Positions 1 through 36,601 of a DNA stretch of 36,601 nt are shown here, one piece after another (within the stretch, counting starts at the first letter, position 1; each line of letters begins with the position of its first letter). This DNA comes from a virus. The notes beneath the pieces were generated by a model. It was not told the DNA's origin and did not search any database. It saw only the letters and a list, made by a program, of their open reading frames with translations. The stretch lies in the IMG/VR virus record IMGVR_UViG_3300025669_000013, one strand, 5' to 3'. A program made the translations under genes and the position numbers.

Positions 1-127
1 ATCTCTTGCCCGTAGCTGTCTTTGTTGAAATTTATCATATTAGTACCCTTTCTTTGTTTTTTTCTTGATCATAACCGGTTTTTTTACGCCTTTCTTGATA
101 GTCACTTTGCTTCCGTCTGGTTTTTTG
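1..127. repeat. Terminal direct repeat, identical to 36475-36601. The contig closes on itself, giving a unit genome of 36474 bp.
   Basis: Both ends were read base by base: atctcttgcccgtagctg...ccgtctggttttttg occurs at both. The flanking bases differ (g at 36474, a at 128). Confidence 0.95.
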
Positions 128-228
128 ATCTTGATTGTTTTAGACTTGGCTTTTGATTTTATAACTAAAGTCTTATCCTTGCTTGCTTTTTTCTTTGGCA
201 TTTTTAGAACCTTTGAATTCAATTTCAA
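40..228 (-). CDS. Small, extremely lysine-rich basic protein (62 aa; alternative start MPKKK at 201). Function unknown.
   Basis: It is the only ORF covering 40-172 in a tightly packed genome. About 40 percent of residues are Lys and there is no Cys. AAAGG lies upstream of the ATG at 201. Confidence 0.45.
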   Translation of the reverse strand: MKLNSKVLKMPKKKASKDKTLVIKSKAKSKTIKIKKPDGSKVTIKKGVKKPVMIKKKTKKGY

Positions 229-532
229 CCAGTTTTAAGCGGTTTAATTCGTCTATAACACTATCGAGTTTTTTATTGATGTTGGATATATCTTTTTGGT
301 AGGTTTTTGAAAGGTGATAAAAATCTTTTTCAATTTTGGCGTTGAATACGCCCTGCGTTGCTATTACATTGTCATAGTGTTCCCGCCTTACTTCATATGA
401 GTCTGTATGCTTCTTTGAAGCGTCAACCGCACTCATATAGCTCTGACACTCCATTGCAATTCCAACTATGAATATTAATATTATAATACCAACACCATTT
501 GGAATCCATTTCCCTTTGATAGCATCAATCAT
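173..532 (-). CDS. Membrane protein with one N-terminal TM helix and a coiled-coil tail; putative holin or i-spanin-like lysis protein (119 aa from the ATG at 532).
   Basis: TM segment GVGIIILIFIVGIAM is followed by a charged helical region. The gene lies immediately downstream of the endolysin and overlaps it by 8 nt. Position 556 in the ORF track is a TTG, so the ATG at 532 is preferred. Confidence 0.5.
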   Translation of the reverse strand: MIDAIKGKWIPNGVGIIILIFIVGIAMECQSYMSAVDASKKHTDSYEVRREHYDNVIATQGVFNAKIEKDFYHLSKTYQKDISNINKKLDSVIDELNRLKLVEIEFKGSKNAKEKSKQG

Positions 533-941
533 TGATTTTCTCAACAATATTAACAAGCCTCTGCGCTCTTTTCCCCACCTGTCTGAACCATCGAGAATCT
601 TTCATCTCATCTGCAGCAGTTTGCCAGTCTCTTTTATTAAATGCGGCAAGGGCTTTTTTGAAACCCTTTAACCGATTGATACCGAGATTGTAACACATGT
701 TTATCAACACTTCCTGGACCGGGTCCGGCATGTTTTCAAACCAATCGAAAGTGTCATATAGGTCTATTACACAGATATCGACAAGCCTCTCAAGTACATA
801 TTCCGCACAATCTTCACTGATTCCGATATCTTCAATGTTCCAGCCGTACCCGATTGTTTGTTTACCCGCTGAACATTTATAAAGATGAGTTCTAAATCCT
901 TCGTCTTCTTTCAGTTGATCAATTGCATTCTGCTTTATCAT
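525..941 (-). CDS. Endolysin, T4-lysozyme-like muramidase (glycoside hydrolase family 24).
   Basis: The N-terminal motif LKEDEGFRTHLYKCSAGKQTIGYGWN matches the GH24 pattern E-G-x(6-8)-Y-x-D-x-x-G-x-x-TIGxG. Length is 138 aa and an ATG at 941 was confirmed. Confidence 0.85.
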   Translation of the reverse strand: MIKQNAIDQLKEDEGFRTHLYKCSAGKQTIGYGWNIEDIGISEDCAEYVLERLVDICVIDLYDTFDWFENMPDPVQEVLINMCYNLGINRLKGFKKALAAFNKRDWQTAADEMKDSRWFRQVGKRAQRLVNIVEKIND

Positions 942-978
942 CGCATAACCTTTGATAGAGTTTACCGCTTATGATTGG

Positions 979-1007
979 ATTTTATAGTGGTTTTACTTAT
1001 TTGTCAA
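979..1007 (-). promoter_or_regulatory. Sigma70-like promoter upstream of the endolysin gene.
   Basis: On the minus strand, TTGACA (1007-1002) is followed by a 17-nt spacer and TAAAAT (984-979). It lies in the 76-nt gap between 1018 and 941. Confidence 0.5.
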
Positions 1008-1017
1008 ATTTTGTATT

Positions 1018-1446
1018 TTATTCATTGTTTGAAAACTCAAACCCTTTTACAACAGGCCTCCATCTTATTCGCTTAAGAACGCTTTTCATAACTTTAATAT
1101 CAAAATCATTGATATTTTCGGCTTTTGGTCTTTCGATTGTAATTGGAATAGTACCTTTTTTAAATGGTGAATAAACTTCAAAATTCATTTCATCACTTAC
1201 AGACTCCGGCCCGTTTAATGCTTCAGACATGCAATCTACTAATCCATATGGAATATCTGTTTCATTTTTTTCTGGCTTTTCGATTAATTTTCCGGCCTTG
1301 TATTTTTTAATCCAGGTGTAAAGAGAGACATCAGAAACACCCATATCTTTTGATGACCTAAAAATTGAAATCCCTTTAATTTGTGCATGAAGCGCTTTCC
1401 CGCACATCTCTTTTTTCTCTGCAATCGTGTATTTTTTATAAGTCAT
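1018..1446 (-). CDS. Helix-turn-helix DNA-binding protein with an IS3-OrfA/terminase-small-like HTH (142 aa from the ATG at 1446).
   Basis: MTYKKYTIAEKKEMCGKALHAQIKGISIFRSSKDMGVSDVSLYTWIKKYK fits the Y-T-x-E-x-K...G-x-S...GVS-x-x-TLY-x-W-x-K HTH pattern. The longer ORF to 1647 overlaps the upstream gene. Confidence 0.5.
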   Translation of the reverse strand: MTYKKYTIAEKKEMCGKALHAQIKGISIFRSSKDMGVSDVSLYTWIKKYKAGKLIEKPEKNETDIPYGLVDCMSEALNGPESVSDEMNFEVYSPFKKGTIPITIERPKAENINDFDIKVMKSVLKRIRWRPVVKGFEFSNNE

Positions 1447-1867
1447 TTTCTGTTTTCCATTCAGTTCTTTTAAGTTTCGGCGGTGCATATTCAATTTGAT
1501 AATCTCTGAGAAGTTGTGCCATATCTTCACACGGCGAGATACATTCAAAGCCAACACTATTAAGGTTGAGATATATTTCACCGCATTTTTCACATTGATA
1601 AACAGGTGATATTTTGATTGTTGCCTCTTCCATGCAATCCCAATCAACCCCGGCTATCCTTGACTCGATTTCGTTGTATGGGTATCTTGCCCGCGGAAAT
1701 TCGACACAAATATCACCAAAACTTATCATCTCATTGCAACTCACACAACGTTTTGATATCCATTTTTTAAATATTTGGAAGTCTGTTTCTTTTCCAGTCC
1801 AGAAATCAAATTGCCATTGCCCTGGTTCTGGATCATATTCATAATCACAACTACATCCTAAAGGCAT
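1436..1867 (-). CDS. Cysteine-rich hypothetical protein, possibly zinc-binding.
   Basis: 143-aa ORF with CxxC pairs (CVSCNE, CEKCGE) and a strong SD (AAAGGGGGAATCATG). Confidence 0.6.
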   Translation of the reverse strand: MPLGCSCDYEYDPEPGQWQFDFWTGKETDFQIFKKWISKRCVSCNEMISFGDICVEFPRARYPYNEIESRIAGVDWDCMEEATIKISPVYQCEKCGEIYLNLNSVGFECISPCEDMAQLLRDYQIEYAPPKLKRTEWKTENDL

Positions 1868-2031
1868 GATTCCCCCTTTTTCGGTTGATATGGGTACCTC
1901 TCAATCGCTTCAGTTAAAGTCATAGGAAGTAAAAATTCTTTCCCGGAAAAGACATGCTTGACCCGGGGTTTCTGTTTTCTTTTTGCGCCGGGTAGGAAAC
2001 CGACTATTGCTATTGTTTGATTTTGTTTCAT
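1858..2031 (-). CDS. Hypothetical protein (57 aa from the ATG at 2031).
   Basis: The ATG at 2031 lies 4 nt after the upstream stop at 2036. There are no recognisable motifs. Confidence 0.4.
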   Translation of the reverse strand: MKQNQTIAIVGFLPGAKRKQKPRVKHVFSGKEFLLPMTLTEAIERYPYQPKKGESCL

Positions 2032-2035
2032 AATA

Positions 2036-2428
2036 TCACCATTTAAAAGTTCCAATTTTAAAAATAAATTCATCCAGATTATCAATAAGCCAGTATTGCC
2101 CGCCTGCCTCGATTACTTCTTGTTCACGGTCTTTTTGGTCCTGACTTTGTTTACCGCCCGGCTTTTTGAATTCCACTTCAATATAAAATCCATGAAAGCA
2201 GAGTACAGTGTCAGCTTTGCCCTTTCTTTCACTTACTTTCGCCTTTATCCACGTTTTACCTTTCTTTCTGCCGGTCGTGCTGGTTTTTGTGATCAGGCAA
2301 CTAGGGACGTTTTCAGCGTATTCAATGCAGTCCTTTTCTATGTCATTTTCTGTCGGCTCTTCAACATAGCAGAGTTTACAGATTTGATTCGGCCCGCAGC
2401 TGCATGTTGTTTTTATGTGATTTTTCAT
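2036..2428 (-). CDS. VRR-NUC / PD-(D/E)xK family nuclease.
   Basis: [45 protein letters not shown] fits the VRR-NUC core D...E-x-K...G-x-x-S-x-x-Q...G. The N-terminal region is Cys-rich. Confidence 0.6.
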
Positions 2429-3039
2429 TTTAATGATCTTGAATTAGTCAAATGCTTAGAAATTGAAATAATAATATTCTTTTCACGTTTCCAAAATTCC
2501 AGCGATCTGTAATCGTCCATTCCAAATATCCTATCGTTATCAAAAGATTCCCATTCTTTGCAATAATGGGCTTCACATCCTATTTTTATAATTGAGCCAA
2601 AAAATAAACAGTAATAATCTGAGCCTTGATAATATGAGAACTTTTTTGATTTTATTTTTAATCCTTCTTTCAAATCAGCTCCGTACAAATCAGCTCCGTA
2701 CAAATTAGCTCCGTACAAATCAGCTCCGCTCAAATTAGCTCCGCACAAATTAGCTCCGCTCAAATTAGCTCCGCACAAATTAGCTCCGCACAAATTAGCT
2801 CCGCTCAAATCAGCTCTGTACAAATTAGCTCCGCTCAAATTAGCTCTGTACAAATCAGCTCCGCACAAATTAGCTCTGTACAAATCAGCTCCGCTCAAAT
2901 TAGCTCTGCTCAAATTAGCTCTGTACAAATTAGCTCCGTACAAATTAGCTCTGCTCAAATCAGCTCTGTAACCTCGCTCTTTTCCTAAAACCCACATTTT
3001 ATGGAGTTTTAAAATTTCTTTTAATTTATCTTTATCCAT
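2425..3039 (-). CDS. Pentapeptide-repeat protein: 20 consecutive [YSC][GR]A[ND]L repeats plus an unrelated C-terminal domain of about 80 aa.
   Basis: The translation reads [15 protein letters not shown] ... YGADL, the canonical A(D/N)LXX pentapeptide-repeat pattern. Confidence 0.9.
2671..2970. repeat. Tandem array of 20 x 15 nt (caaatYagctcYg + ta/ct/ca), the coding repeat of the pentapeptide protein.
   Basis: Counted unit by unit. All 20 units are in phase and 11 of the 15 positions are invariant. Confidence 0.95.
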
Positions 3040-3043
3040 TTTT

Positions 3044-3112
3044 CATAATCTCCTTCCAATTTTATCCCACGGCCCCCGATTTACAGAGGACCGTGTGGAG
3101 AATTTTGGTTAA
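3044..3112 (-). promoter_or_regulatory. Copy A of a 69-nt intergenic direct repeat containing a GC-rich hairpin and the SD AAGGAGATT.
   Basis: 62 of 69 positions are identical to 3955-4023, with no indels. It spans from the stop of the upstream gene to the SD of the downstream gene. Confidence 0.8.
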
Positions 3113-3957
3113 AATCCGCAAAAACCTGAATTACATGGAAGTGTTTCTCCCCCAGCCCATAATTCAAGTTGTAGATTATCCCTGTTTTCTTTTGCTTCTT
3201 TAATTTTCCTCATTGCTTCAGGCAATTTGTACTTCCCCTTATCAGCCAGTCCCCATTTGACAACCTCTTCTATCCCTATTGCTCCCATGTGGCGGTATGG
3301 TCTAAACATTACTCTCGGTTTATTGTTTCTTGTAAATCCCATTGATTTCTCAATCTCTGAAATATATTTGATTCTTTCCGGATATTCAGCCAGGCGAATA
3401 AAATCAGACCGGTTAGAACATACACAAGGGAAACATTCCATTGAGCTGTGTGGTAATATTTCCAATTCTGTTTGATTTATTAGCTCGTTCCTTTGTTCAG
3501 CAGTATAATCAACCAAAGGACAGTACAGATCCCTTCCCCCATGCCTTTCAGACTGCTCAATAAATGCAGGAGCATGTTTCCGGTTTTGACTCTCTTCCCT
3601 TCTTATTCCAGTATAGCAGTCCGCTTCTAATTCCGGATCTATTTCCAACATAAATTCTCTTGCTGGTCTGACTTTCAGCTCTTCAGTGCAAAATTGCATT
3701 TTACTTGCTGGCATTGGCCACCCTTTTTTTCTTCTTACGAGATTTTCCATGCCTTCAGAATCAATTATGCGGAATTCAAGTCCTTTTACTTGTGCATAAA
3801 TCTTAACAAGATTCACTCTTTTATGCCAATCAGGATGGCTCCATCCCGTATTTGAATATAGTATAATATTTTTATCGGCAGGTTTATTGTTAATAACCCA
3901 TTGCATAAGTGCCACTGAATCATTGCCACAACTTGAAAAAATAATATTCGTGTTCAT
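3109..3957 (-). CDS. PAPS reductase / DndC-like PP-loop ATP-pyrophosphatase family protein.
   Basis: The N-terminal FSSCGNDSVAL is a variant of the SGGxDS PP-loop. GIRREESQNR and the Cys-containing MECFPCVC segment are typical of the PAPS-reductase family. The C-terminus is CNSGFCGF. Confidence 0.8.
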   Translation of the reverse strand: MNTNIIFSSCGNDSVALMQWVINNKPADKNIILYSNTGWSHPDWHKRVNLVKIYAQVKGLEFRIIDSEGMENLVRRKKGWPMPASKMQFCTEELKVRPAREFMLEIDPELEADCYTGIRREESQNRKHAPAFIEQSERHGGRDLYCPLVDYTAEQRNELINQTELEILPHSSMECFPCVCSNRSDFIRLAEYPERIKYISEIEKSMGFTRNNKPRVMFRPYRHMGAIGIEEVVKWGLADKGKYKLPEAMRKIKEAKENRDNLQLELWAGGETLPCNSGFCGF

Positions 3958-4023
3958 AATCTCCTTTCAACTTTATCCCACGGCCCCCGATTTATAGAGG
4001 ACCGCAGGGAGAATTTCGGTTAA
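3955..4023 (-). promoter_or_regulatory. Copy B of the 69-nt intergenic direct repeat.
   Basis: See copy A. It occupies the whole gap between the Rha-like gene stop (4020) and the PAPS-reductase start (3957). Confidence 0.8.
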
Positions 4024-4730
4024 TTCAATTTTTTGATCAAGACTGATTCAGCATATTTCAAGACGGCTTGTTTTGCCAGAATGAAAATTTCTTTATAGTG
4101 CAGTTTATCTTCCATGCCTTGTTTTATGGTCTCATTCGCTACGTGCTCAGCCATTATCAGCATAAAAAGTTCCATTCTATCCAGTGTGTCCCTGAAGTCT
4201 GAGGGTACTTTTTCCTTATACTCGATCATCTTTAGCGCTGCATATTCCATTTTTGTGAGATTCCCATAATACCGGAATGAAGACTTTGAACCTTGATCCT
4301 CAGCATATTTGACAAATTCAGAAACGCACCCTGTAAATTCAAGTCTTGCAATTTTTCCATCTTTCCTAACTTGTTTCCAGTCTGAATCTAGGCTATTTAA
4401 TAGCGTGGCTTCCATACTATTAAAAGCCTTGATGAAATCCATTTTCCATTGTAGCGCTTTTTTACCAGTAAAACCCATTGCGAGAATAGAAAATGAATTT
4501 CTGTTCATTTCATAACTTCTAAATTCCCTACCTCTGACTTTTCTTTTTGTTTCCCTGAAGATATAAACATCATTTTTCACTCCTACATTTTCACGAGTGA
4601 GATTGCCTATTTCTTCTTTCAATTTGTCGATTGATCTCAAAACTCTGTCATGAGGTTTTTTAAACTTACCAGCAATCAAAAAGCTATCTGTCAAAACATC
4701 GCCTTTTTTAATTTTAACTAAATCCAACAT
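4020..4730 (-). CDS. Rha-family phage regulatory protein / antirepressor.
   Basis: TDSFLIAGKFKKPHDRVLRSIDKL and MGFTGKKALQWKMDFIKAFNSME match the conserved Rha domain pattern (T-D-S...F-x-K-x-H-x-x-VLR-x-I; GFTG-x-x-A...F-I-x-x-FN). Confidence 0.8.
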   Translation of the reverse strand: MLDLVKIKKGDVLTDSFLIAGKFKKPHDRVLRSIDKLKEEIGNLTRENVGVKNDVYIFRETKRKVRGREFRSYEMNRNSFSILAMGFTGKKALQWKMDFIKAFNSMEATLLNSLDSDWKQVRKDGKIARLEFTGCVSEFVKYAEDQGSKSSFRYYGNLTKMEYAALKMIEYKEKVPSDFRDTLDRMELFMLIMAEHVANETIKQGMEDKLHYKEIFILAKQAVLKYAESVLIKKLN

Positions 4731-4772
4731 TTTATACCTCTTTATGAGTTTTGTGATTGTGTCTTTAATTTG

Positions 4773-4801
4773 ATTCTACTGTTTGTATTTTGACCTGTCA
4801 A
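4773..4801 (-). promoter_or_regulatory. Sigma70-like promoter upstream of the Rha-like gene.
   Basis: On the minus strand, TTGACA (4801-4796) is followed by a 17-nt spacer and TAGAAT (4778-4773). It lies in the 84-nt gap. Confidence 0.55.
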
Positions 4802-4814
4802 GTATTATTTTGAA

Positions 4815-5009
4815 CTATTTCAAATACCCCTTAGTAACCTTCCTATGATTATCAAATAAATGCCGGACTGGAAAAACGGTTTCATTGTATTCAGCCTTTA
4901 CCAGCTCCCTAAATAAAATCGATCCGATGTGACCCTTAGCTTCATAATAGAATTTCTGAGTTGCCAGATCAAAGTATTCGTTTATTTCTGGTTGGTTTTG
5001 TGTGTTCAT
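4815..5009 (-). CDS. Hypothetical protein (64 aa).
   Basis: The ATG at 5009 is preceded by GGGTGGATAA. It overlaps the upstream ORF by 41 nt. Confidence 0.5.
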   Translation of the reverse strand: MNTQNQPEINEYFDLATQKFYYEAKGHIGSILFRELVKAEYNETVFPVRHLFDNHRKVTKGYLK

Positions 5010-5235
5010 TTATCCACCCATGCTCAAGATCAAAGAATTTTCCTTGTCTGATTCCCTCGACTGCTTCTTTTAATTGCTTTCTCATGCAGGTTTCTGGATC
5101 ACCACGCCAGAAACCAGGATAGCCGGTATACGACCACAAAATGTTTCTTGTATAACATATATTTTCATTCGGAAAGTATTGGTTTACTATATCCCAGACT
5201 GTTTTCAATTCTACCAATGATTTATTATCCATCAT
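4969..5235 (-). CDS. Hypothetical protein (88 aa).
   Basis: The ORF has an SD (GGGGAAAAGATGATG). There are no recognisable motifs. Confidence 0.55.
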   Translation of the reverse strand: MMDNKSLVELKTVWDIVNQYFPNENICYTRNILWSYTGYPGFWRGDPETCMRKQLKEAVEGIRQGKFFDLEHGWINEHTKPTRNKRIL

Positions 5236-5294
5236 CTTTTCCCCGCAAATTTATTAGGTTTCCAATTACGTTCTTTGACCGGTGGCTGTTGAAA

Positions 5295-5501
5295 TTATGC
5301 TAGTGACGTTATATATTCAAATGCGTGTTTAAAGTCCCTCTCATCTCCTTCCATCTCGCAGCCAAAACATTTAAACCTTTGATTCTTTTCCGACACTGTG
5401 AAAGAGGGTGTTTTCTCTTCATGAAATGGACACAGCCCAATATAATTCTTTCCAGATTTTTCCAATTTTACATTCTTGCTAATTGTTTCAATGATTCCCA
5501 T
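5295..5501 (-). CDS. Stand-alone DnaG/T7-gp4-type primase zinc finger (CHC2), 68 aa, with no TOPRIM or RNA-polymerase domain.
   Basis: CPFHEEKTPSFTVSEKNQRFKCFGCEMEGD matches C-P-F-H-x-E-K-T-P-S-F-x-V...F-x-C-F-G-C-x-x-x-G-D. The SD is GGGGAAAACATG. Confidence 0.75.
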   Translation of the reverse strand: MGIIETISKNVKLEKSGKNYIGLCPFHEEKTPSFTVSEKNQRFKCFGCEMEGDERDFKHAFEYITSLA

Positions 5502-5509
5502 GTTTTCCC

Positions 5510-6208
5510 CTAATAATAAGGATTATTAATTCCACGAATGTCAATCCCGAACTGGATCAACATGTGTTTACTTAAACTTCTATAGTAAATATCGTCAGCC
5601 ATTCCCTTGATGAAATATACTTGTTTTAGCGAACACATAACCCCGTCTCCAGTGTTCATTATCCAATTTTCAAACTCCCTTTCATAATCTTCACTCCCTC
5701 TGCATATTCCATCTTCTGATAATTCACAAGGCAGTTTATATTTTTTGTAAAATTCACTTCCTTTTATCCTGTATACTTTCCACCCTTCTGAATTTAGTTT
5801 CTCGTCCCTTTTTCTATCTTTTTCCTCATCATGCCAGTCTTTCCCGTCGCACTCTACCGCAATTTTTAGGTGTGGATTTGCAAAATCAAGAATAAAACCC
5901 ATTGTCGGAAATTGTGGCAAAAGATTAACACCGTAGTATCTTATCAAATTCCAGCAACCGCCCTCGATTGGAGTAAACAACCTAGGCCAGTCCACAAAAT
6001 ATGGATCATACCCACAACCGGACGAATAAGCCTCAATTATATCTGGAAGATGCAAATCGTATATTTTTCTCAATTTTGTATAAATTCCCTTACCTGGCTC
6101 TAAAACATGAAAGTCCATCTTTCCGGATTTCATGTATTCAACCACTCCTTTAACACCGCCCATTTCCTCTATTATTTCACCTATATTTTTTGCTGTCATT
6201 TTAATCAT
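5510..6208 (-). CDS. DUF559 / Vsr-like PD-(D/E)xK endonuclease-domain protein (start at 6208 or 6199).
   Basis: ILDFANPHLKIAVECDGKDWHDEEKDRKRDEKLNSEGWKVYRI fits the DUF559 core D-F...[IV]-E-x-D-G-x-x-H...D-x-x-R-D-x-x-L-x-x-x-G-W-x-V-x-R. Confidence 0.65.
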   Translation of the reverse strand: MIKMTAKNIGEIIEEMGGVKGVVEYMKSGKMDFHVLEPGKGIYTKLRKIYDLHLPDIIEAYSSGCGYDPYFVDWPRLFTPIEGGCWNLIRYYGVNLLPQFPTMGFILDFANPHLKIAVECDGKDWHDEEKDRKRDEKLNSEGWKVYRIKGSEFYKKYKLPCELSEDGICRGSEDYEREFENWIMNTGDGVMCSLKQVYFIKGMADDIYYRSLSKHMLIQFGIDIRGINNPYY

Positions 6209-7586
6209 TCCAATGAGGTTTACTGTTTGCGTTGATCGGAAGCGGTATGTCATGTTGACTCAGATTACTGAATTTTGTGTACATACCCTCGAATTTTAAC
6301 TTGACCATTCCCGTCGGGCCGTTCCTGTGTTTTTTGATTAGTACCTCCGCAATCCCTCTATCAACCGTCTTTTTATTATATATTTCGTCACGGTAAATAA
6401 ACATAATAATATCAGCGTCCTGCTCAATACTCCCGGACTCTCTGAGGTCAGACAACATCGGTCTTTTATCTGATCGTTCCTCACATTTTCGGCTTAACTG
6501 AGATAGCGCTATTACTGGAACATTCAAACTTTTAGCGAGTCTTTTCGTTCGCCTACTCATATCTGCAACTTCCTGCTCCCTTTGTTTTGTGCTCTTACCT
6601 TGAACCAATTGAAGGTAGTCAATAACAATAAGCCCCAATCCTTTTTCATGCCTTCTATTCAACGCTCTTGATTCGTGTTCTATCTGGTCCATTGTACTTG
6701 ATTTTTCATCAAAATACACTGGTTTTTCTGATAGTTCTCCAGTTGACATTGCCAGTCTGTCGAAATCTTCCTGGTTGAGATTTCTGCCAGTTCTTATTTT
6801 TGTATTATCGACTTTTGAAGATGAGCTTAAAATTCTATCTCCATTCTGGTCGTTTGACATTTCCTGGGAGAATATTATTGTCGCTTTGTCTGTTTTATTT
6901 TTCTTATAGACGTTTTCAACGATATTCAAAGCTAACGCGCTTTTCCCCATCGAAGGCCTGGCAGCTATGAAAATTAGATCAGGTGCTATCAACCCGTTTA
7001 TCAACTTGTCAATGTCTGCGAATCCTGTCGGTATCCCTGTTATTTGTTCCTTGCTGTTATATCTATCCTCTATATTATTTACGCACCTTGTAAGAACTTC
7101 CTTGATATGAACAGCGTTCTCTGTGATCTTTGACTCAGATATTTTAAGAATCTTTTCCTGTGCTATTGAAAGCACTTCGTTAACGTCTTGTCCTGGATCT
7201 CTGGCAAGTCTCGTAATTTGGCTGGACTCACTGATCAATTCTCTCATAAGAGCGTGGTCTATTATTAATTTTGCATAGTAGACAATATTACCCTCAATCG
7301 GTGCGTTTGCCTCAATCTCTGCTATGTATCCTATCCCGCCGGCCTCTTCAATTTTGCTATGTGATCTCAAATTATCAGTTACCGTCATTACATCTATGGG
7401 ATAATCTTTTGAAAATAATTCACTGATTGACCTGTAAATACATTGGTGAGGTTCGCTGAAGAATGTCGATGTATCAACAATATTTATTATCTTTTCAATC
7501 TGAGAATTGTCTGAAATCATATAGCCTAGAATCGTTTGCTCCATGTCTGTATCTTGTGGAATTGATAACTCTTGATCGATTTGCAT
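6201..7586 (-). CDS. dnaB: Replicative DNA helicase, DnaB family.
   Basis: Walker A ARPSMGKSALALN, Walker B LIVIDYLQL, the ALSQLSR motif and an N-terminal DnaB-like domain are all present. Length is 461 aa. Confidence 0.92.
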   Translation of the reverse strand: MQIDQELSIPQDTDMEQTILGYMISDNSQIEKIINIVDTSTFFSEPHQCIYRSISELFSKDYPIDVMTVTDNLRSHSKIEEAGGIGYIAEIEANAPIEGNIVYYAKLIIDHALMRELISESSQITRLARDPGQDVNEVLSIAQEKILKISESKITENAVHIKEVLTRCVNNIEDRYNSKEQITGIPTGFADIDKLINGLIAPDLIFIAARPSMGKSALALNIVENVYKKNKTDKATIIFSQEMSNDQNGDRILSSSSKVDNTKIRTGRNLNQEDFDRLAMSTGELSEKPVYFDEKSSTMDQIEHESRALNRRHEKGLGLIVIDYLQLVQGKSTKQREQEVADMSRRTKRLAKSLNVPVIALSQLSRKCEERSDKRPMLSDLRESGSIEQDADIIMFIYRDEIYNKKTVDRGIAEVLIKKHRNGPTGMVKLKFEGMYTKFSNLSQHDIPLPINANSKPHWND

Positions 7587-7592
7587 GTCTCC

Positions 7593-8408
7593 CTATTGGT
7601 TTATTAATGCTTGTGTTGCTTCATATTCTTCGTTCGCCGCTGACATCCCATCATCTTGATTCGTTCCAGTATTGTCAGCTTTACAAATAAAGTCTTTCCA
7701 AAAATTCTTTTTAAGAAATCTTTCAGCATCCTTTGGCAGTCCATTGCATTCAAGTGAATAATTCTCTGTTGCTATTTTTAGATCATCCCATTCTATCTTG
7801 AGTATCTTTTCAAACAAAGGAGATGCTAAACTTTTGCCTACTTTTCTGCCGTTTCTTTTTGGATAACTTTCAAACCATCTTTCAAAAGCAGGTGTATATA
7901 TTTCTTTCTTTTTCCTTTCCTTTCCTTTCCTTTGTGTACTTTTGCCTTCAATTTCTGGATTAATGTCTACATTTAACGGATAAATGTTTACATTTACTTT
8001 GTCTAGGTTGTATAATTCTTTTACATCAATAATGGTGTATTCCTTTATAAACGTGACTTCCTTCCGCCTTTCGGTTGCTGAACAATAATTAGATTGTATT
8101 CTTGATGATGTTAGTATTTCGTACTTATCATAAAGTTTGTTATCAAAAAGACCCTTATCAATGCAATCATTAAGAATTAAAATATACTCATCTATTTTTA
8201 TATTGTTCTCATCAGAAAATAGAATGTTGAAATTTTCGTCTATTTTGAGGTAATACCCACAATCCCTGTAAGTTTCTTCCAATAGTCTTAAATAAACCGC
8301 ATACCCGATTAGGCCATGTTTTGCTTTAACCAATTTAATTTTTATATCCTGTAACATATCAACATCATGACTAAAATAGTCAATTCCTACTTTTGGTTTT
8401 CTTGACAT
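7593..8408 (-). CDS. Replication initiation / replisome-organiser protein with a DUF4373 (Lin1244-like) N-terminal domain.
   Basis: GIDYFSHDVDMLQDIKIKLVKAKHGLIGYAVYLRLLEETYR fits the DUF4373 N-terminus. The C-terminal FERWFESYPKRNGRKVGK motif is common in phage DnaD-like proteins. The ATG at 8408 has the SD AGGGAAATTA. Confidence 0.6.
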   Translation of the reverse strand: MSRKPKVGIDYFSHDVDMLQDIKIKLVKAKHGLIGYAVYLRLLEETYRDCGYYLKIDENFNILFSDENNIKIDEYILILNDCIDKGLFDNKLYDKYEILTSSRIQSNYCSATERRKEVTFIKEYTIIDVKELYNLDKVNVNIYPLNVDINPEIEGKSTQRKGKERKKKEIYTPAFERWFESYPKRNGRKVGKSLASPLFEKILKIEWDDLKIATENYSLECNGLPKDAERFLKKNFWKDFICKADNTGTNQDDGMSAANEEYEATQALINQ

Positions 8409-8916
8409 TAATTTCCCTATGCTCATTTTTATGACATTCAATGCAAAGTGTAATGCCATTATTAATATCTGTTCTTAATTTTTTATGTGTTTTGTATGGC
8501 TTTATATGATGCGCATTTAATTCTGATCCTCTTTTTTGACAGTGCTGGCAAGTAAAATTATCTCTTTTGAAGACTGATTTCCTAAATGCCTTGTATTCAG
8601 GGCTGTTTCTTCTGTCTGTCTTCCCATTCTTTTCTCGCTTTAATTTAGCCTTGTATCTTTTTTCTGAATAGGCGTGAGGTATGCCATCTACTATCTCAGC
8701 CCAATGCGCATCTCCAAGAAAATACAAAAAACTTTTAGCATATTGAAACCCATCAATAATACCTATAATTAAAGCACACTCACCGCAATAATTCTTTTCC
8801 TCAACATCAATTCTCGGCCATGAGCAACACATTATTTCACCGCAATTGTCGCATTTAAACTCATACATTTTTTGCTGGTATCCGCCGTTATCAACTTCAT
8901 ATTCTCTATGCAACAT
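8380..8916 (-). CDS. HNH endonuclease.
   Basis: FTCQHCQKRGSELNAHHIKPYKTHKKLRTDINNGITLCIECHKNEH is a CxxC...HH...N...CxxCH HNH core. Confidence 0.8.
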   Translation of the reverse strand: MLHREYEVDNGGYQQKMYEFKCDNCGEIMCCSWPRIDVEEKNYCGECALIIGIIDGFQYAKSFLYFLGDAHWAEIVDGIPHAYSEKRYKAKLKREKNGKTDRRNSPEYKAFRKSVFKRDNFTCQHCQKRGSELNAHHIKPYKTHKKLRTDINNGITLCIECHKNEHREINVKKTKSRN

Positions 8917-8922
8917 ATTATT

Positions 8923-9102
8923 TTATTTACCCATATATTTATTGATTCCCTTCTTTGAATCATCTGTGAGCGTAGCATATCCATTCAACTGATGACAAAA
9001 ACCACCATAAGTCAACCCGGTTTGCTTCTCTATATATTTTCTGTGAAACCACCGCATTGATTGACCGTTATCTTTTAATTTTCTCCTGAATTCCTTAACC
9101 AT
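8923..9102 (-). CDS. Small basic protein (59 aa), absent from the ORF track because it is below 60 aa.
   Basis: Hand translation gives MVKEFRRKLKDNGQSMRWFHRKYIEKQTGLTYGGFCHQLNGYATLTDDSKKGINKYMGK. The SD is AAAAGGAAAAGATG and the ORF fills an otherwise empty gap. Confidence 0.4.
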   Translation of the reverse strand: MVKEFRRKLKDNGQSMRWFHRKYIEKQTGLTYGGFCHQLNGYATLTDDSKKGINKYMGK

Positions 9103-9143
9103 CTTTTCCTTTTATTGGTTGTTAGTTCGTACCGTCTGCTTAG

Positions 9144-9173
9144 ATGTTATCAGCAATAAATCAAACCTGTCAA
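9144..9173 (-). promoter_or_regulatory. Candidate sigma70-like promoter.
   Basis: On the minus strand, TTGACA (9173-9168) directly follows the stop at 9174. A -10 candidate is TAACAT (18-nt spacer) or GATAAC (16-nt spacer). Confidence 0.4.
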
Positions 9174-9458
9174 CTACAATTTCAACTTTCTCAGCATCTC
9201 AACATTACCAGTCTTCAGCGCCTCAATCTGATCATATGAACACCCCTCAAACGCCCCACCCGGAATAGGTGTTTCACCTCTCAGCTCTCTTTCAATCACA
9301 GCCGGATCGTAATAATGATGAAAATTATGGCCCTGGTACTTTTCTTTATTGTTCATGTAATATTCGGCCTGGTATTTCTTCTGACATTTCTTGCACCGTT
9401 TTCGATTTGACTGAGCTTGATTGGTGCATGATTCTGTTATACATTTTTTGTTTTTCAT
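9174..9458 (-). CDS. Hypothetical Cys/Lys-rich protein (94 aa from the ATG at 9458).
   Basis: The ATG at 9458 forms an ATGA overlap with the upstream stop and has the SD GGGGG. CTNQAQSNRKRCKKCQKK suggests a zinc ribbon. Confidence 0.5.
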   Translation of the reverse strand: MKNKKCITESCTNQAQSNRKRCKKCQKKYQAEYYMNNKEKYQGHNFHHYYDPAVIERELRGETPIPGGAFEGCSYDQIEALKTGNVEMLRKLKL

Positions 9459-10054
9459 GTTAACCCCCATTGATCGGCCATTGCTCTGGCAATACCTGAG
9501 TAAAAAACACTCCTTAGCCTTTCCCTGTCTTTCCCCGGCGACATATAATGAACCCTATTCTGTTCTGATTTTGGTAGTTTTAACATTTCTTCCCTGACAT
9601 TGTTTGTATGCTTTAACTTTCCCAAACCTTCCAGCCAAAAACATGTCGCTTTGCTTTCAAGATGCCCAAACTGCCAAGGCTGTACCAATTGGTCGTATTT
9701 ACCACCGATCAATTGAACAGCGTATTTGTGCGGTATAGGGTTTTCAATGCATTTCTTTTTGATGTTTGCGTTCTTTAACTTGTTGAAAAATATTGCAGCT
9801 TCAAACAGTTTAGGCCAACGTTTTATATCAATATGTAAATGTTTTACACCCGAATTTGCCAAGTATTTACAAACAGGATGGGCAATCATCATATCCCATC
9901 CGTCGTCCAAGTGGTTTAAAACATCATCTTTAATATGCCATTCCGGATGCCCTCCAGAACAATTTATAATATCACAACTGTATGCCTCATGCCCTCTTTT
10001 TCTAAATTCGTTACAGACTACCTGGCTTTCTTCACAAGCTATTATTATCCTCAC
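9455..10054 (-). CDS. Minimal C5-cytosine DNA-methyltransferase-like protein (199 aa, GTG start).
   Basis: It contains a motif-IV-like AHPVCKYL (Pro-Cys), a motif-VI-like CIENP and a motif-X-like YSGIARAMADQW. Motif I is degenerate (IACEESQVV in place of FSGxG). Confidence 0.45.
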   Translation of the reverse strand: MRIIIACEESQVVCNEFRKRGHEAYSCDIINCSGGHPEWHIKDDVLNHLDDGWDMMIAHPVCKYLANSGVKHLHIDIKRWPKLFEAAIFFNKLKNANIKKKCIENPIPHKYAVQLIGGKYDQLVQPWQFGHLESKATCFWLEGLGKLKHTNNVREEMLKLPKSEQNRVHYMSPGKDRERLRSVFYSGIARAMADQWGLT

Positions 10055-10064
10055 ACCCCCCCCA

Positions 10065-10295
10065 TCAACATTTAAAAAACGATTTACGCGGAATCAAATT
10101 GCCCCGCGCTGATAAAAATTCATGAACTCCGCGATAGTCAATTACATCATAATCAGTGCCAATTTTGACCGACTCAACCTGCTCAATTCTCCCGCCTTTT
10201 TTCAAGAAATCATCAACCGCATTTCTGATAAATTCCCGGTCTGGATTGAAGTCTGAGTTGCTTCTTTTTCCGCGTGGTCTTCTGTATGGGTTCAT
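10065..10295 (-). CDS. Hypothetical protein (76 aa).
   Basis: The ORF has the SD GAGGGATTTATG. There are no recognisable motifs. Confidence 0.5.
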   Translation of the reverse strand: MNPYRRPRGKRSNSDFNPDREFIRNAVDDFLKKGGRIEQVESVKIGTDYDVIDYRGVHEFLSARGNLIPRKSFFKC

Positions 10296-10375
10296 AAATC
10301 CCTCATAAAATCGCTTTCCTCTAATTCAATTGCTTCTGTTGGTACGTCTTTCATTTCTTTGTATTTTATGCTCAT
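10292..10375 (-). CDS. Possible 27-aa mini-ORF, translationally coupled on both sides.
   Basis: Hand translation gives MSIKYKEMKDVPTEAIELEESDFMRDL. It has ATGA overlaps at both ends and GGAGG upstream. Confidence 0.2.
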   Translation of the reverse strand: MSIKYKEMKDVPTEAIELEESDFMRDL

Positions 10376-10497
10376 ATCCCTCCAATAAGTTTATAACCTT
10401 TAGCAGTCACCCGCCAAAACCCGCAATGCTGAAGTTCTGGGAGTGACCATTTCATATCTCCGTGATCGATTTTTATTAGGAATTTTTTATCGTTCAT
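10372..10497 (-). CDS. Possible 41-aa small ORF.
   Basis: Hand translation gives MNDKKFLIKIDHGDMKWSLPELQHCGFWRVTAKGYKLIGGI. No clear SD is present. Confidence 0.25.
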   Translation of the reverse strand: MNDKKFLIKIDHGDMKWSLPELQHCGFWRVTAKGYKLIGGI

Positions 10498-10544
10498 TAT
10501 TAAAGGAAAAGCGGCCTTGACTGCTATTTGTTAAATTAAATGAT

Positions 10545-11324
10545 CTACAAATTAGACTGAAGTTTTTTTAATTCTTCTTTTTTATTCTCTATTTCGATTT
10601 TCAATTTCTCCTTTCTTTCGGCTTTCTCCTCTTGTATTAAACCCAGTTTTATTTCGATAAGGGCATCGGTCAGATATTTATCGTCTGTTCGTTTTATCTC
10701 CCATTCTGAAAATTTGTCGGAATCGTATCTTTTCTGCGCTCTCTGTTTTGCGATTTCTTCCAGTTCACCTTCACTTGGATTAATTATAAACCCGTATTTT
10801 TGATCTATAAAATTTGAGCTACTCCATGAATCATCAGAATCATAAAAGTCATAGCACCACCCTCTTTCCTTCCCTGTTGTAAAGGTTATTTCTATTATTA
10901 TTTTAAGATCTCTTTTCATCTTCTCTGACAGAATATAAGGCTCTATTCTGTTGTTGGCAAAACATGCTATTGTTTCAGCATTTTTTAATTCAGTTTTGTT
11001 TATGACCCCTTTCTCAATGTTTGTCATTAGTTCTTTGGCTTTCTTTAGCTCGTATTGAACGCTGTGGATCTCTCTTGTGATCGCCAATAACTCACCATTT
11101 TTTGCTTTCACGGCCTCGATTTTTTTGATGTAGTCTGCTGAGATCTTTTCTACTGGAGGACTTTGGAAAACTTCGCTGACAACTGTTTTCTGGTCGTAGT
11201 CGTAATCCGCATTTCCTTCATGGTCATAAAAGATAATGTGTGGCTGGACAATATAATTATCTTCATCGACCTGCTTTACAAATTCAGCAGCTTGTCCGTT
11301 TCTCAAATAAACAGTTCCATTCAT
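10545..11324 (-). CDS. Hypothetical protein with coiled-coil segments (259 aa).
   Basis: Long ORF with the SD AAAAGGAAAATTATG and heptad-like K/E-rich stretches in the middle and at the C-terminus. Confidence 0.6.
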   Translation of the reverse strand: MNGTVYLRNGQAAEFVKQVDEDNYIVQPHIIFYDHEGNADYDYDQKTVVSEVFQSPPVEKISADYIKKIEAVKAKNGELLAITREIHSVQYELKKAKELMTNIEKGVINKTELKNAETIACFANNRIEPYILSEKMKRDLKIIIEITFTTGKERGWCYDFYDSDDSWSSSNFIDQKYGFIINPSEGELEEIAKQRAQKRYDSDKFSEWEIKRTDDKYLTDALIEIKLGLIQEEKAERKEKLKIEIENKKEELKKLQSNL

Positions 11325-11409
11325 AATTTTCCTTTTGATTAAAGATTAAATTAAATGAGTTTTAATAATAACAAGACTCCATTCGACAGCATGTCTAAGA
11401 AAGTCAATT

Positions 11410-11997
11410 TCAAGTGCATCCTTTGGAACTGGTTTTGATAGAATTAAACCATGTCTTTTTGTTAATAACACTCCACATTGTTTGCTGACAAACCCCAAAT
11501 AATTTGCCAACTTTATCTTGACTAAGTGGGGTTGTTTTATATATTGACCTGGCAAGGGAGGCCTTCTGCATGCTCAACTTGTTACTTGATCTTTTCCTAC
11601 TATTTGTAGCGTTTGTTACAAACCTGCAATTTTCAGGTGTATAATCGCCATCGTTATCAATCCTGTCAATTTGAAGATGATCTAAATAACCGTTTAGCAT
11701 GGCCCACTTTTTAAAATACTTGTATTTGCTCCACTCGCCGCATACTTTTATACCTCTCCCACCGTACCTATGATAATTTTGATAATTTGGGTTACCACAT
11801 CTATCTTTCATATTTGTCCACTTCGTGTTTAATTCACTTTTGTAGTCTCCATGAAGCAGACAACCGCATGTTTCTTGCCTCAGCCCATCTATTTTTCTTC
11901 TTTTCACGTATTCCCCACACTCCCTGCATAGAAATATAGCCGATAAGTATGTTCTTGTCCGCCCCCTCACTATCCCTGAATCATATATAAATTTCAT
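11410..11997 (-). CDS. Zinc-finger plus degenerate HNH-like DNA-binding protein with a C-terminal HTH.
   Basis: WTNMKDRCGNPNYQNYHRYGGRGIKVCGEWSKYKYFKKW...LQIDRIDNDGDYTPENCRF is the widespread phage W-x-x-M-x-x-RC...YGGRGI...DRID-x-x-G-x-Y-x-x-x-NC module. The C-terminal LSQDKVGKLFGVCQQTMWSVI is HTH-like. Confidence 0.55.
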   Translation of the reverse strand: MKFIYDSGIVRGRTRTYLSAIFLCRECGEYVKRRKIDGLRQETCGCLLHGDYKSELNTKWTNMKDRCGNPNYQNYHRYGGRGIKVCGEWSKYKYFKKWAMLNGYLDHLQIDRIDNDGDYTPENCRFVTNATNSRKRSSNKLSMQKASLARSIYKTTPLSQDKVGKLFGVCQQTMWSVINKKTWFNSIKTSSKGCT

Positions 11998-12212
11998 AAA
12001 ATACCATTTACATCATTGCCAAAAACTAATTGGTCAAGTGTTATATCAAGACCTATCGAAAGTCTTATCAAAACATCAAAAGAAGGTTTTCTGTCTCCAG
12101 CTTCTAAATGGCTGACCCAGTCAGGAGTTAAACCAGTCTTTTCCGCAAGTTCTTTTTGGGTCATTATCTTGCCAACTCGCTCTGCCTTTAATGTTTCTTT
12201 GAATTTATTCAT
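11994..12212 (-). CDS. XRE/Cro-CI family HTH transcriptional regulator (72 aa).
   Basis: LKAERVGKIMTQKELAEKTGLTPDWVSHLEAGDRKPSFDVLIRLSIGLDITLDQL is a canonical HTH_XRE pattern. Confidence 0.85.
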   Translation of the reverse strand: MNKFKETLKAERVGKIMTQKELAEKTGLTPDWVSHLEAGDRKPSFDVLIRLSIGLDITLDQLVFGNDVNGIL

Positions 12213-12220
12213 AGTTTTAC

Positions 12221-12247
12221 CTTATATCATGTTGACCAGATAGTCAA
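12221..12247 (-). promoter_or_regulatory. Candidate extended -10 promoter upstream of the XRE gene.
   Basis: On the minus strand, TTGACT (12247-12242) is followed by a 15-nt spacer and TGATATAAG (TG-n-TATAAG, with the -10 at 12226-12221). Confidence 0.35.
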
Positions 12248-12250
12248 CAA

Positions 12251-12646
12251 TTAAATTAACCAAGTTTTAGCGATTGCAATAAACCAATCGAGGGCATGTT
12301 TGTTTAATACATGCTCACTTGAATTTTTTGGTGGAGTTTTTGATAGAACGGCGTCGCAACTATCACAGAGCCATGCACTGAGTTTATCCGGTATCTTGCC
12401 CGCCATAATTCCACCACCGTCCAGGAATTTAATTATCCTGCTTTCACTGTGCCGGTGCGATTCCGTTTCCGTGATCCGGCCGCATCTGACACAGTTCATT
12501 TTTTCAGGTTTTTCAATGGTTCTCTTTTTGCTGATTTTTGTCTTTTTGGTTTCGCGAACCTTGAAGCCTGGCTTGCCAAATTTCGGCTTATAATCACATG
12601 TGCAATTATTGAAACTTTGCTCGTCACATTCGCATTTTTTAGTCAT
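12251..12646 (-). CDS. Cysteine-rich hypothetical protein, putatively zinc-binding (131 aa from the ATG at 12646).
   Basis: CECDEQSFNNCTCD, CVRCGR and CDSCD clusters are present. The SD is AAGGAAATATTCAAATG. Confidence 0.5.
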   Translation of the reverse strand: MTKKCECDEQSFNNCTCDYKPKFGKPGFKVRETKKTKISKKRTIEKPEKMNCVRCGRITETESHRHSESRIIKFLDGGGIMAGKIPDKLSAWLCDSCDAVLSKTPPKNSSEHVLNKHALDWFIAIAKTWLI

Positions 12647-12938
12647 TTGAATATTTCCTTTCCCTCGAATCATTCAAATCAAATCTATGAATCACATGAG
12701 ACATTGAAGAACACCCCATGAGATCACAATTATGATTTTCGTCGTCAGTGTCGCCGCAAATAATAACTTCGCGTCCTGTCATGTAGCATTCAACTAATTT
12801 GGCACCATCTGGAATCATATGACCTGGAATTGAAATTTTTTGATCTTTTGGAGGTTCTGGTTTTTCAACCGTTCCATGTGCCTTTATGCTTAACGGTTCA
12901 TTGCAGAAATCTGTTATATCATCCACCTTTGACCTCAA
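12639..12938 (-). CDS. Hypothetical protein with a non-ATG start (TTG at 12938, or GTG at 12926 with the SD GAGG).
   Basis: The ORF fills the gap. There is no ATG before residue 41. Confidence 0.45.
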   Translation of the reverse strand: MRSKVDDITDFCNEPLSIKAHGTVEKPEPPKDQKISIPGHMIPDGAKLVECYMTGREVIICGDTDDENHNCDLMGCSSMSHVIHRFDLNDSRERKYSND

Positions 12939-13182
12939 GTCCGGCTACAACTCTTTTGTGAATAGCTTTGATTGTCGTCCATGATACACCAACTTTTCGA
13001 TCAAAAAACTCTATCTTAGAAACATCATCGTCTAGGCACATGACATCACAATTATCACATTGATTACCGCAATATTCTGGATTATGTACTTTTATGGTTT
13101 CAAAAAACTCACCCATCATTAACCCTTTTGCGCCATTTTCAGCTGTTAATTCTCTGGGAAGGACTACTATATTTTTAGTCAT
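12919..13182 (-). CDS. Hypothetical protein (87 aa from the ATG at 13182).
   Basis: The ATG at 13182 overlaps the upstream stop by 8 nt. The SD is GGAGA. Confidence 0.5.
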   Translation of the reverse strand: MTKNIVVLPRELTAENGAKGLMMGEFFETIKVHNPEYCGNQCDNCDVMCLDDDVSKIEFFDRKVGVSWTTIKAIHKRVVAGLEVKGG

Positions 13183-13663
13183 GTTGTTTAATCTCCATTG
13201 CTTGATAGTAACGATCTTCTGGATGAGGCAAAACAATTCCTTTCGATATCATGTCGTTCTCAATATCCTTTAAATATTCAGTGAACTGTTTCACCTTGGC
13301 TGTTGTTGTAGATGTCAGCTTAACAATCTGTTTTGACATTGCCTTTGCTTCGTCTTTAAAACCCTTGGTGTGAACTTTCCGGACTGCCTGAATCATTGCA
13401 GAATATTCAAGATCATCCCTGGTATAGATCGGCACTAATAACCGGCGTTTTAAATCTTCGTGAACCTCTTCTTTAGTCCAACCTAATTCGTCAGATATTA
13501 TGCCATTCCACAACCAGTACAGGGAATTTTGGAGAACGCTGCGATCCTGTTTATGGTCCTGAACTATGACCTCCAAAACTGGTTCACTTGGCTGCGCTGT
13601 GAGGAAAGTGTTTAGCCTTGAAATTTGATCATCTGATCGGATAATGTAGGTTTTGCTTTTCAT
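13175..13663 (-). CDS. NinB/Orf-family recombination mediator.
   Basis: IIRSDDQISRLNTFLTAQPSEPVLEVIVQDHKQDRSVLQNSLYWLW parallels my recollection of the lambda Orf N-terminus (EIRSPAHQQNAIHAVQQILPDPTKPIVVTIQERNRSLDQNRKLW). The gene is adjacent to the annealase. Confidence 0.6.
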   Translation of the reverse strand: MKSKTYIIRSDDQISRLNTFLTAQPSEPVLEVIVQDHKQDRSVLQNSLYWLWNGIISDELGWTKEEVHEDLKRRLLVPIYTRDDLEYSAMIQAVRKVHTKGFKDEAKAMSKQIVKLTSTTTAKVKQFTEYLKDIENDMISKGIVLPHPEDRYYQAMEIKQHD

Positions 13664-14301
13664 TTCTTATCACCCGGTATATATTTAGCGTGGCCTTTCA
13701 GTTTTTCAAGCTGATCAATCGGTGGGATCACTTTGACATTATCGATAAAAACACTCTTGCCATAAATCTTTCCATTCCATTTAACATCCACTTCTGAAGC
13801 GGTCACTTCCCTTTCGATTCCGGCTTGAGTAGGTGTTTTTTTGGCATTTGTTCCAGATGGCTGACCCTGCGAGCCGTTTCCGGTTATTTTTCCTTTGAAC
13901 ATATCCAGCCCAATTTCCAAATAACTAGCAGACTTTGACAACATATCGGTAATAGCTGATTTGTAACCATCCGCCGGTTCTGTGTTTGTTCCTGCTGTTG
14001 CGTGGCCTCCATATTGTTCTGGAATATGGCAATCATAATCAAAAATATATAATCTTCCAGACATCAACACATAATCACCTTCTTTACTGATGATTTTATG
14101 CTTTATAGTCCACCGGCCTATTCCAAAGACATCATTTAACCTTTCCATCACATAAGCGGCTTTTAAGGTGGTTAAAAACGTTTTTGTGGGGTGTGCCGAA
14201 TAAGCCTCAACGGGGAAGTCTGCTTTTAGTTTTCCCCGTATTGCCTCATCAATCACAGGTTTTTTTTCTTCTATGTCCCGCCCAAATTCATCCTTTTCCA
14301 T
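13660..14301 (-). CDS. Rad52/Sak-like single-strand annealing protein.
   Basis: YVMERLNDVFGIGRWT and DGYKSAITDMLSKSASYLEIGLDMF match the conserved Rad52-family motifs (G-x-W; A-x-K-[ST]-A-x-T-D-x-L-K-x-x-A...G-I-G). Confidence 0.6.
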   Translation of the reverse strand: MEKDEFGRDIEEKKPVIDEAIRGKLKADFPVEAYSAHPTKTFLTTLKAAYVMERLNDVFGIGRWTIKHKIISKEGDYVLMSGRLYIFDYDCHIPEQYGGHATAGTNTEPADGYKSAITDMLSKSASYLEIGLDMFKGKITGNGSQGQPSGTNAKKTPTQAGIEREVTASEVDVKWNGKIYGKSVFIDNVKVIPPIDQLEKLKGHAKYIPGDKK

Positions 14302-14906
14302 TATTTACCCTTGATTGAGATAGAGAAACCGGGTTCTGATAGTTTCACTGTTTTAAATAATTGACCTTCGCTGAGTTTCGCTTTGATCGCTTTTTTGTCC
14401 CATCTTGTCGAAACGGTGGTTTGTGTGAATTCAGGCTTTTCAGGCTTTTGAATGTCAGCACCTTCCAGAATCTCAACAGACTGAGGCTTTTTTCTAAGAG
14501 CAACAATCAGCAGAGGCGTTTCAATCTTCTTTTTATTGAATTCTATCATCTTTGATTTGAGATAAATACCCAATGACTCCTCTTTCTTCTCGAAGCGTTC
14601 TTTCCGAGTATTCGCATCTGCCAGCTTCTTTTTATAATAATCAATTTCAATATCACAAAGCTCTTTTGCTTCCTGATTCTTCCTGATCACCATTCCCCAA
14701 GATGCAATCTTTTGATCAACAGCCGTCTCCATTCTGCCGATAATTTCCATTTCTTCAGTTGTTATCTCGGAATCACCCTCAACATGTTTATAAGCCTCCC
14801 TAAGAAGATCAGTTCTTTCTGGAAGGGTCATTTGGTCAAGGGCTTTATCTTTGATCTTATTGGGTGATATTAGCGGCTGACTGTTAATTACTGTTAAGCT
14901 ATCCAT
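14301..14906 (-). CDS. Siphovirus Gp157-like protein, typically associated with recombination modules.
   Basis: It has a coiled-coil core (KIASWGMVIRKNQEAKELCDIEIDYYKKKLADANTRKERFEKKEESL). Size and position upstream of the SSAP fit the family. Confidence 0.45.
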   Translation of the reverse strand: MDSLTVINSQPLISPNKIKDKALDQMTLPERTDLLREAYKHVEGDSEITTEEMEIIGRMETAVDQKIASWGMVIRKNQEAKELCDIEIDYYKKKLADANTRKERFEKKEESLGIYLKSKMIEFNKKKIETPLLIVALRKKPQSVEILEGADIQKPEKPEFTQTTVSTRWDKKAIKAKLSEGQLFKTVKLSEPGFSISIKGK

Positions 14907-15077
14907 TTATTTATCCTCAAATGATGGACAATCGTTATCTGAATCAACTTCACCATCTGCAACACATTGTCCGTATTTAAAAAATATACAAATTTCACAT
15001 TCCGAATCTTCCCAGTCTGGCTCCATATTGTCATATGATCGCTGGCAAGAGTCGAAGTTTTTACCGTGTTGGCTCAT
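14907..15077 (-). CDS. Small acidic Cys-rich protein (56 aa), absent from the ORF track.
   Basis: Hand translation gives MSQHGKNFDSCQRSYDNMEPDWEDSECEICIFFKYGQCVADGEVDSDNDCPSFEDK. The SD is AAAAGGATAAATG and the ORF exactly fills the gap. Confidence 0.45.
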   Translation of the reverse strand: MSQHGKNFDSCQRSYDNMEPDWEDSECEICIFFKYGQCVADGEVDSDNDCPSFEDK

Positions 15078-15097
15078 TTTATCCTTTTGACTGACAA

Positions 15098-15382
15098 TTA
15101 CTGAACTGGTTTTTCTGCTGGGCCTTTTTTACCTTCAGCGGCAATTCCAAAATCAAAATTAGGGGTTTCCATGACTGGCTTTGAGCCTATGGTTTTCAAT
15201 CTTGCAATATCAAACCAACGATTATCAATGTTCTTCCCTTCCTTGTCAATACCTGGGTCAACTATCGCCTGTATGCATCCGTATAAATCAAAAGACACGG
15301 ATGTAACCACGCCTTTAAGCCCTGTAACCCTATCAACAACTTTTAACCCTAGTAAATCTAAATGTTTTTCCACATTTTCCAT
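15098..15382 (-). CDS. Hypothetical protein, first gene of the leftward operon (94 aa).
   Basis: The ORF has the SD AAAAAGGATAAAAATG. Confidence 0.6.
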   Translation of the reverse strand: MENVEKHLDLLGLKVVDRVTGLKGVVTSVSFDLYGCIQAIVDPGIDKEGKNIDNRWFDIARLKTIGSKPVMETPNFDFGIAAEGKKGPAEKPVQ

Positions 15383-15433
15383 TTTTATCCTTTTTGTTTA
15401 AAGTTTTTGAGATTTCCGGTATTTGTTGATTTA

Positions 15434-15462
15434 ATCCTAAACTATCAATTTTCTATTGTCAA
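15434..15462 (-). promoter_or_regulatory. Leftward sigma70-like promoter of the main operon.
   Basis: On the minus strand, TTGACA (15462-15457) is followed by a 17-nt spacer and TAGGAT (15439-15434). Confidence 0.5.
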
Positions 15463-15482
15463 GGAAAAAATTACTTGACAAT
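15455..15482. promoter_or_regulatory. Perfect inverted repeat ATTGTCAAG-n10-CTTGACAAT spanning both -35 boxes; candidate operator.
   Basis: Read directly: attgtcaag at 15455-15463 and cttgacaat at 15474-15482. Confidence 0.6.
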
Positions 15483-15503
15483 GAAATATATTCCATTCAT
15501 TAT
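15475..15503 (+). promoter_or_regulatory. Rightward sigma70-like promoter.
   Basis: TTGACA (15475-15480) is followed by a 17-nt spacer and CATTAT (15498-15503). Confidence 0.5.
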
Positions 15504-15553
15504 CAAATTAACACTTCGGAAATGTGATAATAACTAATAACCATAAGGCACAA

Positions 15554-15736
15554 ATGAAAACAAAGAAAAAAATTTACAAGACCGACGGCGAGAAAATCAA
15601 CATCAAAGGGATTGTTTCTAGGAAAAGTTTTATGAAAATGAAAGCGATCGCTCTCGTCAAAGGACATTCAAAAGATTTGGCTCTTGACCTGGCTATTGAT
15701 CTTTATAATGAGGAATATAAGGAGATTTTGTCGTGA
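15554..15736 (+). CDS. Small basic protein, possibly a ribbon-helix-helix regulator (60 aa from the ATG at 15554).
   Basis: The track start at 15524 is a GTG and the first ATG is at 15554. The strand-helix-helix-like pattern is INIKGIVSRKSFMKMKAIALVKGHSKDLALDLAIDL. Confidence 0.4.
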   Translation: MKTKKKIYKTDGEKINIKGIVSRKSFMKMKAIALVKGHSKDLALDLAIDLYNEEYKEILS

Positions 15737-16290
15737 ACATAAAAGAACTGGCAAGTTTTACAGGAAAGAACAGGACAACGGTTGAGCGCTGGTGTGCAAA
15801 ATGCACATCAACCTCAATTTTCGAAAAAATACAGACTGCTCACAAAGGGAGCCCCGCTGATTTCTCAATTGATGAAGTTGAGGAAATATTGAAATCAGGT
15901 TCAATGAGTAAAGACGCTGTTTCAATTCTCATGAAAAATGCCAGAGATCAAAACCTACCGGCTATCAGTAATCAAATAGATTATGAATCAATTGGGAAGA
16001 TGATTGGAATGGCTGTAACAGCGGCATTAACTCCAGTTGTCGATAGGTTGGACAAAATGTCACAGGCTAAAGCACTTCCAGAACCGGTAAAAGAAGATTG
16101 CTATACTCTTGTCGCATATTGCCAGATTAACAAGATCAAGGTTAATCGTTCAGAATTGGCTCTGCATGGAAGGCAATTGAAATATACAGCCACCAAAAAA
16201 GGAATTGAGATTAAAAAGATTCCAGATGAGCGGTGGGGAACTGTTAATTCTTACCCGGTCGAGATTCTGGATGAGTATTTTATTGTTTAA
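15733..16290 (+). CDS. HTH DNA-binding protein (185 aa, GTG start); candidate repressor or antirepressor-like regulator.
   Basis: A strong SD (AAGGAGATTTTGTC) precedes the GTG, which forms a GTGA overlap with the upstream stop. The N-terminal MNIKELASFTGKNRTTVERWCAK is HTH-like. Confidence 0.55.
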   Translation: MNIKELASFTGKNRTTVERWCAKCTSTSIFEKIQTAHKGSPADFSIDEVEEILKSGSMSKDAVSILMKNARDQNLPAISNQIDYESIGKMIGMAVTAALTPVVDRLDKMSQAKALPEPVKEDCYTLVAYCQINKIKVNRSELALHGRQLKYTATKKGIEIKKIPDERWGTVNSYPVEILDEYFIV

Positions 16291-16297
16291 GGAGATT

Positions 16298-16579
16298 ATG
16301 AAAATCACGGTTGAAGTTGAATTACAAGATTATGAATATTGCAAAACGGAAAGTTATGAGTGTATTTTTTTAAATGATTGCACAGATCATTGTCATTTAT
16401 TTGCTGAGCATCTTTGTGTTGATGTGAATGGGAATTATGAAAAACACGCTCAATGCAGAGATGCATATCAAAAGGCATTGAAAGAAAAACCATTGAATCC
16501 ATGCATTAAATGCGGGAAAGATTTTGACCCTGTTAAACTTGATAAATGCGGTTATTGTGGTAATGAAATTCCATTTTAA
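16298..16579 (+). CDS. Cysteine-rich hypothetical protein (93 aa).
   Basis: The SD is TAAGGAGATTATG. A C-terminal CIKCGK...CGYCG zinc-ribbon pattern is present. Confidence 0.55.
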   Translation: MKITVEVELQDYEYCKTESYECIFLNDCTDHCHLFAEHLCVDVNGNYEKHAQCRDAYQKALKEKPLNPCIKCGKDFDPVKLDKCGYCGNEIPF

Positions 16580-16588
16580 AAGGAAAGA

Positions 16589-16792
16589 ATGAAAATAGCT
16601 CTTGAAATAGCAATATCGATCATGCTTGCCTGCGTTCTGGCATTGTCAGCGGTTACTTATTGCAAAGTGCATAATCAGGAAATAAAAGAGGTTGTCTGGT
16701 TGATTCCAAACGATGCCTCTTGCTCTGATATTTGGAGTGCTGAAGAGCTGGAAGTGATTGCGAAAAAATATGAATTGCGGAAAGTCTATTGA
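16589..16792 (+). CDS. Small membrane protein with an N-terminal TM helix (67 aa).
   Basis: The TM segment is IALEIAISIMLACVLALSAVTY. The SD is AAAAGGAAAGAATG. Confidence 0.55.
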   Translation: MKIALEIAISIMLACVLALSAVTYCKVHNQEIKEVVWLIPNDASCSDIWSAEELEVIAKKYELRKVY

Positions 16793-16810
16793 ATGGCACT
16801 AAGTAAAATT

Positions 16811-16854
16811 AAAACAGGTCAATCTGTATACTGCTATCAAATTAACCTGTTTTT
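16811..16854. terminator. Candidate bidirectional terminator between the convergent operons.
   Basis: AAAACAGGT (16811-16819) pairs with ACCTGTTTT (16845-16853). T-runs follow on both strands, but the loop is large (25 nt). Confidence 0.35.
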
Positions 16855-16899
16855 CAATCCTACCCCTGTTTAATCGATCAGAATGGGGTAATTATGACA

Positions 16900-17265
16900 T
16901 TAAAATGGTTTTTCTGGAATAACTACTATTTTATTACCTTTTAAAATAGTCCTTAACTTACCTCTAAACGTTTTCCATTTAGCTATATCAGCCGGGTAAG
17001 GTGGGTCTTGACTGACTGATTTTTCTGACTCATCCAACAGATCAATACAGGTTCTTTTTTGGTCTTTTAATGCAATATCCAGTTCCATTTCAACTTTCCA
17101 CTTTTCTAAATCTTCTTCAAGTGGTTCTGAAAAACCTTTTTCATATTGAAACTTGCCTGTCGCCCTCAGCATAAAGGGGGCATCACGGCCAATGGAATCG
17201 TCTTTATTAACATATTTATTGTTATAATACCATTGTTCTACTTTTGCACGTTCTTGATTATCCAT
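16900..17265 (-). CDS. Putative tail-fibre assembly / chaperone protein.
   Basis: It lies directly downstream of the fibre gene. The C-terminal pattern ADIAKWKTFRGKLRTIL...IPEKP resembles tail-fibre-assembly protein C-termini (W-x-x-[YF]R-x-x-L). Confidence 0.35.
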   Translation of the reverse strand: MDNQERAKVEQWYYNNKYVNKDDSIGRDAPFMLRATGKFQYEKGFSEPLEEDLEKWKVEMELDIALKDQKRTCIDLLDESEKSVSQDPPYPADIAKWKTFRGKLRTILKGNKIVVIPEKPF

Positions 17266-17274
17266 AGTTTCCTT

Positions 17275-18933
17275 TTATACTATTTCAGTTGCTTTTACGT
17301 TTATTCCAATAATACCTGTGGCCGCCCCGTCAGCAGTACCGGAATGGTGCGGCCTGATTATATCACCAGTGTCTATTTTCCCACTCCACGTTACGGAATT
17401 AATCACATTTGCCCCACCTGTGGCCGCCCCGCTTAATTGGTCCGCAGATGTTATTCCAGTTATACCCGTCGATAACTGAGTTGAATTTTTGCTGAATCCC
17501 CCTATGCTTGCAGCACTATAGTTAAAAGTGTATGTTATTGTTACAACACAATTCATGTTTGCCGTTATACTGAAACCGTCATCAGCCGATGGCCCGGCAA
17601 GATTCTTTACTGTTACAACTACATCATCAGAAGCCTCAACCTCAGTTGTGAATTTTTGTATGTTTGTATTAGTTGCACCAACACCATTTTGCGTCCTGAA
17701 AAACGCAGATGTGACCCTAGCTCTACCATGTTTTTCAACTTTATCTAAATGACTGCCAGCACTATTATAAGCTTTCCCAACATTAGCTTTACTAACACCT
17801 AATCCAGTTGGTGATAGCATATGAATTTTGTAAGTCTCGTCACCATCTGGGAACAAATCAAGATCAGCACCAGCAGCGTCTTTGCACGTTAAAACAGTTT
17901 CAGAAATTACAGCTTTGACATATCCTTCTGTGCCGTCTGTTGTTTGATATATTTTATCTCCAACTTGAACGAGATCGGCTTCAAAAGTTGCATCATCATC
18001 ATCCAAAGAGTTTGCGGTATCGTTATCTGCTGTTCCGGTTAAATCAGGAACCATCATTCTGACACCAGCCGAGTCGTACCAAAGTTGATACCATGTTGAC
18101 GCTTTCTCAGACGTTGTTGCCATTAAATCGGTAGTGATATTGTAGGTTTCATCAATATCAGAAACAACTGTTCCCAAAAATGCGGCGGTCAACGTCAACA
18201 GGGAGTCCGCGTTCATATCAACTGTATCCGCTGTAATTAAGTCTAAAATCAAATTATTAGAATCAATATTTACCTTACTTACTTTTGGGGAGACATAAGC
18301 TTTTACAGCGTCCTGGGATGGTGCTATCACAGCCGAGCTTGCAGAATCCAAATCAGCATCAGAAATTTTAGCCTCAACAAAGGCTTTTACTGATTGCTGA
18401 GATGGCGGCAGAACTGCGCTATCGCTCGCCATGTCATCTTCGTCTAATATCTGACCTTTTATGATATCCCAATCTGCGTCGATCCCGGTTGCACCCGCTT
18501 TATTGCATACGATGAAATTTCCAACTATCAGAACATGATCACCCGAATCTGAATTCAAAGTGAAGGCTTCAGAAACTTTATAAAAATCACCCTGAGATCC
18601 ACTTGCTGGATAATCACCTGCATTCGTTGTGCTGTCGAAATCACCCTGGTATATTAAATCACCATCACGGCCTTGAAGATTGTCGAAAGTTTGAGAATCA
18701 GCCCCGTTTTTGTCTGTGATAATTATTTTATAGAGTCCTGATATATAAATTACAGGAAAACGCCCACTATCATCGGCCACAACCGGCCAATCATTAGCGG
18801 TTGTTTCTGCCGATGTTGTGTAGGTTGCTTTTGGGGTTGTGGTTCCGGCTTCGTAGAAATACAGCAAAGCGCCATCGGAGGGCTTTATGTTCAGCCCGTA
18901 TGCTGACACTATCGGAAAATTGAATATTGACAT
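17275..18933 (-). CDS. Tail fibre / receptor-binding protein (552 aa).
   Basis: It is the last large gene of the structural module. The N-terminal LLYFYEAGTTTPKATYT...DDSGRFPVIYISGLYKIIITDKNG is typical of podovirus fibre/spike attachment domains. The body is rich in D/T/G/A. Confidence 0.65.
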   Translation of the reverse strand: MSIFNFPIVSAYGLNIKPSDGALLYFYEAGTTTPKATYTTSAETTANDWPVVADDSGRFPVIYISGLYKIIITDKNGADSQTFDNLQGRDGDLIYQGDFDSTTNAGDYPASGSQGDFYKVSEAFTLNSDSGDHVLIVGNFIVCNKAGATGIDADWDIIKGQILDEDDMASDSAVLPPSQQSVKAFVEAKISDADLDSASSAVIAPSQDAVKAYVSPKVSKVNIDSNNLILDLITADTVDMNADSLLTLTAAFLGTVVSDIDETYNITTDLMATTSEKASTWYQLWYDSAGVRMMVPDLTGTADNDTANSLDDDDATFEADLVQVGDKIYQTTDGTEGYVKAVISETVLTCKDAAGADLDLFPDGDETYKIHMLSPTGLGVSKANVGKAYNSAGSHLDKVEKHGRARVTSAFFRTQNGVGATNTNIQKFTTEVEASDDVVVTVKNLAGPSADDGFSITANMNCVVTITYTFNYSAASIGGFSKNSTQLSTGITGITSADQLSGAATGGANVINSVTWSGKIDTGDIIRPHHSGTADGAATGIIGINVKATEIV

Positions 18934-21900
18934 TATGTTTTCCTGTTAATGAGCTCAAGTGCTTTCCGTTTATCGGCTGCTGAGTCCTTGCGCTGTAATT
19001 GGTGTTTTGTTCTGAGAACATTCACAAGCTGACTGATGTATTTTTGCTCGTTTCCTTTTCCTTTTGCGATTTTAATCAATAAATTCCTGACCGCTTTTGA
19101 TTCATAAGCCCTGGCCGCTGCGCCTATTGTCAGAGCAGGGACTACAAATTTAGCGCCACCTGCCACGGCTCCCCCGCCAAGCCCTAACGCTGCTATATTC
19201 TGGTAATTCTGCATTCCGGTTGGAGGCGATACACTCGCTATTTCAGCCCTTCTAGTTGATTTCAGTGCTTTTACAAGACCATCCAACACTTTTTTATCTT
19301 CACCTTTGAAAAATACACCTGTTGATTTTTCCATATTTTTCAAAGCTGTCTGGAATTTTGCGGTTGATAACTCATCAATTCCGCCCGCTTTTGCCATTGC
19401 TTCCTGCCACATCGCAACCCTCGCCCTTGCTTTACCTTGTGGGCTTAGCGACTTGTAGAGCCTGTTTATATCGCTTGGCCTACGGCTGAATAATAATTTT
19501 CTGACTTCTTCTGGGCTTGATTTTCCGTTTTTTATCGAAGCTTTCAAGGCAGATATATCAAGTTCTCTGATATTCTTTGATAATCTCTGATTTGCTGTTT
19601 TCCATTTATCGTAGTCCCTGCGTTTTCCGTTGGTTTTGATAAACTCGCCCATGTCCTCATTGACCGCTTTGTATATCTTTTTGTTTACTTTATCGGCCTG
19701 ACTTTTCATGGCAGCAAAATTTTCACTTCCAAGTTTTTCACCGAATACTTTCCGATTATCTTCAACCTGTGCCAGTGTTTTTTCAGTGAATGAAGTTCTG
19801 GAATTCTCCAGGGCATCGATCAAAGGTTCAACATCTTTGTTATCCAGGGCTGTTAATCTTGTGATCTCTTTGTCTATTGCTGCTGTGGTTTTGTTTATTG
19901 GTACTGTGTTTCTTATTGGAGTAGTTGAGATTTGGTCTGTATTTCTTACAAGAACTTCCTTACCCCTTTTTACGGTATCATATCCCATGTCCCACGCTGC
20001 ATCTGGGTCTAATGTTTCAGCTATAAAAGATAGGTCTTTATCCGATGCTTTCGACAAGTCATCAACCCCCCATGCTATCACAAAATTTCCATTTTCATCA
20101 GCGTCAACTTTTGCCTTGGCCCTGTCATGCCTTAAACCTTTTGTTTCTTCTTTTTTCTTATTGAAGAATTTTAAAGCTTCGTCTTTTTCAGACTGTTTAA
20201 ATGTTTTAGATTGACTAGCAAATCCAGGTCTGTCTGTGTCCGGTATTGTTTTATTAAACCTCTCAACAATCTTTTTTCTGTCTGCTTTAGTTAAATTATC
20301 CCAATCTAAAACATTTCCCTCGTCTAAATATGCTTCTTTTATCTTATCACCGTAAACTTTTGCCTTCCCTTTTGTTTTTCCAAAGTATGTTCCTGTCCCT
20401 AATTTACCCGGAAGCATTTCTTTTGATTCAAACACATTAAAATCTTTAGACGTACCATGAAATACTTTTTCAGAATCCTCAGAAAGTCTCTCAATAACAT
20501 CAACTTTCTGTTTATTGTATTTCTGAATATCAGCACCACGTTTTTTCAGCAGGTCTTTCATGACATCATCTGAAGCCTGAGCTGTTTCAGTTGCTCCGTA
20601 TTCTCTTAAAACTCCCCTGATTGCTTCGACTCTTGCCTCTTGCTGTTCAACTCTCTTGCCACCGGTTCCGATTATCGGCATTCTCTCTGTCCCGATTTGT
20701 ACGGCCTTTTGAGTCGGTGTTTTTGGTGGAAATACATCTGAAGTCAAAGGTTCAATATCAAATCTTTTCGCAGTTTCAACAGTTTTTTCAAGTTCTGTTT
20801 TGATCGGTGTAGTTTTGATTATTGGTACTGTGTTAGCTTTTGCGCCCCCCGCTACCTGGAATTTATCAGGTAGAACTTTCCACTCTCTCGTCACCCTGTC
20901 AACTGCTTCTTTATAGGTACTAAATTGACTATCACCAGAGGGGATGCCGTCTTCACCTATTATACTTAACTGCCACCGCCCCGGCTCTTTTGCTGATTTG
21001 TGTACAAATAGTTCTATTCCGCTATTTGTTTTTGCTTTAAAAGGTGCATCTGGGTTGCCCTTGATAAATTTATCTGTTATACCCCTTCTTGTTTTTACAT
21101 TTTTTAATGATGCGTCAACAAAATCCTTGCCGGACAATTTTTCTAAATCTATCAATTGTTCTGTTTTGATTGGGACTGGACCCCTTGTTTTTATCCCTGC
21201 TTTGGCCAGTGCTCTCCTGATTGGTTCCGGTGCTGATTTTCCTTTAAAAAATCCTCTCAATGCTGCAATTCCCTTTCCTGCTGCTACTCCGCCGCCCTCG
21301 AATGTCATTGCTAAGGGTATTTCCATTGCATCAAACTTACCGCCGGCCATTTCTTGGGTTGCTTCTATCCCAAATTGCGTTGCACCCGCTCCGCCGACTC
21401 TTTGTAGACCGGTTCCTCTTGCCCCTGCCGCAAAAAGGAGCATTGTAGTTGCTGATCTCAGTAAATCTTCCTCTGTCCTAAATCCTGGCTTGATTGCGTA
21501 TTGGTTACCGTCCATTCCGGATGTAAAAACGTAATTTCCTTTTGAATCTTTGGCGATGTCTACATCTGGATTTTGCTTTTTGATTACCTGGGAGATTTCA
21601 TCTGGACCTGCAGCCATAGTTCCAACCAGGCTTTTAGCACCTCTCAAACTCAAATTATTCATTTCAGGCATTCTGACCCATGAAGGAAGTGCTTCCGTTT
21701 CTGGTACCCTTCTGCCTGCGCCTGTGATACCTTCTTTGACCCCTTCGAAGAAAGAAACATCTTCTGATTCAGCGGTGATAACAGACCCGGATCTTAAATC
21801 AGCAATTAAGTTTTTCATGCCTTCATCTGACATTTGACCATCCCAGAATCGTTTCATAACTACGTCAGGAACTTCGGCCGGCTTTGTTTCTTCCATATGT

Positions 21901-22109
21901 GCAGGGAATACGCCTTCGATAGGAATCGGAGCTTGTGGTTGCGCTGGTTGCTGTAATACATCTGAACCGGCGTCCGCAATCATTTTCTGTGATCCCAAAG
22001 GTGCCTGGATAACTCCCGCTATCAAATCGGCTTCGTAATTTGACCGGCCTTGTTCTGACATTTTGCCGGATATGTAATTTTTATAAATATCGTCTTGCCA
22101 ATTAGCCAT
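18933..22109 (-). CDS. Large internal virion / ejection-type protein (1058 aa) with an embedded ART-like segment.
   Basis: Its position corresponds to the P22 gp16/gp20 slot, just before the fibre. Residues around 548-600 read VFHGTSKDFNVFESKEMLPGKLGTGTYFGKTKGKAKVYG. Confidence 0.55.
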   Translation of the reverse strand: MANWQDDIYKNYISGKMSEQGRSNYEADLIAGVIQAPLGSQKMIADAGSDVLQQPAQPQAPIPIEGVFPAHMEETKPAEVPDVVMKRFWDGQMSDEGMKNLIADLRSGSVITAESEDVSFFEGVKEGITGAGRRVPETEALPSWVRMPEMNNLSLRGAKSLVGTMAAGPDEISQVIKKQNPDVDIAKDSKGNYVFTSGMDGNQYAIKPGFRTEEDLLRSATTMLLFAAGARGTGLQRVGGAGATQFGIEATQEMAGGKFDAMEIPLAMTFEGGGVAAGKGIAALRGFFKGKSAPEPIRRALAKAGIKTRGPVPIKTEQLIDLEKLSGKDFVDASLKNVKTRRGITDKFIKGNPDAPFKAKTNSGIELFVHKSAKEPGRWQLSIIGEDGIPSGDSQFSTYKEAVDRVTREWKVLPDKFQVAGGAKANTVPIIKTTPIKTELEKTVETAKRFDIEPLTSDVFPPKTPTQKAVQIGTERMPIIGTGGKRVEQQEARVEAIRGVLREYGATETAQASDDVMKDLLKKRGADIQKYNKQKVDVIERLSEDSEKVFHGTSKDFNVFESKEMLPGKLGTGTYFGKTKGKAKVYGDKIKEAYLDEGNVLDWDNLTKADRKKIVERFNKTIPDTDRPGFASQSKTFKQSEKDEALKFFNKKKEETKGLRHDRAKAKVDADENGNFVIAWGVDDLSKASDKDLSFIAETLDPDAAWDMGYDTVKRGKEVLVRNTDQISTTPIRNTVPINKTTAAIDKEITRLTALDNKDVEPLIDALENSRTSFTEKTLAQVEDNRKVFGEKLGSENFAAMKSQADKVNKKIYKAVNEDMGEFIKTNGKRRDYDKWKTANQRLSKNIRELDISALKASIKNGKSSPEEVRKLLFSRRPSDINRLYKSLSPQGKARARVAMWQEAMAKAGGIDELSTAKFQTALKNMEKSTGVFFKGEDKKVLDGLVKALKSTRRAEIASVSPPTGMQNYQNIAALGLGGGAVAGGAKFVVPALTIGAAARAYESKAVRNLLIKIAKGKGNEQKYISQLVNVLRTKHQLQRKDSAADKRKALELINRKT

Positions 22110-23311
22110 TATCTGTATCTCTCTAATTGTTCCGGGGTTGCCTCTTGAGTTGGTGTTTGTATTTGCGGTTTAGATATTGACACGCCACCGAAACCGAATT
22201 CTTCAGCATTTGGATAGGCAGTTGCTTTTTCAATGATGCTATCATAAATTTGTTCCAGTCTGTCTAGGTTCCTTGTCAACTGCTCTGGACTTTGATCCAA
22301 TTCTATCGAACCCATGACGGCCTCAAGTTGTTTCATTTCACGTTCTGAGATTGCACCCAATGCGCCACCGGTCTTTGATGCTTCTCGCATTGCTTGCAGT
22401 CTATCAAATCCGACATTTGCTCCGATTGTATTCTTTAACGCTTCAGCGTCTTTTCTTGCCGATCCCGGAACTTCTGATGCAATGCCACCAGTTGGACCGG
22501 TTACGGGATTGTAAAACGCTTGATCTGAGATGATCGACCTTAGTCTTCCAATATCTTCTTTGACTATATTAGCAGTCCTGGCAGTTGTCTGCCTCTGTGA
22601 TTCCGTTTTTTTCCCAGTCTCTATTGTTTTTTTAGCGGGTGGGCCTCCTTTAATCTCGTACATCTCGTATCCTTCAGCCGTTTTTCTTGCTGCATATCCG
22701 GGAGGAATTTTCCCTAATCTATCCCCGGATGGGCCGGTATTGACATTGATCGTTTGACCTTTCCCACCAAGTCTCACAAATTGACCTTTTGGCGAAATTT
22801 GATATGGTGAAGTGTCTGTTATTCCTGCAGCCAGTTTTTCTGGATCGGTTGCGATTCTATAACCGGTTTTTTCGGCTTTCGGTGCGGGCGGTCTTTTCAA
22901 TACATTTGTTTGATACCCTAATTCAACACGTTGTTTTATCGCTTCCTGTGCGCTTTTCTTCGCATTAGGGTCACCGCTCTGCATATTCCGCAAAAGCCTT
23001 TTAGTGGTGTCTGAATTGATTCCTCTGCTATCTAAACCTGCAATCCTCTCTTGTGTTCTAGCGATCTGCTCAGATTCAGGAAGTCCGGAAATTTCAGCGG
23101 CGAATATTATCGTTTCTTTTTTAAATCTTTCCATGTCTTCAATTTCTGCTTTCTTTTGACCTGCCGCGATTGCCCTTTTTTCACCTAAGACGCCCCTTTC
23201 TTCTTTGGCCTGGGCTGTTTGGATACCTTTTACTTGCCCGTATGCCCCGAGCCCTTGTAATATTAATTGGCCGTAGTCCGGTCCGTACTCTGGTTGTATT
23301 GTTCTCGCCAT
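22109..23311 (-). CDS. Putative internal virion / ejection protein (400 aa).
   Basis: The call rests on position in the module. The gene is TAATG-coupled to the 1058-aa gene and has no recognisable catalytic motif. Confidence 0.4.
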   Translation of the reverse strand: MARTIQPEYGPDYGQLILQGLGAYGQVKGIQTAQAKEERGVLGEKRAIAAGQKKAEIEDMERFKKETIIFAAEISGLPESEQIARTQERIAGLDSRGINSDTTKRLLRNMQSGDPNAKKSAQEAIKQRVELGYQTNVLKRPPAPKAEKTGYRIATDPEKLAAGITDTSPYQISPKGQFVRLGGKGQTINVNTGPSGDRLGKIPPGYAARKTAEGYEMYEIKGGPPAKKTIETGKKTESQRQTTARTANIVKEDIGRLRSIISDQAFYNPVTGPTGGIASEVPGSARKDAEALKNTIGANVGFDRLQAMREASKTGGALGAISEREMKQLEAVMGSIELDQSPEQLTRNLDRLEQIYDSIIEKATAYPNAEEFGFGGVSISKPQIQTPTQEATPEQLERYR

Positions 23312-23321
23312 TTGTCACCCC

Positions 23322-24116
23322 TTAGAAATTTATGTCTATTCCGCTGCCGCTGAAGTCCATCATACCATCCATCATGCCGCCGCCACTCATGTTATAATTT
23401 CCAGCGCTAACATTTCCGCCGATATTTTGCCCGTATTGATTTGAGTTGTAATTCGGAGCTATGCCACCCGCAAAAACTGGTTTGACTGCTGCCGCTTTGG
23501 CCGCTGCGATTTTAGCCGCTTGATTTGTTGAATTAAGACCTAATGCCGTTTTGCTAACTCCTAAATCAGCGCCTGTCATTGTTTGACCTGCAACCATTCC
23601 TCTATTTGCGAGCGTTCCGAGTCTGTTGAATTGGTTATCATAATCCTGTTGCGCAAATCCGACTCCCTGCTCAACTAATGCCGACCTCACATTACCGCCA
23701 CCTAGCCCGCCCAATTTTGCGGCGTTTCTGACTAATGCTTTTTCAGAACGTTCCCGCATGAATTTTTGACCAGGGGATTCGTTGAATCTTCCCATTGCGG
23801 CTGATTGCTCTTCTGGTGTCCCAAGTCCTAATAATGCGGCCTGCTCTCCTGATGCTTGCTGTCCTGTCTGTGAATACGGGTTTAGTAAACCGCTTGAATA
23901 GTCACGTTTTGACTGTGCCCTCTCTGCGCCGAATGTAGCAGATTGACCAAATTGCTCTTTTCTCTGCGCCAATTCTTCTGCTGACAACGCCCTATCTGCT
24001 GCGTTCTGTGCTGCGTTCGCTGAATTAGCGTCAGACATTGCTGCCCTGTTCTGGTTTGCTCCATAAACCCCTGCTATCACCGTTCCCGCTCCTACTGCTA
24101 CTGCAACCCAGCTCAT
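23322..24116 (-). CDS. Putative internal virion / ejection protein with an N-terminal TM helix; rich in G/A/Q/N (264 aa).
   Basis: MSWVAVAVGAGTVIAGVYGA is a hydrophobic N-terminus and the body is low-complexity. The call also rests on position in the module. Confidence 0.4.
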   Translation of the reverse strand: MSWVAVAVGAGTVIAGVYGANQNRAAMSDANSANAAQNAADRALSAEELAQRKEQFGQSATFGAERAQSKRDYSSGLLNPYSQTGQQASGEQAALLGLGTPEEQSAAMGRFNESPGQKFMRERSEKALVRNAAKLGGLGGGNVRSALVEQGVGFAQQDYDNQFNRLGTLANRGMVAGQTMTGADLGVSKTALGLNSTNQAAKIAAAKAAAVKPVFAGGIAPNYNSNQYGQNIGGNVSAGNYNMSGGGMMDGMMDFSGSGIDINF

Positions 24117-24637
24117 AAAACCTCCAATTTTAAATCACTTACCTGTGATTCTAGTTCCTTAATATCATCCTGCATTAATAAAACTTCCTCTTCGTCCGTG
24201 TAAACAGTATCTTTTTCAATTTCGGAAATATCCGTTTTTTCCGTGGCGTGGATAGTTGTGAATTTCATATCTTCAAAAGCGTAAAATACTTTTTTTGTTC
24301 CTGGTTCTGATTTGAAGAATTCACCACCACACACAAGTTTTCCTTGCCCTTCAATTAACACATTTGCTTTGCCGGTATGAACAATATTGAAGTGCTCAGT
24401 TTTGTGAGTCTTACCGATTAAAACTGTCCCAGCCGGAATAAAAATGGTTCTGGCATAAACACCCGGGGAAAAACTGTCTTTTGTTTCCAACTCTACCTGC
24501 GGTAGTTTCTTTAAATCTTCCTGAAAGTCAAACAACCATTTCAGATAATAAAGCAGTTCATTCAACCCAGTCAGGTTTTTGTTTGAGTTCGATTCCATTT
24601 CCTTTAAACACATAAGCGTCCGTTGTTTCGCTGGCAT
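24113..24637 (-). CDS. Cupin-like beta-barrel protein with a C-terminal coiled coil; start uncertain (24637, 24613 or 24598).
   Basis: PGVYARTIFIPAGTVLIGKTHKTEHFNIVHTGKANVLIEG resembles a cupin strand pattern. The gene overlaps the upstream ORF by 41-80 nt. Confidence 0.35.
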   Translation of the reverse strand: MPAKQRTLMCLKEMESNSNKNLTGLNELLYYLKWLFDFQEDLKKLPQVELETKDSFSPGVYARTIFIPAGTVLIGKTHKTEHFNIVHTGKANVLIEGQGKLVCGGEFFKSEPGTKKVFYAFEDMKFTTIHATEKTDISEIEKDTVYTDEEEVLLMQDDIKELESQVSDLKLEVL

Positions 24638-25058
24638 GTAATAAAACTATATCGCTATCATTTGGAAGACACACACAAGATGCAGCGCCTGGATCCGTTG
24701 TCTTTTGTTGTCCGATACACGGTTGAAAATATGCTGCGTCAGCATTTGAAAAAACTAATGGTAAAGTTAAATCGACTCTTGTTCGTAATGCGCTGGCCAC
24801 TGTGTAGACAAAACAAAAATCAACGTTCCAAATTCTGTCGTCTGTTAAATATGGGATCGCCCACCCTCTTTTCAATGATACGATTGCTGGATCTGAAGAG
24901 ATGGTAAAATCTCCTGATCCATCAGTGTCTGCAATATATCTTTTTTTCCAAGATCCAGCCGAGAGCTCACCCAAAAATCTGAAAAACCTGTTTAATTGAA
25001 ACCCTTTTTCGTCTATGATCAGTTCAGCTTTTTGTGGAACTCTGAATCTAGGCTGCAT
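24558..25058 (-). CDS. Hypothetical virion-module protein (166 aa).
   Basis: The ORF lies between the gp10-like gene and the ejection-protein genes. There are no recognisable motifs. Confidence 0.45.
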   Translation of the reverse strand: MQPRFRVPQKAELIIDEKGFQLNRFFRFLGELSAGSWKKRYIADTDGSGDFTISSDPAIVSLKRGWAIPYLTDDRIWNVDFCFVYTVASALRTRVDLTLPLVFSNADAAYFQPCIGQQKTTDPGAASCVCLPNDSDIVLLHASETTDAYVFKGNGIELKQKPDWVE

Positions 25059-26502
25059 TAGTCATCTCCACATCAAGTTTGATGAATGTTCTCTTGATTG
25101 GATCGGTGATTCTGAATCTGAATATCCGGCTCTGTTCTGAAATTCCCAGTCTTCTCCATTCTGCTCTTCTGAAATATTCGCCAATTCCTCCCAGGTCAGT
25201 CCATAATTCATATGACCAATTCCGGCCACCATCATCTGAAAAATCCATCATTACCTGGGGATCACTTCCTTGCCCTGTGATTAATCCCTGGCCTGCGTCA
25301 ATGATCAATTCGACTTCATGAAAAATCGTTGCCATATTTTTCACAAATATCGGAGGTGTCACTTTTTCCGATAGTAATACCGCTGTATATTCCTTGTAAA
25401 CATCCTCGTCTAGATACCCGATTCTGCCATCAATCGCGTCTGAAACGACTAATTTATTATAAACATAATCGACACTTGCTATTCGCCAGGCGTTGTCAGC
25501 TACACCTGTTTGTTGTTCAAACCATACTTTTCTTTCGGATAGTCTGGTTGCAGTGACATTAAAAACAAAAGTTCTGGAACTGACAACCACTGACCTGAAA
25601 GTAAACCCTACAAAAGCATGACCGTTTATTCCGTATGTGAATGAATAAGCTTCTGATATTTCATCGACTGTGAATTTTTGAATCTCTGTGTCAATTGCAT
25701 CAGAACTGATTTTTTCGGGTTCTCCTGATGATCCAGCCCTGTATATTGACGTTCTTTCATTCTTGCCACCGCCGACGAAGTATAGTGCACCTTCCCATTG
25801 AATGGGCGTGTATTTAGCATGACAGCCTTTTTCATAGCTTGCCCCCTCGATTCTTTGATAAGGGAAACCGGCTCCGCCGATATTTTGAAATAACTCTGTT
25901 GTATATTCTCCCAAAATATAAACATAATCATAGTTTGCAAATCCAGCAACAATCAAATCAGGGCTTAATTCTGCTGTTCCAAAATCCAAAGCGTCTATTG
26001 TCCCGGGCGTGTTCAAATTAGACGTAAACCATTTTTTACCGTCTGATTGCGTGTAGATAAAATACCCGTCTGAAAAAGAAACCGTGTCAGAAGTTACATA
26101 ACTAACATCTGTAATTGTGGCCAGCGTGGTTGTGGCTGCTGTGTATGTGTAAGCAAGCCCGCCGGGAACAACAATCGCCATTACCAGGCCATTATGAGCA
26201 ATTGAAACACGTTTTGTTCCTGCTATGGTTCCAAGTGCTGTTTTTGTTCCTGAGCTGTCGAAACTGTTCAAAGCGGTTCCGTTGATCACATAAAGAACGC
26301 CACCCATTACAACGGCTCCCCGGCTCTTATTGCTTCCCAATGCCCCGCCGGTTCCCAGTTGAACAATTCCAGGTGTGCCGAATAAAACAGCCTCGCTCCA
26401 TGCCTGATCTTGTGCTATTGCTGCGTACATATTTACGCATCTCTGAGCTGAGAAAGGCATTGAACCTGATTCGTAAGCGCCTAAGCCGAGTGGTATTTTC
26501 AT
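25048..26502 (-). CDS. P22 gp10-like tail hub / packaged-DNA stabilisation protein.
   Basis: At 484 aa it is close to the 472 aa I recall for P22 gp10, and it follows the gp4-like gene. The N-terminus (VNMYA...GTPG...RG...G.LY.V.G..L) and the C-terminus (WRRLGI...FRFRIT) parallel my recollection of gp10. Confidence 0.6.
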   Translation of the reverse strand: MKIPLGLGAYESGSMPFSAQRCVNMYAAIAQDQAWSEAVLFGTPGIVQLGTGGALGSNKSRGAVVMGGVLYVINGTALNSFDSSGTKTALGTIAGTKRVSIAHNGLVMAIVVPGGLAYTYTAATTTLATITDVSYVTSDTVSFSDGYFIYTQSDGKKWFTSNLNTPGTIDALDFGTAELSPDLIVAGFANYDYVYILGEYTTELFQNIGGAGFPYQRIEGASYEKGCHAKYTPIQWEGALYFVGGGKNERTSIYRAGSSGEPEKISSDAIDTEIQKFTVDEISEAYSFTYGINGHAFVGFTFRSVVVSSRTFVFNVTATRLSERKVWFEQQTGVADNAWRIASVDYVYNKLVVSDAIDGRIGYLDEDVYKEYTAVLLSEKVTPPIFVKNMATIFHEVELIIDAGQGLITGQGSDPQVMMDFSDDGGRNWSYELWTDLGGIGEYFRRAEWRRLGISEQSRIFRFRITDPIKRTFIKLDVEMTNAA

Positions 26503-27065
26503 TAATTTTGTAAAGTGGTGTGTTCATACCATGACGCCTGAATAGTTCCTGGCTTTGAATCATTCAGGTATAAAGATAATTGATACAACGTGTCAGGGGC
26601 TAAGACCCATTCTTGCTCTGATCTTGCCGAACCAGCAGCAAACGTTTTTCCTTGCCCGTCTACGCCTATTATCTCATCAACGAGAGAATCCCCACCTGTA
26701 AAAAGAGTTGCATCATATGAAACTTTTCCTGCATTTGCCCCGGCGACATCGGTTATAATAGAAACATTTTTCTTGCTCCTGTTGCTGTTATAACTCTGAA
26801 TAGTTCCTGTAGGTGACGTACCGCCGCCAGTTTTGCCCTCTATAAATCTTAATCTTGCCCCTGAACTGCAAATAGCGGAAAAAATAAAATGTAAACACTT
26901 TTTACCAGCTGGTGTTCTAAAACTCAGGGTCATCATGTCGTCTGGCGCTGCTAACGCTCCAATACTTGCTACTGAATAACTCAGATTAAAATGGCTGCCT
27001 GCGTGTACTTCATGATGTGCATAATCAATAAATATTTTCTGCCCTGTCATTTTATCATCTTTCAT
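26502..27065 (-). CDS. Hypothetical virion-module protein (187 aa).
   Basis: The ORF is TAATG-coupled to the gp10-like gene. It contains an IDYAHHEVHAGSHF motif of unknown meaning. Confidence 0.5.
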   Translation of the reverse strand: MKDDKMTGQKIFIDYAHHEVHAGSHFNLSYSVASIGALAAPDDMMTLSFRTPAGKKCLHFIFSAICSSGARLRFIEGKTGGGTSPTGTIQSYNSNRSKKNVSIITDVAGANAGKVSYDATLFTGGDSLVDEIIGVDGQGKTFAAGSARSEQEWVLAPDTLYQLSLYLNDSKPGTIQASWYEHTTLQN

Positions 27066-27073
27066 AATGCCGC

Positions 27074-27511
27074 CTAAAAGTTGTCAATCGTGTTCTGTGG
27101 AAAAAATGAATAATAATCATCCTCGCAATCCTGATAATTTCCGGTTCCAATTGGCATATTTTCGGGATATTCAACATCTTGTCCCGGTTGCGATACTGTC
27201 AACATGGCATTCCAGGAGCTTGCCGCAATAGCTGCGAAACCCTGGGTAATTTGTTTCCCGAATTCAACGCATATTTCGCCGCCGACTTGCAGCTTGATTG
27301 CCCTGGTTGCATATCTCGGTTCAAACAGATCAGTATCAAGCGAAGTTACTGGATTAATGCCGGTCAATATGCCTTGTGAATTCCATTGAATAATCAAATC
27401 ATTCAGGATTTCCAGGGCATCAGCCGTTTCTGTGGCATTCAGCGGTTTATATCCAGAATTGATAGTTGCTTTTCTGAAACCGGCTTTAATTATCTTTAAT
27501 GCTGTTGTCAT
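27074..27511 (-). CDS. P22 gp4-like head-to-tail adaptor (tail accessory factor).
   Basis: IIKAGFRKATINSGYKPLNATETADALEILNDLIIQWNSQGILTG and YPENMPIGTGN...YYSFFP parallel my recollection of P22 gp4 (LVRAALRKLGV...DLEAMMAEWYQDGKGIITG; YPSRMPTGSGN...WHYFP). Confidence 0.7.
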   Translation of the reverse strand: MTTALKIIKAGFRKATINSGYKPLNATETADALEILNDLIIQWNSQGILTGINPVTSLDTDLFEPRYATRAIKLQVGGEICVEFGKQITQGFAAIAASSWNAMLTVSQPGQDVEYPENMPIGTGNYQDCEDDYYSFFPQNTIDNF

Positions 27512-27821
27512 CCAGTTTCCTTTTTAAAATTTCCTTGAGCTTTTTCAGCCCATACCTGAAATTTGTTTTCAGATCATACTCTTCATTTAGATAATCAGAC
27601 AGGTCCGAAGCATCATCAATGCTTTCCGGGTTGGCCTGCTCTTCAATTTTTTCCGCAACCTGTTCTACGGGTTCCGGTTTCTTGACTTCCTGCTTTTTTC
27701 CAAACTTTGCAGGAGTATCAACCCAACCTTTATCAAACCATTCTTTCGCCTCATCCATGAAAACTATCTTGCTGCCTTCAGTTTTATGATAGATCCATGT
27801 TTGATCTCTTGTATTGCCCAT
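27486..27821 (-). CDS. Hypothetical protein (111 aa).
   Basis: The ORF has the SD AAAGAGGAAATCATG. Its centre is acidic and Lys-rich. Confidence 0.5.
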   Translation of the reverse strand: MGNTRDQTWIYHKTEGSKIVFMDEAKEWFDKGWVDTPAKFGKKQEVKKPEPVEQVAEKIEEQANPESIDDASDLSDYLNEEYDLKTNFRYGLKKLKEILKRKLDDNSIKDN

Positions 27822-27837
27822 GATTTCCTCTTTGTGA

Positions 27838-27855
27838 GGGGGTTTTTACGCCCCC
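27838..27855 (-). other. GC hairpin, GGGGG-CGUAAAAA-CCCCC on the transcript, 6 nt after the stop at 27862.
   Basis: Read directly. No U-tract follows. Confidence 0.4.
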
Positions 27856-27861
27856 ATTTGA

Positions 27862-28056
27862 TTAAAGACCGGCGTTAATAGCGGCTCTTAACTCATCAAT
27901 CTGAGCCTGCATATTTAAAAACACCGCTCCTATCTCATTTGACGCAACTGCATCACCATCGGCCACCGTTGCCACTGTGGAAACTGACGGCTCATTGGTT
28001 GTGTATGTCACAGCAAAGGCCGTATTGGCCTCTTCAAACCTTGTTTCCATTCCCAT
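27862..28056 (-). CDS. Small capsid-module protein, paralog B (64 aa).
   Basis: It shares T[YW]TTNEP...T[VT]ADGDA..S.EIG...N...QI...ELR.AIN with the 75-aa neighbour. The SD is AGGAGGTAATTATG. Confidence 0.6.
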   Translation of the reverse strand: MGMETRFEEANTAFAVTYTTNEPSVSTVATVADGDAVASNEIGAVFLNMQAQIDELRAAINAGL

Positions 28057-28065
28057 AATTACCTC

Positions 28066-28293
28066 CTATGAATTGATTGCGGTTCGCAGTTCAAGAATTT
28101 CCGTAATCAAGGCGGTAATTTGAGTATTGTGGTTCTGCAGGATAACACCAATCTCGGTGCTGGTAGGTGCATCACCATCAGCAACCGTTGTGGTATAACT
28201 TGCAGTCGGTTCGTTGGTTGTCCATGTGATGACCTCCGCCGTTGCAGTGGTTGAGGTCATGTCATCGACAATTTCATTTTCACTATTAAACAT
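28066..28293 (-). CDS. Small capsid-module protein, paralog A (75 aa, Thr-rich).
   Basis: See paralog B. The SD is CAGGAGGTAAAAATG. Confidence 0.6.
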   Translation of the reverse strand: MFNSENEIVDDMTSTTATAEVITWTTNEPTASYTTTVADGDAPTSTEIGVILQNHNTQITALITEILELRTAINS

Positions 28294-28313
28294 TTTTACC
28301 TCCTGGGAGTGTA

Positions 28314-28327
28314 GGGGCCGAAACCCC
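28314..28327 (-). other. GC hairpin with a UUCG tetraloop (GGGGU-UUCG-GCCCC on the transcript), 6 nt after the coat-gene stop.
   Basis: Read directly. No U-tract follows. Confidence 0.45.
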
Positions 28328-28332
28328 GTTAA

Positions 28333-29574
28333 TTATTCAGTTAAAACACCGCCGAATAATGGGTTTTGAACTTTTACACCCCAATGACAATCCAGGCTGT
28401 AGATGGTTTTCTTCGTTGAAATGTCCGAACCCTTGCTGAAGCACATTGAAACGCCTTTATGCGTCAGTCTCTGAGACAATACACCTGTCCCCTTTTCCAT
28501 TTCTGCCAATCTTCCGAACACCAAAGAGATAGCGCCTGGAATGAAAAACATGTTGTGTTTGTACGCCGTTCCACCGGTTCCAGTCAGTACCACAATTGCA
28601 GCGCCGTCAACGGGTGCAGCAACACAGTTCTGATAAGGTCCAGTGATTATGATTGGAGGGCTGATAGTGAATGTTGCGTCACCTGAACCATCGGAATCAG
28701 CATCAGCGGTTACAGTAAAATTCTGCAATTCACCGGTTGACACTTTTGTTCCATCATTAACTGCATAAACACCGCATGTGAACTTATCACCCGCTTTCAA
28801 GATACCTGTTTGGGAAACTGTCCACCCATCAGTATTCAGTGTTTGGGTCTGGCTGTTTTTTGAGGCAGAATAGGTTGTGCTCTGGCTTGCCCCGTCAATC
28901 AAAGGAGTTCCAGTATTAACACCAACCGTGTGCGCTCTCAATGACTGACATTCAAATGAATTCAGTCCGCCATATCGGCCGAAATTGGCCTCTTGAATGG
29001 CTTCCTTTGCGATTTTTTCCGGAAACACAGATTTCAAACCGTCAGCCAGACTTCCTTTGGTAGTCGGAGAATAAAACGCATTCCTCTTTCCGCCATTCGG
29101 TACGCCAAGATTTGACATTCTGGTATTTTGAGCAACGACAGCCGCCATTGTTGACGGGGTTGTTCCTGCTGTGCCGATGAAATTCGCAAGATAAATGGAA
29201 TTTGCGGCGATTGAAGTCTCAACTTCCTGTGCGATCTGTTCCATCGCTGGTTCAAGCAGAAATTTGTATGTGTCTGTCATATTATAAGATCGCTCTTTTT
29301 GGGAAAGAGAGAAAACAACCTTCTTATAATAATTCAGATTAACGGGAACTGTGGCCTCTTCGATATCCGTAATATCACCCTCTGTGATTTCCGGATCATC
29401 TGAAGTAGTAAAGCGAATAGGTCGTTTTACATAAGCCGTTTCACCGATTTTACCGGTGAATAAATTCTTTTCGTCCACTTGCCTGTCGCACTTGTCCGCA
29501 AGTACAAAGGAATTCCGCATGGCCATGATAGCCATTTGCAAAATTAGTGTGGTATTTCTCCATGCATTTGACAT
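28333..29574 (-). CDS. Major capsid (coat) protein, P22 gp5-like.
   Basis: It is 413 aa and directly follows the scaffold gene. KAGDKFTCGVYAVN and the C-terminal CHWGVKVQNPLFGGVL parallel my recollection of P22 coat KRGDKISFAGVKFL and ALWYGVNATRPEAIGVGL. Confidence 0.75.
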   Translation of the reverse strand: MSNAWRNTTLILQMAIMAMRNSFVLADKCDRQVDEKNLFTGKIGETAYVKRPIRFTTSDDPEITEGDITDIEEATVPVNLNYYKKVVFSLSQKERSYNMTDTYKFLLEPAMEQIAQEVETSIAANSIYLANFIGTAGTTPSTMAAVVAQNTRMSNLGVPNGGKRNAFYSPTTKGSLADGLKSVFPEKIAKEAIQEANFGRYGGLNSFECQSLRAHTVGVNTGTPLIDGASQSTTYSASKNSQTQTLNTDGWTVSQTGILKAGDKFTCGVYAVNDGTKVSTGELQNFTVTADADSDGSGDATFTISPPIIITGPYQNCVAAPVDGAAIVVLTGTGGTAYKHNMFFIPGAISLVFGRLAEMEKGTGVLSQRLTHKGVSMCFSKGSDISTKKTIYSLDCHWGVKVQNPLFGGVLTE

Positions 29575-29595
29575 AAAAAGCCCCCTCCATGGGGC
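29575..29595 (-). other. Hairpin GCCCC-AUGGAG-GGGGC plus U5, abutting the coat start codon.
   Basis: Read directly. The coat-gene SD (GGAGG) lies in the loop and the 3' arm. Confidence 0.3.
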
Positions 29596-29617
29596 ATGTT
29601 ACGCCTTCCTTGGCCTG

Positions 29618-30424
29618 CTAATCCTCCATTTTGCCCACAATGTCTTTAACTTCATCCATTGAGAACTCCGCGTCAGGATCATCAAGACTCTTCCCGATTG
29701 CACTTTTTCCTTTTACAGGGGTCACAACCGGCGGCGCTTTTGTTTGCTGAACTGGTTTAGTTGCAGACAATTTTTCTGAGAGTTGTCCGAGTTCGACCGG
29801 TGATATGCCATCAGCTACATCAAGATTGTCAGCCAAATAAGCGACAATTTTCGGGCCTATGTCACCCTTTAAACTGTACAACGCTTCTATTGTGTCGGGA
29901 CGCATCCCAACAGATTCGGCTAAAAGATTAGCTTTTTCATCATAACCCGGAATGTTTGCAGCTGCTACTTTTTTAGCAAATCCTTGTTGAGCGTTTACCC
30001 TACTGTCATTTACTTGACCCTGGGCTTGCTCAATTTTAAAGGCTTCAATTGCTTGACCTGCCTCGTATTTTGCCGTTGCTGCATAATATTCCGCATCCGT
30101 GTCAAAATCATCATAATTGGGAGCCGGTGTATCTGGTTGCTTCGCCTGAGTCTGCTTTAATTCAGCGAGTTCAGTTTCAAGCTGTGCGGCTCTTGCTCTC
30201 TCAGTATAATAACCTGCGATTCTTTTATCCCTTGACTCTGTGCTTTCGATTTTCTCTGGAGCCGACGGCTCACCTGTTGTTTCAGGGGCGTTCGGATCAA
30301 GTTCAGGGCTTGCGACCTGTTCAGCAGTTTCTATCTCCGGTGTCTCACCCGGCTCAATCGGGGCTGATTCCGACTCTAACGCTGACAAATCTTCTTCCAG
30401 CGTTGTTTCAGCTTTCTCTGACAT
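29618..30424 (-). CDS. Scaffolding protein (268 aa from the ATG at 30424; the track start at 30430 is a GTG).
   Basis: It sits between portal and coat. The protein is acidic, rich in A/E/Q/P and predicted to be helical. The SD is GAGGTGAGCATG. Confidence 0.6.
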   Translation of the reverse strand: MSEKAETTLEEDLSALESESAPIEPGETPEIETAEQVASPELDPNAPETTGEPSAPEKIESTESRDKRIAGYYTERARAAQLETELAELKQTQAKQPDTPAPNYDDFDTDAEYYAATAKYEAGQAIEAFKIEQAQGQVNDSRVNAQQGFAKKVAAANIPGYDEKANLLAESVGMRPDTIEALYSLKGDIGPKIVAYLADNLDVADGISPVELGQLSEKLSATKPVQQTKAPPVVTPVKGKSAIGKSLDDPDAEFSMDEVKDIVGKMED

Positions 30425-30472
30425 GCTCACCTCTATGGTGGGTTTTGCTGGATTGCCTCCAGTGGGCTTTAG

Positions 30473-32659
30473 TTACTCGTCAAATCCTTCCGGTATTCCC
30501 GGCAATGGGTTTGGTCCTCGCACTCCTTCCGGGCCTGTTGGTTCCGGTGATTGAATATCTTGCATTTGTCCGGCTTGTGCCAGTTGTTTCGCATCCATCG
30601 GCAAGCTGTCTCCAATCTCCTGATTTTCCATAACGTCTATTCCTGCCTCTGATGCTATTGCAACGGCTTCATCCAGTAATTCGCCTTCTTCCGGTGCAAT
30701 GTTTCCGCCAGCATCAACTTTTTTAGCAAGTGCTTCGATCAGTGCCTTAACACTATCTACTGAAGACTTGTATGCATCCATGTGTTTTCGTTGCGTGTCA
30801 GCGTCTTTATTCATGATATCTGAAATCAGCTTTTCTGTCTGCATGTTGATATTGTCAACAAGACCTTGTTGCATCGGGTCGGGTGGAGGTGGAGGCGGTG
30901 CATTCTCTGCCATTTCCTTTTTCTCTTCTTCTGTTGGTTCCGCCGTTCCCTGCTCAATCATCCATTTTCTTATTCTGGATTTGACTTCTTCACCTTTGTT
31001 TAAGTCCATGTTGTCAACTATGATATCCAACGCCAGTGCCGCGACAACTTCACCGGACGGTGTGTCTCCGATTAATCTCATTATCTGATCAACTGTTTCT
31101 GATCTGCGCGTTGCTGATTTTGGGCCTGATGTGATTACTATCCCGTAAGTTCCCTTGGATAGATCGTTGACTATTACCTGCTCTCCTGTTTCTTCGTCTA
31201 TGACTGGCTCATTTACCCCGTTATATTCTCTCAGATTGAGCGTGATATCTTCTGAAGTTCCATCTTCATTGATTATCTTCTCAATTCGTTCTGTATCATA
31301 TATCCTCTGAATCAAATCAATCTGAATCAGAGCCGAAAAGTGTTTAGACTTTTCAAGATTATCTGGAAAGATAAATAAGCCTCTGTCGCCCATCTGCTGT
31401 TGACGTTGGATTGCTATCCCACTTTTAAGTTCTGGGCTGTCACCTCTTGAGCTTGGTTCTATTCCTGTTGTGCTGTGTACATCTGACCTGGCCTGGGCTG
31501 TCTGAGCTAATAAAGCCTGTTGGATTGAAGGCGCGCCGGTTCGTCTTGGTGGGCCAAGCGTTCCTGTCGGGTCATTGTACGGCATAAATGGAGTGTTCTT
31601 TTTAGGAAATGTTCTCCATGTCTGTTCATGCCCTTCCCTCTGAGCCATTGTAAACCAATAAGGGTCTTTCGGTGTCAATGCGCTTGTTTCTGCTGTCTGA
31701 GATACCGAATAATTATACATCATTTGAGGATCACGAGCTTTCCTTACCATTCCACGCCAGAATTTTTGACCTTCAATGATTGCACATTTGCCATAAACCG
31801 GAACAATCGGGATATATTTTCCAGCCCAGTCCGACCAGTCATCCAGAAATTCAACTCCGGTGAGTTTGATCATTTTGACTTTGTGCGAATCAACGGTCTT
31901 TTCTTCGACAACATTTATTCCTTTATCTGCTAACTCATCCAGGACCGCTTTCTCTTCCTCGATATCAATTACCCGGCCATCTGACAATAAAGCAACCTTC
32001 TTTTTATATGAATCTTTATACCAGAATTCTGAAAGCTGGACTTTGTTGTTTCTATACCACAGAGTGTTATAGATCCTTTTAAAAAAGCCCTCTACTCTTG
32101 ATTTTGGGTAAAGTTTCTTGAATGTTGTATCTTGAATGTATGAGGCCACAAACCAATATTCTCCGTCCGATCTGTTGTACTCTTCCGCATCCGGATCGCC
32201 GAATAAACTCGAAGCTGCTGAGGGAATCCATTTCATGACAATTTTCTGAACAAAAGGATTGTCCGGGTCCCATTCTGTTAGAATTCTCCATCCACCGATC
32301 CCTCCCTTTAATTGTTCATCGTATGCTGCGTCATAAATATCTTGAGCGTTGGATTCTTCTTCGATGTTGCGGAGTAAGCCGGTATAAATCTTTGCGGTAT
32401 CTTCAGATGCTTCTCTTTTCGGAATTACTTTGACAGCGGTTTCTGTCTCTCTTTGATCGCCGATTGCCTGATCTAATGCGCCTGATATCAAGTCAACGGT
32501 CAATCTAGGACGTTTTGCTCTGGCTTCTTTGGCCTCTTCATCCCATTGACCGCCTTCTTTCTCCACAAAGATTTGATCCCTGATAGCATAACGGCGCTGA
32601 TCTCTCTCGGCGTTTTCTGATGCTTCCCGGCGTTCTAATACTTCTTTATGGGTTAACAT
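30473..32659 (-). CDS. Portal protein, P22 gp1-like.
   Basis: At 728 aa it is close to the 725 aa I recall for P22 gp1. GGWRILTEWDPDNP and KYIPIVPVYGKCAIIEGQKFWRGMVRKARDPQMMYNY parallel my recollection of P22 GAWRLVTDYED and [37 protein letters not shown]. The C-terminus is long and helical. Confidence 0.85.
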   Translation of the reverse strand: MLTHKEVLERREASENAERDQRRYAIRDQIFVEKEGGQWDEEAKEARAKRPRLTVDLISGALDQAIGDQRETETAVKVIPKREASEDTAKIYTGLLRNIEEESNAQDIYDAAYDEQLKGGIGGWRILTEWDPDNPFVQKIVMKWIPSAASSLFGDPDAEEYNRSDGEYWFVASYIQDTTFKKLYPKSRVEGFFKRIYNTLWYRNNKVQLSEFWYKDSYKKKVALLSDGRVIDIEEEKAVLDELADKGINVVEEKTVDSHKVKMIKLTGVEFLDDWSDWAGKYIPIVPVYGKCAIIEGQKFWRGMVRKARDPQMMYNYSVSQTAETSALTPKDPYWFTMAQREGHEQTWRTFPKKNTPFMPYNDPTGTLGPPRRTGAPSIQQALLAQTAQARSDVHSTTGIEPSSRGDSPELKSGIAIQRQQQMGDRGLFIFPDNLEKSKHFSALIQIDLIQRIYDTERIEKIINEDGTSEDITLNLREYNGVNEPVIDEETGEQVIVNDLSKGTYGIVITSGPKSATRRSETVDQIMRLIGDTPSGEVVAALALDIIVDNMDLNKGEEVKSRIRKWMIEQGTAEPTEEEKKEMAENAPPPPPPDPMQQGLVDNINMQTEKLISDIMNKDADTQRKHMDAYKSSVDSVKALIEALAKKVDAGGNIAPEEGELLDEAVAIASEAGIDVMENQEIGDSLPMDAKQLAQAGQMQDIQSPEPTGPEGVRGPNPLPGIPEGFDE

Positions 32660-32945
32660 TTACCATCCATGGTTTGTTTGTTTTCTCTTGACCTGTTTCT
32701 GAGCTTCTTAGCTCTGTTTCTTTTATATATCTTAATGCAGTCTCATGCCTGGTCTCGTTTGGGTGTTTGCGTTCTACCGCCATTATTAATTCATCGTACT
32801 TTGATTCTGATATTGTTGGTGTCTTTACCTTTTTATCACAAATCTGAATGCTCAACGGTTTACCTCTGTATCCGCACTTATGGCATACACCACCGGCAAA
32901 CCAATCAGCGCCACTATGGCATTTTGGACATTCAGGTAAAGTCAT
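32646..32945 (-). CDS. Zinc-ribbon hypothetical protein (99 aa).
   Basis: The N-terminus carries CPKCHSG...CHKCGY. Confidence 0.5.
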   Translation of the reverse strand: MTLPECPKCHSGADWFAGGVCHKCGYRGKPLSIQICDKKVKTPTISESKYDELIMAVERKHPNETRHETALRYIKETELRSSETGQEKTNKPWMVNVNP

Positions 32946-34154
32946 TTAGTCCCATTCGGAGTCGTATTCAATTTCTGTTGTGTTGGTTGTTACTGCCGCC
33001 CTTCTGTGTCCTTCGTTCGCATATCTCAGAGAATCAATAACATGATTTTTCTTGTCAACCAATATCGGCAACACTTTTCCGGTGTCTTTATCTGTTTTAT
33101 AACAGTATAAAGTTAGTTCGTCAATAGTGTGTTTGCATCTTGGATGAACAATGATATCATAATTCTTTAACCATTCGATTCCTTCCTCAATTGATCCTTT
33201 GCCTTTGGCTGCTCCGTAAATCTTTGAGAATCCATGTCTGCGTAAATAACTGATTGTATCAGGTCTGTTATTATCTGCTACAATTGGCCATTTTTCCGAG
33301 TCTGGTATTTCTTGAAACAGCAATGGAATATTTTCTATTTCGCATCCTATCTCATAAGCCTCTTGATCAATAAACAGGGTTCTCCCTGTAATAAAGCACC
33401 TGACAAGGACCGTCGGATCAACAGAAAATCCCCAGTCAGCACCAAGTCTGAAGATTGCATCCTTTGGAGTGTCGAACTCTTCGACTTTCCAGTTCTTGAA
33501 AACTCTGGCCTCTGAGTTTTTCTGATATCCGCCTCTCCAGATGTGCTGGTATTTTTCCGGATCTCTTCGCTTATCATATTCCAGTTCTCGTTTGAGTACA
33601 TCAGGAAACCAAGGATTATCATCATGATTGCATTGTATAACCAATGAATCCGGCGGTGGGTCATCCCCTCTTAATAACTCATCAATTGGATCGGTTTCAA
33701 AACGTGGGTTCCAACTCGCCCATATTTCTGAATCTTCTTTTCTTATTGTTGGCCTGAGTAGTTCAAGCGACCTGGCTGATAATGACTGAGCCTCCTCGAT
33801 CCATGCTATGTCATAACCTTCAAGAGATTTGATTGATTCGGCGTTGTGGTCCTGCATACCCTGAAATATTATCAGGTTGTTCGCTGGTCCTTTGATTAGA
33901 GACTGTTGGACTTCAAAATGCTTTCCTACTCCAAACTGCTCGATCTTTCCCTCAATTAGTTTCTTCGCTGACTGAGTAAGCGATTTTTGTATTTCACGAA
34001 CACAGACTATGTTTTTACCTGATAGCGATTGATCTATTACTCTGCCAGCAAATTCATGTGATTTTCCAGAACCCCTGCCACCGAATGCGCCTTTATATCT
34101 TGATGGCTGTTCAAATGGTTTCGCCCACCTTGGGGTTTCTATTTCTAGATTCAT
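32946..34154 (-). CDS. terL: Terminase large subunit (PBSX/Terminase_3-like).
   Basis: Walker A AFGGRGSGKSH, Walker B-like DIAWIEEA and a C-terminal nuclease region with an ADWG motif are present. Length is 402 aa. Confidence 0.9.
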   Translation of the reverse strand: MNLEIETPRWAKPFEQPSRYKGAFGGRGSGKSHEFAGRVIDQSLSGKNIVCVREIQKSLTQSAKKLIEGKIEQFGVGKHFEVQQSLIKGPANNLIIFQGMQDHNAESIKSLEGYDIAWIEEAQSLSARSLELLRPTIRKEDSEIWASWNPRFETDPIDELLRGDDPPPDSLVIQCNHDDNPWFPDVLKRELEYDKRRDPEKYQHIWRGGYQKNSEARVFKNWKVEEFDTPKDAIFRLGADWGFSVDPTVLVRCFITGRTLFIDQEAYEIGCEIENIPLLFQEIPDSEKWPIVADNNRPDTISYLRRHGFSKIYGAAKGKGSIEEGIEWLKNYDIIVHPRCKHTIDELTLYCYKTDKDTGKVLPILVDKKNHVIDSLRYANEGHRRAAVTTNTTEIEYDSEWD

Positions 34155-34531
34155 TTATCTTTTGGATCAATAATAACTCTGGTAATGGTTCTGATTGGTT
34201 CGCCGTCTTTGCCGGTTAATTCTGTTCTGTTCTTCTCGCTCCATCCCTCAAATCGCTGATATGCAAGTTTGGCCGCTGCTGTATCTCCTTTCTCTGCTGA
34301 TTTAAGAAGAGACTGATCAACTCTGGATAGTTTGGCGGCGTAGTGTGTTCGTCTTAGTTCCAATGCTTTCGCTTCAATGTCTTGTAGTTCTGTTGGGGTA
34401 AAATGAGTGTAGAGAGTCTGCCTTGTTACTCCACATACTTCTGACGCAAGATGCTCCCGGTCTAACCATTCATTGTCAGGGTTGGTTAGGTACTCGAGAA
34501 TAGCATGTTCGTGTTTTTCTTTTCCCTTCAT
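34151..34531 (-). CDS. terS: Terminase small subunit (HTH type).
   Basis: It has an ATGA overlap with terL. The N-terminal HTH-like segment is REHLASEVCGVTRQTLYTHF, and AAAKLAYQRFEGWSEK is typical of small terminases. Confidence 0.6.
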   Translation of the reverse strand: MKGKEKHEHAILEYLTNPDNEWLDREHLASEVCGVTRQTLYTHFTPTELQDIEAKALELRRTHYAAKLSRVDQSLLKSAEKGDTAAAKLAYQRFEGWSEKNRTELTGKDGEPIRTITRVIIDPKDK

Positions 34532-34563
34532 AGCGTATCCGTAAAGTTTGCGTCAATGCTCAT
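34528..34563 (-). CDS. 11-codon upstream mini-ORF (MSIDANFTDTL) whose stop overlaps the terS start (ATGA).
   Basis: The SD AAAGGAGAAG lies upstream of its ATG. There is no SD in front of the terS ATG itself. Confidence 0.3.
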   Translation of the reverse strand: MSIDANFTDTL

Positions 34564-34610
34564 TTTTCCACTTCTCCTTTAATTACAATATACGAGAGGT
34601 GCCTGAAACC

Positions 34611-35921
34611 TCATTTCAAACCCTCTTTAAGTTTCCGCAGCTCGTTAATATAAACATCTTTTTTCGTGTCTTCAATCTGTTTCTTGATATGCGGGATAAG
34701 CGTTTTTACTTCTTCGGCAATATGCCCGACCTCCATTGATAACCGATTGTGGACCCACACTTCTGATTCATAAACCTTATGAGCTTTCCTGCAGAAAGAA
34801 AGATCCTCACCAACTACAACCCGTTTTTCCTTGATTACGGTCTGTTCAAACCAGGGCCAAGGCATTTTTCCAAATACTTCCCGCTGAATCATTGTAACGT
34901 GCATTCCCACGAAATCAGTTTGTTCTATATCGTGTTTGATATAGTTTAGCGGTTCACCTTCAATGTTTCTTTCAACTACTGGATCGCCTGATCTCTTCTT
35001 TGCAGCATTGCAACCTATGATTGGCTTGTCTGCATTTTCCAGAACTTCGCCGGACTTTTCCGGGAATGTTGCATCCCAATCTACAAAGAGAAGATGTGTG
35101 CAGTCTGTTTTTAGGAACTCATCAACAATCAAGTTTCTTGCCTGTTCAACTGTTCCGCAAGCTATGATTTTTTTATAAGAACCGTACTTTTCTTTTATTG
35201 CAACGGCAAGATCCATTAAACACCCAGTTGTATCTGTCTTTGTGATTCCTGATGTTGGTAATCCTATGCAAATCTTTGGAACTGGTTTTCTATCTGGATA
35301 TTTACCCCACTCTTGCGCCCTTCTTTTATTCAGTAATACATGATCCGTTGCCCGTCTTACCGGATCATAAGACCTTTCATGCACCCAATCTTTTTCAATT
35401 GTATTATCAGCAAAACAGCAATTATGCACTATCACTGACTTTGGAGCTTTAACAAATCGCCCGCTTGCTGTTAATCTCTCATAGAGCTCTAAATCAGAGC
35501 AACAATGAGTATATCCAGGGTGAAGAAAATACCCGTTTAAAAATTCTGTTATCATGCGCCGGTCAATTAATACCGGACCCATTAATCCATCTGGATCTGT
35601 GCAATATACAGCTCCCCAGCCACCTGGCAAAGTTTCCATTGCTTCAAGTGCATATTTAAGATACCCAGGCTGCGGGATTTGATCATCACATATACTTAAA
35701 ACACACCGGCTTTCACTTCCTTCAATAATACGGTTGACCGCTTCCACTATTCGTAAAATGTTGTCTTCCCTTTCTGGTAATCCGTGGGATAACGTGTCAC
35801 TTCTTTTTGCTATGACCTGAAACTGATCGCATGGAATACCCGCATTTTTAATTGCTGCCTTAACACATCCCTCTATCAAGTGGTCCCTGAGATAAGGGAT
35901 TATGACAGTAACCTCTTTCAT
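34611..35921 (-). CDS. Two-domain GT-A-fold glycosyltransferase (GT2-like N-terminal half plus a second GT-A-like half).
   Basis: The N-terminal half has VTVIIPYLRD...VLSICDDQIP (a DxD-like DD). The second half has LLFVDWDATF (DxD) and VVGEDLSFCRKA, which is typical of GT-A enzymes. Confidence 0.6.
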   Translation of the reverse strand: MKEVTVIIPYLRDHLIEGCVKAAIKNAGIPCDQFQVIAKRSDTLSHGLPEREDNILRIVEAVNRIIEGSESRCVLSICDDQIPQPGYLKYALEAMETLPGGWGAVYCTDPDGLMGPVLIDRRMITEFLNGYFLHPGYTHCCSDLELYERLTASGRFVKAPKSVIVHNCCFADNTIEKDWVHERSYDPVRRATDHVLLNKRRAQEWGKYPDRKPVPKICIGLPTSGITKTDTTGCLMDLAVAIKEKYGSYKKIIACGTVEQARNLIVDEFLKTDCTHLLFVDWDATFPEKSGEVLENADKPIIGCNAAKKRSGDPVVERNIEGEPLNYIKHDIEQTDFVGMHVTMIQREVFGKMPWPWFEQTVIKEKRVVVGEDLSFCRKAHKVYESEVWVHNRLSMEVGHIAEEVKTLIPHIKKQIEDTKKDVYINELRKLKEGLK

Positions 35922-35922
35922 A

Positions 35923-36150
35923 TTATTTTATCAAGCTGAATCGTTTGAAAATTCCAGTGAATTTATTGATTCTTTTCAATGTCTTGCTTGTCGTTGCTAG
36001 TGCGTTGTCATCCCATGTCCAACTCGTTTTATTGACAACCAGTTTTGCCACTGGATGCAATACCGTGCAAACGGCTGTCAGTGTCCCGATTCCGGTCATT
36101 ATTTCCACGCCGTAGGGAATGACTGTTAAAAGTGCTATTAATTCATTCAT
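35923..36150 (-). CDS. Small membrane protein with 1-2 TM helices (75 aa); holin candidate.
   Basis: LIALLTVIPYGVEIMTGIGTLTAVCTVL is hydrophobic and the C-terminus is basic. The stop abuts the glycosyltransferase start. Confidence 0.4.
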   Translation of the reverse strand: MNELIALLTVIPYGVEIMTGIGTLTAVCTVLHPVAKLVVNKTSWTWDDNALATTSKTLKRINKFTGIFKRFSLIK

Positions 36151-36170
36151 TTTTTAAACCTGTAAGAGTT

Positions 36171-36512
36171 TCACCATGGGTACCTGGTTGCAATACTTTC
36201 TTGCCCTGTTACCCTGAATAATTCCAGTTCTGTTGAAATACCGGCTCCGGATAATAGTACAGTTCCTTTCTTTTTCCACAATCCCACGTAATCATCAAAC
36301 ATGCCGTCAGTTACAGTATATTCCAAATACTCATTTATTTCGTAATATTCATCACCCACCGCCACCCTCGATGTTCCAAGCGTTGCGGTCACATCAATAT
36401 CTTGCCCTGATTTTGGTACGAATTTCATTTTCAGGGAAGTTGCGCCGACTAACGATTGCCCGAAATTGACCCGGATCTCTTGCCCGTAGCTGTCTTTGTT
36501 GAAATTTATCAT
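36171..36512 (-). CDS. Hypothetical beta-rich protein (113 aa); its start lies inside the terminal repeat.
   Basis: The ATG at 36512 corresponds to position 38. It sits 1 nt after the stop of the Lys-rich ORF in the circular map. Confidence 0.55.
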   Translation of the reverse strand: MINFNKDSYGQEIRVNFGQSLVGATSLKMKFVPKSGQDIDVTATLGTSRVAVGDEYYEINEYLEYTVTDGMFDDYVGLWKKKGTVLLSGAGISTELELFRVTGQESIATRYPW

Positions 36513-36601
36513 ATTAGTACCCTTTCTTTGTTTTTTTCTTGATCATAACCGGTTTTTTTACGCCTTTCTTGATAGTCACTTTGCTTCCGTCTGGTTTTTT
36601 G
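36475..36601. repeat. Second copy of the 127-bp terminal repeat (circular-assembly overlap or terminal redundancy).
   Basis: Exact identity to 1-127. It duplicates the first 38 nt of the 36171..36512 gene and the 3' part of the 40..228 ORF. Confidence 0.95.

Follow-up and report, generated by a model that had tools for sequence, protein, structure and literature searches.

A uniform 15-nt array in a phage pentapeptide-repeat gene: rapid unit turnover and evidence for a selected surface

Results

The locus and its array

The DNA analysed here, referred to throughout as the window, is the whole 36,601-nt stretch of a viral record (IMGVR_UViG_3300025669_000013). Its list of open reading frames includes a complete pentapeptide-repeat gene on the minus strand, which specifies a protein of 204 aa and lies between an endonuclease-like gene and a gene for a protein with a PAPS-reductase domain. 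The features of the locus are as follows.

2425..3039, minus strand: pentapeptide-repeat gene, complete, 204 aa, ATG start, stop codon at 2425–2427 (ORF list)
2971..3039, minus strand: N-terminal cap, residues 1–23, with a helix motif common to relatives
2671..2970, minus strand: array of 20 × 15 nt, equal to 20 pentapeptides of the form (Y/S/C)(R/G)A(N/D)L (unit table, TRF)
2836..2880, minus strand: units 7–9, of which 30/45 nt are missing in contig L088
2428..2670, minus strand: C-terminal domain, residues 124–204 (alignment, AF2)
2036..2428, minus strand: endonuclease-like gene, downstream (PHROG 93 'endonuclease', E = 3.5e-12)
3109..3957, minus strand: PAPS-reductase-domain gene, upstream (Pfam PF01507, E = 1.2e-9; PHROG 424, E = 1.7e-33)

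When tabulated in the coding frame, the array resolved into exactly 20 in-frame 15-nt units, and TRF returned a period of 15 with 19.7 copies, a score of 396 and zero indels. Eleven of the 15 unit columns are invariant, with alanine encoded by GCT and leucine by TTG in 20/20 units. The variable columns are 1 (T/A), 2 (A/G), 4 (A/G) and 10 (G/A), which produce the codons TAC/AGC/TGC (Y/S/C), AGA/GGA (R/G) and AAT/GAT (N/D); all four are amino-acid changing, and the window array contains zero synonymous variants. Conditioned on the protein sequence and on how the 24 other window ORFs use their codons, such uniformity has a chance probability of ~1e-48.6. Codon bias was rejected as the source of this uniformity, as GCT, TTG, AGC and TAC are non-preferred, minority codons in the phage.

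A first-pass annotation of this DNA had placed the gene between a nuclease and a DndC-like gene, and both neighbours were recovered, the former through its PHROG 93 match and the latter as a PAPS_reduct protein with weak PADLOC matches to SspD/DndC/BrxP (E~1e-7). The ATG of the endonuclease-like gene overlaps the TGA of the repeat gene (ATGA), a junction also present in contig L088, and from this overlap the two genes are probably co-translated. No conserved gene neighbourhood was found among relatives: the endonuclease-like gene was seen again in the identical contig L088 alone, and the PAPS-reductase gene at three related loci, there with a different type of pentapeptide protein. Searches of PADLOC-DB returned zero families at E ≤ 0.01 for the repeat protein and no match for its endonuclease-like neighbour.

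Relatives among phage proteins

A megablast search of window positions 1–8000 against 50,697 phage records gave zero matches, and the phage is therefore not a described one. The sole near-identical relative of the locus is an 860-nt ENA contig (L088), and the closest viral contig shows ~78 % identity over part of the protein. The units follow the A(D/N)LXX consensus of pentapeptide-repeat proteins, whose central L/F and i−2 Ala face inward. The protein matches Pfam PF00805 with E = 1.4e-36 (124 bits, against a cut-off of 20.2) and PHROGs 7713 (E = 3.6e-49), 31567 (E = 4.7e-21) and 37032 (E = 1.9e-13). Its three-part architecture of N-terminal helix, pentapeptide array and C-terminal domain is found in ST104 orf19, Barba gp043, RapA gp021 and 28 viral loci, with tblastn coverage of 93–95 % to the named phage proteins. 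Moreover, hundreds of phage genomes carry an annotated pentapeptide-repeat gene, among them those of Mycobacterium, Staphylococcus, Listeria, Salmonella, Rheinheimera and Caulobacter phages. We regard the gene as a member of a large, uncharacterized family of phage early-region accessory proteins. The rarity implied by the first-pass annotation did not hold up, the same architecture and array uniformity being the norm among phage pentapeptide-repeat proteins, including those of dozens of viral contigs. In a survey of 76 viral arrays, uniform arrays with lineage-private codon sets were encountered and pN exceeded pS in most; array length among relatives ranges from 10 to 37 units. Our literature search turned up neither a functional study of any phage pentapeptide-repeat protein nor a paper on the codon-level pattern.

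Among named relatives, the P22-like protein known as orf232 in phage L/ST64T and orf19 in ST104 (YP_006374.1) shares the N-terminal 'L..IL..H..W' helix, the A(N/D)LXX array and the G-C-x-x-H...W...MD...F domain. ST104 orf19 is 48 % identical to the window protein over residues 1–190, and its 15-nt array is equally uniform, varying as Y/R/C, G/D and N/D; its codon set, however, is GGT-GCC-AAC-CTG as opposed to GCT-AAT-TTG in the window. ST104 orf19 further comes from a phage of Salmonella and is an acidic protein, unlike the basic window protein. The two also differ in position: orf19 lies in the early left operon, with ral on one side and gene 17/c3/kil/erf/abc on the other, and the window gene in the interval between PAPS reductase and endonuclease. 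As for other relatives, RapA gp021 adjoins DNA polymerase I and the orthologue at locus L089 follows RecT.

The same architecture and C-terminal motif recur at 47–54 % identity in gp043 'pentapeptide' of Rheinheimera phage Barba (QCQ58576.1) and in gp021 of Caulobacter phage RapA, both of which have uniform arrays with private codon sets; the phage types are different (Barba is a myovirus and RapA a Rauchvirus). RapA gp021 departs from the window protein in that its N-terminal region is longer and its repeats form clear higher-order blocks, and the Barba arrays in showing slight synonymous variation at their edges. Additionally, there are phage pentapeptide proteins that end in another C-terminal domain (e.g. 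DUF5758, PF19062) and share the N-terminal helix, a uniform array of variable copy number and, like the window family, a surface alphabet of C/R/Y/S, G/D and N/D; in these the G-C-x-x-H...W domain is replaced by types such as 'GWKKC...RKCRA' (PF19062), 'AGCFxG..eEF' or 'SCWPLWCG'.

Unit turnover

The first-pass annotation had offered recent expansion, concerted evolution or selection on outward-facing positions as explanations of the uniform array, and comparison with relatives bears this reading out. The orthologue L089 (70 % identical) uses the codons GCA-AAC-CTT-(TAC/TGC/TCC/TCA)-(GGG/AGG/ATG), as against GCT-AAT-TTG-(TAC/AGC/TGC)-(GGA/AGA) in the window, so that the two differ synonymously at every slot; yet each array is internally uniform, serine for instance being AGC in the window and TCC in L089. 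This combination indicates concerted evolution by unit turnover. The comparison of repeat number and codon usage across related contigs that had been proposed gave the same picture, with internally uniform arrays and a separate codon set for each lineage.

Slippage of the array in 15-nt steps had also been predicted, and comparison with relatives supports it. By blastn, L088 and the window align over 860 nt with 0 mismatches and one 30-nt (two-unit) gap; the deletion falls between two identical YRANL units and leaves a protein of 194 aa (P0001). Barba isolates with flanks >99.6 % identical carry arrays of 22, 20, 19 or 10 units, and across the Barba population differences span −15 to −180 nt, with many length alleles in 15-nt steps. 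ST104 and viral locus L020 have 100 % identical flanks (285 nt) and arrays of 21 and 17 units that are unalignable, and L012, on a by-eye reading of the unit strings, resembles L005 with an 11-unit block duplication. Published comparisons agree with this: phage L and ST64T, which are >99.9 % identical, differ by one 15-bp repeat (PMC8022706), and for Caulobacter phages RW and GB2A the difference in the pentapeptide gene amounts to 375 bp (PMC11053796). Between near-identical phage isolates, the gene varies by 15 to 375 nt. Phage pentapeptide genes are accordingly hot spots of change and often the sole indel between otherwise identical phages, and array change in 15-nt steps matters for genome assembly and for the comparison of phage isolates. 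Barba19A is without the gene, which is hence dispensable in at least one Barba phage, and one Barba isolate carries a frameshift; as a side observation that runs counter to a host-binding role, this absence and frameshift would suit a weakly selected accessory gene.

The uniformity of the array reflects very fast turnover of its units, driven in 15-nt steps by replication slippage together with unequal or inter-phage recombination. The whole array is repeatedly re-derived from few units, such that synonymous differences never accumulate within it, and each lineage fixes its own codon set.

Selection on the surface positions

For the window array alone (pS = 0 against pN = 0.18), simple counting of 0 synonymous versus 4 non-synonymous sites gives a non-significant result (p~0.15–0.2), and the excess of non-synonymous change becomes highly significant only after many related arrays are pooled. 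Across 44 arrays we counted 248 non-synonymous and 26 synonymous variant codons where 83 synonymous would be expected (p = 7e-17), in a test that assumes independence between arrays of distinct consensus DNA, an assumption that holds only approximately, and that counts variant types, not events. Furthermore, the same five surface-facing columns vary in 26–43 of 43 arrays, whatever the DNA consensus, as opposed to 4–14 for third positions. This non-synonymous excess in the five surface-facing columns points to diversifying selection, and the earlier proposal that variation is limited to outward-facing positions (i−1, i+1 and i+2) was upheld. On these family-wide statistics, selection retains residue differences at i−1 (N/D), i+1 (Y/S/C/R) and i+2 (G/R/D), countering homogenization, and shuffled units therefore quickly yield new surface patterns.

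Predicted fold and domains

That the gene encodes a pentapeptide-repeat protein with a quadrilateral beta-helix, as first proposed, is supported by both the PF00805 match and structure prediction. The AF2 model has a mean pLDDT of 90.2, with an N-terminal helix at residues 3–17 and a beta bridge per five residues over residues 26–124; in this model the 20 repeats wind into a right-handed quadrilateral beta-helix of five predicted coils, each made of four repeats. Top matches in a fold search of the PDB were all pentapeptide-repeat solenoids, with E-values down to 9e-10. The best was the designed consensus solenoid 'Beta1' (PDB 4yc5, 4ycq, 4yei), at 58–60 % identity and an rmsd of 0.8–1.5 Å over ~101–104 residues, and the natural window array is as idealized as this engineered repeat. 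Beta1, however, is synthetic, with designed caps, and has neither a biological function nor the N- and C-terminal domains of the phage proteins. No face-periodic pattern, with a period of four units, was evident among the surface residues.

Both ends of the protein are conserved. At the N-terminus, the motif 'L..IL..H..WL' is preserved in the alignment and in viral loci. The C-terminal domain (pLDDT 86.8) is modelled as a four-strand beta meander and a long helix, the latter predicted at residues 168–202, and in an alignment of 20 sequences it carries the motif G-C-x-x-H...W...MD...FW, in which G154, C155 and W163 are invariant and H158, I171 and M174 near-invariant. The domain had zero matches in Pfam (E ≤ 10) or NCBIfam (E ≤ 1) and no solved-structure match in a fold search of the PDB (best E = 1.7); a fold search of BFVD recovered other phage pentapeptide proteins only. 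By phmmer it is present in 335 representative clusters, always in a C-terminal position, and in six proteins (P0124, P0132, P0137, P0155, P0162 and P0169) it is joined to hexapeptide-like solenoid repeats. This last association is a side observation that could mean a generic rod, counter to the reading that we favour below.

At the sequence level, the whole protein has a pI of 8.96 and a net charge of ~+7, distributed as +4 for the N-terminus, −1 for the array and +4 for the C-terminus. Arginines are concentrated in units 1–10, and aspartates are found in both halves of the array. Across the family, array net charge ranges from −18 to +9 with a mean of −5, many relatives being acidic.

Discussion

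A rapidly evolving rod that binds a host factor is the best reading of this protein, in which the binding target is purely something that we infer; taken as a whole, the combination of a fast-turnover array, a selected surface and a rod binding a host factor is, in our view, probable, if by no means assured. The solenoid surface would serve as a protein-binding or decoy face against a variable host factor, e.g. a defence or DNA-processing protein, and the C-terminal domain may supply a constant function, possibly dimerization via its modelled long helix. A non-synonymous excess concentrated on the surface is the pattern expected in an arms race with the host, which gives a concrete reason to seek a binding partner; natural allele series for this exist in the P22-like orf232 and the Barba isolates, with Barba19A as a natural deletion. 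The gene contexts of ST104 orf19, RapA gp021 and L089 described above accord with a host-interaction role, as does the finding that two Staphylococcus phages independently bred for host range were both mutated in their pentapeptide-repeat gene (PMC8065394). As side observations on the other side of the balance stand the unconserved neighbours, the zero PADLOC match and the non-significance of the window array when taken alone.

An alternative that we consider unlikely is that the solenoid is a mere rigid spacer of adjustable length, with function residing in the C-terminal domain and the surface variation being tolerated noise. The C-terminal domain is indeed the conserved element, joined to arrays of any length and, in the six proteins listed above, to repeats of another kind, and copy number changes freely. 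If the variation were neutral, however, synonymous variants should be no fewer than non-synonymous ones, which is far from the 26 and 248 seen. Moreover, the residue sets N/D, C/R/Y/S and G/D/R recur via different codons in independent lineages, indicating that it is the surface chemistry that is selected.

Quite improbable, too, is the proposal of the first-pass annotation that the protein is a B-DNA mimic of the Qnr/MfpA/AlbG type, whose acidic surface would bind gyrase/topoisomerase IV or DNA-sensing defences of the restriction/BREX type. Such proteins (Qnr, MfpA, AlbG and McbG) share with ours a right-handed quadrilateral beta-helix of A(D/N)LXX repeats and a helix at the C-terminal end; MfpA, QnrB1 and AlbG were among the structural matches (E = 1e-4 to 5e-6), the gene sits in a DNA-metabolism/early module, and many relatives' arrays are acidic. 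Nevertheless, the Qnr and MfpA matches, at an rmsd of 8–12 Å and 15–27 % identity, are far worse than those to generic solenoids, and the curated NCBIfam cut-offs were missed by a wide distance (37.1 bits vs 240 for Qnr, 32 vs 360 for MfpA and 28 vs 460 for QnrB). The window protein is basic and its array nearly neutral, and an acidic surface is not conserved in the family; by the yardstick that the first-pass annotation had itself set, an acidic DNA-like surface, these sequence-level charges weaken the idea. Arrays of 10–37 units, differing even among near-identical phages, are likewise hard to square with a shape-matched fit to the DNA gate of gyrase, and the C-terminal domain is unrelated to theirs. 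Qnr-type proteins dimerize tail to tail through a C-terminal helix into a rod of fixed length; a long helix is predicted here too, at residues 168–202 of the unrelated domain, and rod length varies among relatives. Their sequences are also irregular and old, in contrast to the near-perfect, fast-turnover window array. Finally, the bacterial pentapeptide proteins McbG and QnrB did not inhibit BREX (PMC7261183). For the idea of a DNA mimic acting on gyrase, the outcome is therefore largely negative.

We give little credence to a very recent, selection-free expansion from a single unit, in which the four variable sites would be chance mutations later copied. The non-significant count in the window array would agree with this, as would exact repeats inside the array (38 and 35 nt, at offsets 30 and 45), which indicate a recent block duplication. 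Against it, 9/12 possible combinations of the variable sites occur as unit types, at intermediate frequencies, L089 arrives through other codons at an identical alphabet of Y/C/S, G/R and N/D, and the non-synonymous excess falls in the same columns family-wide.

Assembly errors classically arise in tandem arrays. A collapsed or mis-joined repeat, or else targeted hypermutation as by a diversity-generating retroelement, is nonetheless extremely unlikely: several Barba draft assemblies do break inside the gene and the variable codons do resemble the NNC codons of adenine mutagenesis, but the longest exact repeat of 38 nt is resolvable by longer reads or k-mers, an independent assembly is identical apart from its clean two-unit gap, the ORF is intact and folds confidently and isolate genomes carry the same kind of array, which together led us to reject the assembly collapse raised by the first-pass annotation, and a retroelement was rejected because Pfam or PHROG scans of the larger ORFs detected no reverse transcriptase, the window's open frames of ≥ 200 aa are free of YxDD motifs and the rest of the 36.6-kb window lacks a further copy of the unit, and because invariant adenines lie adjacent to variable ones.

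Returning to the host-factor-binding rod, a broader and distinctly speculative extension, which we hold to be rather doubtful, is that phage pentapeptide arrays are self-diversifying binding scaffolds, in which slippage and recombination shuffle a minimal alphabet of Y/S/C/R (i+1), G/R/D (i+2) and N/D (i−1). Residues of these sets are typical of recognition surfaces. If this were true, new solenoid faces could appear within a few generations without a dedicated mutagenic enzyme, phages could keep pace with host targets that evolve fast, defence sensors among them, and the scaffolds would be a repeat-based counterpart to diversity-generating retroelements.

Repeat array and encoded protein

The pentapeptide-repeat gene and its product are laid out as follows:

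2425..3039, minus strand: repeat gene, ORF of 204 aa
2671..2970, minus strand: repeat array of exactly 20 in-frame 15-nt units
Residues 3-17: N-terminal helix (AlphaFold2 model)
Residues 26-124: regular solenoid with a beta bridge once per five residues (AlphaFold2 model)
Residues 135-159 and 168-202: C-terminal domain, a four-strand meander and a long helix (AlphaFold2 model)

Tandem Repeats Finder returned a period of 15 with 19.7 copies and no indels. The first-pass annotation had described 20 phased units, invariant at 11 of 15 positions and varying only where the amino acid changes, and this proved exact: 11 of the 15 unit columns show no variation, Ala is GCT and Leu is TTG in 20 of 20 units, and variation at the remaining four columns yields TAC/AGC/TGC (Y/S/C), AGA/GGA (R/G) and AAT/GAT (N/D). 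No synonymous variants occur among the 20 units, which represent nine of the 12 possible unit types. Codon bias was ruled out as the source of this uniformity: in the 24 other ORFs of the window GCT, TTG, AGC and TAC make up 26, 21, 14 and 35 % of their respective synonymous families, and against this usage the probability of the observed array codons, given the amino-acid sequence, is ~1e-48.6. Outside the repeats, the gene uses mixed codons. Taken alone, the finding that each of the four variable sites changes the amino acid does not reach significance (p ~0.15-0.2 from a simple count of synonymous and non-synonymous sites). The longest exact repeat within the array is 38 nt, so that an assembly with k=141 would not collapse it.

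The protein matches PF00805 (Pentapeptide; Pfam, E=1.4e-36), and an AlphaFold2 model built from a 20-sequence alignment reached a mean pLDDT of 90.2. A fold search of the PDB with this model returned pentapeptide-repeat solenoids only, headed by the designed consensus solenoids 4yc5, 4ycq and 4yei (58-60 % identity, rmsd 0.8-1.5 Å), whereas MfpA, QnrB1 and AlbG were far poorer matches (rmsd 8-12 Å). In the Rfr fold the side chains of Ala (i-2) and the central Leu (i) point inward, and those at i-1, i+1 and i+2 outward; the variation of the window array is therefore entirely outward-facing, in agreement with the earlier proposal that it is limited to such positions.

Phage family and C-terminal domain

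A tblastn search of phage genomes matched 483 records, with at least 80 % of the protein covered in 136. Among the matches of fullest coverage was orf19 of Salmonella phage ST104, located in the early left operon between ral and orf78/17/c3/kil/erf/abc; Rheinheimera phage Barba gp043 and Caulobacter phage RapA gp021, the latter adjoining DNA polymerase I, likewise cover most of the protein. The relatives' genes lie in early, DNA-metabolism or host-takeover modules of unrelated phages. PHROGs 7713, 31567 and 37032 match the protein, the last two covering the C-terminal domain. In an alignment of 20 relatives this domain carries the motif G-C-x-x-H...W...MD...FW, in which G154, C155 and W163 are invariant and H158, I171 and M174 nearly so. 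No model for it was found in Pfam or NCBIfam, nor any match in the PDB fold search (best E 1.7), and in BFVD it matched other phage pentapeptide proteins only, at their C-termini. When 1.84 billion representative proteins were scanned in full with phmmer, the domain turned up in 335 clusters (E≤1e-3), always at the C-terminus. In a sample of 40 clusters the N-terminal part was usually a pentapeptide array, although in six (P0124, P0132, P0137, P0155, P0162 and P0169) it was a hexapeptide-like solenoid repeat, with six-residue repeats such as ARVYGNARVFDNAQVYDN and CEGDLDCEGYLDCKGDLD; two proteins of the sample (P0130 and P0151) contain the array-plus-domain module twice in tandem. The three-part architecture of helix, array and C-terminal domain is common to a large phage family, while other phage pentapeptide proteins share the helix and array but differ in their C-terminal modules (e.g. 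PF19062). The window gene adds a new member, one that is unusually basic, to the phage pentapeptide-repeat proteins, a widespread and uncharacterised class.

Outward-facing Cys is very abundant in the phage arrays (viral loci L004-L083), with up to 22 Cys-bearing units of one type in a single protein; at i+1, Cys, Arg and Tyr far outnumber all other residues. A weak NCBIfam match to the 'Cys-every-fifth RiPP peptide CefA' model was also seen.

Concerted evolution and copy-number turnover

All homologues examined have equally uniform arrays, each with a private codon set.

Repeat units of the window array and its relatives
Window: GCT-(A/G)AT-TTG-(TAC/AGC/TGC)-(GGA/AGA)
L089: GCA-(A/G)AC-CTT-(TAC/TGC/TCC/TCA)-(GGG/AGG/ATG)
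Barba: GCC-(A/G)AC-CTG-AG(A/C)-GGT
ST104: GGT-GCC-(A/G)AC-CTG-(TAC/CGC/TGC)
RapA: GGG-GCC-AAC-CTG-(GAC/TAC), or ACG-CGG

The closest diverged orthologue, L089 (NCBI assembly GCA_024449895.1), encodes a protein (P0002) 70 % identical to that of the window, yet differs synonymously at every codon slot, with Ser as TCC/TCA rather than AGC. Because each of the two arrays is uniform internally, units are closer kin within an array than across genomes. These codon comparisons show that the window array and its relatives evolve in concert, one of the possibilities raised at first. Across 76 viral-contig arrays, unit identity to the array's own consensus was 0.76-0.95, and the window (0.89) is mid-distribution; a uniform array is the normal state of this class and not peculiar to the window.

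The predicted slippage in 15-nt steps is borne out by three sets of length differences. Firstly, contig L088 (ENA ERZ27316532, 860 nt) shows no mismatch to window 2253..3142 and only one gap, of 30 nt, corresponding to two units missing between two identical YRANL units. Secondly, Barba isolates with flanks >99.6 % identical have arrays of 22, 20, 19 or 10 units, one copy being frameshifted, and the span of the locus in the Barba collection differs by about -15, -30, -45, -60, -105 and -120 nt. Thirdly, phages L and ST64T are >99.9 % identical with only two differing sites, one being the loss of a single pentapeptide repeat (15 bp) from orf232 of the early left operon (PMC8022706). Arrays of 14 to 33 units were also found in P22-like prophage copies with nearly identical flanks; ST104 and L020 have 100 % identical flanks (75 + 210 nt), but their arrays (21 and 17 units) could not be aligned with each other; and L012 resembles, by eye, L005 with an 11-unit internal duplication. 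In Barba19A (MK719730.1/NC_048190.1) only the flanks are kept and the pentapeptide gene is lost entirely, showing it to be dispensable.

Several linear Barba drafts (MT497228, MT497229, MT497247, MT497267, MT497271 and others) begin or end inside the gene, suggesting that their assemblies broke at the array. Over the array only, Barba DNA is 83 % identical to the array in a pentapeptide gene of the unrelated Bordetella phage vB_BaM-IFTN6 (OM293955.1, 32182-32463); arrays of different phages can thus be close enough in DNA to recombine.

Selection on outward-facing positions

In the window array pS=0 and pN=0.18, and pN was well above pS in most arrays. For a pooled test, arrays sharing a consensus DNA unit were represented by a single one, which left 44 arrays, and edge units were excluded. 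Counting variant codon types rather than events, in arrays that are not fully independent, we found 26 synonymous and 248 non-synonymous types, against 83 synonymous types expected if all non-stop mutations are equally acceptable (binomial p=7e-17). The test is conservative, as inward Ala and Leu changes were counted as possible. This deficit of synonymous types supports the selection on outward positions proposed initially.

Polymorphic columns among 43 arrays
N/D codon, first base: 41 of 43
i+1 codon, first base: 43 of 43
i+1 codon, second base: 31 of 43
i+2 codon, first base: 26 of 43
i+2 codon, second base: 31 of 43
Third codon positions: 4-14 of 43

These columns are independent of the underlying array DNA, and small residue sets (N/D at i-1, C/R/Y/S at i+1, G/D/R at i+2) recur via different codons, which rules out a sequence-specific mutational hot spot as the cause. 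The simplest account of these sequence patterns is that selection keeps amino-acid heterogeneity against homogenisation. The evolutionary reading as a whole, comprising concerted evolution, outward selection and 15-nt slippage, is supported.

Possible function

Our preferred reading, inferred from the early-module context together with hypervariability, surface selection and the constant C-terminal module, is of a fast-evolving rod that binds proteins or serves as a decoy and targets a variable host factor. An indirect experimental hint is that two independently host-range-bred Staphylococcus phages both gained a substitution in their pentapeptide-repeat gene (PMC8065394), which may belong to a different subfamily from the window gene. 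The solenoid surface would form the binding or decoy face, and the C-terminal domain would have an unvarying role, for example in dimerisation. The main rival, in which the solenoid is a mere adjustable spacer for the C-terminal domain, draws support from proteins that join this domain to repeats of other kinds, but the excess of non-synonymous variation speaks against it. The Qnr/MfpA-like DNA mimic acting on gyrase, as first proposed, is not supported: it draws on resemblance of fold alone and is weakened by low model scores (Qnr 37 bits, cut-off 240; MfpA 32, cut-off 360), a basic protein (pI 8.96; sequence net charge +4 at the N-terminus, -1 in the array and +4 in the C-terminal domain), array charges from -18 to +9 among relatives, variable array length and a C-terminal domain unrelated to those of Qnr and MfpA. 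Measured against the refuting test set out in the first-pass annotation, the lack of an acidic DNA-like surface, the idea is likewise weakened. Arginines of the window array occur only in its first ten units, and no PADLOC defence model matched the protein. A diversity-generating retroelement within the window was rejected, there being no reverse transcriptase, no template copy and invariant adenines beside variable ones. In the searchable literature we found no description of the general pattern, in which arrays are hypervariable, each codon set is private and non-synonymous variants are in strong excess; it gives a rationale for functional work, and therein lies the chief value of the finding.

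Genomic neighbourhood

The window encodes phage portal, major head, large terminase, head closure and ejection proteins, DnaB, Rha and lysozyme, has a GC content of 36-46 %, and, by megablast of positions 1-8000, has no nucleotide-level relatives among 50,697 phage records. At 2425-2428 the repeat-gene stop overlaps the start of a downstream endonuclease-like gene (ATGA), a junction also present in L088, which suggests that the two genes are translationally coupled. On its other side the repeat gene adjoins a PAPS-reductase-domain gene (3109-3957; weakly SspD/DndC/BrxP-like in PADLOC). Genes with this domain (26 % identity) also adjoin DUF5758-type pentapeptide genes in three viral contigs (L056 ~6465-7151, L079 ~3974-4750 and L080 ~5617-6393), and the pairing may reflect chance or a conserved module order. 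Three further minus-strand ORFs lie as follows:

5295-5501, minus strand: 68-aa ORF with a primase-type zinc-finger motif (CPFHEEKTPSF...CFGC), standing alone
5510-6253, minus strand: DUF559/REase_MTES_1575 endonuclease-like ORF, upstream of the former and overlapping the end of the DnaB gene
6201-7586, minus strand: DnaB helicase gene

The zinc-finger ORF may represent a primase gene that a mobile endonuclease has split or truncated. Finally, Tandem Repeats Finder detected 21-nt tandem duplications of 1.9 copies each at 7957-7996 and 19869-19908, the first near the start of a Lin1244_N-domain gene (7593-8459) in the replication region.

Follow-up and report, generated by a model that had tools for sequence, protein, structure and literature searches.

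The ejection-protein operon and its gp16-type gene

The DNA analyzed here (the window; 36,601 nt) corresponds to the ~36.6-kb genome of a P22-like, short-tailed phage. Its P22-like module includes terminase, portal, coat, gp10, gp7-like and gp20-slot genes, and the families P22_portal, P22_CoatProtein and Phage_stabilise are represented. A gene for a 1058-aa protein follows the gp7-like and gp20-slot genes (Table 1), which is the order of the P22 map and is identical in the relatives L001 and L002. Its ATG overlaps the stop codon of the upstream gene by one base (22109), and its own stop codon likewise overlaps the start codon of the following gene by a single base, 18933. Pairwise BLASTP showed no significant similarity between the 400-aa product and P22 gp20; we name it a gp20-slot protein from its PHROG matches and synteny.

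The first-pass annotation had assigned the 1058-aa gene to the slot of the ejection proteins, and this is borne out by BLASTP against P22 gp16, by synteny and by a match to phrog_770, ‘DNA transfer protein’ (E 3.4e-57). Residues 436–545 align with P22 gp16 193–291 (E 2e-8) and residues 725–1024 with 292–587 (E 1e-20), giving two collinear blocks that flank the ADP-ribosyltransferase (ART) cassette described below on either side. The family PF26808 (Phage_P22_gp16) is present in nine of the ten closest relatives (P0002–P0011), with P0005 as the exception. C-terminal to the ART, a hydrophobic segment with a Kyte-Doolittle peak of 1.59 (19-residue window) aligns with the equivalent segment of P22 gp16 and is a putative inner-membrane insertion element. 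By homology to P22 gp16, the 1058-aa protein is presumably packaged in the virion and ejected.

The identical protein was found on nine contigs from at least four samples, which shows that it is not an assembly chimera. Megablast with the gene gave no match, and a single-sequence search of the full protein against the PDB returned noise only. Two Pfam matches were rejected: YoeB_toxin at residues 831–884, which scores 19.5 bits against a cut-off of 27 and lies inside the conserved gp16 core, and LdpA_C, which is also below its cut-off.

Table 1. Features of the ejection-protein locus (positions in the window)
Feature	Position	Strand	Basis
Gene for the 1058-aa P22 gp16-type ejection (DNA transfer) protein, carrier of the ART	18933–22109	-	ORF, phrog_770, BLASTP
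Gly/Ala-rich hydrophobic segment of the gp16 scaffold, residues 970–1002	19104–19202	-	Kyte-Doolittle, P22 gp16 alignment
27-nt sequence (NTVPINKTT) directly 3' of the ART cassette	19884–19910	-	Repeat search
ART cassette, residues ~542–733 (576 nt), cargo in the gp16 scaffold slot	19912–20487	-	Homology breakpoints, GC
C-terminal core strands, residues 709–728 (GYDTVKRGKEVLVRNTDQIS), with predicted catalytic E718	19926–19985	-	Conservation, model
~100-residue subdomain (~605–707) between the ART core halves	19989–20297	-	Model secondary structure, conservation
ART-like motif block, residues 549–595	20325–20465	-	Peptide VFHGTSKDFNVFESKEMLPGKLGTGTYFGKTKGKAKVYGDKIKEAYL of the 1058-aa ORF, codons checked
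Insert 1 (second insertion), residues ~319–434	20808–21157	-	Alignment, repeats
Upstream ejection-protein genes, same operon	22109–24116	-	PHROG, synteny
400-aa gp20-slot protein	22109–23311	-	phrog_2534 ‘released from the phage upon host infection’, E 4.5e-6
264-aa gp7-like protein	23322–24116	-	phrog_598 ‘DNA ejection’, E 9e-13

An ART-PolyVal domain inside the ejection protein

An ART-like H-G-T ... G-x-Y-F block had been reported in the 1058-aa protein at 20290–20470. This interval does contain the block, but it is out of frame and needs minus-strand reading; both in-register reads of the interval itself are nonsense. From the codon positions (H551, 20457–20459; Y575, 20385–20387; Y586, 20352–20354; all on the minus strand), Y575 had been numbered correctly, while the histidine given as H550 is H551. 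The block is laid out as strand 1 with H551-G-T, strand 2 with G571-x-G573-x-Y575-F, and a helix with A583 and Y586. The pattern [FYW]HG[ST]-x(10-30)-G-x-G-x-Y-[FL] occurs once among the 73,198 codons that make up all six frames of the window, and in none of 20,000 residue shuffles of the 1058-aa protein. Together with the family match below, this shows that the block is real.

Residues ~547–729 form an ART-PolyVal domain (PF18760), of which the block is the N-terminal half. The match has an E-value of 2.8e-7, with 33.0 bits for the excised domain and 31.8 for the whole protein, and the latter score taken alone is marginal against the gathering cut-off of 31.2. Among 23 aligned members of the subfamily, 21 match PF18760 (best E 2.3e-22), and an exhaustive phmmer search identified 89 relatives, 41 of them at E ≤ 1e-10 and most covering residues 549–729. 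Unrelated phages carry the same subfamily in polyvalent proteins or in proteins of the virion module. In a PDB profile search, the H-G-T and G-x-G-x-Y-F motifs align to the same motifs in PARP15, PARP12 and tankyrases.

The AF2 model of the domain is globular alpha+beta (pLDDT 91.7, pTM 0.82). Foldseek against the PDB places chain B of the cyanophage A4 pre-ejectosome best (9k3a_B, E 5.5e-6), followed by AcrIF11 (6KYF, E 8e-4), PARP1/2 and tankyrases, and against BFVD it gives 27 matches at E ≤ 1e-3, mostly named PolyVal ADP-ribosyltransferase. Foldseek probabilities are 1.0 for the PolyVal ARTs of BFVD and for AcrIF11, up to 0.99 for tankyrase, and 0.63–0.69 for PARP1/2. The likeness to H-Y-E ARTs, including those of phage polyvalent proteins, that the first-pass annotation had proposed is thus upheld by PF18760 and the fold matches, and the region, for which structure prediction and Foldseek had been suggested as a check, matches an ART fold and is neither a linker nor a coiled coil.

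Not all searches reach these relatives. A word-indexed homologue search with the ART domain alone found nothing and with the subfamily profile only six proteins, and a scan of IMG/VR with the domain gave no relatives. A tblastn search against 50,697 phage records had no match, which leaves no experimental handle in a cultured phage, and in the literature naming the family or its accession we found no experimental or biochemical work on ART-PolyVal members.

Catalytic signature and inserted subdomain

Conservation among 58 relatives is complete for H551, G571 and Y575 (58/58 each) and nearly so for Y586 (55/58) and G709 (57/58), with position 718 being E in 51, Q in six and H in one. Over all domain copies, the same column holds 61 E, 6 Q, 1 D and 1 H. 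The window copy retains every family-conserved position except the consensus G at 564. In the model, H551 lies in a strand at 547–553 and Y575 in one at 571–577, and E718 (codon 19956–19958, within GKEVLVRNTDQI) falls in the second of two predicted strands at 712–715 and 718–721. We therefore predict, from the alignments and motif analogy, that E718 is the acidic residue that the first-pass annotation had left unplaced; it lies ~100 residues downstream because the conserved subdomain (~605–707) splits the ART core. On the same basis, H551, Y575, Y586 (Y-X10-Y) and E718 are predicted to make up an H-Y-Y-E signature of the diphtheria-toxin/PARP type. We take the Y575–Y586 spacing to be that of Y54/Y65 in diphtheria toxin and Y896/Y907 in PARP1, and liken the E718 context ‘KEVLVRNTDQI’ to ‘NEYIVYDIAQV’ of PARP1.

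Iyer et al. (2017) described the ART-PolyVal triad as H-Y-D, with the histidine in strand 1, the tyrosine in strand 2 and the aspartate in strand 5 (PMC5512222). Of two aspartates in the subfamily, D711 of GYD is kept in only 30/58 and D602 in 49/58. The discrepancy would mean either that the strands are numbered differently or that the subfamily has an H-Y-E triad. Since the family is described as H-Y-D and the conserved acid here is a glutamate, the residue assignment rests on alignments and motif analogy. An hhalign comparison, at a profile match probability below 4%, puts E718 on the E of a ‘DE’ pair in the AcrIF11-type domain of the relative P0004, a pair that corresponds in alignment to the catalytic residues D115/E116 of 6KYF (PMC12421852).

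The subdomain that splits the core holds the conserved T656 (53/58) and an H661-D-R-A-K-A motif (20112–20129) whose D662 is kept in 48/58. Other ART-PolyVal copies share the N half (HMM 8–66) and the C half (HMM 164–195) and have differing middles. We consider the subdomain a candidate target-recognition module.

A cassette at a variable slot

DNA homology to the closest relative, L007 (82–89% nucleotide identity), and to L008 ends at residue ~541–545 and restarts at 734, and the cassette between these breakpoints has a GC content of 35.6% (GC3 26%) versus 41–46% in its flanks. In the protein alignment of ten close relatives, the slot is empty in seven, holds an AcrIF11-family ART in one and other cargo in two. 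The AcrIF11-family cargo is that of P0004, which scores 61 bits with NF052490 (cut-off 50) and also matches PF26151, and among the loci it is L001 whose slot holds an AcrIF11-family anti-CRISPR ART. We do not assign the cargos of P0003 and P0004 to ART-PolyVal (hhalign probability below 4% against the profile); the assignment of the P0004 cargo rests on the AcrIF11 models. A GNAT match for the P0005 cargo (Pfam E 0.03 only) is a lead rather than a result. The slot of L007 appears to hold a module common to giant polyvalent proteins, possibly a GNAT, and that of L008 is also filled.

The best explanation for these observations is that the ART is a discrete cassette, acquired horizontally and inserted midway along a gp16-type protein, where there is a variable slot. 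A more far-reaching reading, which we put forward tentatively and think will rather fail than hold, is that the slot (P22 gp16 ~291–298) serves P22-like phages as a hot-swappable bay for packaged enzymatic anti-defense effectors, a dozen or so molecules of which, arriving with the DNA, would disable a host immune complex before phage transcription. If true, this would be an injected, catalytic anti-defense or anti-CRISPR strategy, and it would bypass the lag that lies behind the cooperation of phages with expressed anti-CRISPRs. The relatives, whose slot is either empty or filled by an AcrIF11-type ART or by other cargo, make up a natural comparative experiment on ejection-protein cargo. They also suggest that gp16 can accommodate foreign domains of ~130–190 aa at this site, which is relevant to the engineering of enzyme-delivering phages.

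A second insertion, insert 1, is unique to the 1058-aa protein, being missing from L007 and all aligned relatives, and is bracketed by 16-nt direct repeats (20792–20807 and 21158–21173). It has no relatives in Pfam, PHROG or IMG/VR, and its single-sequence AF2 model (pLDDT 54.6) finds no fold match with Foldseek (best E 0.036). A YegP-like impression gained by eye was unsupported. The 27-nt sequence next to the ART cassette recurs at the end of insert 1 (20808–20834, NTVPIIKTT, 25 of 27 positions); two matches were observed with none expected from 100 shuffles. Insert 1 could be a second effector domain; the ART is the one effector domain identified in the protein. A polyvalent protein in the sense of Iyer et al. 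combines two or more such domains in a single delivered polypeptide.

Proposed action and alternatives

We consider it likely that the domain is an active ART-PolyVal, carried as an acquired cassette in a gp16-type ejection protein, which modifies a host molecule after ejection. Being spliced into a protein ejected with the DNA, it would probably do so before phage genes are expressed. The carrier would be made late and packaged in the capsid, and at the start of infection it would be expelled through the tail with the gp7-like and gp20-slot proteins. It would then refold, with its C-terminal hydrophobic segment entering the inner membrane, so that the ART would be exposed to the cytoplasm and could use host NAD+ to ADP-ribosylate a host macromolecule ahead of phage gene expression, for host takeover or the neutralization of a defense. 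The subdomain at 605–707 would most likely pick the target. The data above show what the domain and its carrier are, its fold, the conserved catalytic signature and the limits of the cassette; the enzyme activity, the cytoplasmic exposure and the kind of target we infer. In P22, the ejection of gp16 is quantitative, with ~12 copies per virion (PMC8402733), and proteins of the gp16 type insert into the inner membrane, from which they reach into the cytoplasm (PMC8954989).

Several considerations count against the proposal. If the middle of the gp16-type protein stays periplasmic after ejection, there is no NAD+ for the enzyme, and to be ejected the ART domain would have to unfold and then refold intact. 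The 1058-aa protein has no protease and no obvious cleavage site that would release the ART.

An active ART could instead have a non-protein substrate, such as host or phage DNA or RNA ends, or act mainly as an NAD+ glycohydrolase, which we regard as unlikely. The H-Y-E clade includes DNA and RNA modifiers, for example DarT, Tpt1/KptA and some PARPs. A nucleic-acid substrate would agree with this and with the substrate range given in PMC5512222, and gp16-type proteins bind DNA and are located at its entry point (PMC8954989). However, Iyer et al. place ART-PolyVal among protein modifiers (PARPs, Gig2 and the cholix and diphtheria toxins; PMC5512222), and AcrIF11, the nearest characterized structural neighbor, modifies a protein; as for a glycohydrolase, about a dozen molecules per virion are few for bulk NAD+ depletion. 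Somewhat less probable still, the ART may act late in the producer cell, on virion proteins, itself or host factors, with its ejection being incidental or leaving it idle in the periplasm. Because the gene lies in the late structural operon, its frame touching both neighbors (at 22109 and 18933), the protein should be abundant in NAD+-containing cytoplasm before packaging, just as late action would need. Yet a late role in the cytoplasm would not require fusion to an ejected scaffold, a relative has in this very slot an AcrIF11-family anti-CRISPR ART that is useful only at entry, and the subfamily turns up repeatedly in proteins that are polyvalent or internal to the virion.

The remaining alternatives deny the enzyme altogether. 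Pseudo-ARTs exist, and A4 gp27 has a T in alignment with E718 and a D one residue before; both facts would suit a catalytically dead fold whose role in the pre-ejectosome or conduit is to bind or to give structure. We hold this very improbable, as the window copy keeps H551, G571, G573, Y575, Y586, G709 and E718, and most scaffold relatives function with an empty slot, so the module is not structurally required. A chance resemblance of the motif in a lysine-rich linker would have the marginal single-sequence Pfam score in its favor and nothing else. Given the absence of the motif from all shuffles, the relatives at E ≤ 1e-10 across ~180 residues and the confident ART-fold model, we take this reading as already refuted and its probability as negligible.

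Comparison with known systems

ART domains in injected ‘polyvalent’ phage proteins were predicted by Iyer et al. in 2017 (PMC5512222), with the virion RNA polymerase (vRNAP) of Roseovarius Plymouth podovirus 1 (CBX87992.1) as the ART-PolyVal prototype (PMC5512222). [quoted passage not shown] It differs in its carrier, a P22 gp16-type ejection protein (P22 and gp16 are absent from PMC5512222), in being an internal cassette at a mostly empty slot, and in having E718 (E/Q) rather than the stated D. A further difference is that the subfamily of the window copy has the conserved ~100-residue inserted subdomain. An ART in an injected phage protein is thus of a kind already described, and it is the swappable slot in gp16 that is notable. 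The likeness of the carrier to P22 gp16 lies in the two collinear blocks, the C-terminal hydrophobic segment and the place after the gp7 and gp20 genes. P22 gp16 (609 aa) has nothing at the slot (~291–298), and the window protein exceeds it by 449 aa, a difference made up by an extended N-terminus, insert 1 and the ART cassette.

AcrIF11 (6KYF, 8DWQ; PMC12421852) is likewise a phage ART of small size, whose target specificity is attributed to a variable helical region. Among the PDB fold matches to the window domain it ranks second, and an AcrIF11-family domain occupies the identical slot of P0004. The similarity is one of fold alone, as the window protein matches no NCBIfam family at E ≤ 0.1, the AcrIF11 models (NF052490/PF26151) included, and the key residues of AcrIF11 are H-F-H-D with a DE pair versus H-Y-Y-E in the window domain. 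The AcrIF11 proteins studied so far are at most 200 aa, longer homologues having been discarded by the survey, and they show that specific inactivation of a defense complex is within the reach of a small phage ART (PMC12421852).

The best PDB fold match comes from the cyanophage A4 pre-ejectosome (PDB 9K3A; PMC12002296), in which chain B is listed with 1071 residues. A-4L gp27 contains a block, YHGT...GSGTYFS ... GVDALTDGDTTLVINPD, with the same layout as the window domain, and we infer that chain B is gp27; if so, an ART-like module is physically packaged in an ejection protein. We had also considered A4 gp28, which has an alpha+beta domain, and rejected it since the H-G-T / G-x-G-x-Y-F block is found in gp27 instead. 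The A4 block has no sequence-level Pfam match. This system differs from the window in being T7-like and not P22-like and in the substitution at the E718 equivalent noted above, and its authors left the domain unannotated.

T4 Alt is similarly a capsid-carried ART that is delivered with the DNA and modifies host proteins at time zero (PMC5512222). It differs in belonging to the R-S-E (Alt/VIP2) clade and in being a stand-alone myovirus head protein rather than part of a conduit-forming ejection module. We rejected membership of the window domain in the Alt/ModA/ModB group (R ... S-T-S ... E-x-E), as its motif is H-G-T / Y / E and no Alt/VIP2 match was found in Pfam or PHROG. The T4 proteins Ip1–Ip3 (PMC12373910) are also pre-packaged, injected, highly variable among related phages and aimed at host defenses, yet they are small stoichiometric inhibitors with an N-terminal capsid signal and not enzymatic cassettes in an ejection protein. 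With its ~36.6-kb genome, well-understood carrier, delimited cassette and predicted catalytic residues, the present locus is a compact test case for the injected ARTs predicted in 2017.

An ADP-ribosyltransferase cassette in a P22 gp16-type ejection protein

In the 1058-aa window protein, which is of the P22 gp16 type, the ADP-ribosyltransferase (ART) domain occupies a variable slot as a cassette. The surrounding genes form a P22-like morphogenesis module on the minus strand, in the order large terminase, portal, major head protein, gp10-like head-closure protein, gp7-like 'DNA ejection' protein, a 400-aa protein in the gp20 slot, the 1058-aa gene, and a 552-aa ORF at the position where relatives encode ~475-aa proteins. 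BLASTP against P22 gp16 aligned residues 436-545 with gp16 193-291 (E 2e-8) and, collinearly, residues 725-1024 with gp16 292-587 (E 1e-20). The C-terminal third matches phrog_770 'DNA transfer protein' (E 3.4e-57), and relatives, whose genes keep the same order with P22_portal and P22_CoatProtein nearby, carry PF26808 (Phage_P22_gp16). Homology, phrog_770 and synteny thus agree with the first-pass annotation, which had placed the gene in the ejection-protein slot. Since the two aligned blocks are contiguous in P22, the ART lies at the equivalent of gp16 residues ~291-298; C-terminal to it is a Gly/Ala-rich, strongly hydrophobic segment (residues 970-1002). Nine contigs from at least four samples encode an identical 1058-aa protein, which is therefore no assembly artefact. 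A YoeB-like toxin match at residues 831-884 (19458-19619, minus strand; Pfam E 0.001, 19.5 bits versus 27) is sub-threshold, lies within the conserved gp16 core and was judged spurious.

When the protein was aligned with its ten closest relatives (34-75% identity), seven were empty between '...DVIExLS' and 'VPxxKT...'. At the DNA level, homology with the closest relative (L007, 82-89% identical) breaks off after residue 541 and restarts at residue 734, the intervening 393 nt of L007 being unrelated, and a second relative (L008) has the same breakpoints. The cassette (19912-20487) has 35.6% GC and a GC3 of 26%, with flanks at 41-46%. ART-PolyVal is found in the window protein alone among the 25 family members that were retrieved. 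In P0004, the slot holds an AcrIF11-family ART (full-length NCBIfam NF052490, 61 bits versus a cut-off of 50; PF26151) whose catalytic 'DE' pair is intact in comparison with AcrIF11 (PMC12421852); P0004 is a candidate for an anti-CRISPR enzyme delivered by the virion. The cargos of P0005, with a weak GNAT resemblance (E 0.03), and P0003, without a match in Pfam, NCBIfam or PHROGs, are unrelated to other slot cargo.

Insert 1 has a core predicted as four strands and a helix (pLDDT ~70-76), and our searches found no family, fold or metagenomic relative for it; it may be a second cargo domain. Direct repeats of 16 nt, which encode a duplicated PIKTE, bracket it at 20792-20807 and 21158-21173. A 27-nt repeat (19884-19910 and 20808-20834, minus strand; identity 25/27, with 0 such repeats expected by chance) codes for NTVPI[N/I]KTT, one copy directly following the ART cassette and the other forming the final 27 nt of insert 1, with a second in-register 16-nt match (DVEPL/DIEPL) 48 nt downstream. 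This repeat may represent a junction left by recombination, or else a linker common to cargo modules.

Elsewhere in the window, the 204-aa protein is possibly an anti-restriction or anti-defence gene product, because pentapeptide-repeat proteins can mimic DNA. The PAPS-reductase-domain protein may indicate DNA or nucleotide modification; its gene and that of the endonuclease-fold protein are adjoined by those for a DnaB helicase and a Rha regulator.

Features of the window and of related phages
Feature	Coordinates	Strand	Basis or remark
Gene for 1058-aa protein	18933-22109	-	ORF
ART block, residues 549-595	20325-20465	-	codon positions
H-D-R-A-K-A motif, residues 661-666	20112-20129	-	D662 48/58, T656 53/58
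Insert 1, residues ~319-434 (~116 aa)	20808-21157	-	unique to window protein
204-aa pentapeptide-repeat protein	2425-3039	-	Pfam E 1.4e-36
PAPS-reductase-domain protein	3109-3957	-	E 1.2e-9
MTES_1575/DUF559-type endonuclease-fold protein	5510-6253	-	E 7.5e-12
DnaB helicase	6201-7586		
Rha regulator	4020-4730		
P0004, AcrIF11-family domain at slot, residues 432-574	L001:10001-12724		syntenic gp16 homologue, P22-like metagenomic phage
P0005 cargo, residues ~136-260	L007:20-1789		phrog_10691, giant-protein profile, E 7e-25
P0003 cargo, residues ~420-555	L008:4721-7366		same slot
A-4L gp27, ART-like block, residues ~1420-1610	L013 (Anabaena phage A-4L, KF356198) 20116-25269	-	sequence inspection

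Family membership, catalytic signature and predicted fold

The H-G-T / G-x-G-x-Y-F block noted in the first-pass annotation is confirmed by motif, Pfam and relatives. The interval it gave (20290-20470) contains the peptide but is out of frame, and the histidine is H551 rather than H550. Among the 73,198 codons of the window's six frames, a single site fits aromatic-H-G-[ST]-x(10-30)-G-x-G-x-Y-[FL], a pattern absent from all 20,000 sequences made by shuffling the protein's residues. Residues 548-647 match PF18760 ART-PolyVal (E 2.8e-7), marginally when taken alone (31.8 bits versus a cut-off of 31.2); 21 of 23 aligned subfamily members also match it (best E 2.3e-22). Of the 89 relatives retrieved by an exhaustive phmmer search of residues 540-740 against 1.84 billion representatives, 41 have E<=1e-10; the majority cover residues 549-729. 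The relatives are solo proteins of ~200 aa or domains in giant proteins of 1,500-4,400 aa, which frequently have several ART copies. The closest kin of the ART lie inside other virion-module or polyvalent proteins: P0026 (LPD23 plus ART; its gene follows the adaptor gene in an SU10-like podovirus), P0030 (1514 aa, downstream of an SLT protein and a 1065-aa protein) and P0032 (1100 aa, adjoining an ATLF protease and a 2H ligase).

Across a 58-sequence alignment, H551, G571 and Y575 are invariant, G709 and Y586 are found in 57 and 55 sequences, and position 718 has glutamate in 51, glutamine in 6 and histidine in 1 (61, 6 and 1, plus 1 aspartate, over all domain copies including fragments). At 564 the window copy lacks the consensus G; all other strongly conserved positions are retained. 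Based on this conservation, the predicted ART signature is H551 ... Y575-X10-Y586 ... E718, with E718 as the putative third, acidic residue that the first reading could not place because a conserved subdomain of ~100 residues (about 605-707) separates the N and C halves of the core. The 11-residue spacing of Y575 and Y586 equals that of the tyrosines in diphtheria toxin (Y54/Y65) and PARP1 (Y896/Y907), and the E718 strand 'KEVLVRNTDQI' is similar to 'NEYIVYDIAQV' of PARP1. The subdomain includes T656 and the H-D-R-A-K-A motif, which may contribute to substrate binding or the active site. Other ART-PolyVal copies are alike in both halves and differ in their middles; the subdomain is likely a specificity element, an analogy drawn from AcrIF11 and its variable helical region (PMC12421852).

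An AlphaFold2 model of the domain, run on a 23-sequence alignment (pLDDT 91.7, pTM 0.82), has predicted strands at 547-553, 571-577, 589-595, 600-602, 712-715 and 718-721. The Foldseek comparison proposed in the first-pass annotation placed this model among ART folds: the top PDB match was cyanophage A4 pre-ejectosome chain 9k3a_B (E 5.5e-6), next the anti-CRISPR ART AcrIF11 (6KYF, E 8e-4), then PARP2, PARP1 and numerous tankyrase catalytic domains. The majority of 27 BFVD matches at E<=1e-3 are labelled PolyVal ADP-ribosyltransferase or ART-PolyVal-like. The inserted subdomain keeps the TM-scores low (0.35-0.45). A PDB-sequence profile search aligned H-G-T and G-x-G-x-Y-F with the same motifs in PARP15, PARP12, PARP10 and tankyrases (E 0.01-1).

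Proposed mode of action

On the model of diphtheria toxin and PARP, NAD+ would be bound by H551, Y575 and Y586, and E718 would catalyse transfer. Each P22 virion holds ~12 gp16 molecules, which are released quantitatively upon infection (PMC8402733), and gp16-type proteins are thought to insert in the inner membrane, projecting into the cytoplasm (PMC8954989). The window protein would be synthesized late, packaged, and expelled unfolded as infection starts. After refolding, the gp16 scaffold would help form a trans-envelope conduit, with the ART tethered at the cytoplasmic face, where, before phage transcription starts, it would modify a macromolecule of the host at the expense of host NAD+. 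A substrate that is nucleic acid or NAD+ itself is improbable, activity in the producer cell rather more so, and a dead structural module very improbable. Our analysis supports the earlier interpretation of an injected ART, whose action after injection we infer.

Comparison with known systems

Iyer et al. described an H-Y-D triad for ART-PolyVal, whereas the conserved acid position of the window subfamily is E/Q. Their study mentions P22 or gp16 zero times (PMC5512222), and we found no description of a P22 gp16-type ART carrier. In the literature searched, neither an internal ejection-protein slot alternately empty or filled nor an AcrIF11-type domain within an ejection protein was found described; the AcrIF11 survey dropped homologues >200 aa (PMC12421852). 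A-4L gp27, one of the ejection proteins in the solved structure of the A4 pre-ejectosome (PDB 9K3A), has an unannotated ART-like block, SLYHGT...GSGTYFS ... VGVDALTDGDTTLVINPD, probably the region that the window domain matched best by fold in PDB; it has no Pfam match, and the 9K3A structure paper does not mention ADP-ribosylation. An ART in an injected phage protein has already been described, with T4 Alt as the experimental model of a packaged, injected ART (PMC5512222; PMC9503650), and the window ART therefore belongs to a described kind.
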